Shown piece after piece: positions 1-64,000 of a stretch of DNA of 64,000 nucleotides. The position numbers were made by a program, and so were the translations under genes. A model generated the notes under the pieces. The model saw only the letters and a program-made list of their open reading frames with translations, made no database searches and was not told the DNA's origin. Source of the DNA: Cladosporium halotolerans. Lineage: Eukaryota. Location of the stretch: the NCBI RefSeq assembly GCF_011745625.1, contig NW_027191472.1, positions 1 to 64,000 on the forward strand, in the 5' to 3' direction. Position 1 is the stretch's first letter. Each line of letters opens with the position of its first letter.

Positions 1-39
1 CCCCACACCAAAAAAAAAAAAAAATTCCAAAAAACCCAC

Positions 40-453
40 CTCGCTCTCCAACCCCACCCCCTCCCCCACCCGCACCGGCCTCAAATACCGCACCGCCAGG
101 CTCTCCGTCACCCCCAGCGTCTCCCAGTAGCCCTGCTGCGCGACCGTCAGCAGCGCCCACCCGGTCCCGTAGTCGTGCGCCAGCGCTTGCGCGCCGCCCG
201 CCAGCGTCCCGAAGGCGTTGGCGTAGCAGGCGAGCGCGGGGAAGCGTGCGCGCAGCAAGCCCCGGCTGGCGTGCGTGACTGTCGTGTGGGCGAAGAGGGC
301 GGTGGAGAAGTTCGGGGTTGGGATCTAGGCGTTGTTAGTGGTTTGTGGGTGCGTGGGTGAGGCGGGGGAGGGGGCCTTTTCTGGGTTTGGGTTTGGGTTG
401 GGTTGGTCGTGGGGAGAGGGACTTGCTTTTTCGGCCCAGTCGTTGTTCGACAT
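40..453 (-). CDS. Hot-dog fold acyl-CoA thioesterase (PaaI/ACOT13-like), 3' end outside window
   Basis: Not called as such in the ORF track. Manual translation of exon 324-40 gives ...YANAFGTLAGGAQALAHDYGTGWALL...WETLGVTESLAVRYLRPVRVGEGVGLESE, matching the N-x2-GTLHGG...D...GVS-x-L-x-V-x-YLRP pattern. The upstream exon (MSNNDWAEK) joins in frame via a GC-AG intron 426-325 with a CTAAC branch. The next donor GTGGGT is at 39. True start uncertain. Confidence 0.75.
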
Positions 454-1633
454 GAAGCCTCTGATTGCGCGCAGGAGGTCGGCGTCTGCGTCTGCGGTTG
501 CGGACGGCGCGCACGACGCGCTGGAGTTCCTGCTGCGCGGCGGCGTTGGCTTCCTGCTTGGTTGGCATTGGTGGCGAGGCGATGCGAGGATGTGGTTGTG
601 GAGGCGGAGGACTACGTGGGTTGACGCCGGGATGGGGTTCGAGATCGCTGCTCGTTGCGCATGATCTCATACGTGATGTATGTTTAGTCCAACGGCCGCG
701 CTGAGTCGCTCGCGCGACGAGGTTGACCCATCGCTCAAGCGTGCCGTTTGAACGGACGAAAGGCAGCGAACAAAACGACCGTGACGACACCGATCCGAGA
801 GAACGACTCGGGCGTTTAGTGTACAATCCAGCGCGGCCCACGAAGTCGGTTGCGAGTTTGATTCGTCGATCGTGATGTGGGTCGCGCCTCAGATGGGGGG
901 AGACATTGCGTATTGCTGCGTTGTATGTATAGCTCGTGTAACGCGATCAAACAGGAGGACGGCAGCCTCCTTGTCTCCATCGAAAAAGCCCGCTGAGGGT
1001 AGGGGAGACTTAATCACTTGAACTGCAGAGTTACCTCACAACGATGACCGCAGCTAGCGGCGGGTAGAGCAGAGCCGATCGAAATTCAGAGATCCCCAAA
1101 AGCAAACGGGGGCTCGATGCAAGAGCTGCGACCGAGCTGCGTTGGCTGATTTGGGTATGTGCACCTTTTTAGGAAACGCTCGATCATGGGCGTCTTGGGA
1201 TTCCTCCGGCAAGTGATGGGAGATGGGATAAGAGCATTATTGGGACTACCCTGTAAGCAAGTGGATGAATACTCATGAAGCTTCGAAGTCAGTACGGAGG
1301 TCAGGGTGGCGCTGAAGGATCGGGGAGAAAGATGAACATTGCTTGGTGATAGGTCTGATTCTCATATCTTTTTCCCGCCTAGCAGATTAAGGATCGATCT
1401 CGAACCCTCTACAGTACTTCCTCTATATCGCCTTCGCCCTAGCTCGGCTGCAAAACTTTCGCTGTTGCAGCATTGTATCCGCCGACACCCTTTGGCCTAC
1501 TGTCTTTTGCCAATGGGCAGCACTGTTCGCTTTTCCAACCCCCAATAGTGTGCGGTTCCGAACGATCGTCCCAGCTTCAAGACCTCCAATGCCCTGCGGC
1601 CCTCTTAACGAATCCTCACCACCTTACCCCCCC

Positions 1634-3281
1634 TCATCCGAACCTCACCTCCTCCCTCCAAATCCTCCACCACCTCCCCTCCCCGACCCCACCACTCTCG
1701 CCGGCCCCCACAAGCCCCTCGACATCCTCACACAGCGAAAACATCACGCCCACGACCCCCGCTCTCGCCGCGGCGGGCTCCGCGCCGCACCCGTGCAGCC
1801 TTCGCTCCTCTGGCACCTGACTTTCGCTTTCCGAAGCTTCGATCTCCGCAGCCCGCGCCGCGATGCCTGCTGCGCGGCGGCCGTCGAAGGGGCCGTCGCG
1901 GCCTGTTTGTTTCAAGAGATGAATGGCGCGTTGACGGATGAAGGGGACGCGGCATTTGAGGGCTGTCAGGAAGAGGGGTTGCGCGGGGCCGAGGTCGGGC
2001 GTGAAGGGAATTGGGAGGCTGGTTTGGGCGGGTGGGCGATTTTGTTGGTCTTGGGAGAGGATGACTTCGGCGTCGGCGAGGATGGACGCGAAAATGTTTG
2101 TGTATGCGTCGTAGGATTTTTCGTAGGGTGAGACGAGGGTTGAGAGGTAGATCAGGCAGGATTTGGCGTGCGTGTTGAGGACGAGGGCGCGGGTTTGGGT
2201 TCGGCCGGAGGAGTGTGAGGCGAGGGTGGTTGTTTGGGCGATTGTGTGGTGGAGGCGGGCTACGTGGCGGCTTTGGTCGATGGAGAGGCTGGTGGGGCGA
2301 AGGGAAGAGGGGAGGTATTTGTATTGAGAGGCGGTGCTGGCGAAGACATAGCTTGCGTGGAGTGTTTGGAGGGCGAGAGACTCAGGGTCTGTTGTGGTGT
2401 GGCTGTAGGGGTTTGAGTGGGTGGAGATTGGCGGGAGTCGGGGTCCGGTGCTGAGCACGTAGCTTGCTATGTTGACGTCTAGGACTAATGCTGCGTAGTC
2501 CAGTCCATCGGATGCGACGAACCGTGGTGTTTCGTCCTTGTTGGGAGTAGGAGGGGTTTGGGGAGGGCTCGTAGAGATAGCGCGATCACCAGAACCAGAT
2601 CGATGCAGCAGCAGTGCGACAAACCCTTGAAAATGAGCGAGAGCCTGGAGCTCTCGACCAGCAAAAAGATCCACGAACGCCAGCAGCAGACAGGTGGCTG
2701 GGATGGAGTTCGAATCGATGTTTTTGGCTGTTAATTGCTTTTGAACCTGGGTAACGGCTTTGCCGTACCATCGCAGCAGAGCCACAGCGGCCTTGTCGTC
2801 TCTCTGTACTTGCAACTGAGCTGCGGCTCCAAGAGCCGCAGTTGCATTGTGTATACCGCAGTCTGAGAACGCCAGCTGCGGTAGTAGGGAGTTCCAGAAA
2901 GGAGCGGTCTTCGCGGAGCCTCTGAGGGACCCGCCGCGTAATAGCTCACAGCCTAGCTTGGAAAATCTGCAGCTATCGCTAGTGCTTCCTGGACTGCTTA
3001 CACGTATAGCGAGCTCATGAGGCAGGTGTATCTGGATGGGCGAGTATGCAGCCTTTGTCTCATGAGGCAAATCTCGGTTCGGGTAGCCTTCACATAGCCT
3101 GCCAGCTCGGATGCATCGCAGACATGAAGGCTTAGCCTCATCGCATTTGACTTTTCGATCCCTTGCCAAGGTAAGTAGGTTTGAAGCGAACTAAGTTATT
3201 GACAACATACTTGCAAGTGTAACAACCGTGATGCGATTGCCTGACGGCCAAAGTTCGCGTCCGTTTCGATGTGGTCGACAT
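1634..3281 (-). CDS. Zn(II)2Cys6 fungal transcription factor
   Basis: Exon 1 MSTTSKRTRTLAVRQSHHGCYTCK, intron ~3210-3162 (GTATGT...AAG), then DRKVKCDEAKPSCLRCIRAGRLCEGY completes the six-Cys binuclear cluster. A long C-terminal fungal TF region follows. Confidence 0.92.
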
Positions 3282-3505
3282 GGTCGCGGCGCGCTCTTAC
3301 CGCAAGGTGCCGTCGTGTCCGACGCCTGCGAACATGGCGCAATGCTCGGTGCCGAGGGTGATGGTAAGCATCCACGTGGCGAGGCGCATTGATGAGGTTT
3401 GAACCTGTCAAACATCGAAGTGTCTCCACTCGTCGCATGGCAGTGCAGCATGGAGATTCGGCAGGGACCCACGTGTGCAAGGGCGAAACTTTAATTGACA
3501 CTAAC

Positions 3506-3629
3506 AAACTCAAAGACCGAGCAAAGGAGTGAACTAGTACCCGTCACCGAGATCACTAAACTCAAAGACCGAGCAATGTAGGTAACAACAATGATCAATA
3601 ATTAGAATGTCCAACGTAAAGACCGAGCA
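3506..3629. repeat. Three spaced direct copies of AAAGACCGAGCA
   Basis: AAACTCAAAGACCGAGCAA at 3506-3524 and 3558-3576, AAAGACCGAGCA at 3618-3629. Core-to-core spacing is 52 and 54 bp. Confidence 0.9.
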
Positions 3630-3791
3630 GAGGATATTTGATGACGACGCAGAATGCCGTGACGAGGCCCTCGTCTTTCGACATGCTATAAAGTGTTCTG
3701 TCAGCCGTCCCTAAGTTTTCTTTGATTGTAACCAACACAGCACGGTCCGTTCTACTCAAGTCGCTCTTATACTCTTCACTCCTTTGCCAAC

Positions 3792-4516
3792 ATGTTACAC
3801 CAAATCCTGGGCTCGCTCTTGTTGCTGAGCGTCGGTGGTCAAGCCGCCAAAATCCAAGGATGCAAGCCATTCCCATCTTCAATGGATGAGTTCTCTGGCA
3901 ACTTCCAGCAGCCACAGCCTCCGACTGTCCGTACGGAGTTCGGAACAAGCTTCATCCAGCACAAATGGTATTGTTGCTGTTTGAGAGACTTCCCCAATCC
4001 GTTGCTAACACGACAGCAGGAACACGAACCTCTCCCACGTCACTGCTGGCTACATCGAAAACTCCGCCGAGCGCAAGTTCGTTCGTGTGAGCGAGGCATA
4101 CGACGGTAACCTTGCGTCGTCGGCCTTCGAATATTCGAACGTCACTGCAGAGGGGCAAGTCAACAACGTGCTCACCACGTACGAAGCCAACAGCACCACG
4201 CCGAGCGTCTGGACCGGATATGTCATCTCCAACTTCCCGATCTTTGAGAAGGATATTCTTGTCACCTCTTCCGCAGTTTTCAGTGGCCTTGTCAAGCGTC
4301 CGTTTTTCGACGAGGAAGTTGCTTCCGTAGGTGCATCTCCAAGCTGAGTCCGAGATCCTTGACTGACGCGCATTGCAGTGGAGCATTCTTTACCTGGGCC
4401 AAATCCCAACCACGATCTACACGACCGATTGCAATGTTGTGGTTGGCTATGACTACTTCTCGCCGGGCTTGAGGACCAGAGTGGTGACTGAGTTCTTCAA
4501 CATCAAGGCCAATTGA
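3792..4516 (+). CDS. Secreted uncharacterised protein (~200 aa, 3 exons)
   Basis: Signal peptide MLHQILGSLLLLSVGGQA. Two GT-AG introns (~3968-4018, ~4327-4378) join to give ...QHKWNTNLSHVTAGYIENS...WSILYLGQIPTTIYTTDCNVVVGYDYFSPGLRTRVVTEFFNIKAN*. Confidence 0.85.
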
Positions 4517-4955
4517 GACTTGATAGCTCTGGCCCTAAGCTCTGGACATCAATGGCCCATTTGATAGTCATGCACAACGCATTCTTGCGGACATAGAGGA
4601 GGAGAAGGAGGTGATGGATTTCCATTGGAAGAGTCTTACTGACGTGGTTGGGTGCGCCGTGGTTATCTAAACCGTGCCGCCTCAGAAAGCGACAGCTAGG
4701 TACATACTGTTAGATATTCGTGTTTGTAGGCGGTAATAAAGATTTTATCCGATGTCCCAGTTGATTTCGAGAAACATCCATAGCGTAAGGAGAAGATACT
4801 AGACCAGAACGTGCAGAAACGTTGTAACACAGCCATGGAATGAGAGTTCTCTGTTTCGACATTGCTGCCGCTTCAAGACTGAAATGTTATAGTGCGACAT
4901 GATTGCCCTCGGGAGAGTGTTCTGAGTAAACAACAGAGACTAAAGCAATGGCGAA

Positions 4956-5036
4956 TCACGTGAACCACTACTGCCACCACGTGACCTGTCGCGCAGACCC
5001 CTCAGGCCCCTAAATAAGGAAATACAGCTTATATAT
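4956..5036 (+). promoter_or_regulatory. Upstream elements of the putative ncRNA: two CACGTG E-boxes and a TATA box
   Basis: TCACGTGA at 4956-4963, CCACGTGA at 4977-4984, and TATATAT at 5030-5036, about 25 nt before the start of the structured region. Confidence 0.5.
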
Positions 5037-5052
5037 GCGTGTAATGTTCCCA

Positions 5053-5259
5053 TTGACGTAACCAGGACATAAGCGGTAGGCGTGGGGTTTCGTGGCGAAG
5101 TGGGCAACGCCTGAGCGGGACTGCACCTCCGTTTGCTAGTGTTCTGGCGACACCCCAGTAAGCAAAACTCGTCAGGGTTTTCTTCCGGCGCACCGAACGA
5201 GATGTGGCTGTTCTTTTGCTGGCGAGTTCGAACCCCAGCAGCGTCAATCTTTTCTTTTT
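5053..5259 (+). ncRNA. Putative RNA polymerase III-transcribed structured non-coding RNA (~200 nt), family not recognised
   Basis: Closing stem TTGACGT(5053-59)/GCGTCAA(5241-47). Four perfect internal helices. A-box-like TGGCGAAGTGG (5093-5103), B-box-like GAGTTCGAACC (5224-5234), upstream TATA and downstream T-run. No credible ORF. Confidence 0.65.
5250..5259 (+). terminator. Oligo-T tract (Pol III-type terminator)
   Basis: TTTTCTTTTT immediately after the closing stem of the putative ncRNA. Confidence 0.55.
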
Positions 5260-5902
5260 ATCTCCTGTCGGTCATGTGACTCGGAGATAACGGCTAGCAC
5301 TCCCATCGCACCCTCCGGTGCCATTTGTGGGAGACAGCTTTCTCTTGTCTCACCGCACAAATTGGACGTAAGTTCTCAGTACTCGTTTTAGACTCGATTT
5401 TTCAAAGCGCATATGGATTGTGCACATCGAGGGAGGTTTGGCGCCGGTGTGGGTTGCCCAATCTTGTAAAGTTCGTTTCAATGCCTTCACCATTACTGAG
5501 ATAGGCCCACATCTTGGAAATACTCCTCTGAATTGTAAAGAGGCTACAGCAAGAGTGGTTCCTCACTGGAGGTACAGAGACCAGAAATGCTCTTTATGTC
5601 AGTGCCATCGGCGACGAGCTCCATTGCATGATGTAAGTCCACATCCGACGCAAGGAATCCCTGGGATATTTTGGCGTCATTCACTTCTTTCTGAGCAAAT
5701 AATTAGCAGCTCTAAAACCCATGAGATCAACATGAGCTCCACCCGTGAGGATGGGTTATCTTACAAGCTGTAATGGTTCAAGCGAACCTCGTACTTCCCT
5801 TTTCGTATGATGTGTGATGCAATATCATTGACCAGACATCATGCGAGTATGACAGCACCTTCTGTGTTGAGCCTGGAAAATGAACATGATCCCTAGTGCG
5901 CG

Positions 5903-5936
5903 GAAGTGAAGTGAAGTGAAGTGAAGTGAAGTGAAG
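5903..5936. repeat. (GAAGT)n pentanucleotide microsatellite, ~6.8 copies
   Basis: Perfect tandem GAAGT units ~125 bp upstream of the CDC73 ATG. Confidence 0.95.
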
Positions 5937-6060
5937 CTGCAGCGGCGCTTCGCCAAAGCTTCCCAAAACGGCCACGCGCGCAACCCTGGACTTCGACAAC
6001 GACGATCTTCCACTCCCAACACCTACCCATTGCTCACGAACTCTCTAAACAAATCACACC

Positions 6061-7326
6061 ATGGCGACTACAGACGGCCTCCCGCCCGACCCTCTTGCGT
6101 TTCTGCGCTCATCTATCGCGGATTCGAGCTTGCCCATTCCAACCACCTCGGCAGAAGCAACAACCGCAGAACAATCGCTGGCAGCTGCAGGATACTTGGT
6201 CTTCAATCGCAATGACCAACACATCTCGATACCACTCACGCAGGAGACGCGCTTCATCAGTGCTTCTCTCGGTGGCAAGCCGATCGACCTGCGCTCGGTC
6301 TTCTTCTGCTGGCAGAATCGCGACATGGGAACTGGTGACTACATCGCGGCAACACAGGCGCTCAATGGTGAACTTTCGGCACTGGGCAAGAGCGACACAG
6401 TAACAAACTTGGTGTTCGTGGAAAAGCTCGACCTGGTCAATTGGCTCAGCGGCGAGAGCGGCGAGGAAGAGAGCGAGTTCATCAAGAGCCTGGACGACAA
6501 CCAGCAGACCAGAGCCGAAGCGCGCGATGCGGCCGTCACCGCCGCCGGCGGCGAAGACGTCGAGATGCGCGACGCCGGCGTCACGGACGCCGCCGCCCGC
6601 AAGCGCGAGGAGGAACGCCTGCGCGAGATCTACGCGCTCGAGCGCAAGATGGGCGACCGCAACACCGTCCTCCGCGGCGTCAAGGTGCAGGACTTCAGCG
6701 GCATCCGCAAGTTCAGCGCCGCCTTCCACGTCAAGAACGCCAAAGCCGCGGCCCCCAGCGCGCCGCTCAGCGCCAACCCGGCCCTGCGCCCCTCCGGCAA
6801 GCCCTCCGGCGGCCGCCGTGCCGAGCCCATCATCCTCCTCTCGCCCTCCGCGTCCAGCCTCATCCGCATGCCGAACGTCAAGGCCTTCCTGCAGGACGGC
6901 CAGTACCAGGCGCCGGAGACGGCGTCGTCCACCGCGCCCAACATCCTGCAGCTCACGCGTCTGCTGCCGAGTATTGATCCGCAGCGGCCCATGCGCTTCA
7001 TCCTCGTCGACTCGCCCGACCAGTTCCGCCCGGACTACTGGAACCGCGTGGTTGCGGTTTTCACGACGGGCCAGGCGTGGCAGTTCAAGAATTACAAGTG
7101 GCAGGCGCCCGCGGATTTGTTCAGCCACGTGCTGGGCGTGTATGTTGGGTGGCAGGGTGAGGTGGTGCCGGATACCGTGAAGGGTTGGGGACGCGGCGTG
7201 CTGAGTGTTGGGCTAGATAAGGGGCATGCGAGGTGGAGGGATCGCGAGGTTGTCGAGGAGGTTTGGAGTGGGATCGAGGCTAGGATGAGGGCTATGGGGT
7301 GGTCGAGGGATGGGCCGAGGCAGTAA
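6061..7326 (+). CDS. CDC73: Paf1 complex subunit Cdc73 (parafibromin)
   Basis: 421-aa ORF with the C-terminal signature PIILLSPSASSLI...RFILVDSPDQFRPDYWNRVVAVFTTGQAWQFKNYKW. Confidence 0.95.
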   Translation: MATTDGLPPDPLAFLRSSIADSSLPIPTTSAEATTAEQSLAAAGYLVFNRNDQHISIPLTQETRFISASLGGKPIDLRSVFFCWQNRDMGTGDYIAATQALNGELSALGKSDTVTNLVFVEKLDLVNWLSGESGEEESEFIKSLDDNQQTRAEARDAAVTAAGGEDVEMRDAGVTDAAARKREEERLREIYALERKMGDRNTVLRGVKVQDFSGIRKFSAAFHVKNAKAAAPSAPLSANPALRPSGKPSGGRRAEPIILLSPSASSLIRMPNVKAFLQDGQYQAPETASSTAPNILQLTRLLPSIDPQRPMRFILVDSPDQFRPDYWNRVVAVFTTGQAWQFKNYKWQAPADLFSHVLGVYVGWQGEVVPDTVKGWGRGVLSVGLDKGHARWRDREVVEEVWSGIEARMRAMGWSRDGPRQ

Positions 7327-7773
7327 GGGGGGTTGGTTTGGTGACGGGGATTTGGTCTTGCGGGATGTGATATTTCTGGGCAATGCGTTCAAGCGGGAGT
7401 TGGGAGGTCGGTTCAAAAATGGTATCATTCTAAAGATGGGCTCATTTGGTAGGGCCAGGACGGGAGAGATTTCTAGCGCTGAAATGGATGCTGCAGATCT
7501 TGTTCAGCTGCCACTAGTAAGCAATTGATCGTTGGTATTCATGTCTGTAACATCGAAGAGAAATTCTTTTAATCGCCATCCGTCCTTGGACCCGAGAGAT
7601 CACACGTATTGCGCGGCCAAACCGCTTTGATGAAGCTGCGATGATGCAGACTCGCTGGACCGACACTTTATACTGCATACCGGACCTAATTATCAACGGC
7701 AGCCATCGCCCCGACTCAGGCGAACGCCTTGCCCACCGGACTGACTGAGCAGCTACCCTAACCTCCCCACACC

Positions 7774-9805
7774 TCACTCCTCAATCTTCTTCTCCTCCAC
7801 AACCCCCTGCCCACCCTTCGACAGCGTCGGCAGATCCCTATCAAGATCATACATCTTCTCCTCCAGCGCATCATAGTGGTGAAACAGCAGCCAAAACACG
7901 ACCGCCGTGCCAGCCGTGAAGACGCCAATGCCCGCGTACATCCACAGGATCTTCGGGTCGACCAGCACGGGCAGCAGCGCCTCGCTCAGCGCGGACCCGA
8001 ACGCGTTCGTCAGCAGGTACATGCTCTGCACGAAGCTCTTCATGCTCGGCGGCGCCTTCGTGTACGCGTACTCCAGGCCCGTGACGCTGATGAAGATCTC
8101 GGCGAGGCCGATGAAGACGTACGCGGGCGTCTGCACGGCGATGTGCACGTGGTTGGGCAAGGGGGTTTCGCCGTCCATGCCGGCGGGGCAGGCGCCGGGG
8201 GCGCTGTAGCAGGGGCCCGCGGAGTAGACGAGGTGCTGGACGATGGCGGCGTAGGCCATGCAGAGGGCGGCGAAGGAGAAGCCGATGGTGATGCGGGCGA
8301 TGGGGCGGAGCTCGATGCCCGCGCGGCGGAGGATGGGGTAGAGGATGCGGTCGAGGAGGGGTGTGAAGATGAGGATGGAGATGGGGTCGAAGTTCTGCAT
8401 GAAGTCGTTCGGCATGCCGTGGCCTTGCATTTGGCCGGCTTGCGAGACGAAGTTGGAAGAGAATTGGCCGTAGCAAACCCAGAAGATGGGGTCTGTGAGG
8501 GAAGGAGGCGTTAGTGAGGGTTGATGGTCTGCGACGAGGGTAGGGTTTGCTTACAGAAGACGAAGACTTTGCAGGCTTTGAGGGCGCGCTGGAGCTCGTC
8601 GACGAAGTGGTCGCTCCAGGGCACGGGCTTAGTGATGCCGTTGGTCGCACGCCAGGAGGGTTTCGGGGCGTTTGTGTTTCGCTTCTTGATCATGATGCCG
8701 ATCGCCTTGAAAGCGTCGGTGATAATGGAGCCTTGCGGCGGGCGAACGACGTATGAGTTGCGGCGGAGGATGAGGACGCCGATGCCGACGTTGAACATGC
8801 AGAAGCACATCAGGAAAGCAGTCCAGAAGCCCTTGGCCTTTTCCATGAAAGGCGTGGCGATCAAAGAAAGCGAGCCGAGGTTGATGCACCAGTAGAAGAC
8901 CATGTAGATACGCTGGTATGTGATGGCCGGGTCGATGATTGTGCGTTCGCCGCCCTTCTGAACTTTGATGGCCATCTTGCGGCGTTGGTATTGATCGGCG
9001 ATCAGAGGAGCAATGTTGGATTTGATGCCACCGGTACCGAGACCAATGACAATGATTGCCGTGACATAGCCGCCGAGGGCGTGTCCGCTTTCGACAGAGA
9101 AGGGTAAGGCACTGACCCAAAGGATGATCAAGCCCTGAAAGCCCGGGTCAGTCGTGGTATGAAGAGGCCAGGAGCATGTCGATACTTACGACCCAGTAAC
9201 AGCCCGCAAACAGCAAGATCGTCTTGTACTTGCCAAGGTACTGATCGGCGATGACAGCACCGAGGATGGGTGTAACTGAGATTGAATGTTAAAATCGATG
9301 CAACTATCAAGGGATTCCATCGAACGTACCATAGCAGAACCACTGGAAGAATAGATTCAATCCGGTGGCGCCCTGATGCCCCAAACCCAGACCAGGAGCG
9401 CCATCAGCACCATTGGGCCTGTTGTTGATGTAATTCTGGAACAAGCCCTGAGAGCCGTAGTAGGTGAATCGCTCTGTCAATTCAACGACGGCGATCAGGT
9501 AGGCCGAAGCAGGAAGGTTCTCGCCCACTCGGCGGAGAGTACGCTTCTCGTGCTCGTTGGGCTCTTCGCCTTCGGCCGTCGGGTCGAGCTCGACATCAGT
9601 CGGTGTGGCGGCGGCTTCCTTTTCGTCCAGGTCTGAGCGTCCGATGTAGCCGCCGGCCAGATCGCGCTCTTTGTTGGGGACGCGCTCGGCGAACTCTTCG
9701 TGCAGCCTGTGGTATTGTGAGTATGGCGCGTTGTGGTGGATTGAGTGAAGGTCAAGGTGGGAAGATGACTTACTCTGCTGCGGCGTCCTGGTGGTTCTGC
9801 GCCAT
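7774..9805 (-). CDS. PTR2: POT/PTR family di/tripeptide transporter (multi-exon)
   Basis: ExxERFxYYG motif (VELTERFTYYG), GLGTGGIKSNIAPLIADQY, FYWCINLGSL and GLEYAYTKAPPSMKS. ATG at 9805 is followed by a GTAAGT donor. Confidence 0.93.
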
Positions 9806-12481
9806 GCTGTCCTTCAGATGGCCTCTTGCCAAACGTATGAGACTGCAATGAATGCTGTCGTCGCAGGTTCTTGGGAGGGACGCGGGCAGCTTTTAGAACC
9901 CCGACATGCTCGGCTCATCGACCGGAGGGAGGTGCAGATGGCACCGTCGCACTGCATCAGCCGAACAACCTTCAGCGCACGCGACAGGCGAATAAGCTCC
10001 GTCAGTGCGGCCCCAGGGTTGCACTGTTATCAATTAGCGAGAGTTTTGCGCGCCAGAAACGGTACATGATCGCCTACGTGCGCGAGAATCAGGTGGATGG
10101 GTGTGGCGCTCAAGGGTGGGGTTTATGCTACAGCCACTGTCGTCGTGCTCCCATCATTGGTACTTTGCCTCCTTATCAGAAGTGAGAATTAAGTGCCTTC
10201 GTAAAGGATGACAGTGCAGTGCACGATTGTGCTTCCCATGCGACAAGCGAGCTGCTCAACGGCTCACGTGGAAGATAGCAGCTGAGGTGCCATGATCTAG
10301 ACCTAAAGGCAGGACGGTTGAGTTTAGACTTCATGCGAAGCCAAGGCTAAACACGAAAAGCTAGCCATCTTGGCTGAATCCTTATTGAGGCTAAGGTTTT
10401 TCTTGGAAGGATACCAAGGCCATCCCAAGACAAGCCATTATTTGCTAGCAGCGGCTTGTCGCAGCGTCGGCCGTGCCACCGCCCAGCAATGTGAATGCTT
10501 GGTCGTGCTTGGGATTCTGTCACAAGGCTATCGTGCAACCTGAACAGCACGCTTCATTCAAGTGGCGAGGAGACCCCACCCGCGAGGTTGTGTGAGCCTT
10601 TGTCGCTACAGGGACAAGGTTATCACCTTACTGATACGGCATAGCGCATCCAGCGCCTCAGAGCCTCTGGCGGCGAAATGCGGTGCCCCTGTGGTCAGCA
10701 GGGTGCCCGCTTGCGACGAATTGCTGCCGACAGCCGAGAGGCGACGCTGCTCTCAGGTACGCGCGCCGGAGTAGCAGCAGAATTCAGCGTTAGCGTTGCG
10801 GCTGAGGTCGGCTTTGAGCGAAAATGGATGCTGGACGAGTTGCGGGTTGTTGAGGCAGACTGTGGAGTCTCAATGGCGAAGTAAGAAAAAATGGAGAAGG
10901 CGTGTTATGGTCGAAGTCTGTCGTCTCTCCCCACGGGGTGTGGTGAGGGGTGATTTTCAGGTCCACAATTCTCATCGGATGGCCTTGCTCGTTTGGATCC
11001 CCGAATGCAAGGTGTACTTTCCCCTCTGTTAAGCAAAAGCTCACATCTCTCTCGACGCTTTTGGGGTGCTTCAAACTCGCTTCGGCTTCGAGATTGTAGG
11101 CCCTCACCGCGAACATCCCTCTGCCATCTTTTCAAGCCTAGATCACCTTTCATCGTACGTTTCGGCGAGTACGGGTGATAAAAGAAAAATGCGCGCCGTG
11201 CTCGTTTGTTCTTCCGGACATAGGTCCGACGGTTCACAGAGGCGAAGCACGTGAACATAGCAACCTCTTAGGGATTCACTGATGCCGAGTGCCACCACCG
11301 GCCAGTATCGGTAGGGTTTTCTTCCGTTCACCACCAACACATACTGGAGAGGACGATCATCACCCAATCCCACTACTGCTTCTTCTTCCTTCATCTTCTC
11401 CGCGCTCTCATCCGTCTAAGGGCCCATATCTTTTAGAGATTGGGTATCCATTCTGAGCAACAATCAGGACAAGGCGTCTACATTCGCATTTCGCGCAATG
11501 AGAAATGCCCATCATTATCTTGCTGTTAGATGGCTGGATGCAAGAAGGTGCATCCGAGCAGCTGCGCGTAGCTAGTCACACCACCGCGCGGACTGTACAT
11601 GCTCGTAGATCTCCGCCGAGCGCATGGGGCAAAGAAACAGAAAACGGGCCTGATGGAAGCATTTCAGCCTTACGAGATGATGTCCAACCCTCCCAACCTT
11701 GGCGGAGGATGCACCTCGATGATTTCTAACATGAGCTGGTTCTACGCGATGAAGTATAGAGACGTGGACGCACTTGCTTGCACAGGTAGGAGCGTTTCGA
11801 AAATCCCTCCCAGCCACATGGTGTGCATGGGTCGGGCTCACATGCGAGTCGGGCGTGCAAGCGTGTTTCGAGAGCGTTAGTGGGAGGATTGGACTATTTC
11901 CGCAGAGCCCAAGTGTGGATCGGCGCTGGGTGCGGGCTTGCCGGCAGGGCTGATGGGAGTTGGCAGTGGGAAGTGGGATGCCATCCGTGGACCCGGTCGC
12001 GCAACGCGGATGAGGGTCTCCCTTGTCCAGCAGACTCGCTTCTCTGTTTCTCGGTGCCTGAGTAGCTCGCTGCAATCCCGTGCTTCTCTGCCTACATACG
12101 TCCGCACTCATATCGCGTCTGTATCGCATCCTCCCACCGGCTGCCGCAGTCCACGACTCAATCTATACAGGGGACGCTGGGCAGCACACCCCGCTGATTG
12201 GGCGCTATTGCAGTCGGGTGACGTACCACCCCTCCCCCTCGTGCAGGCCCAGCCTCCTGCAACATCCACGCACACGCTACCAACTCCATACTCCACCGCG
12301 CCTACATTTTCGCATCCGAGTCGCTGCGCCGCTCTGATATCATTTGCCTGCTGGCCAGAGCCTCCACCGCCAAAATTCATTCGGCGCCCGACCTCTCCTC
12401 ACCGAGCACCACGTCTGTCTCACAGCACCCCACCCACCCACCACCACCACCTCACCTCAACTAGCCTCGCCTCCACCGGCC

Positions 12482-14365
12482 ATGTCGCGCTTCGCTGGCG
12501 GCTACCGCTCATCCGCCGACGACCTGGCGTACGGTGACTACCCGCCCGCGCCTCAGAGATGGGACAGAGACCGCTTTGACAACTTTGGCCGCGGCCCCCC
12601 TCCACCGCCCGAGCCTCCCAGAAGTCGCTTCGAGGAGGATTACCGCTATGCTGAGCGTCCTCCTCCGGGCATCGCGGTGCAGGAGCGGCCCTACAGCCGT
12701 GGCCCTCCTGCCCGCTTCAACGATGAGCGTGAGCGCGACCGTATCTTCCAGGATACCTTCCACGAAAACCGCCCGAAGCGCCGGACGGACAGGGAGCTCT
12801 TCGGCGAGGTCGACCCTCGTGAGCTGGCGCAGATGGCCCTGACGCCTTACAGACCGAGGGAGCAAGAATTTGATCGCTTCGCGCCTCCGCCGAGGCCAGG
12901 CATGATCAGGCGCCAGAGCAGTTTGGATACCTTCGACCGACGCCCTGCGGGCCCTCGCTACGACAGAGAGGAGTATCGCATGCCGCCGTACACACCTGTC
13001 CCGCTGCCGATCAGGAAGCCGGATCACTATGACGAGTATCATTACCATAATCACCACCCGGAGCACGAGAACTACCGCGAGGTCGAGATCAAGCGTGAAC
13101 GGTCGGTACACCGCCGTGGCGGCCGCGGTCGTTCCAAGAGCCACAAGAGCTCCAAGGCTCCCTCAACCAAGGCACCCTCCACCGTGAGGTCTTCCAGCTC
13201 TTCTAGCAGCAGCAGCTCTAGCCTCGAGAGCGCCTCGAGGGTAAGCTCCTCACCTGAGCGCCGCGTCGGAAAGAAGGGCAAGACCCGCATGCCAAAGCGA
13301 TTGGTACACAGGGATGCTCTGCACGATCTGGCCTATCCATACGACGAAGAAGATGACTTCTTCCTGTTGCGCATCGCTCTGGAAAAGGACCAGATTGATG
13401 AAGTCATCAAGATCAGTGAGATGTACAAGGCAGGAGGTCAGTATGCCGTCTGAGAGCAACACAATGTCAATCGCTAACAGTACTACAGACAAGAAAACAG
13501 TCTACAAGTTTGAGGAGAAGGTTGAGGAAGCTCCAGCTCCACCACAGGAGGGCGGACACGAGGAGCTCATCCGCAAGGAATACATTAACCCTCCCTCGAA
13601 CTTTGCACCGTCGACCATCCGCTCCCACCACTCGCACCGTTCCCACCACTCACGGTCTCGCTCGCGACGCGCACCATCTCCCAGCGTCGCCCCCTCTTCC
13701 CACCACCACAGCCGCTACCTCTCGCCTCCCCGCAGCGAGCGCAGCCACCGCACTCGCAACCGCAGCGCATCCGAGGCCGTCGTGCAAGAGCGCAAGACCG
13801 TAATCGAAGAGCGCCCCGCCCCACCCGCCCCGCCGCAGGCGCCCGAATTCTACGAAGACCGCCGCACGATCATCGAAGAGCGCGCGCCGCCGCCCTCCTC
13901 GCACAGCGGCACGCTCGTCGTGCAGGAGCGCGACCCGCACAGCACGCGCGACATCGAGGCCGAGATCCGCGCTCTCGAGCTCGAGCGCCACGCCCTTCGC
14001 CGGGAGCGTGAGGACCAGGACAAGACGCTCGTGCGCGTGCGCGACCGCTCCACGGACGAGTACCAGCTCGTCGAGTACCGCGACCGCCGCGACAGGGAGA
14101 TATTGCCGATCGTCGAGCGCAACCCGAGCCCGCCGAGGAACGTCATCCGCGTGGAGAAGGATAGGAAAGGTAGGATGGCCTTGGTCCGGTCCGCTCATTG
14201 ATCCGTCGAATGTATTATGTTTTTGGTGGGTTTGACGCCATGATTGGATTTCTTCGAAATGATCGTTTCATCGGAGCATTCGCTGACGAGACTTCTTTTC
14301 TTGCAGAACGCCAAAGGGAGAAGCAGGCCAAGAAGGTGGCTATCGCAATGGCTACTCTTACTTGA
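12482..14365 (+). CDS. Conserved fungal Arg/Glu/Pro-rich protein of unknown function
   Basis: ORFs 12344-13453 and 13314-14201 join through intron 13437-13488. An ordered core KGKTRMPKRLVHRDALHDLAYPYDEEDDFFLLRIALEKDQIDEVIKISE is present. Optional last intron 14170-14306. Confidence 0.8.
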
Positions 14366-15378
14366 ATGGCCTTTTTTTTCGCCCTCTAATTTGGACCTTG
14401 CGGATTTCCATTTGATCTTTTCTTTTTTTACTCTTCAACAGTCCCGCAGAAGGGGAACGAATATACGGCCGAGCGAGCGAACTTTATACACGAGGATTCC
14501 TTTTTTTCCCTTTGATCATTACGGATCTGGTTACTGCAAGAAGAAAAAACAAAATTTCGCTATCGGGCAGGCACCGGGCGATATATGTTTTTTTTTTTTT
14601 TCGGACGGGAGGTACGAGGAGGCACTTTTGCGCCACGGCCTCTTTCTGGCAGTATGTCTAGATCCTGTCTCACGCTATTATTTAAGATTTTTACTTCATC
14701 CCATTTCTCAGTCTCGTGTATGAACGTCGATACGCCGTAGAGGCGCCCTCAAAATTTGTCGCGATGCGAAATGCGTGGTCAGAGGCTGTCTTGTTTTTGA
14801 GTTTGGAGTGAGGACACTTCACTTCCCGCCTTGGCACGGGCTTCACAAGCTTGGGATTTGATGGTTAGCGCAGTGGTCGATCGGTAAGAGCGTCAGTGGG
14901 TATTGCATTGAGTACATTGCAAGGCATAAGGGAGCATGGTGTGACAGAGGATTAATCGGCAGCAAGCACAACATCATGGCAAAGGTCTCCATCTTTCAGC
15001 AACGAAGTCCCTCCGCAGTCTTGCCCGCGGTGGTTTCCAACCACACTACAGCAGGTACTTTCAAATGTCTTTCCCGCCTGCTACGGATGACCGATCGCGA
15101 CTGACGAGATTCCAGACAAACAATCCGGCTGACAAACATCTTTGTGCCTTGACGCTCGCATGTCTTTTCCGCTTTATGAGAGACAATGCGCTTGCCATGC
15201 TATTGGCTTTGCTGACGCGCGTGAGGACAGCGACTGCAATTGACTTCCCGCTCCTATTTTTTGATGGCCGCCGCAAGGATAGATGTAGCGGGCGTCTCTT
15301 CGCGAGGTATTTGATCTTTCTGTTCTTTGTACATCGGTACGAGTCTTGTCTTAGGCATCAGATCACAACGAGATAATC

Positions 15379-16524
15379 ATGAGTAAAAGGACCTTTTCAG
15401 ACTCTGGCTTGGAGGCTGACGAGGACGACTATGGTTATGGGTACGAGGCCGACAATAGATTGGGAATTCCGACTCCCTTCTACTACAGGACTCCCGCGGA
15501 CAGGGAATATGGTTATGGCAACTTGCATGCTGGCTGGGACGCTTACGGATTCACCTTCCGTCGCCGTGGGAGCGGAATAGATTGGAATCAGGCAGTCGAG
15601 AATACTGGTTCCCCGAATGTTGGATCTGATTATGACGGTGAGGATATTGGTAACACCGCTTCCATGCATCAGCGGGCAGCAATGGGTGCTGCTCAAGAGA
15701 CCCTCCACGAATCTGCCCACGCGGACAATGCGCCTCGCTATACCGACCAAGACACCGGCAATGCTTCCGACGACAACTACCCGACCCTGTTGGATGCCAC
15801 CCACCATCACCACTATCACCATTACTACCATGACCACGACCCGGTGGTCGCGGACAACCTCCACCACCATCCCTACCACAACCATCCCCCAGCGCCCCCA
15901 GCAAATCCCCCAACCAGACCCTCCTCCGCCACCTCCAACCTCAGCTCCAACACCCTCACCAACGACCAACCCATATGGCACACGGCGACAACCCACTTCC
16001 TCACCCCGCCCCTCTCGGCCGCAACCCTCGCCCTCCCCGAGCGCAGCAACACCGCCGCCGGCCCATTCGCGCCTGTGCGCCGCTTCCTAGCCGACGTCGA
16101 CGCCCTCGCCATCCCGGCATCTGCGTCAATTCAGGAGCAACAACCCCAGCCCGCGCTGCATGCCCCGCTGTACGAGCCTCCCGCTTTCCCCGAGGATATC
16201 CTCGCTGGCACGATCGATCGTGAGCAGCGCGAGCCGCCCTGGAGTCCGCCGCACGAAGTCTGGGACGCGCAGCAGGAGGTCCGCGCAGAGTACGAGTCCG
16301 TGGCGGGGAGGTTGCAGCAATTGGTGAACGGGCCGATGTGGAGGACAGGGTGGGGCTGGGGGGAGGGTGGTCGGTGGGAGAGCGGCAGAGCACTGGCAGA
16401 TTCAGAGGACGACGGCCGCCGGGACGACCAGTTGCATGGCGTGGACATGCATTCCAGCGACCATCAGTTCGAAGCGTCGTCAGGGGCGTCGGGATACGAA
16501 AGCTGGCAGGCCGAGGGCCACTGA
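15379..16524 (+). CDS. Hypothetical low-complexity protein (His/Pro-rich)
   Basis: 381-aa ATG-initiated ORF with no recognisable domain. Confidence 0.5.
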   Translation: MSKRTFSDSGLEADEDDYGYGYEADNRLGIPTPFYYRTPADREYGYGNLHAGWDAYGFTFRRRGSGIDWNQAVENTGSPNVGSDYDGEDIGNTASMHQRAAMGAAQETLHESAHADNAPRYTDQDTGNASDDNYPTLLDATHHHHYHHYYHDHDPVVADNLHHHPYHNHPPAPPANPPTRPSSATSNLSSNTLTNDQPIWHTATTHFLTPPLSAATLALPERSNTAAGPFAPVRRFLADVDALAIPASASIQEQQPQPALHAPLYEPPAFPEDILAGTIDREQREPPWSPPHEVWDAQQEVRAEYESVAGRLQQLVNGPMWRTGWGWGEGGRWESGRALADSEDDGRRDDQLHGVDMHSSDHQFEASSGASGYESWQAEGH

Positions 16525-16681
16525 GAGCTAGTTGCACGCTGTGAACATGGACGCCGGCAGGCACGGCGCCCCAGCGACCACGACCTCAAAGCACTGCCTA
16601 CAGCTGCCAGTAAAGTGAAGGTCATGATCAGTCGCGCAGCGTGGAGCTGGACAGTGGGAAGAACCTGGATGACCACATCTC

Positions 16682-16943
16682 GCTCCTCGTCAGAGTCCTG
16701 GTCGAAGCCATGCACCACCTCGTCCAAGCCGTACAGCAACCCGTGTACCTCCCACCAAATCCATACACTAAAACCTCAGCCTCCAATCGCAAGTCTCTCA
16801 CCACTTCGAGCAGAGCAAGCACACCAAGAGTTCTACGCCGTGAGCCCGGCCAGAACCCCCAGCGACTAGTAGAACGAGCACGTCTTGCTCCTCGTCAAAG
16901 TCCTGGTCGAAGCCTTGCACCACCTCGACCAAGTCCCCCAGCA
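16682..16943. repeat. 57-bp imperfect direct repeat (2 copies)
   Basis: 16682-16738 versus 16887-16943, 50/57 identical by manual alignment. Confidence 0.85.
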
Positions 16944-17436
16944 CCCCATGCACTACGCCGACCTGGTGCATGCCGACCGCGAGTCCATGCCCCAAGACTT
17001 GGGATTTTTGCAAGTCCTGTGGCATGGAGTGGTGGTCGGTTTGGATCAGGTGGGAGTGAGCGGCGGTGGGGTTCGTGTTTGTGCAGGGGTTGGGGGGCCG
17101 GGAGTTTGTCAGTGGCGGAATTGAGGGAACGGCTCAGAATTGGGATGGGATGTATGGTAGATCTTGTTTTTTGTTCTTCGGAATTATTGGATATTGAAGA
17201 AAATTGATTAAAAACCTACTACCTGCCTCATCGTCTCGCCCTTGTCTCGACGCAGTGAACTTCAAACATGATTTGCCGTGGCAGCCGCGGCCAGCGCGGT
17301 GCCGTCCGATCGATTCGCTGAAGAAACCAGTGATGATTCCGCAGGTTCTCCTTCGGGTGCATTCTGATTGTCGAGCACTGCTTCTGCCCTCTCCCACCAC
17401 TGTTTGTCCAACTTTGCAGAATTTCATCCATCTTCG

Positions 17437-18897
17437 CTACCACTTCATCATCCTCGCGTGCTCACCGCCCGAGGCATCACCACTGGAAATCACCGCGCCC
17501 TCCGGTGGGGCGGGATAATACCACGCCGCAACAGCAATAAGCACGTAGACAAACACACTCAGCGCGCCCTCGAGGTAATCGCTCTTCTCGTCCCTCAAAA
17601 AGTTGCCGATGACGATGATCGCCAGGATCAGCACGATGGCGTCGAACATCTCGAAGTTGAGCCCCATGTTCTTGTCCAGCCCCCAGCCGACGAGCACGAC
17701 GAGCGGCGTGTTGAGCAGCGCCGTCTGGATGCTGGCGCCCAGCACGTGCGAGAGCGCGAAGTTCATCTGGTTGTCGTACGCCTCGTCCATGGCCGTCAGG
17801 TGCTCCGAGGCCTTCTCGATGACCGGCACGAGGATCAGTCCCATAAAGCTGTCGCTGACGCCGCGTTCGACGATGTACTCGATCTGCTGGACGAGGAAGA
17901 CGGCCATGAAGGAGACGAAGGTCACGCCGATGACGACGGCGATGGCCGCTTCGGTGAAGGTGAGCTTGTCCTTTGCGAGGTCTTTGTGCCGGTCGTGGTC
18001 GTTGTGCTCGTCGGCTTTGAGGATGTCTTCGTACAGCCCGTGGTGAGATCGTATCTGGAACCAGAGGTAGACGACGAAGGCGATGAGGAGGACGATGGCG
18101 GTGATGCGGGAGATGTGGAGGGCGCGGGTTTCGAGGAATTCGGGCTGATAGTTGGAGGCGAGGGAGTTGTAGAAGATGGAGGGGATGACGAGGCCCATGC
18201 CGGCGACGAGCATGAGGTTGCTGCCGACCTCGCTGACTGCTTCGTGGAAAGTCTGATTGGGGTGGAAGATGCCTCCGATGAAGAAGCAGAGGCCCAGGCA
18301 GAGAAGCAGGTTGGCGAGGATAGAGCCTAGAATGGCGGCTTGGATGATATGGATGCCTTGCTCGCCGGGCTGCTTGATCAGGACCATGAATAGGACAATT
18401 TCCACGATGGAGCCGAAGGTCGTTTCCAGCACTACGCCGAGCACTGTTGGCAGCTTGCGTGCTAGTTCTTGACCAGCAAAGCCGACGAGGTTGGCGCAGG
18501 GGACCATGCCAATGTATGCGGTGATGAAGACCCACAGCTTGATGGTTTCGCGTTGCATGTCGCAGCCGAAGTGGAGCACCATGGCCGCGATGGTGAAGGG
18601 CCAAAGAATATTGGTGAGCATGCTGATTTTCGACGACGACCTGCCGCAAATCCTAATGAACTTCCAAGGGTGAATCCAGGTGCGGCCACTCTCGCCGTCT
18701 TCCTGGACATATTTGGTCCTCTTTCCGCCTCTTCGGCGAGCCTCTTCGACGTCTGCCTCGTGCTTTTCGTGGGCGGCTTCCTGGTCGTCTGGCGATGGCG
18801 CATGGTCTTTGCGCTTGAAGACACTGATGTTCTTCTCTCGCCATGAAGGCGTATGTTGCGGTGCAGTCCCCGGCTGGGGCTTCGGTCGGGTCGTCAT
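17437..18897 (-). CDS. Ca2+/H+ exchanger (CAX/Vcx1 family)
   Basis: 486-aa polytopic ORF with alpha-repeat motifs ETTFGSIVE...ILGSILANLLLCLG and PVIEKASEH...VLGASIQTAL. Confidence 0.92.
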   Translation of the reverse strand: MTTRPKPQPGTAPQHTPSWREKNISVFKRKDHAPSPDDQEAAHEKHEADVEEARRRGGKRTKYVQEDGESGRTWIHPWKFIRICGRSSSKISMLTNILWPFTIAAMVLHFGCDMQRETIKLWVFITAYIGMVPCANLVGFAGQELARKLPTVLGVVLETTFGSIVEIVLFMVLIKQPGEQGIHIIQAAILGSILANLLLCLGLCFFIGGIFHPNQTFHEAVSEVGSNLMLVAGMGLVIPSIFYNSLASNYQPEFLETRALHISRITAIVLLIAFVVYLWFQIRSHHGLYEDILKADEHNDHDRHKDLAKDKLTFTEAAIAVVIGVTFVSFMAVFLVQQIEYIVERGVSDSFMGLILVPVIEKASEHLTAMDEAYDNQMNFALSHVLGASIQTALLNTPLVVLVGWGLDKNMGLNFEMFDAIVLILAIIVIGNFLRDEKSDYLEGALSVFVYVLIAVAAWYYPAPPEGAVISSGDASGGEHARMMKW

Positions 18898-20467
18898 GAT
18901 CGCGAGAGCAGATGTGCTGTGTGTGTGACTGAGACCCGGCGATTTAGAAGATCAGGATCCAAGCTAGGTGTCGTAGGGAGCCGCGAAATGGGCGTTTCGC
19001 TGAGGTGGGAAAAGTGAAGGTTGGAGGAAGGAGGTGAAGTCAGGCAGCAAGGCGTCCCCGAAGTGAGGAAGGCACGGTGAGGCGTAGGCCGTAGTAGCCC
19101 GCGATGTTTGGAGGGAGCGCGTGCAATCGCTTACAGCAAGCACATGAGAGATGTCAGGGAGTGACCTACGACTGCTACAAGAGTACGGGGAGAGAGTAGA
19201 GAAGAAGAAGTTCCAGGCCAACGCATTGACTCTGGTGCAGTCCAACCGCGCCATGTACATCACACTGCCTGACCGCCTGCGGCAAGCCTGTTTGCGCGCA
19301 TCGGACGCGCCTAATGAGCTGGCGCCATTCCTCGCTCGCCTCGGAGGTCGGGAGTTCTGCTCGATCTGCATGCCAGCGCGGCGAAAGCTTGGAACCTGCT
19401 TGGAAAGCCACTGGATCGTCATGCTTCTGGAAGCGCCCGCGGCCGGGTCGAAGCGAAACATGCGATGGGATGTCGGCGGTGGCAGAAAAGGAGGAGATTG
19501 CACTGCACTGCCACAGGCCCTGCGAGCCCTGATACAAAACAGTGACATCTGCATCCACCTCCCCACACAGCAATGCCACGAAAAGTGGAGAGAACGTGGT
19601 CTGCCGCGGTGGAGCTTGTCGAACCTTAACCTGATTTATGTTTTCTTGTCTTCGCTTCCATCCGCGCTGTCGCCCACTTCACTTGGCCCATGTCATGTTC
19701 AAGAAAACGGCTGGGCTGTCGAAAGGTCTACGCTGCGCTCTATGATTCTTGTAGAGGAAGGTCCCGATGTGTCTGGTTTCTTGTTCATATCTCCGGTACT
19801 TCCATGATCTACCAAGTGCGATCAGCAGTGGAGACCTGCTAGTAAAAGTATGTCTCGGCAGAACCCTCAACTGGCTCGAAAGGAGGTCAAGCCCACCTGT
19901 GAATACCAGCAGCACGACGGAATCTCAGAGCACTAGTATTGCTTTGTTGTTTGCGCCGCGGAGCTATCTCGGCCAGCCTGTCACGAAACAGCTACTACAA
20001 AAGATGGCTCGTCTACATGGATGGGATCGTCAGGACAGCCGCAGACTCCGTCATTGGTCGGTTGGGTACATGTAGTATATGAGGGTATTTGACCTCATGT
20101 TGCGGTCGGTATCGCGACTTGATCGACAGCGGATTTGTGGTCACTCCGCCTGTAAATTGACTGCAGCTGCTCTGACCATCCCTCCAGAGATGCTGCAAGG
20201 CCTGATAGCTTCGTCGGCAATTATAGCAACGACGATCGGAGTGCTGCATTTGCCATCGGGCCCATTGATCACATCGGACGGGCGGACATGCCAATTTGCC
20301 GATATGTTAGACAGCCAGTCCTTGCGCATCGACAGTCTGCGATCTTCGGAACACAAGCAGCTTCCTTTGCGATGACGGCGCTGATAGTCCAGTGATGGAC
20401 ACCACGTTCCTTCCGAGCAGCTTGAGGAGCATATAGCAAGCCTTGATGCTTTTTTGTCTTCCATGAT

Positions 20468-21505
20468 CTAGAACACAAGATCCCACACGACCAAAAACGA
20501 GCAGAACCCAACCGTGCTCCAGAACACCGCCTGCGCTGTGCTCCTCCTCTCACTCGCCCTCTTCAACTCCTTATTACCCTTGCCCAAATTATCCGTAGTG
20601 TCATAAGACTCCTGCACCAACTGCTCAATATGCTCACTCTGCTGCGACAGATTCGCATGCAGCGTGCCGTGCAACTCGCTGATCTCCAAAATACTCCTCT
20701 CGGCCTGCGAAATCTGCTCCATCTGGCCCTCATAGTACTGCAGCAGGTCCGCGTTCTCCGACTCAAACATCTGCAGCTGGTCCTGCGTCAGCTCCGCCGT
20801 GTCCTTCTCCTGCTCCTCCGCAGCCGCCTCCCTCTTCCCTCCCACACCCTCCCCCATCCCCTCCTCGCCATCCGCATACGGAATCCGCCCCCCACCCCGG
20901 CTCTTCCAAAGCGAACTCTTGCTCTTCTCCACCTCCCGTCCAACCCTCACCTCCATCATTTCCGCCTGCACCCTCCCCGCGTCCCCCAACCTGCTTTCCA
21001 AAAACATCACCACCGCGCCCCGAAACGCCGCCAGCGCCTTCCTCCTCCCCTCCTCCGCTTCCTCCTCCGGACTCCTAGCCGCCGCCGCCCCGCCCGCCGC
21101 CCACCGCCCCAGCGCCCCGAGCCCGTTCTTCGCGCGCTTCTGCAGAGCTACGCTCTCGAGCGTCTGGTTCCGCACGTCTTCGGCCTGGCGCAGCGCGGCG
21201 ATCGCCGCGTTGAGGCTGCGGAGCAGGTTTTTGGACGAGGCGTCGAAGGCGTCGCGCTCGGCGGGCGTGAGGGGCTGGGTGTGCGGGTTCTGGTGGGAGG
21301 CGGGTTTGCGGCGCGAGGGGGGAGCGGTGGAGAGGTAGGCGGGCCGCGTGGAGCGCAGGGTTCGCGTGAGGTCGGCGATGCGGGCGTGGATGCTGTAGGC
21401 TTCTTGGAGGAAGGAGTCGAGGGGGCGCGGGGGCTGGGAGGGCGGGATCGGGGGCGCGTTGTGGGTTGCGAGGAGGGTGTTGAGGGTGGGGGTTAGGTCG
21501 GTCAT
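20468..21505 (-). CDS. UFE1: ER t-SNARE, syntaxin-18/Ufe1-like
   Basis: N-terminal MTDLTPTLNTLL, SNARE coil (QLQMFESEN...AERSILEISELH...LGKGNKELKRA) and C-terminal TM anchor. Confidence 0.88.
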   Translation of the reverse strand: MTDLTPTLNTLLATHNAPPIPPSQPPRPLDSFLQEAYSIHARIADLTRTLRSTRPAYLSTAPPSRRKPASHQNPHTQPLTPAERDAFDASSKNLLRSLNAAIAALRQAEDVRNQTLESVALQKRAKNGLGALGRWAAGGAAAARSPEEEAEEGRRKALAAFRGAVVMFLESRLGDAGRVQAEMMEVRVGREVEKSKSSLWKSRGGGRIPYADGEEGMGEGVGGKREAAAEEQEKDTAELTQDQLQMFESENADLLQYYEGQMEQISQAERSILEISELHGTLHANLSQQSEHIEQLVQESYDTTDNLGKGNKELKRASERRSTAQAVFWSTVGFCSFLVVWDLVF

Positions 21506-21948
21506 TGTTGCGTTGCGGGGGTCGTGGGTTGTTTTGGCCGGGTCTGTGGTGGCTGTGGTTGAGGAAGAGGTGTATCGTGGCGGTTCGTTAGGTCGTTAAT
21601 TTGAGGCGGTGGATGTTGCGTTGGTGAGTGTAGGGTTGCGAGTGTTGATGGGAAAGCTGGGTATGACGAAGTTGGCGAAGCTCAAGCTGTCCCCTCAGAA
21701 AGTCAATCACTATCATCAGACTTGGAACATATCTCGACGAGACAGCCACAGGTGAATGTCTTTCACAATCTTGCAACACCATGTAGGAAATTTACTTCCC
21801 GCAATTGAGAACCTAGATCAAGAATGTTAAAAAGTGTCCGTATACCGACATTACTTTTAAGAGCCACGGAGCTATACACCCGCGATAATTTAAGCTAAAA
21901 GGGTATCATTTTAATACACGGCTTCCGCGCCATTGCCTCTCATTTGCA

Positions 21949-23391
21949 TCACGAAGTCTCTGCTGGGGTCTCCTCCTTTACTTCCTCGGCCGGCTTCTCA
22001 GCCTCGGTCTCCTCAGAGGGCGCCGCAGGAGCGTCTTCGGGGACCTCTGCCTCAATGACTGTGATTTCCGCTTCTTCCTCGTCATCCTCCGCCTTTGCGG
22101 GGTCCGCCTCAGCCTCCTCTGTTGATTTGGCTTTCTCCGCCTCAGGCTCTTCAATTTTCACCTCTCCGTGCTCGGGTTTCGATTCCGGCTCCGGCTTGAT
22201 CGTGTCGCTGCGGGTAAGGCCAACCTCTGCAGGAACGGTGCTCGTCGGACGCTCAATATTCGGCTTCGAAGAAGCATCATCGTCCTCCTCTGCCTCCTCC
22301 GCAATCGTCGTAGACACCGAGTTCGACCTGCTGTTCGTCGAGTGCCTGTGCCTCTTCGTCGTATCCCCAAGAGCCAGAGTCTCATTGCCCGCAGGCTCAG
22401 GCGTCTGCTTCTCCTCGCTTCCTTCATCCTGCCTCTTCAGCAAACTGATCCCCGCAGGCGGCTGCGCAGCCACCGGCGTGTCCCTCGTCACCTCCTTCGG
22501 CTCCAAGCCCTCCGCCTCCGGCGGGATCGTGTAGTTCTCCACCTGAATCAACCCGTACTCGTCGCACACGGTCTTGAACAGCGCGTACAGCCCTGTCTTG
22601 CTCTCGACGCGCCAGAAGACGTCGCGGTGCTGGAACCACGCGTGGGCGTAGATTCGGTACACGCGCCGGAAGATGTTCGTGATCTCCTTCATCTGCTGCG
22701 CGAGCACCTTGTCCGTGCCGCCGCTGCCGCCGGAGCCGAGCCCGAGCCGCGAGGGGAAGAGCTTGCTGTTGCAGAGGGTGGATGCGGCCCAGTCGAGCGT
22801 GTGGCAGCAGTAGTCGATCGCGGAGCAGGATTTGGGCGGGTCGTGCACGGCGCAGAGGTACTGCCATTCAGAGGCGCGCATTTCGTTGCAGGTGGTCGCG
22901 GAGCAGGGCGGGGAGTCGGAGAAGAGGGCGACGATGATCGCGTTGGTCTTTTGAATCAGGAAGCGGCCGAGCTCGTAGAGCCAGATTTCTTTGGCGGTGT
23001 TTTGGGGCGGGTGGGCGAGTTCGCGGGCGAGTTCGGGCGATATGGGGACTGTGGAGGAGGTGTCGGAGGGGTGTGTGTAGGAGTAGTGGAGGGCTTTGAG
23101 GTGCTCGGTCAATTGGAAGGCTGAGTCGATCTGAGATGGTTCTTAGTTAGATTCGGGAAACAAGGTGCTTGCTGAACAGCTTACGTCTGAAAGCTCCGTC
23201 AAAGGCGGTCCCTCAGCCATGTCTTCTGCTTTTGTGCCGGGGCGTATTCTGCGCGACGCTTCGGCTGCGCCGCTTGGGAACTTGGGTGGGTAGAGCGAGA
23301 GGCCGGGCGAGGTAGGTCCGCTCTGGTCCTCGGCGATTGGCGGCGGAGAGGGAAGGCGAGGGGAAGAGGAGGGCGAGACTGAGGAGGCCAT
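21949..23391 (-). CDS. MOB3: Mob family protein, phocein/Mob3 (STRIPAK subunit)
   Basis: CSATTCNEMRASEWQYLCAVHDPPKSCSAIDYCCHTLDWAA and FRRVYRIYAHAWFQH. Intron 23184-23131. Acidic disordered tail. Confidence 0.92.
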
Positions 23392-24194
23392 GGTGGCGTC
23401 TCCGGTGCGTGAGGATGTGAGAGGTTGTAAAGCTCCGGCGTATGAAGAGCTGTCGGCGCTGGCAGGAGTGCGCTTTCACATGCTCGAGACAGCGTGTCAA
23501 AAGTGACGACGCGCAGCCGCAGCGGCAAGGAGCGACGACTTGCGGCGACACGTTGGCCGAAGACCTACATAAAGTTAAGGTACCCATAAATATTCTACAA
23601 TCCAGCACTGATGATAAATAATAACCATGCCAATGCGAATGTTTACCTGCGTTTCTCGGAATTGTTCGCACATAGGTGGTTATCTAATAGACTGATAGCC
23701 CTGTCGAGATATCCCGCTATTCAAAGATCCCAACAAGCTTGTCCCATTACGCCTCTTCACAGCAAGCTGGAAGTAACGTGAAACAGTTGCTCTAGGCACG
23801 AATCAGAAGAGGCGAGGTACCGCAGAGGTCAGTATAGCCAGAGGGTTTGCTCAGCTCAACCGATACCAGGTAGGGAGCGTTTCGGCTTTGATCACGGACT
23901 CATTAGCCGCTTCCGATCATCTGAAGCGAAGAAACACCTAAAACATTATGGTTTAAACATCATATCTCCTGATGACTTATCTCCGCTCAGAGCAACGGGT
24001 AAGGGCTTTCTCGTCGGGTATGCCCAGCCAAGGTGAGGCCGAGAATACTCTAGATCCCGGTCTTGTCGCAACAAACGTTCTACCGATGCGCGGCTGCAGC
24101 CGGCAAAATTTTGAGCCGCGCGCACCCTCGCGGTGTGTTTTTTCCTACACCCTATACCTATATACTCGGGCCTGCTGCGCCCGTGGTTTTCGAG

Positions 24195-25706
24195 ATGACG
24201 CAGAACCTTTTGCAGCAGTCTCATACAAGTGTCGATGCGGAAGACATGACGGCCGACGAGAGGCAGCCGCTGCTTCGGCAAGTGAAGAGTCGCGAGGATG
24301 TTTACGATGAGGTCGACTTACCTGAGGATTGGGGTCTAGCGTACAAGTGGGGCATTGTAGCATTGCTTGCGTTCATGGCCTTCACGGTGTAAGTATTCCT
24401 AGTGGTATTCGATCTCTAACCCCACTAATGGATCCATAGCACTTTCACCTGCATTTCTGTCGTACCAGTCGCCAGCCGCATCATCTCGGACCTGAATGGC
24501 GGTCAAGACAGCAAAATTGGAAGCATTCTGCTCGTGACCATCTGGGAACTGGGTGAAGCAGCTGGACCCCTACTAATTGCTCCTCTGTCCGAGAGGTACG
24601 GCCGCTATCTCGTCTTCAACGCCGCCAATGTTCTCTTCATCTGCGGCAGTGTGCTGGGAGTACTCAGCCAAAGCATGAAGCTCATGATCTTCGCTCGCTT
24701 CTTCATTGGAGCCACTGTCGCCTCGAATGTGCTCAATCCGGCTATCATTGGCGACATCTTCCCGTCTGAGCAGCGCGGTTCGGCCATGTCCGTTGTCATG
24801 TTTGCGCCCTTGCTTGGGGGCGCAATCGGTCCCGCAATCTCAGGTGCCATTGCCGAAACCCTAGGATGGAGAGGAACCATGTGGCTTGCAATCGGCCTGG
24901 CGGTTGTCTGCGAGGTCGTCTTCCTGACTTTGTTCCGCGAGACGTACAAAGTCACAGTCCTTGCCGCCAAGGGGCTGGACGTGGCCGATTTCACAGATCA
25001 ACCGATCTCTGAGCCGAAACTCAGTCTTGCTGCCGCAATCACGCGTCCGGTCAAAGTATTCTGGAGCTCATTTGTTCTCCAGATAATGTCGATCTACGGC
25101 GCGCTGGTCTTCACATTTTTCTACGTCATGTCGACGACTCTCCCGGACATCCTACGGTACAGATATGATTTTACGCCGGCTACGGTTGGCTCAGCTTTCC
25201 TCAGCTTTAGCATTGGCTCTGTCCTCGGTCTCATCATCTGCAACTTCCTCCTTGACCGCATTTACACCCGCCTGCGACTTTCCGACGACGTCAAGTCGGC
25301 TGCAGAGAACCGCCTTCCTCTGATGATGCTTGGCGCAATCATTCTACCCTTCGTCGTCGCCCTCTACGGCTGGGTGGCGCAGCTGGTTCTTCCGGTGTGG
25401 CTAATGCTGCTTTCCGTTGTCCTGCTCGGCGTCTTCGTCATTCTCACTATGGTGCCCATGATGGCGTACGTCGTCGATGCGTTCAATCTCTTTTCTGCAT
25501 CTGCAATGACTGCCGTGCTGATCACGAGGTGTCTAATGGGAACGTTCCTCCCGCTCGTCACTGCGCCTTTGACTGACGAAATCGGCTATGGGCTTGGCTT
25601 CACGGTGTTGGCTGCAGCTACGATTGTGCTGGCACCTACGCCGTTCTTTGTTTGGCGTTATGGCTCTCAATGGAGGCAAAAGTCTGTTTACACGAAAGAT
25701 GAGTGA
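24195..25706 (+). CDS. MFS transporter (DHA1-like drug:H+ antiporter)
   Basis: Motif A (APLSERYGR), DIFPSEQRG, PLLGGAIGP, RETY and ENRLP. Intron ~24389-24439. Confidence 0.9.
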
Positions 25707-26029
25707 AATGATATTTTGAATGACTTATGTTCGGCGTTTGCTGCGTTGGAGCGATGATAAAAGTGCTTTCTTGCTTGGAATAAGACAAAAGTCTCACGAC
25801 AAATAGAGTGTAAATAACCACAAAGTACATTCTTCTCCCTCGCAATCGCTATCCAGTTCGTTCAAATCCAGATAATTCGAATGTCTTAATGCCCGAAGAC
25901 CCCCCATCATCGCGCCAAGCCTCACCCCAAGCCCCACATCCCGCAAAGCCCGTTCAAACAAAACTTCTGAAGATGCCTGCACAGCACAAACACAGCACCG
26001 CCACCGGCTCAGCCAAAACCACCGCAAAA

Positions 26030-27803
26030 ATGGCTTCGATCGATGCAATCGTCAACGCCGGCCCGTCCGCCCAGCAGCCGCGCGACGACGACAATGATCC
26101 GGCGGAGCAGTTCGACGCTCTGAACGTCCGCGAGGACAGCGAGGGCTGGAACGATGTCGAGGAAGACGCCGAGGAGTTCAATGTGCAGTGTCTGTTTTGT
26201 AGCGAGGTTGCGACGTCTTTGACGCAGGCGCTGGATCACATGAAGGCGGAGCATGGTTTTGATCTTGTGGCGTTCCGCTCTAAGCATGGTAGGTAGGTCT
26301 GGGAGCCGGGTTGTGCTTTTTGACTAAAAAGCAATATGAGGCTGACGACTGGCAGGCCTTGATTTCTTTGGCATGATCAAGTTTGTGAATTACGTGCGTT
26401 CTCAGGTTAAGGAGGGTAACGCCAAGCCTGAGACTGAGAACCCGTCCGCTTGGGACGATGAGAAGTTCATGCAGCCCGTGCTTGAGGACGATGCGCTGCT
26501 GTTCAGTGTCGATGAATTAGAGTCGATGGAATCGAGCGGCAAGCAGCCTGAGGCTTCTGAAGCAAACAACGCCACGGATGAGGTCTCGAAGCTCAAGGAG
26601 CAGCTCAGCAAACTCCAATCACAGTTCGACGTCTATCGCGAGCAGGTCAGCGAAACATTAGAGAAGCGCTGGTCTGATGCTCCTAGCAAGAACGAAGGCG
26701 AAGGCGAAGCAAAGGCGAAGCGCTACGACGATTCGTACTTCGAGAGTTACAGCTTCAACGATATCCATCAGACTATGCTCCAGGACACTGTCCGCACAGA
26801 AGCCTACCGCGACTTCATCTACGAGAACAAGAACTTGTTCGCTGGCAAGACTGTCATGGATGTGGGCTGTGGTACTGGTATTCTCTCCATGTTCTGCGCC
26901 AAAGCTGGCGCCAAGCAAGTCTTCGCTCTCGACAACAGCGCCATCATCGACAAAGCACGCCAGATCGCGTTCGACAATGGACTCGACAAGCAGATCACTT
27001 TCATTCGCGGCAAGGTGGAAGACCTCCATGAGCTGCCCGGAAGCTACAAGCATGTCGACATCATCGTCAGTGAATGGATGGGCTACTGCCTGTTCTTCGA
27101 AAACATGCTGCCGTCTGTCTTCTGCGCAAGGGACCGCTTCATGAAGCGCCGCGCCGACGGCTCTTTCGACGGTCTCATGGTACCCAGCCATGTCAGCGTA
27201 CACCTAGCACCGCTTGCGGACCCCGACTGGGTGAGCGACAATGTGACATTTTGGAGCGACGTGTATGGTTTCGACATGCACTGCATGCTGGAGGGTGCGC
27301 TCGAGGACGTCGTTGTGCAACACCCGCCTGCGAAGACCGTGGTTGGCAGCACCTCGCAGAAGCGTCCCATCGCAATGTGGGACCTCCACCAGGCGAAGGC
27401 CGAGGACCTGCAGTTCGACGTGCCGTTCGAGGTCGCCTTGGACCAAGACATCGACTCGCTCGATGCGTGGTGCACGTGGTTCGATACCGTCTTTTCGCCC
27501 GCGCCACCGGCGTCTGCCGGCGCGCCGGGCATGATCGCGCCGGAGGAGCAGGAGAAGCTGTCTGCCCAGAAGGGTGCAGTGACTTTCAGCACTAGTCCCA
27601 TGACCAAGCGCACCCACTGGCAGTGCGGTACCTGCATTGTCGATCGAAAGGGGAAGACTGGTAACAAGCTAAGCTCTGGCACGACTATCGGTGGCGCCAT
27701 CAAGTTCTTGAAGGATGCGGAGGGCAGAGGTCTGAACATTACGGCGGAGTGGGATTCGAAGGATGGTCAGGAGAAGGGAACGCAGGCTTGGAAGATGCGA
27801 TGA
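26030..27803 (+). CDS. RMT3: Protein arginine N-methyltransferase 3 (C2H2 zinc finger + PRMT core)
   Basis: CLFC...HMKAEHGFD zinc finger, VMDVGCGTGILSMF SAM motif, IIVSEWMGY double-E loop and THW loop. Intron ~26289-26355. An alternative ATG exists at 25973. Confidence 0.93.
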
Positions 27804-28487
27804 TCAACGAGAAAGGAAACGACTCACTTTGCATGTCCTGAACGGATTCGCTGCTACTCGCAATTGGGTATGAGAAAGAAAAAGCATTTTCACCGTCAAG
27901 CCGAGTGCCAGGCACGGCTTCCAATCAGCTCGACCGCCCACCTCATGGATTCTGTGTCGCACGAGAAAGTCCGCGACACCGAATCCGCTCAAGCCTCACC
28001 CCTTCTTTCAGCGCCTCCGTTATAGAAGGGCATGTGGTTTAACAAGCATTTGCGTGTGTACTTGATGATAATACGAACTCAAGGTGACCTGAATGCCCAT
28101 CATGAATTGAATGCCCTCAGTTTCACATGGCTCAAAACGAATACTCGTTGATAGCTGACATGTGTAGCGCTCATGCTGTGGGATGACACTGGAACCGTTT
28201 CTCTACGCCTCCAATATTTGGCGCACCCTCCTCATACGTAAACTCCAGATCTGTCACCACAACCCTTCCCACACGTCTCACACCTTAAGGTCTAGGCTTT
28301 TGATCGAGCTCATATTGCCACATATGGTGGTGCGCCAACTTTGGACGCCATCTTCGACTCTCCTTGCATTGCAATTACTATAAAATGCCGTTTCCTCCAT
28401 GGCGCTCTCCATCTCGCTATCGGTGTATCGACCGAGACTGGCTTGGCGACCTTCGACCATTTCGATCAGAATCCTTTCACCGCAAAA

Positions 28488-30110
28488 ATGAAAGGCTGGG
28501 CCGTTTTGCTGCTCACGCTCATTGCGACAGCACTCGCCAATCCAATTGCCGACGCCAATGGCGATATCTTCGCTCGCGGGAAGAAATATCCCAAGGGCTG
28601 CAGGCTCACCGACTACAACTGTATGCTGAACTATGGCGGACGTCCCTTTGTCAGCACGTTTTGCACCAGTGAGGTTCCCATTACGACGGTCACCAAGAAC
28701 AGGACGACAACCGAGACGGTGTACGTGCTTGATTAAGAGGTGGCTCTCTTGCCGGAAACTGACCTGCAGAAGGACGTCTTTCACCGGGACAGTCACGGAA
28801 ATCACCGCGACTACTATAGTCGAGGGATCGACGGTCACGACCACCGCGGAGTTGTATGCCTTTGAGCTTCCAATGATGTGCCGGAGAGGACTGACTGTGG
28901 TGCAGCACCGATTTTGTTACCGTTCCAGGTTCCACCACCGTTGTGTCTACCACATTCACGGGCTCGACCACGATCACTACGGCCGTTGCAACTGTGACGA
29001 GCGTTGAAACTGAGTAAGCGAAGTCCGATCCCTCGTCTTCAACAAGCCTAACGAGATCCAGCACGGTGACAGAGTTCACTTGCGGTGGAGCATCACCCAC
29101 GCCAACGCCAGTGCCTCTGCCATCTCCTATCACGGAGAGAATGAAACGGCAAGCCGGCGCGAGCGACACCGCAAGTCAAGGCACTAGCACTGATAGTGCA
29201 GCTCCGGCCTTCACTTGTTTCCCAGACGAAGGTGATGATGAGAAACGCCAACGACACATTAGAGGTGCTTGCAAGTGTGCGCAGCTCCCTACTCCGACGT
29301 CCTATTCCACGGTCACGGCCACGGTCACTGTTTCACGCCTTTCGACGGTCTATGTAGGTCAAGATGGAGATGGTGTAGCTTAATCATGCTGATAAATTGC
29401 AGACTACCACAGAGACTAGATTCCCAACGTCCAGTAAGTGTCGTGTTTCCTCTGTTGCATCAAAGCGGTGTCTCTTGCTAATTGCTCTATTCAGCGGTCT
29501 CCGTACAGACCATAGTCACAACAACCGTGCCAGTTTCCGTCACAGCAACTGACGTCGTAAGACGCCCAGCCCATGTTCTCGAAAACCCCAAGCTCACAAG
29601 CCCACCCAGTTCACTTCCACCGAATCCACCACTGCCCAAGAAGCCACCCGCACCACAGTAACAGTCACCTCGTCCCAGCCGACCCCCTCCTCCTTCGCAA
29701 TTGGCTACAACTCCTCCGGCACCGTCGGCGTCGGCCGCATCTCCCCCGCCTCCGACCGCCCAGGCTCCAGCGGCACGCTCATCGTCTTCGACCAAACGAG
29801 CGGCGGCAGCCCGTTCTCCCTCAACGCCCAGTCACAGCTCAGCTCCACCGAAAACGGCCAGGTTCTCGGCAAGAACACGCGAGACCCGTTCCCGTACTTG
29901 TTCCTCGACGACGCGAACCCCGAGGGCATGACGCCAAGCTGCTCGATTTGCAACAGCACGTTGACGTGCGACTTCCCCGGGTCGAGTGGCAGTGTGTTTG
30001 CGCTTTGTAATGGGTTTTTGTCGCTGGGGAGCTTTGGGAGTAGCTCAACTTGTCAGGTCATTGATCTGACTATTCTGCCTCTTACAGGGCCGCCGGCTCC
30101 GCCGCGGTAG
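28488..30110 (+). CDS. Secreted Thr-rich, Cys-containing cell-surface protein (many short exons)
   Basis: Signal peptide MKGWAVLLLTLIATALA. Thr/Val-rich exons are separated by multiple GT-AG introns. C-terminal Cys domain (CSICNSTLTC...FALCNGFLSLG...CQVIDL). Exact exon chain not fully resolved. Confidence 0.75.
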
Positions 30111-30756
30111 AGAGGCGATGAGAGCTGAAGTGGGAAGGGACGTTGGGCTAGTGAGTGGGAAGGGAGTCTGTCGCTACCGTCTAGGAAAGTTGTTTTAGAA
30201 TTGGGGCATGGTCTCGAAACGATGTGGGATCTGGGTTGAATGCTTTGAGAACAATCTTTCAGAAGGCTCGAGTTTGTCCGTGGTGGACCACGAGAAATTA
30301 AATGAAATGGGCGTTGATGTTGAGGCATCAAGATTCGATTCACTACTTTCTTTGCGAAGAATGCTCTTCCGATGCAGTGTTTGGAGCATTTCAAATGACT
30401 AGCAACCTTCCCCTTGTTTCTATCCTAGCACCCACTCAGAAGGCTATAGAGGAGGTCCAGTGAGTATGACAGACTGTGGGTTCGTAACATAAGTAAGAGT
30501 CGCGTCGAAGTACGCTCCAATGTGTGAATACATCGATGCCGGGTTGCTTCAGACTGATGTTCGGGAGGGATGGTAGTTCACACGAATTCATCGTCCATTT
30601 CAACTCGCTATGTTCCGATTCATGAGCTGCGCAGACTACCGACTCTGCGACTGGGTATCAACAACGACATCAAACAACGTCTCAGAGCTATGTCGCGCTC
30701 GCCTCTTCTCACACCACAGGCACTGCTGATCACCGACCTCGAGGCTCAACATCCCT

Positions 30757-32475
30757 TTAAGCACGCTTCTTCCCTTTCTTCATCTGTCCACCCCCAGCCC
30801 TCAACGCCATCAAAACATCCCTCCTCGCCCACGGATCGCACACCGTGCACTCAAATTTACTCAACCTCTCAATCTCCTCCTCTGAAAGCGCCGGCAGCAC
30901 GCACTCGTTATGCTGCCAGACATTGCACTTATCACACTGCACCATCTCGCCGCCCTTCTCTCCACCGTCCGCAGCCACGCAGCCGCAGATGCAGCGCACG
31001 GACTCGACCGGGTCGCCATTTTTGTCGCGCTCGGTGCTGAAGTTCGCGGGCGAGAAGAAGAACGGCATCAGGTCGGCGGTGGTCGCTAGGCGGGCGGAGC
31101 TGCGCCTGGATTTGGGCTGCGAAGCGGAGAGACGGGCGTGGTGCTCGGTTGCGGCGGCGTGTGCTTCAGCTTTGGTTTTGGGGAGGGCGGTGCCGGCGAT
31201 GATGGCTTCGAGGTGTTGTTGCTTTTTGCTCATGGGAGCTTCGATGCTGGTCTTGGCAGGAGGTGTTTCTGGCTTGTTTTCGGACGCTGTGGTCCTCGAG
31301 GTACGAGCAGATCTTGTGGCTACTGGCTGTGTGGGAGCCTTGTTGACTGGCTGTACCACGCCTCGAGTGGTCTTTTGACGCTTCTCGGCTGCTTCAAGGG
31401 ATTGTTGTGGCTTGGTGGCCTTGCTCGGACCATGGGAGTCGGTGCAAGTCTTCAGCAGGGTCTGAGGAGCTACAGGCGGCTGGAGGACAGTCGAGGGTGG
31501 CGCTGGCACGTCGTCTGTTGGGGCCTCTGCATCTGGAGTGAAAGCACGCTTGGGTGCCTTGACAGCAGTGACGATACCGTAGTGCGCCATCGAAGAGACG
31601 CGAGGATCTGGTGTGAAATGCTTGGTAGGGTCTAGCTGATGCTTGGGCAGGGCCGGAGTCATGACAGCGGTCTTGATTTTGGGAGGCTGACTGGTGGCTT
31701 GGGTCGCGCTATTCATAAAATGGGTATTTGAGGGAAGGTGCTCGGTGACCTTTGAACCTCCTGGAATTTGATCTGTAATGAACCTGACATGGTTCTCAAT
31801 CGGTTTGAGAGCCTTCTGGTGAGCCACCTGATTCGGCACCTTAGGGGAGCTGGACTTGACAATGGCAGGCTCGATAGATAGACGATTGCCGTCGAGGCTT
31901 GGCACGGCAAGGTCTGAGAGGTCCGCGACTGATGACCGGTCCTGTGAAACAATAGCTGGCGCTTGTGTTGAAGTCACATGAAGAGAAGGTTGTTTCTTTG
32001 AAGCCGAAGCCGGGAGACCTTCAACCGCAGAAGTATCGGGCGTTGACTGAGGTTGATTGCCGGCTGGCGCTCTTGCAGACTGCGAGACTTCATCTTGGCT
32101 CCCATCATCAATAGTCCAGATCACGCCCTTTGGAGCACACGTCTTGAAATTATCCAGAGTTTCGGTGTTCGTCTGCGTGGGTAATGGCAAGAGCGGGTCA
32201 AGCTCCTTAGCGAGCTCACGCTTGCGGACTTCCTCGACATTCAGAGTCTGCTCTTCGGTATCGAAGATTTCAGGAGCATGGCGACGAGCGATGAAACAAG
32301 CGTTGGGCAAGTGGCGATAGTCCGGCAGACGGCTAAGGTAGGTACCGCGCCGGTGAATGTACTCCTCGAAGGTGTAGTACTCGTCCAAGACGAGGCCGTC
32401 TCCCTCCATCGATGAAGCCAGGTGGATTGCATAGTCTGGATAGACACTGCTGCTGATGCTTTGAAGATTAGCCAT
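30757..32475 (-). CDS. PHD-finger protein with long disordered N-terminal region
   Basis: C-terminal VRCICG...MVQCDKCNVWQHNECV...FECTVC (C4HC3). First plausible ATG at 32475. Confidence 0.85.
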   Translation of the reverse strand: MANLQSISSSVYPDYAIHLASSMEGDGLVLDEYYTFEEYIHRRGTYLSRLPDYRHLPNACFIARRHAPEIFDTEEQTLNVEEVRKRELAKELDPLLPLPTQTNTETLDNFKTCAPKGVIWTIDDGSQDEVSQSARAPAGNQPQSTPDTSAVEGLPASASKKQPSLHVTSTQAPAIVSQDRSSVADLSDLAVPSLDGNRLSIEPAIVKSSSPKVPNQVAHQKALKPIENHVRFITDQIPGGSKVTEHLPSNTHFMNSATQATSQPPKIKTAVMTPALPKHQLDPTKHFTPDPRVSSMAHYGIVTAVKAPKRAFTPDAEAPTDDVPAPPSTVLQPPVAPQTLLKTCTDSHGPSKATKPQQSLEAAEKRQKTTRGVVQPVNKAPTQPVATRSARTSRTTASENKPETPPAKTSIEAPMSKKQQHLEAIIAGTALPKTKAEAHAAATEHHARLSASQPKSRRSSARLATTADLMPFFFSPANFSTERDKNGDPVESVRCICGCVAADGGEKGGEMVQCDKCNVWQHNECVLPALSEEEIERLSKFECTVCDPWARRDVLMALRAGGGQMKKGKKRA

Positions 32476-34246
32476 GTTTGCTGCGTGGCCCAGTGGTGAA
32501 TGCTTCTTCGTTTTGTTGCGAATGTCTCGTGGTATGAGGATGCCGGTTGTCGGGAACCCTGAGTGCGACGAGGTGATGTTGAAGCCTTCGAGGTGCAGCC
32601 GCACGAGTTTCGCTTCGGTGCTGAGTGAACGGTTCTGCCTGATGCATGTGATTATACACACGCGGTGACCGCACGCGTTTCACAATGACCGCACACTAGG
32701 GAAGTCACGCACCGTGCTCCACTACACTTCACTCTCGCGCGGCTCACATTTGGAGCGCGCGCTCGGTACCCTACATTCACTTGCTTAGAGTGCTAAACCT
32801 TCACCTGGTCACAAGGGGAACTCGCCTCTTGAGTGAAGTGTTGGGGAAACTGATGTGGTCCGGGTCGCTACAGCATCAGCCTCACCCCGTGTCGTCCCCG
32901 ATGCCGGATCCAAGCAACATTCGCAACCAACTGACAACTCTCCAGTCTTACCGGTCAGTCACGATCACATGCAGCAATTCATATCACGCAACATTGATGT
33001 CGCTTCTTGGTTCTGCATGTCCGCATGTATATTCGTTGCACCTTCGAGCGATCATCTGTAGATTTGTGGTGTCATATTTCGGGTTTGGAGATGCCTCCAC
33101 TTCATTACACCTGAAAGACTGCGTTTGACACCACGAATTATACCTGTCGTCTTACAGCATCCTGCGGATTTCATAAGCTCGCCCTGAGGGTCAAACCTTT
33201 CGCGACGACTTACCTGAGCTGTGGGGAAAGAAACCAAAAGACCAACCAATTGTTGTTTGACGAAAATGATCCATCCGGTCAGCAGCAAATGCCTTCTCGT
33301 ACGACCGGGTGACATGTCAACGTGCGATCTCCATGTCGCCTCCAGCCATTGTTGAGGAAGAATGCTGCATCGGAGAAGCTTCGCCACCCGCCTGCCCGCT
33401 GACCCTCATGAACCACAAAGCACCTCGTCAATGCTTTATTTGAAAGGAAGTGATTGAGTGGATGAAAATGACTGCGATCATTCATGGATCGCATCACGGC
33501 TCCGATCCATTTGCCGAGAACCAAGAGTACTTACCCCACGCGGGGAACGAAACGTGGCGAAAGCTTGTCTGGAGCCAGGAGCCTCCCAGTCCACGCTTGC
33601 AACCAATGGATCTGCCGTGCACTGTGTCCGAGGTTGAGACACCCTCTGAAGACGCCACAGTGACGCTAGGCAATGCTGACGGCGGTCAATTGACGAGAAT
33701 CCGACGCTTGGAGATAGTGATGAGTAGTCCTCAAGCATGGCGAGATTCACACAATCAACACCCAATCTTGACGCCAAAACCGCCTCATCTCGCTTCAGCA
33801 CACTGATCGCACCTCCGCATTGTCGGCACCCGCAACAGCGAGTCATGGCGCGTCACAAGATGCACCTAGCACGCGGCAGCGCCTCTCAAGGATGCCGCAG
33901 GGCCCGCGCTCCGGCAGGTTCCAGGTCATATCTATTTCTCCGCACCAGAGACGTCCCGCGCGCGCATTGCCGGAGTTGGCATAGCATGAACCTACAGGTG
34001 GGATGTTCTTTGGGCTGGTTCATCTGCCGTGCCTCGCATGCGCGTGCCACGCATTGGAGTCTGTTTGATGGAAGTCTATTCATGATGGTGTTTAAAGGGC
34101 TGAGCAGTCCAGCCCTGATGCTCGTTCGACTTTGAACATCAGATGCTGCGCTGTATCTTTGAGCTGCTCAATCTGCTGTGAGCCTGGCAAGGCCCTGTTA
34201 CACACCTCATCTTTTCTCACCTTGTCTGACCCCATTGACCCTCAAC

Positions 34247-36200
34247 ATGGAGATGAACTACGATGAGCGGGTAGGTTCATTGAGCACAATGTCGTCCGTC
34301 CCTCATCAACTAATCAAGACCAGGAGCTCCATCAACTGGAGTCAGAGCTCCACACCGAGATCCTTCCCGGCACAGAAATTATGGCCGACGTAGGCTCTCA
34401 CCACTTCGTCAAAAGCGGCGCCGGCGTCCTCGTGCCCCAGCCCTCCGCAGACCCGCACGACCCCTTGAACTGGTCGAAGCTCTGGAAGACCTGCTGCATC
34501 ACCGCCGCCACGAGCGTCACGTTCACGCAGGGCTTCGGACCCCTCGCGCTTGCGCCTATGTTCCCGGATTTGATCCAAGCGTTCGATTCGGATCTGGCAT
34601 CTGTGGTCAAGTTCACGGGTGTGGCTATCTTGGTGCTGGGGTTCAGTAATTTCATCTGGGTGCCGATTAGCTCGTCCTTTGGGCGCAGGCCGGTGTACAT
34701 TGCTTCGCAGGTCATTTGCTTGGTTGCTTCTATCTGGCGTGCGGTGGCTAAGGATTATGGCTCGTTCATGGGCGCTTGCGTTTTGAACGGCATTGGCGCA
34801 GGTACGGCGATTTGTTCGACGGATGCCTGCGATAATCGCTGACATGCTTTGAAGGGCCCGCCGAGACCATCCAGCCGGCCGTGATTGCGGACATCTATTT
34901 TCTCCACGACCGCGGGTTTTGGAATACACTCTACTGGGTCGCCTACATGGGCAGCTTGATGGTCGGCCCGATCATTGCTGGCTCGATGGCTTTGCACGTG
35001 GGCTGGCGCAGTTTCTGGTGGTTCAATACTGCCATTCTTGCTGCGTCGCTGCTGATGACCATCTTCATGTTCCCGGAGACCAAATGTGAGTCTTTCTCTC
35101 CTTTATCCACACAGAATCTTGCTAATCACCTTGCCACAGGGCACCGCGTGCATCCTGCAGAGATGGTCAACAACGCGACTCCCGAGACCAAAGTCTCGCC
35201 CACGGAATCGGGCGAGAAGATTGCATCTGCAGACCCAGAGAAACGCGCCAGCGACGTAACCCGCGTAGAGACTCGCAACACCATGCCCGACCTCAGCAAG
35301 CAAGCAACAGCCGAGCGCGACCCTCATCTAGGCAAAGGAACGCCCAGCAAGCAGCAGTGGAAGCTCTGGCAGAGCAACCCGCACCCGTTCAAAGCTATCG
35401 CGCTCGACCTTTGGATTCCGTGGAAACTGTTTGCATTTCCCATCGTCGAGTCCGCCGCTTTCGTCGTCTCTTGGTCCTGCAGCTCCTTCCTCACGATCAA
35501 CTTGACACAGAGCCAGAATTTCGCCGCGCCGCCTTACAACTTCAATAGTCAGAGCATTGGCTTCATGAACTTCGCTATTCTCATTGGCGCGTTCATCGGT
35601 CTAGCTACGGCCGGCCCGCTCAGCGACTGGGTCAGCGCCAGAGCCACGAGGAAGAATGGCGGTATCCGCGAGCCTGAGATGCGTCTACCAGCCATGAGTA
35701 AGCCCCCCTTCACGTGAACGTGCAAGCTTCGGTGCTGACGCTACATCAAAGTCCCCTATGTCCTCATCATGATGCTCGGCAACTTCGTCACGGCCTTCGG
35801 CTATGATAGGAAGTGGCCGTGGGAAGCCATCGTCATCATCGGCTACACCTGCGCCGGCTTGCAAGTCGCCGCTTTGCCCGCTATGGTCAACACGTACGCT
35901 GTGGACTCGTACAAGCCTGTGGCGGGCTCATTGATGGTCGCTATTACTGTCAACAAGAATCTGTGGGGATATGGGTTTGCTGAGTAAGTTGCTCGTCGGC
36001 TTTGGATAGGGAATTGAAACATTGGCTGACTGGAAAACTATAGGTTCATCACGCCGTGGGTCATCAAGTCGGGCTTCATCCCGCCCATCATGACCAACAT
36101 GAGTCTGATCACGCTGTGGTGCCTGTTTGGCATTCTGTTCTATTACAAGGGAAAGACGTTCAGGAGGTGGAGTCGCAATAGCTCGGTGCACAAGCTTTGA
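34247..36200 (+). CDS. MFS transporter (HOL1-like, multi-exon)
   Basis: LVPQPSADPHDPLNWS, PISSSFGRRPV, IADIYFLHDRG and GGIREPEMRLP. Several canonical introns. Confidence 0.9.
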
Positions 36201-37189
36201 TGGACGCCTCGTGGTTCAACGGTGCACGTGGTATTCAGAAGAATGTGGGTCGACCAGTTTCGTAGGTAGTCTTGCGGCGCCGTATGGTACATGGGATGCT
36301 TTATTACCCTAGCGTCTGCACACCGAGCAGCACACTATAACCGGGTATTAATATTCTCACCAATCTCCACCGCCACGTTGCGCCGCTGTCAACTTGCATC
36401 GCACGAACCTTCATTAATTACTTTGCCTAGGCTCGCAATTTTCCAGGTCGTCAATACGCGAAGAAGCCCGACCGGAGTTCGTTTCCGCAGGGCAGCACAA
36501 GCGATTGCGTGCATTTTGCCGGTCCACCAGTTCATCAGCCGGTGGCCCAGCCATCGTTTTCCCCATGGGTCAGGTGTGGAGCCGACTACCCGCAGGCCAA
36601 GCTTTCGTCAGCTGCGGAGATGGAGCTTGAGCTTGTCGGTGTGCGACGAGGAAGGGAGGGACTCTCGAGACAATGCGACTTCACCTGTGCTGTTTTTTTA
36701 TTGAGTGAAAAAGCATGATACAGTGACCAGTGACTTTGCACCCAGTCATCACACGAAGACGCCCACTGCAGTGCGACTCTCCCCCCGGCGGCCCTTGCGG
36801 AAGCGAGATGGGCAATAAGCGAGTCGCAGTATAGCGCTGCGTCACCCTGCGCTCCGAGCTGCGTCTGCTCTCCGCCGTACCTGGCGATCTCCTCGCCAAG
36901 ATGAGGGGATGTCCGCGCGCGTCTCCAGTCCGCCCGCGTCATTTATCCCGGTCCTCGTCATGTGGAGGGAAATCCTTCGAGGTGAAGTGCCAATGGCCAT
37001 GTGAACCGCGCCCGGCTTAAAGCGACCCGCTGCCAGCTCTTGCGAGTTTGGCTCTTCAGTGCAGTCACTCAAGCGGTCGAGCCTTGTTATAAATACCTAC
37101 CAGTCGCTGCTGGCCCGACTTGCTCACATCGCCATCCCTCCATAGACCCTACACCACCTCCAACCATCCAGCGAACCCGGCACGCAACA

Positions 37190-38470
37190 ATGCTCGCACG
37201 CTTCGCTACCCTCGCGGCCCTCCCGCTCCTCGCCCTCGCGCAGTCCTCTGAGCCAGTCGGCAACGGCACCGGCGTCGACGAGAACGGCAAGTACGAGATC
37301 TCGAGCGAGGGCATCCGCGCGCACTTCATTCCCTACGGCGCCTCCATCTCCAACTTGTTCATCAAGGACGTCCATGGCGAGGAGCGCGATGTCGTCCTTG
37401 GATTCGACAACGCGAGTTACTACGAGGTCGACAAGCAGCATCCCCATCTGGGCGGTGTTCCTGGTCGCTATGCGAACAGAATCATGAACTCGACATTCGA
37501 AATTGACGGCGAGGTTTTCGAGGTTGATGCTAACGAGCATGGTGGTTTGAACACTCTCCATGGTGGCAGTAAGTTCAATCGCAGAATGCTCGAAACAAGA
37601 AAAGTAGCTAACACGCCACCAACAGAGAACGGCTGGGACTGGCGCAACTGGACCGTCGTCGCCCACACTGCCGACAGTATCACCTTCTCCCTCATGGACC
37701 CTGACGGCGAGATGGGCTTCCCCGGCGACGTGATCTCTTACGTGACCTACACTCTGACGCCCTACGACTGGCACATCTACATGTCCGCCTTCTCCCTGAC
37801 CCACAAGACCCCCATCATGCTCTCGTCCCACACCTACTGGAACCTCGACGGTTTCCAGAACCCCTCCACCCCGCTCGCCCTCAACCACACCCTCCACCTC
37901 CCCTACAGCGGCCAGCGCATCGCCACAGACGGCATCCTGATCCCCAACGGCACCGTCCTCCCCAACCAAAAGCACAGCATCAACGACTTCTGGTCCAGCC
38001 CCAAGCAAATCGGCGCCAACTTCACCAACCCGGACATGCTCGGCAACTGCGGCACGAACTGCACGGGCTACGACACCTGCTACCTCGTCAACCGCGCGCA
38101 GAACGGGCCCTACGACTGGCGCGCCGCGCCCGTCGCCACCCTCTCCAGCCCCTGGAGCGGCATCCAGGTCGACGTCTACACCGAGCAGGAGGCCTTCCAG
38201 GTCTACTCGTGCGGCGGCCAGAACGGCACGCTGACGCTCAAGGAGACGCAGGGCTTGTTCAACGACACTTCGAGGCCCAGGACTGTGCAGCAGAACGGCT
38301 GTGTGGTTATGGAGGTCGAGGACTGGATTGATGCGATCAACCAGCCGGAGTGGCAGAGGGAGAAGAGGAACATCTACGGCCCGGGCGATGCGCCGTATGT
38401 GTTGGAGGCGACTTATAGCTTTTCGCTGAACCAGGAGGCGAAGAATGCGAGCTGCCCTGGTGGATACTAG
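37190..38470 (+). CDS. Secreted aldose 1-epimerase (galactose mutarotase-like)
   Basis: Signal peptide, RDVVLGFD, GRYANRI, TLHGG, SSHTYWNL and a C-terminal catalytic Glu region (CVVMEVE). Intron 37569-37625. Confidence 0.93.
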   Translation: MLARFATLAALPLLALAQSSEPVGNGTGVDENGKYEISSEGIRAHFIPYGASISNLFIKDVHGEERDVVLGFDNASYYEVDKQHPHLGGVPGRYANRIMNSTFEIDGEVFEVDANEHGGLNTLHGGSKFNRRMLETRKVANTPPTENGWDWRNWTVVAHTADSITFSLMDPDGEMGFPGDVISYVTYTLTPYDWHIYMSAFSLTHKTPIMLSSHTYWNLDGFQNPSTPLALNHTLHLPYSGQRIATDGILIPNGTVLPNQKHSINDFWSSPKQIGANFTNPDMLGNCGTNCTGYDTCYLVNRAQNGPYDWRAAPVATLSSPWSGIQVDVYTEQEAFQVYSCGGQNGTLTLKETQGLFNDTSRPRTVQQNGCVVMEVEDWIDAINQPEWQREKRNIYGPGDAPYVLEATYSFSLNQEAKNASCPGGY

Positions 38471-38759
38471 GGTGGTTTGAGAGGGGTTGAGAGGGAGGAT
38501 TGCGGAGTTTGGTAATGAAGAACGGACGGCGGCCTGCGATGTTAGCTACACCAATGCAATGAAACCGTCAAACGAATTTCAGTGATTGATGCGCTTCCTC
38601 TTTCTCGTCGCGTTCAATGGTATACATTGCACGCACAGCCATGCCGTGCGGACCTGTCGTCTCACTGGCTTGCGCCTGGCCTCCTCTAGAAGTGCATGTA
38701 TTGGCACGCAAGACATCTCAGGTATCTCCACCCACAGCATCTTCCTTCCCCTCAATATC

Positions 38760-39788
38760 TCAATCAAGATACATCCCATCCTTCAAATTCCTCAAATTCT
38801 GCAAAAACCCGTACCCGCCCTCCGCCCTCGAGTCCAAATCCCCATACCGCATATCCACGCCCCTCGCCGGCTGCCCCGCCTTCCTCCCCTCTCCCCCCTT
38901 CTTCCCAGCCGCAGCACTCGCAGCCCTCTCCTTCTCCTCCACCAACCGCCCCAACCCCTCCACAAACCTGCCCCGCGCCTTCTCCTCCGCCGTCCCCCTC
39001 CACACCTCCGCCAGCACCCTCAGCTCCCCCACCCGCGCCCCCGCACCCTCGACATCGCCCGCGGCCAGCAGCTCGCTGATCTCGCCCCGCACGGAGGCCG
39101 CGTACTCCTGCGCTTTCTGCTCGAGCTGCCGGTTGGACTCCGTCGCTTCGGGGCCCGAGACCGAGATGAAACTGCTCGCCGCGCTGGCGATTTCCGACGG
39201 CGCGGCGGGCCAGGCGGTCGCGGCGCCGAAGGTCTGGACGACGCTTTCGAGGCGCGCGCGCAGAGTCGAGAGTTCGCGCAGGGAGGCGAGGTGCGCGGGC
39301 TCGCTGGTGGGAGGAGGAGCCGCGGTGTCCTCCTTCGCTTCGGCGGGCGCTGCGTCTGCGTCCGCGTCTGCGTCTGCGTCGGGTTGCGCTTGTGTGCTCT
39401 TCTTCTCTTGCGTCGCGGGCGCCAGCAGCTCGATGTCTTTCTTGAGCCCGGTTTCCAGCGCGTCGGTGAGGCCTGTCGTCTCGCCGCGGAGGACTTCGAC
39501 TTCGTATGCGAGGCGCCCGCCGCTGCGGATGATTTCGTCCGTAAGCTGGGTGAGGGAGGCGGAGAGGCGGGCGGTTTGGGCGGAGAGCTGGGCGAGGAGG
39601 GTTTGGGTTTGGGCGGAGAGGTCGGGGAGCGAGGCGTTGTTGGGTGGTGGACGGGCGGAGAGGGAGAGCGAGGGGAGGGTGCTGTTGAGGTAGGTTGCTG
39701 GGTCGAAGGAGGGGGTGAGGAAGGGGTGGGTTGCGGGGTCGGAGAGGTGGTGGGATTTGGGCGCTGGGGAGGGTGTTGGGATGGCCAT
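38760..39788 (-). CDS. Helical tethering-factor-like protein, probably fungal COG7
   Basis: N-terminal FLTPSFDPATYLNSTL followed by the coiled coil LTQLTDEIIRSGGRLAYEVEVLR, typical of COG/CATCHR subunit N-termini. Subunit identity is from recall only. Confidence 0.6.
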   Translation of the reverse strand: MAIPTPSPAPKSHHLSDPATHPFLTPSFDPATYLNSTLPSLSLSARPPPNNASLPDLSAQTQTLLAQLSAQTARLSASLTQLTDEIIRSGGRLAYEVEVLRGETTGLTDALETGLKKDIELLAPATQEKKSTQAQPDADADADADAAPAEAKEDTAAPPPTSEPAHLASLRELSTLRARLESVVQTFGAATAWPAAPSEIASAASSFISVSGPEATESNRQLEQKAQEYAASVRGEISELLAAGDVEGAGARVGELRVLAEVWRGTAEEKARGRFVEGLGRLVEEKERAASAAAGKKGGEGRKAGQPARGVDMRYGDLDSRAEGGYGFLQNLRNLKDGMYLD

Positions 39789-40524
39789 TGTGGTGGAGTT
39801 GGGGAGATGAGTTGCAATTGGTCGGAAGAGGGCCAGATCCCAATGCGTGTGTATAGTCACTATAGGGAATAGGCCAAATAGCTCTAGTTGGCGGCGTCGG
39901 CTAGGTTTCTGTAGACCCACCCCCGCAAAAGCTTGGCTGCAATGGCGCGCGCGCGCCGCCCAAGCGTCGTCCCTGCCTTTGATATGACACAGCAGCAGAC
40001 AGCCGTGACAGCGTATTGCTGCCTGCAGCCCGCTTGCCTGCGCGGCGGGCGGCGCGCAGGTTGAGCGCGGCCTCAGGTATGCATGTGATTTTGGCGCCAT
40101 GGCCGCTTCCTGCCGTAGTGACTTCTTGGTCCTCGAGAAGATCTCGCCTTGAATTACTCCTCCGCAAGAACGCTCACGATCTTTGGCTGCCTCTGCCAGC
40201 TAGGCGAGAGTCCACTTACGATTTCCTCCGCGAGACGCCGTTCCGCACCTCCCTCCACTTCACTTCGCCCCTTGACCAGCTCAACACGGTCTTGGCTTCG
40301 ATCAGCCTTTGCCACTTCCTGAACTGAATTCACTTTCGCAGCCTTGACTCCACGCTTGTTCACCACGCTTGCTCACCACGCTTTGTCCAGCTCCAGACAC
40401 CCACCACCGCTCAACTCCCAACGCGGATGTCGGCTAGCACGCACAACACGACCTTACCGCAACGAGTTGCCGACTGAGACGTTCCCCATTGAGCAAACTT
40501 GATCACAACAAGGCGCCTGCCACC

Positions 40525-43500
40525 ATGCCGCGCCGGCAGTTTGTCGCCGATCTGCAGAAGGCCCAGGATGGCCCGAAGCCTTCAGGCATCAACAGTATCC
40601 GAGCCGGCGACGACGATGGCCAGTTTGAGTTCGACTTCACCGCGGCGGCACTCGGCGACGCCCAGGGAGCCACAATTAGCATCACTGCCATGATTCCAGA
40701 TGTCTCTGAATACCCAAACGATCATCAGTACATGATATTCTGTGGCGAGGAAGCCCCACTGCAATTTGCTCAGGCTCTACAAAACCTGCGCGACACCAAC
40801 CGCAAAACCGTCTTCGAGCTCACGGAACTGGTTTCTGCTCGCCTTTTATCGCTTGCTGTTGACTCGGATGGAGATAGCCCTATGGAGGATTCAATGTCTG
40901 ATGAAGGGCAGTCCGATTTGGAAGATTTTGACGAAGATGAAGTTTACGACGATGACGACGATGCTTTCGACTTCAAGGAAGGACCAAACGTCGTTAGCAA
41001 TGCTCACATCTCGGCAAAGCACGAATTTGATGGCAACTCGAGAAGTAAAGCTTTCCGAGACCGCATCCGCTTGGATCTTCTTACTGCAAAAGACGAAGGC
41101 TTCAAAGTCGGCCACCTTGGTCTGCTTCTGGATGGCTACTGCTCTTTCGTCACAATTTCCATTCGCATGTCAAAACTCGGCATCTCCGAAGAGGCAATGC
41201 AGGCTTGGCAGGTTGACCCCTCGGATTATCTTGTCTTGCTCATCCACTATCCAAATGGGTACAAGACGGATGAGCAGCTACAGGCGTATGATGGCTCCCG
41301 TGTGAAGTCCAACATCGGGATGAGGGTCGTTGCTGGAAAGAAGTACAAGCCCACTTTGAAAGAGGCTACCCGAATGTTTTCGAAGACTCGCAAGTATAGT
41401 GATGCTTCTTCGGACTCTAAGGAGGAAAATATCGAGCCAAGGTCGATGCGCGAGATATTCATCTCGAGGCCACTCGCTGCACTGTTGGAAAGCATACTCA
41501 TACCAATCCTTCGCTTTCGGAAGGCTGGTATGGACTGGACCGGCGCAGAAGCATATTACGAATTTGCTCAGGGTGTCGGCTCCCTCGACGATCAGGTGGC
41601 CATTCCCGAATCGTACTATAAGCCGGAAGAGCTCCACAAGGCATTGCCCAATATCGTGCAAGCCGATCATCATCGTGAGCACAACTCCAGCAAATACTCC
41701 TTTCCGCTTCTCGCCATGCAGTTCACATTGCGCCACTTCGTGCGCTGTACCGAATTCTGCATGATCTGCCATGCGAAGCTGGACAGCGATCTTGAGGCCA
41801 TCAAACCGTACGTGTGCGACCGTCCACTCTGTCTGTTCCAGTACATGTCTCTGGGTCTTGGTCCTAGCATCGAACATGAGATCATGTCGCAGCCTTATGT
41901 GGTCGATCTACTGGTTTCGTTCTGCTACAGCAGCGCTAAGGCATACAAGCTGAAAGACTTCCCGGACGGTCTCGCTTTGATGGTGCCTCCTGTGAATCCC
42001 GACGATGTCACTCCGCCCGTTGGAGTTAGAAGCAGGTTCAATCGCCCTGAGGCATATATCGAGCGGCCCCCAACAGGTGAATCTTTTGACGTCGGCTTTG
42101 ACCCTGAGCGCCGTGAGATCGAATTCTTCAACAAGCCTAAGGGTGGCTGCCCTGTCAGCCGTGGCCAATGGATTGTCATCAGCAACGGTCCGTCCGACCC
42201 TGATGATAAAGACTTCGAGATCCACTGTCGCGTTTCCGAAACGACCTTTTATCCGACCATTTCCCTCGACGAGCTGGTCACCGTGAGTGTGAATCCGTCT
42301 CGCAATGTGAAAGAGTCCCACATGACTCAGAATCCCATGCAGGGAACAGACGAGCCAAGGACGCAGTCGTTGACACCAAGATGGACCGCCGCGACCTGTT
42401 CCCCGTACTCTCAGGAGTTCTCAGAGCTCAAACATCATTCAAAGTGCCAGGCTATGTGTAAGCTACTCGACACACTGCCGAGCGTCAAGGAAATGCAGGA
42501 CTACCTCTCCACGCACCATGAAAGCGACTTGAAGGGATGGGTCAGTCGGGTCTCACCATCTGCCGCTAGCCTACTCCGCTGGATCATCGCGAGCAACCGT
42601 GCTTGCATCATGCAATGTGATACCAAGGTCGATGATACGAATGAAAAAAGCAAGGGCCCGACGGCCGAGCGCCTACACGGTATGGACGGCTACATGCAAT
42701 TCCGTTTTGCTATGGGTGCTCCAGACAAAGAGTCTCGTTTCATGTCGGAAGTTCGCACGACTACCGATCGGCTCAGCCTCAGGTTTCCGACAATATTCGC
42801 CTGGCATGGTTCACCGTTACACAACTGGCACATGATCATTCGCGAAGGCCTGCATTTCAAGAACGTCGATCATGGACGCGCGTACGGAAATGGCGTATAT
42901 CACGCTAAAGACGCTCATACATCGAGCGGATATGCGTTGATGATGATGACCCCGGCCGTCTGGCCGAACAGTGTTCTGCGCATCTCGTCCGCTTTGGCAC
43001 TGAATGAGATTGTCAATGCACCTGCTGAGTTCGTCTCCAAGGATCCGTTCTATGTCGTCTCTCAACTTGATTGGATTCGGACCCGGTATCTGTTCGTCAA
43101 GTGCGCTCCGACGGATGAGAGCATTAAGCCAGGAAAGGAGGAGAGGCCCGAGAATTTCCACCCTCAGGACCCTTCGCAAACGCCTCGAGGCTCGACAGGA
43201 GCCATTGTCATTCCTGCTTCGGCTATCAAGTCTGGGAGAGCGCAGAAGGTAACCGACGCTGCGGAGCAGAAGACGAAGAACAAGGGTGGCAAGAAGGTTA
43301 AACCTTCCAAGGGTGCGAAAGGATCCTCTGAGACCAACGCTATTGACCTTGACAATGATACGGAGAGCGTCACTAGCAAGTCTGGGAAGAGATCATCGAG
43401 TGGCACCAACAGTCCGTCGAAGAAGCAGAAGAACGGTCGGGGAACTGCCGTGGCCACAGCTATTGATGCTGATGAAGATGCCGACAGCGACCAGACCGAC

Positions 43501-44325
43501 ACCGAGGATCTCAACATTTTGCTTCCTGAGCCAGATCCTGCGGAAAACAAGCCTGCCAAATCTTTCGACACCCAGCTGTTAACGCTTAACCGGAAGCTGG
43601 ACTCGAAAGTCGACACGGGGCCAACAACCGACTTCGAACCCGGCACCCTCGATTTCAGCACTCTACCCTTGATGCCCGAGCCCACCTACGCAACCTCGGC
43701 AACCACCAAACGTCTAATGATCGAAATTCAATCCCTCACAAAGGTCCAATCCTCCACCGACCCAGCCTCCCTCGGCTGGCACATCGACTTCGCCAAGATC
43801 GAAAACGTCTACCAGTGGATCGTCGAACTGCACTCCTTCCACACCTTCTCCGTCGACGACAAACCCATACCCCTCGTCGCCGACATGAAGAAAGCCGGCA
43901 CAGCCTCCGTCGTCCTCGAGGTCCGCTTCGGGCCCGACTTCCCTTACTCCCCGCCGTACATCCGCGTCATCCGCCCGCGCTTCTTGCCGTTCCTCCAAGG
44001 CGGCGGCGGGCACGTCGTCATCGGCGGCGCGATGTGCATGGAGCTGCTGACGAACTCGGGCTGGCAACCGATCATGAGCATGGAGAGCGTGCTGATGCAG
44101 GTCCGCATGGCGATCGCTAGCGAGCCGTTCGCGAGGCTCGAGGGCAAGGGTTCTGCGGCGCGCGCGGACTGGGCGAGGAGGGATTACGGCGCTGTCGAGG
44201 CGGCTGAGGGCTATGTCAGGGCTTGTGCGAGTCATGGGTGGAAGGTCCCGCCGGGGTTTAGGGAGGTCGCTTATGGAATGGCGCCGACTGCGGATGGAGC
44301 TGCAAGTGATGGATTGGGGAAGTAG
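40525..44325 (+). CDS. PARP catalytic domain - ubiquitin-conjugating enzyme (UBE2Q-like) fusion protein
   Basis: Intronless ~1266-aa ORF. Cys cluster CTEFCMICH...YVCDRPLC, PARP motifs WHGSPLHNWHMIIREGL and GRAYGNGVYHA, E2 motifs FPYSPPYIRVIRPRF and HVVIGGAMCMELLTNSGW. Confidence 0.9.
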   Translation: MPRRQFVADLQKAQDGPKPSGINSIRAGDDDGQFEFDFTAAALGDAQGATISITAMIPDVSEYPNDHQYMIFCGEEAPLQFAQALQNLRDTNRKTVFELTELVSARLLSLAVDSDGDSPMEDSMSDEGQSDLEDFDEDEVYDDDDDAFDFKEGPNVVSNAHISAKHEFDGNSRSKAFRDRIRLDLLTAKDEGFKVGHLGLLLDGYCSFVTISIRMSKLGISEEAMQAWQVDPSDYLVLLIHYPNGYKTDEQLQAYDGSRVKSNIGMRVVAGKKYKPTLKEATRMFSKTRKYSDASSDSKEENIEPRSMREIFISRPLAALLESILIPILRFRKAGMDWTGAEAYYEFAQGVGSLDDQVAIPESYYKPEELHKALPNIVQADHHREHNSSKYSFPLLAMQFTLRHFVRCTEFCMICHAKLDSDLEAIKPYVCDRPLCLFQYMSLGLGPSIEHEIMSQPYVVDLLVSFCYSSAKAYKLKDFPDGLALMVPPVNPDDVTPPVGVRSRFNRPEAYIERPPTGESFDVGFDPERREIEFFNKPKGGCPVSRGQWIVISNGPSDPDDKDFEIHCRVSETTFYPTISLDELVTVSVNPSRNVKESHMTQNPMQGTDEPRTQSLTPRWTAATCSPYSQEFSELKHHSKCQAMCKLLDTLPSVKEMQDYLSTHHESDLKGWVSRVSPSAASLLRWIIASNRACIMQCDTKVDDTNEKSKGPTAERLHGMDGYMQFRFAMGAPDKESRFMSEVRTTTDRLSLRFPTIFAWHGSPLHNWHMIIREGLHFKNVDHGRAYGNGVYHAKDAHTSSGYALMMMTPAVWPNSVLRISSALALNEIVNAPAEFVSKDPFYVVSQLDWIRTRYLFVKCAPTDESIKPGKEERPENFHPQDPSQTPRGSTGAIVIPASAIKSGRAQKVTDAAEQKTKNKGGKKVKPSKGAKGSSETNAIDLDNDTESVTSKSGKRSSSGTNSPSKKQKNGRGTAVATAIDADEDADSDQTDTEDLNILLPEPDPAENKPAKSFDTQLLTLNRKLDSKVDTGPTTDFEPGTLDFSTLPLMPEPTYATSATTKRLMIEIQSLTKVQSSTDPASLGWHIDFAKIENVYQWIVELHSFHTFSVDDKPIPLVADMKKAGTASVVLEVRFGPDFPYSPPYIRVIRPRFLPFLQGGGGHVVIGGAMCMELLTNSGWQPIMSMESVLMQVRMAIASEPFARLEGKGSAARADWARRDYGAVEAAEGYVRACASHGWKVPPGFREVAYGMAPTADGAASDGLGK

Positions 44326-44848
44326 GCTGTCTCGCTTGACGAGTTGCTTGCGCTCGGTTAGTTTGAGGGTATTGAGAGGGCGTTTTGATGAAGGGTTAGG
44401 TGGCTTTGCTGGCGTTTGGGGGATGGTGGCGTTGGGCAAAGGAAGTATTCATGCATTGAGTGGCTGGGGCGCTTCCAAGCATGCTCTGGCCTGGCCAGAG
44501 CCAGAATGAGCGTTTTCTACGAAGCATCGGATTATGACTAGGCGAAGAATGACAATGCGATTTTTCATGAAAATGTGACTTTTGCGTGCATATTAATACT
44601 GCTACTAAAGATACGTCATACGTTGTCTGCTACAATGAAGGACACACTCGAGCGGGAAAGAAAGAATATCGGAGCGTTGCCGTGCAGCAGTCCTGTCGCT
44701 GCTATCGCTCGCCGCGACCGCTCGTCCGTCCCCACCTGTGGTTCTTGAGAAGGCCTCCAGCGGTTGCTGTTCTGGGTTCCTTCTGCGCCATTCGCAAGCA
44801 TATCCCGACGTTTTCTTATCGCCAGTTCCGATATTACCTGAACCTTCA

Positions 44849-46187
44849 TCAATACCGCTCTCCCCTCCGCGGGCCCCTAACCAACTCCAGCTCACTACCC
44901 GCATCGCTCCTCGCATCTCCCACAACTCCCTTCTCAACCTCCTGCTCAACGACAGTAACAACCTGGATCCCGCGCAGCTCATCCGCCGGACTCGCCCTCC
45001 TCTCCCCATTCCCACCCCCATTTCCATCCCCAACAGACCCAAACTCAATCTCCTCCAAACTATCTGCCTCGCCCGCCCCCCTTCCCCTCGCCCGCCCACT
45101 CTGAATCACCGTCCGCGGCGGCGTGCCCCTCCCCAGCATATCCAGCGACAGCTTATCAGCACCCCTCCCGCCCTCACTCTCAACCCCACTCGACCCGGTC
45201 CCTGCTCCCTCCTGCCCATTCCCTCTCCTCTCCGAACCCCGCAGGTACCCGCTCTGCAGCGCGCGCGGGAACCACCGCGTCACCAGCGTCTTCAGCGTCG
45301 GCAGGCACGAGCACAGGATGCCGACGTTGACTTCCATGCTGGACCAGATGGCCACGAGCGGGTTGTGCCAGGAGAGGTCGGGGTCGTGCAGGAAGACGAG
45401 GAGCGACTGCAGACGCAGGATCGAGATGATGCAGGTGAAGCCGCCGAGGGCGAAGACGACCATCAGGGCTATGCGCTGGCGTTTGGGGAGCTGGAGCTGG
45501 TTGAGGAAGGGCAGGGGGAGGGTCGCGACGAGGATGTCGGTTATGATGTTTACGCCGGCGTTGGCGAACCTGGATATTGTTAGTGTTGTGTTTGGAAGAG
45601 GGACAGTGGGGTGTGCGGCATACCAGACGGCCCATTGGCTGAGGCAGGTGCCTCCGGGGATGGTCTTGTCCCAGAAGAAGGGGATGGGCTTGCAGGAGAA
45701 GATGGCGCTGAAGACTGTCCAGCAGGACCAGGCGAAGATGCAGGCCATGAGGCAGAAGTTTAGGATTCGGAAGGTGCGGTATGGGAAGATGCGGAAGTAT
45801 TGCAGCAGGATGGAGAACTTGGTCATGAAGAGGCCCAGATTGTAGAGGATGATGCTTGCCCAGAGGGGTTTGGATGAGTTGACCTTCTCGGAAGTTGTTA
45901 GTTGGTCAAAGTGTCGTCCCATGCCGAACTTGACTTGAGGGGAGGGATCAGCTTTGATACAGCAGGTCTTGAGGGGATCGAGGAAACGTACCTTGATAGC
46001 CCTGAGCTACTGTGAGGCAGATTGTCATTGCGCACGCTCCGATGATGAAGACATCGTCTTTGCCCGGGCTGTGGACGAGGAATATTCTGCTGTACAATCG
46101 TAGTGCGACGGCGAACACTGCGATGATTGTGAAGGTTATGGTGACGCCCAGAACCGCTTCTGGCTCAGCATGACCCGACATGCCCAT
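44849..46187 (-). CDS. PTH11-like integral membrane protein (fungal rhodopsin-domain GPCR-like, no CFEM)
   Basis: VALRLYSR...GKDD, GMGRH, TKFSILLQYFRIF, CKPIPFFWD, NIITDILVATLPLP and WSSMEVNVGILCSCLPTL. Two introns. Confidence 0.92.
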
Positions 46188-49100
46188 CGCGCCGACGATG
46201 TAGACCCTTTCGTGGTTTGGCTTTCTGTTGTCTTGCTTCTCGGAGAATTGGGGCTCAAAGGTGGTGTGAACTGTCAAGCCTCAACTCCGCGCCTGAGCAG
46301 GGTGGATCGGGTAGACGACGAAGTCAGTGCGCTGTCTAAGATGCGTCGCACAGGTCGGGGATGGTTGGTTGGGAGTTCTGCAGGTAGCCGGTTGTTTGTT
46401 CTCCGAAATGCTGTGGCACGAAAAAGCACGAGTACCCCAGAGGGGCTAATGTCAAATAGCTACATTCAGTTTGATGGAAGTGACGCAGTCAGATCAGTCA
46501 GATCATATGGGGCGGGAAGAGTAAATTTGAACAGGTCTCTCGAAGGCCGTCCATCAAACATCGATTCAACCTGCAGCATGGGTTAAGCTAAGTCCCGCAT
46601 CACGCATACGCATTGAAATTGGGGCGCGGCTCGCGTGCGCAAACAGAAACGAGCCCAAGAGTCGACAAGTCTGAACAAGTCTAGCCGAAAATCCAGCTGG
46701 ACCTATTTGACTTTTGGCGATTTAGGCCAGGTCAACTCGGCGCGCACCTGATCACTTGCTATTCGGTACAGTGATACTAGTCCCGGGTTTCAGATCGCTT
46801 CCCAGAATCTAAGCAGATCAGGACCCGGTGGGCAATCTGCAGACTCGCATGATCGGCTGGATGTCCGCCAATGAGACAAACACGTTTAGACCGGAGTTTG
46901 CAGTCCAGAGTGGCAACCCGGTGCATTGTTGCGTTGAGCTATCGGATGCGAGAACAGAGGGAGCCGGCCGATCCTGATGGCGTGAAGTGTAGAAGTTCAT
47001 TGGTAGGTCCGAGATTGGGCAGCACGAACATCCTTCACGGGACAGCTGGGGTAGGGCAGAGGCGTGGTGAGCATGCAAGTGGTACCGAGACACGCCACGG
47101 CTGAAGACGGCCGTGTTCCGGTTCGCTTGTGTCGGTTGCCTTCCATGATCGCCGCGACGGCGTCAACACAGTGACGGATTTATTCCTATTGCGCAACGTG
47201 GACGGCGCGACATCCCCGAAAGCCACAATAAATTTGTCGGATCTAGGCAGGGCAAAGGGGCGATCACTTGACGGTCGTGACTTGCTCGTTAGCGCCCTGA
47301 GCTTCAGGTAAAAGCTTCAGCAAGACAACTCGCATGCAGTCGAGCTTCGAGCTCTTCTTGATGCCAGTAGTGAGTTACCGCCTGGTCTCTGAAAGACGGC
47401 ACAGTCTTGCCAAGAAGAAGCTGGCGCTTCCTGAAACACACACGTCCCGCCCTTGCATTCCCTCGTGCTCAACGTCCTCGAAGGTTATGCAATGCTTGAT
47501 CAATTTGTTGTTTTCGATTTCAATCATCTGGGGCGCAACGGTTCTGCTAGGGGAGGAAATGCTGATAGCGCATCCATCCCCAGGAACGCCGCCAAGACTG
47601 TCCCTTGAGAGTGGAGTCCATGCTTTCGGCGAATCTCGACCTCAGCTTCAAATCGAGTCTTGACCGCAATGCCTGAGAATGTCAACACAAGTCACCATGC
47701 GGCTACTGGCGAGAATGCACGCTTGCCCTACGCCCTCTCTTTTTCACGCGACTTCTTGCAAGACTCGACTTCAAGCTTAGCGAGGTGAAGCAGCCGCCGG
47801 TCATCAAGACGGTCCGTGAGTCGGTGTCACCGCATGTTCGCATTTGCCACATGGCGATCGAGAAAGCATGCGCACGCGTGCCCGAGTCTTTGGGGACTCT
47901 AGTCTTTCTCCAAACATTGAGCTCAGCCCGGCGATCTGGAACAAGCTGCCCCCCTGGAGGATTGGGGTGGTTTACGCATCAGGAAGGCATTTGCAAGGTG
48001 CCCAGCAAGCGGCCAAATTTGCTTAGAAGGACAATCATGTACTCACCAGCCAATCGAGATGCCACCACAAGCTATTGCAAAGTGGAAGTCCCATACCACA
48101 GCAAGAGCACAATGGACGACCCAGTGTACTATTCTTTGCAACTCTTCCGAGGACTGAAAGAAGGGCTGCTATCTCATTGTGTGCTCTCGAGATCCTGCCC
48201 GAGCTAGGACCTGTTGTCCGATGGGAGCAAACCCCAGCGGAAGTAGCGCTCGTCCTTACGAGATTGCAGACCAAATGAGCTTACCAGCTGTTGTGCTAAC
48301 CTCGTCCCGCAATCTGCCAGCTCTGAAGACACTTCCAGTCCTGAAGAACTTGAAGGCTCAAACCCGCCGTTGCCCTATCCATATTTAAAGAAGAGCTTCA
48401 GTAGCACCGCCACCCAAGCGTTAGGCTCGTATCATAACGTCTGAAGCACGCTCGCAGTCATGTGAAGGAATCTTCTCTGTTTCTCATCCTCTGTGTATCC
48501 CTACTACCCGATGCCTCAGATCGCCCGAGACCTTCGGCAATGCTTCCTGGCAAGCCATACAGGCCAAGAACCAGAGGTGACGCTCTCGTCGAAGTGGGCA
48601 GTCACATTGCCACTCCAGTCGAAAGCCCTGTTACTAATCTCGCGCCCTGGAGTCAGACTGGTCCTCAAAATGTGACATCTGGCGATAGCGGCGAAACAAA
48701 ACATACCGGTTGCACAAGAGAGGCCGCTGAACCTGGTTCTGAGGTATGCCGGGCAATTATCTGGCCTGCGATCAAGATGTATTCATTCGTTGAATTTGAA
48801 CAAAGAAGGCCTCGAAAGACGAGGGAGTTGTAAGTTAGTCACATTGGAACTTTGTCCATTGACCATCAGAACGCTGTGAAGGGATGACGACCTAGTCGCT
48901 CACTGAAGCAATGCGTTTCGCGATGGCGAAGTTGATTGGCTACATCAACCTCACCTCACTGAAGAATAAGCTGGCGCCCACTCGTGGCTTGGCGTTGCGC
49001 AACAACAAACGGACAGCGTTTCCCGAGCGGGACACAACACCAACCTCAACGCACTCACTTCACCGTTGCCAACTTATCATTCGCCTTTTTCTTTCGACGA

Positions 49101-49288
49101 ATCACCGCATACCTCTCCTCTGGTCTCCTCTATCGTCGAGCTTCCACACTCATTTGCTCGCTCCTCCAGTCTGCCTTGCAGTGTCACAGGAAGCCTCCAT
49201 CGCCGGCATCTACTCAACGAGCCTTCCGAGAAGATCGCCTTTGCCGCAGCTCATCATCGCGCTTAGCTCTGCATACATCTGATCACCA

Positions 49289-52200
49289 ATGGCGAACCCG
49301 CTCACTGCGGGCGAGCTTCGCCTTCTCTACCATCACATCTTTCTCCCTCCACAGCTGCCACAGACATCTGACGATGCAGCGAAAGTGTGCAAACTCGTCT
49401 TGCAGCTATCATTAGAGGCCCTTCGAGCTCTTCAACTATCACACCCTGATGAATACCCGGCTGCAGTTGCAAACGTAATCACGGCTTTGGAGAACTTGAA
49501 AGCAGTCAACAGCCTCGATCAAGGTGCAACAAGTGAATCGGAGCTTTCCCGGATATTGATCACACTGGAGGATGGGCAGACTACACCGGTCCTCATCGGT
49601 CATCAAAATGCTGCCATTCTGTGTACAAGACGTGGCCATCATCTCGTGTTTGAGGCGTTCGAACTATCACCCTCCAACACTGAAGTCATGAGGGCAGACG
49701 GAAGACTTATTCGCTGCTTCCCCGGCACAACGGTCGCTATCAACGTTCTCCAGCACGCCGAGCTTTTACCCATCGTGGCGGAGACGCTGTCAACAATGTG
49801 CCATGGCGCCGCCCCAGACATGCAACCTCACTCTTTCAAGGCGGGTGCGAAACACGAAGAACACCGAGACACTACAGACCCGGCAGTAGTCACGGGGCTT
49901 TTCATGGGATTCCTCCGAGGCCTGGGAGAAGCAATACCCGTTTCTGGGGTTCGCAAGAATACCAGAGACGATGTCTTGTGGTATAATGCACTAGCACCCT
50001 GGCGTAGATCACCGATGTGGCTTTTGATCAGAGTCACTCTACACCTTCTCACTCGACGCTCTACCAAGGGGTCTGATCTCGCATACAAGAGGATCATGCT
50101 GTACATCATGTGCCATGCTGTGAAGCTGGCCCACGACCTCGCCTTCCCAAGCGACTGCCTGTACGCAATGGGCGCGAAGATTGTTCGAAGACTTCACAAG
50201 CTTCGTGCATCAGAAGGTCACAACGATAGCCTTGATGACCCATTACTCAAGCACGTTGAGTTTGTACTCAAACGCGCATCCATTATGATCTCTGGCCGTT
50301 GGCGCAAAATCCTGAAGAAAGATGCGCGAGCTCTGAACATGAAGGCTTTAGCCGACCTTGATATTGAGCAGGACACCTATATCGACATGCCCGATCTTGA
50401 CAACTACATTCGATCAATGCAATCGCACCCCAGCGTTGATGTGCTCAAGCGCTTTCTTCCCCAGGAACCTTTGGACACATGGGGCTCATTGACTCTCCCC
50501 TGTCTCTCTGGTGAGTTGCCACCGGACTTCTCTCGCAGAACTGCTGTTCTCCATAATGTTGAGCACTGGGTCTCCCATAATGTCGATTCCTGGCTGCCAA
50601 TTGGCGACACCCATATTCCGAATGCATGCCAGAAGCTTGCCAAGCTCATGGTCGACTACCATCACCATGCTACCGCACACTACTCTGGCAACCCTGAAGG
50701 GACATCTGTCGCGATTTTGACTGTTTTCGAGCTTTGGGTCGCATGTGACAAAGTCGCTGTTCACAAATGCCCAATGCTTGCGGAATACCCACCCGACATG
50801 CCCCCGGAGACACTTCAAAGTTTACTCTTGCCACGGTCGCATCAGATGGAGAGACTTTCGAAAGTTGAGATGTATTTGCAGGAGAGACAAACTTCCTCAA
50901 AATGTCTGCTGTCAGGGCTCATATTCAGCACGACTGATAAACACAGCTTTCCAGCCCGTTACTTCGCTGACTCCAAGGTCCATCGCGACCTTCGCGAAAC
51001 CATCGAAAAGGAAGCTCAAGAATGTCGCGAAGCGAAGAAGGCTGAATTCATTGAGACGAAAGGCACATATGAGCGACTTTACGCATGGTATAACGAGACC
51101 GATTGTGACTACAGGGCGGTTGTTGTGAACAACCGATGTAACCCACCCGAGACGGAGTTCACGCACATGGAGAGTGTCTGCAAAAAATGTCTCTATCGGA
51201 AGGAGCGGGACAGTCTCGTCATTGAAGTACATGAGTGGCCACTGCCTGAAGATCCTGTCGAAGCTTCGGTGGTCGTGTTTGAGCTCAGAGTTCCATCTTG
51301 GTTCGCAGCATGGCGAGATGCGAGGCTTTTCATGCTTCACGATGTTCTGAAAGGAAGAGCCGACTCCGCGAGCCCCAGTGCGAAATACCTCCTGCAAGAA
51401 GATCCTCATCTCAAGCATGAGTTCATTGTTGGCTCTTCTCACAAGAACCGCAAACTCCGCACTCGCCTTCTTTCCGAGAGAAAACCACAAGTCAATACCC
51501 ACTACAGCAGGAAGCTCATTGCCACCTTAGAAGTCGACACGCTCTGTGTGAAGAACGGCCTCAAATACAAGTACCACGACGAGGGTTCTGGTCGTTACAT
51601 TGGCAACATGGTGTTTGGCGACACTGTCAATCATTCTTGCACCTATAAGCTCCCGTTACCAGAGCTTCAGCGATTCATCTCCCGCTCCGCCAGCTTAGCT
51701 ACTGGCGATACACCGAACACTGTCATTTCAACTCAGGACAAATGTCCATCTACAATGGTTTTGGAAGAGTACAAGGAGCTCTGCAGCATCCCACTCGGCC
51801 ATCACATCCGGTGGCCTAATATGCTCCTGCAGCTCGCTATACCTGGAGTCGATTTTAGGAAAGAAACAACGTCGCTTGTGTTCTTCCAGTGCATCTACCA
51901 GACCGGCCCTCCTGGCGAAGACAAATTGAGAGAGTCGCATGCCATCTTCTGTCAAGCTGATAAAGCTTTTTCCATCGTCAAGGCTCTGGACAGTGCTATC
52001 GAGAGGGTGAAGCGTAACTGGGAGTCTGCGCAGGCATTGAGTCTCTTCGCTTGTATGACGACTCGTGTGATGTCACTGAATTCCGAGACAAAAGACGACT
52101 GCGTTTCGCTTTTGCAGAAAATCAGGCGCACGGCGGTGGAATGGATGTGCTCTTTGAGGGATCTGGCATACAATGCATCCAGCCACGATGAACGGACTCT

Positions 52201-55200
52201 TTTCTTACAAAAGGGTGTCGAGGCCGCCCTCATTTGTGCTGCAACATATGATGTGGAAGAACGCCATCTTCCTGAAATCCTTTCTCCGGCGCAGGAAGCT
52301 TCAACACTCATCCAAGCTGCCATCGCGGTGCATCAGTGTGCAACTGAAGAGACCTGGAACGACTTCCATCCGAAGTTGCTTCGTTTGCGATTTGTAAGAC
52401 TCCTGCACAGGTGCTACAACTTTCTCGCTGGAAATAACGAAGCTTTGGATCATGCAGTGAAATGTTGTTGGGCTGCTTTCGTACCTGGATCGAAAGGCTG
52501 GGTAACAGCTTCAGGCCAAGCGGACCATTGGGTTATGACTGAGACCATATCATCAACAGGCAGCACATCGCTCGTGCGCATCGATTTACTCAGCGGCGAG
52601 CTTCTTGTCAACGGCTTACCGGTAGACCAGCCGCCTCCCAATTTCAGGTCGAAGCCTCTGTATGCGACTTTGTTTGGAAGTGCGACCGTTGAAGTGATGC
52701 CTGGTACCAGCAAAGGCTTCCGGTTTTCCACAAAGAGAACAGTCAACGATTATAAAGTGCAGCTTGGCATGCGTGAGAGAACCGGCATGCTTCTCGTACA
52801 AGCTTCGCTTGGATCCGACGTCATCGAGAACATCCCTGGCGAAATACTGGCACCTGATCTCCCGACTCATTTTGTTGAGGACTACGTTCACTGGTACAAC
52901 TTCACGAGTGGCCAAGTGGAGCTTCGGCCTATAGACGATCCATGGAATCCACACTCTCAAGGCTCGTGGACTTTGCAAAGAACCTCAAGCAAGGGCTGGA
53001 GAATGACCAAGGACGGGAGCGCCGTCGTTGGTCTGCATTCTGTTACGGCGCAGCTCATCGCCGATCTCTTCGATCCACTCGCAGACACCTACGGTATACA
53101 CTGTATCTTGCAGTCAACGGACGGCTCCCTCCTTGTCGACATTCCAACGCTCCGTTTGAGCTTCTTCTTGGAGCAAGGCGATACCAAAGTCCGCTCCAAA
53201 GAGTATCCATCGATGGTAGTAGATGATAAGCAAGAACTGGGCACACTCATCGGCTTCAAGAACAAGCTCATGCTTGCATCAGCAAATGGTGACCGGCTTT
53301 TGCTTTTGCCGGAAGCCAAGGTTGTGTGCAACTGCAAATGGCCACACATCACAGTATCCGTGAGGGACAAAGACGACATTCGTAAAGTTCACGCAGTAAA
53401 AGTTGATACACTGCTCGACCGCCTCGTCGACAATGGGGATCTTGCCTGCAAGTTCTACCTTGCCTACCTTCACGCTTTGACATCTTACTGCTTGCCAGAT
53501 CCTCTTACTCACCACACTGGAACGGAGCAGGCCCTCGTCATCTTGGGCTCCAGTGGGGCAAGATCATTCGAACAGCTTTCACAGGACTGTGTCAACATCC
53601 TAGCATCGATAGCGGGGCTCAGTCCTGGTAGATACTATTACCCACCGGACAAACGCGTGATGCAGACTGTCAAATGGAATGGAAGGCTCGGCTTCCTGGC
53701 TCAGCACCCCCGCTTGAGAAGCGCCGTTCAGGAAATCTTCGACCAGGCAAAGCAGGCTAGGCTCTTCTACCCAGACAGTGACCTCAAGTTCCCTTCGCTG
53801 CAGACAGTCGAGGTTCAGCTTCAGGATCGGGACAGTATAAGGTCTTCTACATTCAGAGTGCCAGGATTTGGAGCTGAAGATTTCACGTCCGGGCAGGATG
53901 TCACTTACACCGCTCGCGACAAGTGCTGGTCATTCAAAGGCAGTATCAATGCGGCAACTATCACCCATGTTTTGTTTCAAAGTCAGGGCGGTTTGCACTG
54001 GCCTGCTCCAACCATTGCTCAACTTTGGGGCCGCCTCCGAGAGGTCTCAGTGATTCAGGGACGTGAATCAGAAGAGACTCGCAAAAGCTATCGCTACTAC
54101 GGAGATTTGTTGCATCCCAGTCAGATCAACAGGGTGGTTTCAAACTTTCTGATTCACCTCCCGAAGCTCGCCGCGCACGGTGCACTGAAAGAGCGGTACT
54201 CGATTGCGATCTGGATTGCGAGTATGGCCTTCACCGCCAAGAAGCTTGATTTGATGCTGCTGCAAATGCTGGCAATGGTCTCCAGGCGTCCACAAATGCT
54301 CAAGTTTAGGCCTCCTTCTGCTATCACTTTCCCTATCTTGGAAGGCACAATGTGCACGGAGCTGGTGGTACTTCAAACGGTCGAAAGCCATACCATCCCG
54401 TTCGAGATGTGCCCAGAGTCTCAACTTCTCCGAAAGGATAATGAGACCTCGGATCAGCATGCAGCCCGGCGGCTACGGGCTTGGAGAATTGCCCAGAAAG
54501 ATGCCGTGATTAACTTTGTTCATGCGCTCGTGGCTCAATGGCCGTGTGCCAATCCAAGTCCGCCTGCTCTCCCGAGTTGTGTTCCATACGTCAATTTTGC
54601 TGCAGCAATGAGAAGCGTCAAGGCAAAGTTCCTTCTCTGGAATAACAACAAAGTGCTGCACGGGTACTTCTGGCAGCTGCTCAGGTCGCTCGAATCCCTC
54701 GGAGAGCACATTATACAGCTTGCGGAGCCGATCGATCCTTCTGCTCCCAGACGTCTTTTCTCCGCTCAGAATGTGTCGCTGCATGGTCTATTTTCCACGC
54801 AAGCGCCGCAGATCAGGGAAAGCGACTCGATTTCGTCACTGAAAACGATCGATCAAGAGCAGGATCAAGCCAGAAGCCATCACCTTTATTGCACTCACTG
54901 CTACAGGCGCTCGAGTGCGGCGTCGGTATCTCGAACTATGAGAGGGAGTGTACCCACGATCTCCAATCAAGCTTGAAAGCGCTCCTCAAGCAAAGCAGCC
55001 ACAATACCGTATTGTCTAGGCCGTCTTTCGAAGAGCTGGCATCCCACCATCGTCATTGCCTGGCAACTGTGAACTCAATTCTCGAGCGCATCATCGCTGC
55101 GACAGCTAGTGTGCCACATGTCGGTGGCGAGTTGATCATACAACACTGGCCACGTATCTCGCCGGTCGTGATTCTTCAGCAGCTGTCACACAATCGTTAC

Positions 55201-58200
55201 GACCATCTGCCGAGCGACTGGAAAGTATACATCGTGCATTATGGATTGGCTATTACTGCTCTTCAGCAAGCCACACGGCTTTTGGGCTACTATCAACGCT
55301 CTCAGCAGATCGACTTGACCAATGAGCTGGAGAACGTGGGCCATTACAATTGGAGCCCTGCAGAGCATCCTGAATCACTCTTGATCGAAATCGAAGGGAA
55401 CATTATGATCCGCGAAGTGCAAGAGCAAATCGCTTGCCAGATGCGTGCGCCTTCTTCAGGGCACAATGTCGTAATGCAGTTGAACATGGGCGAGGGCAAG
55501 TCAACCGTCATCACTCCTATGGTTGCAAGTTCTCTCGCGGATGGATCGCGCCTGGTCCGAGTCGTCGTTGCAAAGCCACAGTCCAAGCAAATGGCGGAGA
55601 TGTTAGTGTCGAAATTTGGCGGGCTCTTGAATCGCAGGCTTTACCACATGCCGTTTTCCAGGTCACTCGACCTAGACCACCGTTCAGCCGGAACCATCTT
55701 CGAGATGTTGAGGCAGTGTCAGGTGGCAGGCGGTATCCTTCTCGTGCAGCCTGAACATCTTTTGTCAATGAGGCTGATGGGCCCGGAATGCTTCATCAAC
55801 GGGAAAGATGGGGTTGGTCAGACTCTGATGAAGATTCAAGACTTTTTCGACCAGCACTCCCGCGATATCGTTGACGAAAGTGATGAGAACTTCAGTGTCC
55901 GCTTCGAGCTCATCTATACCATGGGCACACAGCAAGCGATCGAGCTGAGCCCGGATCGATGGTTCCTGATGCAGCAAGTCCTTGAACTTGTGCATCATCT
56001 GGCTCGGCCACTTGCCGATGAGCTACCATCCTCTATTGAAGTCCATGATAGGGGAGCTGGCGTTTTCCCAAGGATTCGATTGTTGAGAGCCGATGCGACA
56101 AGACTCCTGGCTATCCGCGCTGCCGCTCACATTCGCGACAACGGTCTGGAGGGGTTCCAAATTTCTAGACATCGCAGGAGCATGCGCGAAGCCGTTTATA
56201 CTTTCATGACTGACCTCGATATTGACGACGAAACTTCTGCGTACGTACAGAGTGGAGAGTTCTGGAATACATCGAAGGTGCCGCTTCTTCTGCTACGAGG
56301 CATACTTGCCGGCGGCGTATTAGCGTTCGTCCTGGGCCAAAAACGCTGGCGAGTCAACTACGGCTTGGCTACTCGCTCACCGCCGACCAAGTTAGCCGTG
56401 CCTTATCGTGCGGAAGACAATCCCTCTCCACGGTCCGAGTTCAGTCATCCAGACGTGGTGATCGCTTTGACTTCTTTGTGCTACTACTACGAAGGTCTCA
56501 GTGACGATGACATGTTTACCGCCTTTGAGCATCTGCTAAACTCCGATCAAGCCAATATCGAGTACCAGGCTTGGATCAAGTGTTCTCCCGGTGTTCCACA
56601 AGCTTTTCGGCAGCTGCATGGAATCAATCTGAGAGATCGCATGCAGTGCATGAACCAACTCTTCCCCACCCTATGCTTTGGCAAGAATGTCGTCGACTAC
56701 TTCCTATCTCATGTTGTCTTTTCGAAAGAAATGAAGCAGTACCCTCACAAGCTCTCTGCATCAGGCTGGGACATCGGCAAGAACAAAGTTTTACCCACCA
56801 CCGGCTTTTCTGGTACAAATGATTCGAAACGCCTGCTTCCACTATTCGTCAACCAGCTCGACTTGGAGCCACAGAAACACACCAATGCTTTGGTACTTGA
56901 GCGCCTCCTGGATCCCGTCAACGGGGTGAAGCTCATGACTCGTCCTGGTGATCACGTCACAGATGCAGAGCATTTGCTTTCAACAGCTCTCAGCCTTGAT
57001 CCACCCGTTCAAGTCATTCTCGATGTGGGTGCTCAGATCATCGAGCTTGACAACCTTGGCGTTGCCCAGAGGTTGTTGCAACTCTCGGATGACAGCAAAG
57101 AAGCCGTGGTCTTCGTCAACGACTTTGACGAACTCAGTGTCATTGATCGCAAAGGACGCATCGATCCTCTGAAATCTTCTCCTTTCGTATCAAGAATGGA
57201 TGTCTGCCTCGTCTTTCTTGACGAGAGCCACACCCGCGGCATCGACTTGAAGCTCCCTGACAACTACAGAGCGGCTGTCACACTTGGGGCGCACCTCACC
57301 AAAGATCGCCTGATGCAAGCTTGCATGAGGATGAGGAAACTCGGTAAAGGACAGTCAGTCGTGTTCTGCATCTCAAGGGAGATCCAGACAAAGATCAAAG
57401 AAACGGTGGCTGACGACCGGGACAAATCGACAATTACCGTTGCGGATGTTCTGCTTTGGTCGATATCGGAAACTCACGCAGAAACTCGTCGCTGCATGCC
57501 GCTTTGGACTGTGCAAGGTGAGCGCTTTGTGCGGCAGGACAAAATCTGGAATGGGATGAAAGAGGACGGCGCTACCATGCTCTCCAGAAGTGGTGCCGAA
57601 GATTTGCTCGAAGAAGAGGCTCAATCGATTGAGCATAGATATCAACCGCGCAAGACAGAGAGCCATCCAGCCCTACTTGCCAAAGCTCCCGATGAGGATC
57701 TCAGGCGAATCGCCAGCCGCTGCCAGGACTTTGATGGCCTCCATTTCAATGCCAGTACGTTACAGGAGGAGCAAGAGCGCGAGCTCTCTCCAGAGATCGA
57801 GCAGGAGCGCCAGTGACAAAAGCCAGCTGCCGCGAACCCGGCACTGCATTGCTTGCACAAAGACGTTGTCAAATTTGCGCTCTCTGGCGAGCTCATCTCA
57901 AATTCGACCGCTTACATGCCAGCATTTGAGTCGTTAGCCACCACCTCGGCGGCCTCTCTTATCCCACTTTCCCAGCTGGGTGGAGGCGGCAGATTGCTAG
58001 CTACGGTGGACTTCGCGACAACAATAATGAAAGCGGGCAAATCGGTAGACACCGACATGTTCCAGAGACCTGTGCAATGGGTCCTCACCAGATGCAAGAG
58101 GGAAATGCGCGAGATCGACCTCATCATGCTGATCAGCCCGTACGAGGCAGATCTGCTCCTCCCGACTCTGACCAGCCCCATCATAACCCTTCATCTGTAC

Positions 58201-58626
58201 AAGCCGCGCTGCAATGCGGGTTTCAGCCCGTTGGACAACATGGATCTTTTCACCGTGTCTGCTGCCGTTGGCTACGGGCAGCTTGTGCTGCCTCGGCCTC
58301 TCTCCGTCCAACTCGGCCTCTTTGCCGGCCAACTTTACATCAGCAGTTACGAGGACTACCTGGAGATCTGCAAATTCCTCGGCTTCTCGACAAAGCTGAT
58401 GTCTAAAAAAATGGAGGATGAGGGTTGGGATATTGGCACGGACGGGTTCATCCTTAGAGATGGAAAGGGTCGGGTGGGAGGCTCTTCGGGGCTGGAGAAG
58501 AGCCCCACGAACTTCTTGAAAGTCTTGCTGTCGAAGATCCGCAGGAACGGCGACACTATCTCAAAGACGGACATGGGGCGATTTCTCGAGGGACAGGTGT
58601 TCCAGAAGCTGTATTGGCAGCAGTGA
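49289..58626 (+). pseudogene. Giant (~3100 aa) DUF6606/DUF3638/DUF3645-type protein with SF2 P-loop ATPase; reading frame interrupted twice
   Basis: Three consecutive ORFs (49289-54976, 54889-57816, 57853-58626) form one colinear protein: HHIFLPPQLP, PWRRSPMWL, QLNMGEGKS, IVDESDE, KRWRVNYGL...LAVPYRA, GFSGTND, QACMRMRKLG, EEQERELSPEIEQERQ, QLGLFAGQLY. Frameshift near 54.8-54.9 kb and in-frame TGA at 57814, with no obvious intron at either. Sequencing error is not excluded. Confidence 0.8.
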
Positions 58627-59436
58627 GCCAGTAGCTGGCGTCGGAGGTTGGTAAAGGATGTGAAACGCTGTATCAATTGTAGCAACTCGAATCAAAAAGC
58701 TCAGCAAAAAGCTCAGTGAACCAAGAATCCGATTACCAAGTCGCAATGCGAGTCTCAGTTCGTCCAGTCTAGGAGATCGCCGAAAGCCCTCCCCCCCACA
58801 CACGGGGATCAGTGTCGAGTAATAACTCCATCAATGCGAAATGACTCGCAGGCATAGGGGCTGCCCCTAGGCTGTGATGAACTGTGTCCCGGTTTAATCA
58901 CTTTATCGTTGTGCGTCATAAGTCTTTTGAGCGTCGTTTTCCGTATTCTGATCCGACACAATAGCGAAATAGATCGTCCTGGCCTTGGTGGGAAGGACTG
59001 AAGTTTGGCGCGACTGACAACTTTCTTGTGATGCCCGCCTTAGGTAAGCAGGCGCTATGCTTGCATCTGTCAGCGCCCGCTACTGTAGTGTATAGCCGCA
59101 GCCCTGTTTGGGCTGACGCTGCAAATCCAGGGATGGAAGTGGCACTGCGCAGTCGCACCTGCATTAAGCTCAATGTTGACCTTGCCGTTCATTGCTTTTG
59201 GCTCGAAGCCCACATTACGCTTCCTTCGCACTCACACGCGACTAGAGTATATATAAATTCGCACAACATGGCACACACCACGACAAGCCTACTCTCACTT
59301 CAGGTCCCATATCGTACGCGCATCCGTCTACGCTTCTCAACACCGGTTCAGCACACCACGACAAACCTGCACTCGCTTCCAGCCGTACATCATCGGCGCA
59401 TCCATTTCACACTTCTCCACACCGGTTTAGCACGCC

Positions 59437-59793
59437 ATGGCCGCCTCAGATACCTTCACCGAACATCTTATAGCATCGTGCAAGTGTGGATACACGGTCG
59501 AAGAAGATTTTCTCGTCATCAATCCTCATGTGCCGAGGCCCTCACATCTGCGTACTCCAGCCGAGCAGGCCGAATACGAGCGATCACGTGCAGACCAGCC
59601 ATGGCAGCCCAGGTGTCGACGTGCCTTCAAAACGCTCGTGATGAGGTTGATATTGTTGGAATTTCTGGTGCTGGGGTGGAACTTCGTCGGTGTGAGACAG
59701 GGATATTTTACCGTTTACGAGGCTGCAGGTGCAGTCATGTTCTCGGTCCTAGTCGCCGCCGCCTTAGCTTTATTGGCGGTGTTGAACAGATAG
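59437..59793 (+). CDS. Small orphan membrane protein (2 predicted TM helices)
   Basis: 118-aa ORF with GCCATGG start context, TATATATAAA at 59248-59257 and two hydrophobic segments at the C-terminus. Confidence 0.5.
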   Translation: MAASDTFTEHLIASCKCGYTVEEDFLVINPHVPRPSHLRTPAEQAEYERSRADQPWQPRCRRAFKTLVMRLILLEFLVLGWNFVGVRQGYFTVYEAAGAVMFSVLVAAALALLAVLNR

Positions 59794-60513
59794 AAAATGC
59801 GAGTGTAAAGGCGTCAACAAGGCTTAGGATCGATCGTTGTCTCACTTTGGTATATAGTAACAGTTCTTCGTATACGTCGTGTCCATGGCTTGGCCGCCAT
59901 CTCTCAACGGCGGGTGGCAACAGTCCTTGGTATGCGTCATTCGACAGTAGCTCAGTAGGTAGGTTCAATCGAGACCAGCTCAAATACTCACCGATCTGGC
60001 GTATTTAGCCTACAAACCCTTCGTTTCCAGAACAGCCATGTAACGACGCTTCAGAATCTCGTTCCAGAATGCCAGGTCGCTCTGCACCACTTCTGTCTCC
60101 TCCGCCCGAAGCAGCTTATTGAGTTCTCGAAGCAGTTGCCATGCTGGAAATTTCCGCGAGTAGATGCGAAGCGGCAAAGAGTGTAGAGAAGTAGAGGAGT
60201 GTAACTAATTGATTTCGAAAGGCCGTACTTCGTATGAAACCCTTTGTCAAACATCCCTTGCAAACCCCTCCCTGGCCTCTGCACGAAGCTTCCCAGCTGC
60301 ATACATGAGCTCTCTGCGACACCTCAGCTTGAAGTAATCCTTGTTCGTCATTCCACTCAATCATTGGATGACCGTCAGTAGGAGAAAGGCCTGTGCCAGG
60401 CTCGCACCAAAATGCAGTTACCCATCGTTGCGCCGTCACCAAACCCCGAATATCTGTGCTCATCGCCTTACTTGTGGTACCCAAAGCTCGCCCGTATCCA
60501 TCATTTTCCCACA

Positions 60514-61330
60514 TCACAAGAAGCCGAACCTTTTCTTCTTTGGCGACACCACAGCCGCACCAGACTCCTTCAAGGCGCTCTTTGTCCGTTTTTTCTCCCT
60601 CCTCGCGCTGAAGCACGTGAACGTGACGATAATCATAGCAAAGAAGAGTAGCACAAATGCAGCGCACAAGCACCAAATCGCCGATGCGAAGTAAGCGCGG
60701 GCACCTGACCGGTCATTGTTCACATGGTGGCGCAGGATGCCGAACATGCTGAAATCGGTCGCGAGGACGGCCAAGCACAGCACCCAGGCGACGAACGCTG
60801 CCAGCACGCCGAAGAGGGAGCCGACCACGCCGGAGCCGATGGAGACTATCCATGCGATGAAGGCAATGCCGCACGCGACTGGGTGCAGGACCATTGTTCG
60901 AGTGAAGCTTGTAGAGGTCCCGGCTTCGACTTCGTTGAGTTCGCTTTGACCGGTGGCGGCGATGACGTGTGCGGGTGCGTAGCCAATGTGTCGGCCGGTG
61001 CACCAGTCTGGCGAGTCTCTGTTGCCAAGTCAGTACTGTGTTCTTGGTGAGATCTGAAGCTGCTTACTCTTGAGGTCCTGCATTGAGAATGCAGTATCCG
61101 AACGTCCCAAAGCTGATGGTTGAATTATGATGTGCTTGGGTGCCGTTGTTCAGATGGACCTTAAGAAGCCCGACAGTGTTCCATATTGGTGCTGAGATGG
61201 TGGTTATGAGGAGAAGTATCGATGCAGCAAAGAGAAAGAAGACGCCGATCCTGGTGGAAGAGATCAGCTACGGCATTTCCGGAATCACAAGACAACTGGC
61301 ATACCAGTGAGTCCTTCTTGCTAGAGCCAT
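60514..61330 (-). CDS. PalI/Rim9/SUR7 family membrane protein (3 exons)
   Basis: Manual splicing gives MALARRTHWIGVFFLFAASILLLITTISAPIW...SFGTFGYC...CTGRHIGY...MVLHPVACGIAFIA, the PalI-type signature. Confidence 0.88.
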
Positions 61331-62375
61331 ATTTTGCAGCGTCGGTGGAGGTGATCGTCCACTTAGGGATCGAAAGGGCTTGGAGAAAAAAGGAGCGTCG
61401 GGAGCGAAAGGCGCCCACGATTCGATCAAGAGGAATGATGGGCACGCTGGCATGCACCACTGTCGCGTCGCACATGACGTGGCTCTGGCTACACCGACGC
61501 GTACAATCAAGGAACACATGCCGCACAGCATGGACGAGCCGACTAGTTTCTGCCATTGTTCGTGGTGAGGGTCAGTGGATGAACGATATTCCACGCTTCA
61601 TCATACAACGTGAGGCAGTTGGAAGTCGTTTGGGTCGCACCACCAGGCAACCAAACGCGCCAACTCACATACCAACCTGACATAATCATCGCAGCCTTCA
61701 CCTCCATCGACAAAGACACTGACTTGAACTCGAGCTCAGATGGACCAGAGCCCATCTAACTTCTTTAGCCAGTGAGAGTTTCACGTCGTTCACGGAGTTT
61801 TCCTGTTCGATGCTTTTTGACCTGTATCCATGGAGTGTGTTAACTCTTCAAGACGAATTACGGCCGTCAAGTCATACTTTCGAGAATGAGTGAGCGACAG
61901 GGTGATGTGTGAGTCAGTGCAGATGTTGAGACAGCCATGGAGCCGCAATCAGCATGAGAGAAGAAGAGCGAGTCTTGACCGTTCGCCAAAATATCCGCTG
62001 AAATACCTTTGGCGCCGCATGGATCGCCGTTATATTCGCTGATACCGGCTACGCCTGTGGCCTCGCTAAAATTTTCGCTGCACGCTCTGCCAGCGGCGGC
62101 AATTCCCCGCCACGAACAAGGTTTGCGTCTAGCCATCGAAACAGACCAACTCACTTCTGGCCACTTCCCCATGGGGCTCCTCACGGGGCCCCAGGCCATG
62201 TCCACCGACCTTGAACAACGCTCCGAGATTTGCTATATAATGCACTCGTTCCTACTCACCAGAAGGGACATTGCTCAAGGCAACAGTTCCTCATCTTCAA
62301 CAGCATCTCTAACACAAGCATCCCTCCTCTCCATTTGTCAGTAAACCTGCGACTTTACGACGCCCTCATTTCACT

Positions 62376-64000
62376 ATGGCAGAGACACGTACTTTTTCGA
62401 TATCCGGCGATAGAGAGCCTCAACGCGATGAGAGCATTGCGGCACAAGATCTTTCTCACCTCGCCCGCATCGACACCGCCGTTGCGGCCGAGGCTGCGAG
62501 AGCCACGCAGTCCGAAGTCTCCATGACTTTGCTGCAGGGCATCAAGACCTATCCGCATGCCATCGCTTGGTCTGTTCTAGTGTCTACCTGCATCATCGTA
62601 AGTCAAACACTTCGCGGCTTTGTGGCATGTGACCCTGTGGCTGACATCCGCGTCAGATGGAAGGTTTTCAAATCGTCCTCATCAACTCTCTCATGGCGCT
62701 TCCGGCTTTTCAAATTCGCTTTGGCGAGCCATCGGCCGAAGGTGGTTATCAGCTCAGTGCAGCATGGCAATCTGGACTATCCAACGGAGCCTTGGTCGGT
62801 GAGATTATCGGACTCTTCATAGTCGGCTACATCGTCGAGCGAATCGGATACAAGAAGACGATGATCGGCGCATTGGCCCTTGTTACCTGCTTTATCTTCA
62901 TTGTATTCTTTGCTCAGAGTCTACCGATGCTGCTTGTCGGCGAGATTCTCATGGGTATTCCATGGTCAGTCCATGACGAAATCGGTGACAGTTGCGAGCA
63001 GGAAAGGTTCTAATCGTCTTGCAGGGGCGCTTTCCAAACTCTGACGACTACGTACGCCGCTGAAGTCTGTCCAGTGAGCTTGCGCGCATATCTCACCACC
63101 TACGTCAACCTCTGCTGGGTCATCGGCCAATTCTTATCTTCTGCCGTGTTGAAGGGCGTTGCCAACGAGACCGGGCCTCTCGGATACAAGCTGCCCTATG
63201 GACTTCAATGGATCTGGCCTGTTCCACTGATCGTCGGCATTGCGCTTGCTCCCGAGTCACCTTGGTGGCTCGTCCGAAAGGGTCGCTTTGAAGAAGCCAA
63301 GACGCAAGTCCTCCGACTGACCTCCAAAAGCAAAGCCGACTCGTCTTTCAATCCCGATGAGACGGTCAACATGATGGTTTACACGAACGAGCTGGAGAAG
63401 GCGAGTACTAGTGGCGCAAGTTACTGGCATTGCTTCAAAGGGACGGATCTTCGACGCACGGAGATCGTCTGCATGGTCTGGGCCATCCAAACCCTTTGCG
63501 GCGCTTCTTCTTTCACTGGCTACTCGACCTACTTCTTCCAGCAAGCAGGCCTTGACGTCTCGGCTTCTTTCTCTATGTCGCTTGGCCAGTATGCACTGGG
63601 AGCTGTTGGCACCATTCTATCGTGGTTCTTGATGATCAAATTCGGGCGGCGAACACTGTACCTCTGGGGTCAGATCGCAATGGTCTGTCTTTTGGCGATC
63701 GTTGGCTTCCTGGGCATCGCACCGAGTTCTTTGGAGGGCGCCCAGTGGGGCATCGGTTCTATGATTTTGCTCTACACCTTCGTCTACGACATGACCGTCG
63801 GTCCCGTGTGGTGAGTCTCCATGGCAGCTCTTCGACAGCCTCAGACACTGACCGTACCACAGCTACTCCCTCGTGGCCGAGATCTCTTCTACTCGCCTGC
63901 GCAACAAGACCGTGGTCCTCGCCCGCAACCTCTACAATATTACTGGCATCGTTGCCAACGTCCTCACTCCCCACATGCTCAACCCGGACGCATGGAACTG
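62376..64000 (+). CDS. Sugar porter, maltose/alpha-glucoside permease-like (3' end outside window)
   Basis: IVERIGYKKT, TYAAEVCPVSLRAYLTTYVNLCW, PESPWWLVRKG, CFKGTDLRRTEI and YSLVAEISSTRLRNKTVVLARN. Canonical introns. Confidence 0.93.

Follow-up and report, generated by a model that had tools for sequence, protein, structure and literature searches.

The 1.6-kb gap between CDC73 and the coding gene upstream of it contains a constrained non-coding element, present in one copy in the window and in the contigs of each relative, with a rare set of Pol III signals and a conserved plus-strand hairpin. With a probability that we put somewhat short of even, this element is a predicted orphan gene, present in single copy on the plus strand, for a Pol III-type small RNA of ~195 nt from an uncatalogued family; that it is transcribed, by which polymerase, between which ends and with what function is inferred from the features set out below (Table 1). 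A first-pass annotation had proposed a stand-alone structured non-coding RNA, possibly of an undescribed fungal class, at this place. Its Pol III-style layout and its uncatalogued status are upheld by the present analysis, which also finds conservation and a 5' hairpin, but the proposed fold and borders are wrong in part. The window, that is, the whole 64-kb stretch of DNA that was analysed, is eukaryotic and fungal. The ORF downstream of the locus matches Pfam CDC73_C (E 7.8e-53), and the Atlas clusters that match it are named Cdc73, with Ascomycota as the commonest phylum. The gene upstream of the locus is without a Pfam family in the Pfam scan.

Table 1. Features of the candidate locus and its surroundings in window coordinates, with the share of places that differ in X18, the most diverged relative
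Feature	Positions	Strand	Remarks
Zn2Cys6 factor gene	1634-3169	-	Pfam
Upstream gene	3792 to ~4350 or beyond	+	Coding; signal-peptide-like N-terminus
E-box-like CACGTGA	4957-4963		Read from sequence; left edge of conserved domain
E-box-like CACGTGAC	4978-4985		Read from sequence; left edge of conserved domain
CCCTAA	5008-5013	+	Read from sequence; in conserved stretch before TATA
TATATAT	5030-5036	+	Candidate TATA element, ~25-30 bases before a start near 5060
Closing helix TTGACGT/GCGTCAA	5053-5059/5241-5247	+	String confirmed
TGACGTAA	5054-5061	+	Factor-site-like string
86-base imperfect hairpin	5062-5147	+	Best-supported structural element; MFE and centroid
Long-range pair AGGACA/TGTTCT	5064-5069/5209-5214	+	String confirmed
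Invariant block, 100 bases	5068-5167	+	Among the changes listed, none in four runs
H1 AGGCGT/ACGCCT	5078-5083/5107-5112	+	String confirmed
A-box-like TGGCGAAGTGG	5093-5103	+	Exact match to TRGCNNAGTGG
H2 TTTGCT/AGCAAA	5132-5137/5161-5166	+	String confirmed
GTAAGC	5158	+	5'-splice-site-like
H3 CTCGT/ACGAG	5168-5172/5197-5201	+	String confirmed
Fast-changing 3' segment	5168-5250	+	Contains H3, H4 and the closing-helix 3' arm; 42% of the proposed RNA
H4 TGCTGG/CCAGCA	5217-5222/5235-5240	+	String confirmed; 12-base loop; hairpin 5217-5240
B-box-like GAGTTCGAACC (first-pass annotation)	5224-5234	+	String confirmed in place
B-box-like AGTTCGAACCC	5225-5235	+	1 mismatch; palindrome-centred; loop of hairpin 5217-5240
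T4CT5 = TTTTCTTTTT	5250-5259	+	Candidate Pol III terminator
Second conserved, structured block	5251-5357	+	Past the T-run; 2/69 differences in X18 (5251-5319)
CATGTGAC	5273-5280	+	In second block
ATTTGTGG	5323-5330	+	Between two hairpins of second block
GTAAGT	5368-5373	+	3' of second block; 5'-splice-site-like
CDC73	6061..7326	+	421-aa ORF; downstream neighbour of candidate locus
POT-family transporter gene	~7774-8430	-	Pfam
X18 rate, left flank	4838-4969		25/132 (18.9%)
X18 rate	4970-5066		3/97 (3.1%)
X18 rate	5067-5167		1/101 (1.0%)
X18 rate	5168-5250		10/83 (12.0%)
X18 rate	5251-5319		2/69 (2.9%)

Every string listed in the first-pass annotation was found in its place when checked in the sequence, and the Pol III-style layout that it described (TATA, A- and B-box, oligo-T) is present and very unlikely to have arisen by chance. 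The A-box pattern TRGCNNAGTGG occurs five times in the window against 0.79 expected, a count that 0 of 100 shuffles reached; the other four sites are unrelated and share no common context. Of the remaining signals, TATAWAW is found 9 times on the two strands (128,000 strand-places) and T runs of at least five 63 times, again on both strands, and 18 sites in the window fit the B-box pattern with one mismatch at most, a common motif for which 16.5 sites are expected. For the ordered set on one strand, the estimate places TATAWAW 40-80 bases before the A-box, the B-box at a distance of 20-160 bases on its other side and a T5 run no more than 40 bases beyond the B-box, and it rests on the measured window frequencies of TATAWAW, T5+ runs and the B-box pattern. 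Because this ordered set is expected only 8e-7 to 5e-6 times per window, the promoter-like layout is not chance in any ordinary sense. One detail of the earlier description needs correcting, in that the T-run does not follow the closing helix at once; two bases (TC) intervene before TTTTCTTTTT.

As in type-2 Pol III genes, the A-box and the B-box lie on the same strand and in order, at a long spacing of ~120 bases, and they are accompanied by a T-run terminator and by a TATA element ~30 bases before the putative start, both of which are kept in the relatives. The spacing between TATA and start is 25-30 bases in yeasts. If TATATAT serves as a TFIIIB site, a start would thus be expected near 5060, which coincides with the foot of the 86-base hairpin. 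Such a start would put the 5' arm of the closing helix, which occupies the places only 17-23 bases past the TATA, outside the RNA. The A-box begins 33-41 bases past any start that is compatible with the TATA or with the closing helix. The corresponding distance in tRNA genes is ~18-20 bases, the A-box beginning at +8 of the mature tRNA, with the start site 10-12 bases earlier, according to the part of PMC5356446 available to us.

To assess the conservation of the locus, four public runs from close relatives were used, and their contigs were aligned on 4800-5500. These runs, representing four organisms, were chosen from 24 indexed runs, none of them recorded as RNA, and 16 runs with shares of 0.17-0.31 were left out. 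Each of the four runs yielded a single contig, and none of these contigs fits two places or leads into unlike sequence, indicating that the relatives, as far as their contigs extend, carry one orthologous copy each with homologous flanks. Compared with the window, X18 differs over 701 places by 54 changed letters and has 2 gaps, X10 has 22 changes in 480 places, X21 has 10 in 233 places (its contig spans 5039-5271 at a depth of 2.3, as low-coverage DNA would also give) and X20 has 4 in 196 places. The relatives are few and close, at 92-98% identity, and the many changes common to several runs suggest that they represent about three lineages. The positions given here come from the 40 listed rows among the 60 of the change table, all 40 of which include X18, with the rows for X18 alone ending at 5319. 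From the counts, X18 is taken to be complete to 5319 and to have its other 14 rows after it, and the changes outside the listed rows, at unlocated places, number 9 in X10, 1 in X21 and 1 in X20.

Differences in X18 are dense to 4969 and sparse beyond. Only 4/198 places differ in 4970-5167, as against 25/132 in the left flank (p 1e-7). The following segment, 5168-5250, is set apart from 4970-5167 (p 0.001) and does not differ significantly from the left flank (p 0.25). The invariant block is covered whole by X18, X10 and X21 and to 5151 by X20, and an unchanged run of at least 100 bases would have p 0.007 under an even spread of the 56 differences of X18. Just upstream, 5025-5066, which includes TATATAT, is free of changes in X18, X20 and X10 among those listed. 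All four Pol III signals are unchanged in the relatives, and the places adjoining the B-box and the T-run vary. The A-box is situated inside the invariant block; the B-box is unchanged at 11/11 places, compared with 6/23 other places of 5217-5250 that vary (p 0.075); and a T>A change at 5250 leaves the T5 run intact. These alignments point to strong constraint on the 5' half of the proposed RNA but not, with the exception of the B-box and the T5 run, on the 3' half. Constraint also overruns the proposed borders, beginning at ~4970, ~90 bases before any plausible start, and resuming past the T-run for 70-100 bases. The borders drawn at first pass are not supported: neither the near-flank rate of 5168-5250 nor the conservation beyond both ends agrees with them.

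The structure that had been proposed for the RNA consists of four helices around a multiloop and a closing helix. The helix strings are in place, but folding beyond chance is not found. The minimum free energy of 5053-5250 is -71.3 kcal/mol, compared with -68.1 +/- 4.4 kcal/mol for shuffles (z -0.73; 47/200 shuffles as good), z is +0.38 on the minus strand, and the five-helix structure itself reaches only -29.4 kcal/mol. In the predicted ensemble, the closing helix (pair probability 0.66-1.0) and H4 (0.84-0.98) are favoured, H3 has a probability of 0.37, and H1 and H2 both have 0.00. The best-supported element is instead the 86-base hairpin, with pair probabilities of 0.91-1.0 and a z of -2.98 on the plus strand vs -1.00 on the minus strand, a z that is somewhat flattering, as the borders of the hairpin were picked after seeing the fold. 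Its tip (GGCG / 10-base loop / CGCC, 5094-5111) bears the A-box and is D-arm-like. Other stretches gave z values of +0.11 (5150-5250), +0.40 (5060-5255) and -1.42 (5060-5362). When the nine changes common to the relatives were applied, the 5' hairpin was still predicted at 0.85-0.96. In these models, the 5' hairpin is supported and the multiloop is not, because with the shared changes H3 vanishes and H4 falls to 0.13; the multiloop is further contradicted by the absence of H1 and H2 from the ensemble and by a whole fold at shuffle level.

Individual changes can be placed on these helices. The sole listed change in the 86-base hairpin, 5067 A>G in 4/4 runs, converts an A-U pair to G-U. In the H4 stem, the A>G changes at 5237 and 5240 (3/3 covering runs: X18, X21 and X10) and the C>T change at 5236 (X18) retain G-U pairs on the plus strand. 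In H3, 5168 C>T keeps the pair, and T>C at 5169 and 5172 breaks 2/5 pairs in 3/3 covering runs. One pair of the closing helix is broken by 5244 T>G in X18, that is, in 1/3 covering runs. Across the three favoured helices, 4/5 changes stay G-U on the plus strand and would be A-C on the minus strand, so that the pattern leans towards a plus-strand RNA, though not significantly (p 0.19). No compensatory double changes were seen in the helices among the four close relatives. By hand count, 7/11 changes fall in one mod-3 phase, a pattern that we ascribe to chance; stops are present in every frame.

We hypothesize that TFIIIB would bind the upstream TATATAT and TFIIIC the internal A-box together with the B-box at 5225-5235. 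Pol III would then start near 5060 and stop in T4CT5, and the RNA so made would be ~195 nt long and end in a run of U's. Its functional core would be the invariant 5' portion, made up of the 86-base hairpin, the tip of which may mimic a tRNA D-arm, and a single-stranded stretch to 5167, and it would presumably be the platform on which an RNP binds protein or engages in base-pairing. The remaining 3' part might serve mainly as a promoter and terminator module (B-box hairpin and T-run) that is free to drift. Several observations speak against a Pol III gene at this place. Conservation is equally high in the 90 bases before the proposed start and in 5251-5319, a feature not expected of a plain Pol III gene, and the segment 5168-5250 changes near the flank rate and loses its predicted fold in the relatives. 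Further points against it are the shuffle-level fold of the whole stretch, the long distance from start to A-box, the lack of compensatory double changes among the few close relatives and the chance frequency of one-mismatch B-boxes.

No known RNA family accounts for the locus, as had been stated earlier; it is without an Rfam, tRNA, SRP, RNase P/MRP, snRNA or 5S match. At the gathering score, Rfam gave 0 matches in the 64-kb window, and searches at E up to 10 with 1301, 391 and 213 bases returned only noise far below the cut-offs, with 12.4 bits for sR14, 13.2 bits for mir-277 and 10.9 bits for a hairpin ribozyme that lies outside the locus. Some of the Afu RNAs of A. fumigatus are Rfam families, and none of the Afu_* families was among the Rfam matches at the locus. 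Sm-class snRNA and SRP RNA were rejected for want of an Rfam match. Telomerase RNA of filamentous fungi is 1.5-2 kb long, with a template of ~1.5 telomere repeats. It was rejected here, since the plus strand of 3000-6100 has only single CCCTAA units (3709, 4533 and 5008), and it is also disfavoured by the plus-strand coding gene that fills 3792 to ~4350. Telomere-repeat 9-mers were absent from the plus strand of 3000-6100, the closest on the minus strand being one with 1 mismatch at 5179. In metagenomes, a 20-mer of the block was found at two loci, both of them chance matches inside bacterial coding sequence, and a 24-mer had no match in prokaryotic and viral contigs. Six strings of 15-18 bases from the locus are in print nowhere among the literature searched. 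Nor does that literature connect any Aspergillus ncRNA with CDC73, including the available part of an Aspergillus RNAz study (PMC2467506).

The flank motifs resemble what a Pol II promoter and, behind it, a longer structured transcript would show. Because of this resemblance, we rate as unlikely, yet worth weighing, a Pol II unit with a promoter at 4957-5060 and a transcript from ~5060-5100 through the T-run to at least ~5360. The A- and B-boxes would then be coincidental, and the product might be an snRNA- or snoRNA-like RNA, a long non-coding RNA or the structured leader of a downstream mRNA. Such a unit would fit the conservation of 4970-5357, which extends well past either end of the proposed Pol III unit, and the alternation of conserved, variable and conserved sequence, which could represent two functional domains and a linker. 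The second block may be part of this longer transcript or a separate adjoining element. Its stretch 5260-5362 has a z of -2.65 on the plus strand, and it carries between its hairpins ATTTGTGG, which we take to resemble an Sm site. Promoter-like strings are the two E-box-like sites, CACGTGA and CACGTGAC, which are candidate bHLH/Cbf1-type sites, together with CCCTAA, TGACGTAA and the TATA. A parallel is offered by some ascomycetes, in which TBF1 and CBF1 sites mark the promoters of ribosomal-protein and snoRNA genes, as described in the part of PMC4138321 at hand. The 5'-splice-site-like GTAAGC and GTAAGT also agree with a Pol II transcript, and a separate candidate, an intron from 5158 to 5238/5241, was rejected, as both AG acceptors are lost in the relatives (5237 and 5240 A>G).

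Against a Pol II unit stands first of all the Pol III signal set, which would occur by chance only ~1e-6 times per window. The span 5060-5362 as a whole has a z of only -1.42, and in X18 one pair of a second-block hairpin is disrupted (5319 T>G). There is no Rfam match to an snRNA or snoRNA, and neither snoRNA class is recognizable. An H/ACA snoRNA was rejected on the finding that ANANNA occurs only at 5012, 5067 and 5285, with none in the hinge 5148-5167, and X18 and X10 have GCA in place of the one ACA that is suitably positioned (5357-5359). A C/D snoRNA was rejected, as by eye no RUGAUGA is present in 5040-5400; the nearest C-box-like string, GTGGCGA, departs from it at 2 places and is 18 bases away from the sole CTGA.

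An untranscribed cluster of cis-regulatory sites for CDC73 or a neighbour, in which motifs and helices of Pol III type would have arisen by chance, is improbable. It would account for the strings CACGTGA (present twice), CATGTGAC, TGACGTAA and CGG-N10-CCG at 5115-5131, for the TGACG half-sites that make up both arms of the closing helix and for an overall folding at shuffle level, and a gene for a Zn2Cys6 factor is located nearby. However, 100 consecutive unchanged bases are long for a site cluster, the stability of the hairpin is strand-specific and chance would seldom produce the full Pol III layout.

A tRNA-gene relic or an extra-TFIIIC-type site, maintained for the effect of bound TFIIIC/Pol III on chromatin, for instance as a boundary that separates the upstream gene from CDC73, and at which any RNA would be weak and without a role of its own, is quite improbable. 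Its attraction is that an A-box and a B-box are present, both at hairpin tips as in D- and T-loops, and that the 3' half drifts and the boxes stay. Identity as a tRNA was rejected: ARAGORN at default, with or without introns, found 0 tRNAs in the region and in the window, and the Rfam tRNA model, run on 213 bases with E up to 10, gave none either. With introns allowed and a threshold of 80% or lower, ARAGORN reported a 'tRNA-His' of poor quality, spanning 5079-5246 and interrupted by a 95-base intron. The yeast loci ZOD1 and YGR033C, like the candidate, have A- and B-boxes without a tRNA fold; they are bound or weakly transcribed by Pol III and are regarded as weakly transcribed tDNA relics (PMC5356446, in part). 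The present locus differs from them in its ~100 invariant bases outside the boxes, its stable hairpin and its box spacing of ~120 bases; the 100-base invariant block and the 86-base hairpin far exceed the needs of two boxes.

Neither repeats nor proteins offer a better account of the locus. No second copy was found in the 64-kb window, each relative has one contig with orthologous flanks, and no target-site duplication flanks the element. In a Pfam scan of 7 stop-free frames, none reached a family cut-off, the only match listed for the locus frames being at E 0.068 and 14.2 bits vs a cut-off of 25. No homologue was found for a 72-aa ORF on the minus strand, most changes in which fall on first or second codon places (hand count). 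A 105-codon stop-free frame on the minus strand has one related gene call, P0001, of 75 aa and 93% identical, in a near relative, with none beyond it among 1.84 billion representatives; its five residue changes are changes already seen in the relatives' contigs. A protein-coding exon was rejected for lack of a Pfam family and with only the near-identical P0001 as a relative. Hence, a SINE or other dispersed tRNA-derived repeat, which the type-2 Pol III promoter typical of SINEs would suggest, and a small coding exon, which the 105-codon frame and the gene call over it would suggest, are close to refuted and highly improbable.

The putative orphan Pol III gene, which we prefer, can be compared with known systems. 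To our knowledge, apart from tRNA, 5S, U6, SRP RNA and RNase P RNA, little has been mapped of what Pol III transcribes in filamentous fungi. Animal vault and Y RNAs are Pol III products of ~100-200 nt with pairing ends, internal boxes and a 3' U-run; the locus differs from these in having no Rfam match and a doubtful closing helix. In yeast, SNR6, which combines an upstream TATA with an internal A-box, is the U6 gene and SCR1 encodes the SRP RNA. Both resemble the locus in their upstream TATA, internal A-box, distant B-box and T-run (PMC5356446, in part). In contrast, the locus has no U6 or SRP match in Rfam, and its B-box would lie inside the putative transcript, adjoining the terminator. Closer in character is the yeast orphan Pol III gene RNA170 of S. 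cerevisiae, which, like the locus, is small, single-copy and non-tRNA, has internal boxes and is known to be conserved only among near relatives (PMC5356446, in part); the likeness is one of architecture, and the locus has in addition a TATA upstream and a hairpin that is long and invariant. The locus also resembles Afu-182, Afu-202 and Afu-309, as well as Afu-336, of A. fumigatus, which the available part of PMC2377427 describes as intergenic RNAs of 130-320 nt that were seen on northern blots and are conserved among related species. Like them, it is conserved, intergenic and without a class, the comparison being one of descriptions only.

Going further, it is possible, and we propose it tentatively, that the locus represents a new family of ~195-nt Pol III RNAs of filamentous ascomycetes, in which tRNA-like modules surround an invariant 86-base hairpin that forms the core of an RNP. 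The D-arm-like and T-loop-like palindromic tips might then double as promoter boxes. If the preferred reading is true, a conserved orphan Pol III RNA with a constrained hairpin would point to a new RNP component to be sought, and its compact promoter and terminator unit could be of practical use, for example in guide-RNA expression. Should the locus act via bound TFIIIC, it would constitute a Pol III boundary element beside a Pol II elongation-factor gene. Correct annotation of the element also removes the false 75-aa protein (P0001) that a gene caller placed in a relative.

Directly 3′ of the T-run of the locus lies another conserved and structured block, which spans 5251-5373 of the window. 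Over 5251-5319 the contig of X18, the most diverged of the four sequencing runs from close relatives that were compared with the locus, differs at only 2 of 69 places, and the + strand of the block folds with a z of -2.65 against shuffles (5260-5362). The block could be a piece of a longer transcript or else a separate element. The X18 contig is 1478 bases long, and its calculated end falls near the (GAAGT)n microsatellite upstream of CDC73.

The element itself is covered by P0001, a 75-aa 'protein' from a public protein collection, called in a near relative, which corresponds to 5027-5251 on the - strand and shares 93% identity with the stop-free frame of the window. P0001 is the sole related entry for that frame among 1.84 billion representatives. 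Most likely, the gene was called there in error.

The exact A-box pattern is matched five times in the window, the locus included, against 0.79 expected, and none of 100 shuffles gets to five. The four extra sites lie in unrelated sequence contexts, with neither a B-box nor a tRNA close by. No tRNA was called by ARAGORN at the exact B-box match.

Features of the window around and beyond the locus
Feature	Position	Strand	Remark
Upstream gene	3792-4350	+	N-terminal start signal-peptide-like; at least one short intron
AATAAA	~4737		noted with the upstream gene
CACGTGA, CACGTGAC, CCCTAA, TGACGTAA, CATGTGAC	4957-5061 and 5273-5280		factor-site-like by sequence
ATTTGTGG	within 5251-5373		a hairpin on either side
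GTAAGT	5368		downstream of these two hairpins
(GAAGT)n microsatellite	5893-5926		~7 units; ~135 bases upstream of the CDC73 start codon
Further exact A-box matches (n=4)	14866, 32486, 51791(-), 52909
GGTTCGATACC	27478-27488	+	sole exact B-box match

The upstream neighbour gene is without any Pfam family match. Strings resembling factor sites are clustered on both sides of the locus, and each of the two arms of the closing helix proposed in the first-pass annotation (5053-5059/5241-5247) is a TGACG half-site.
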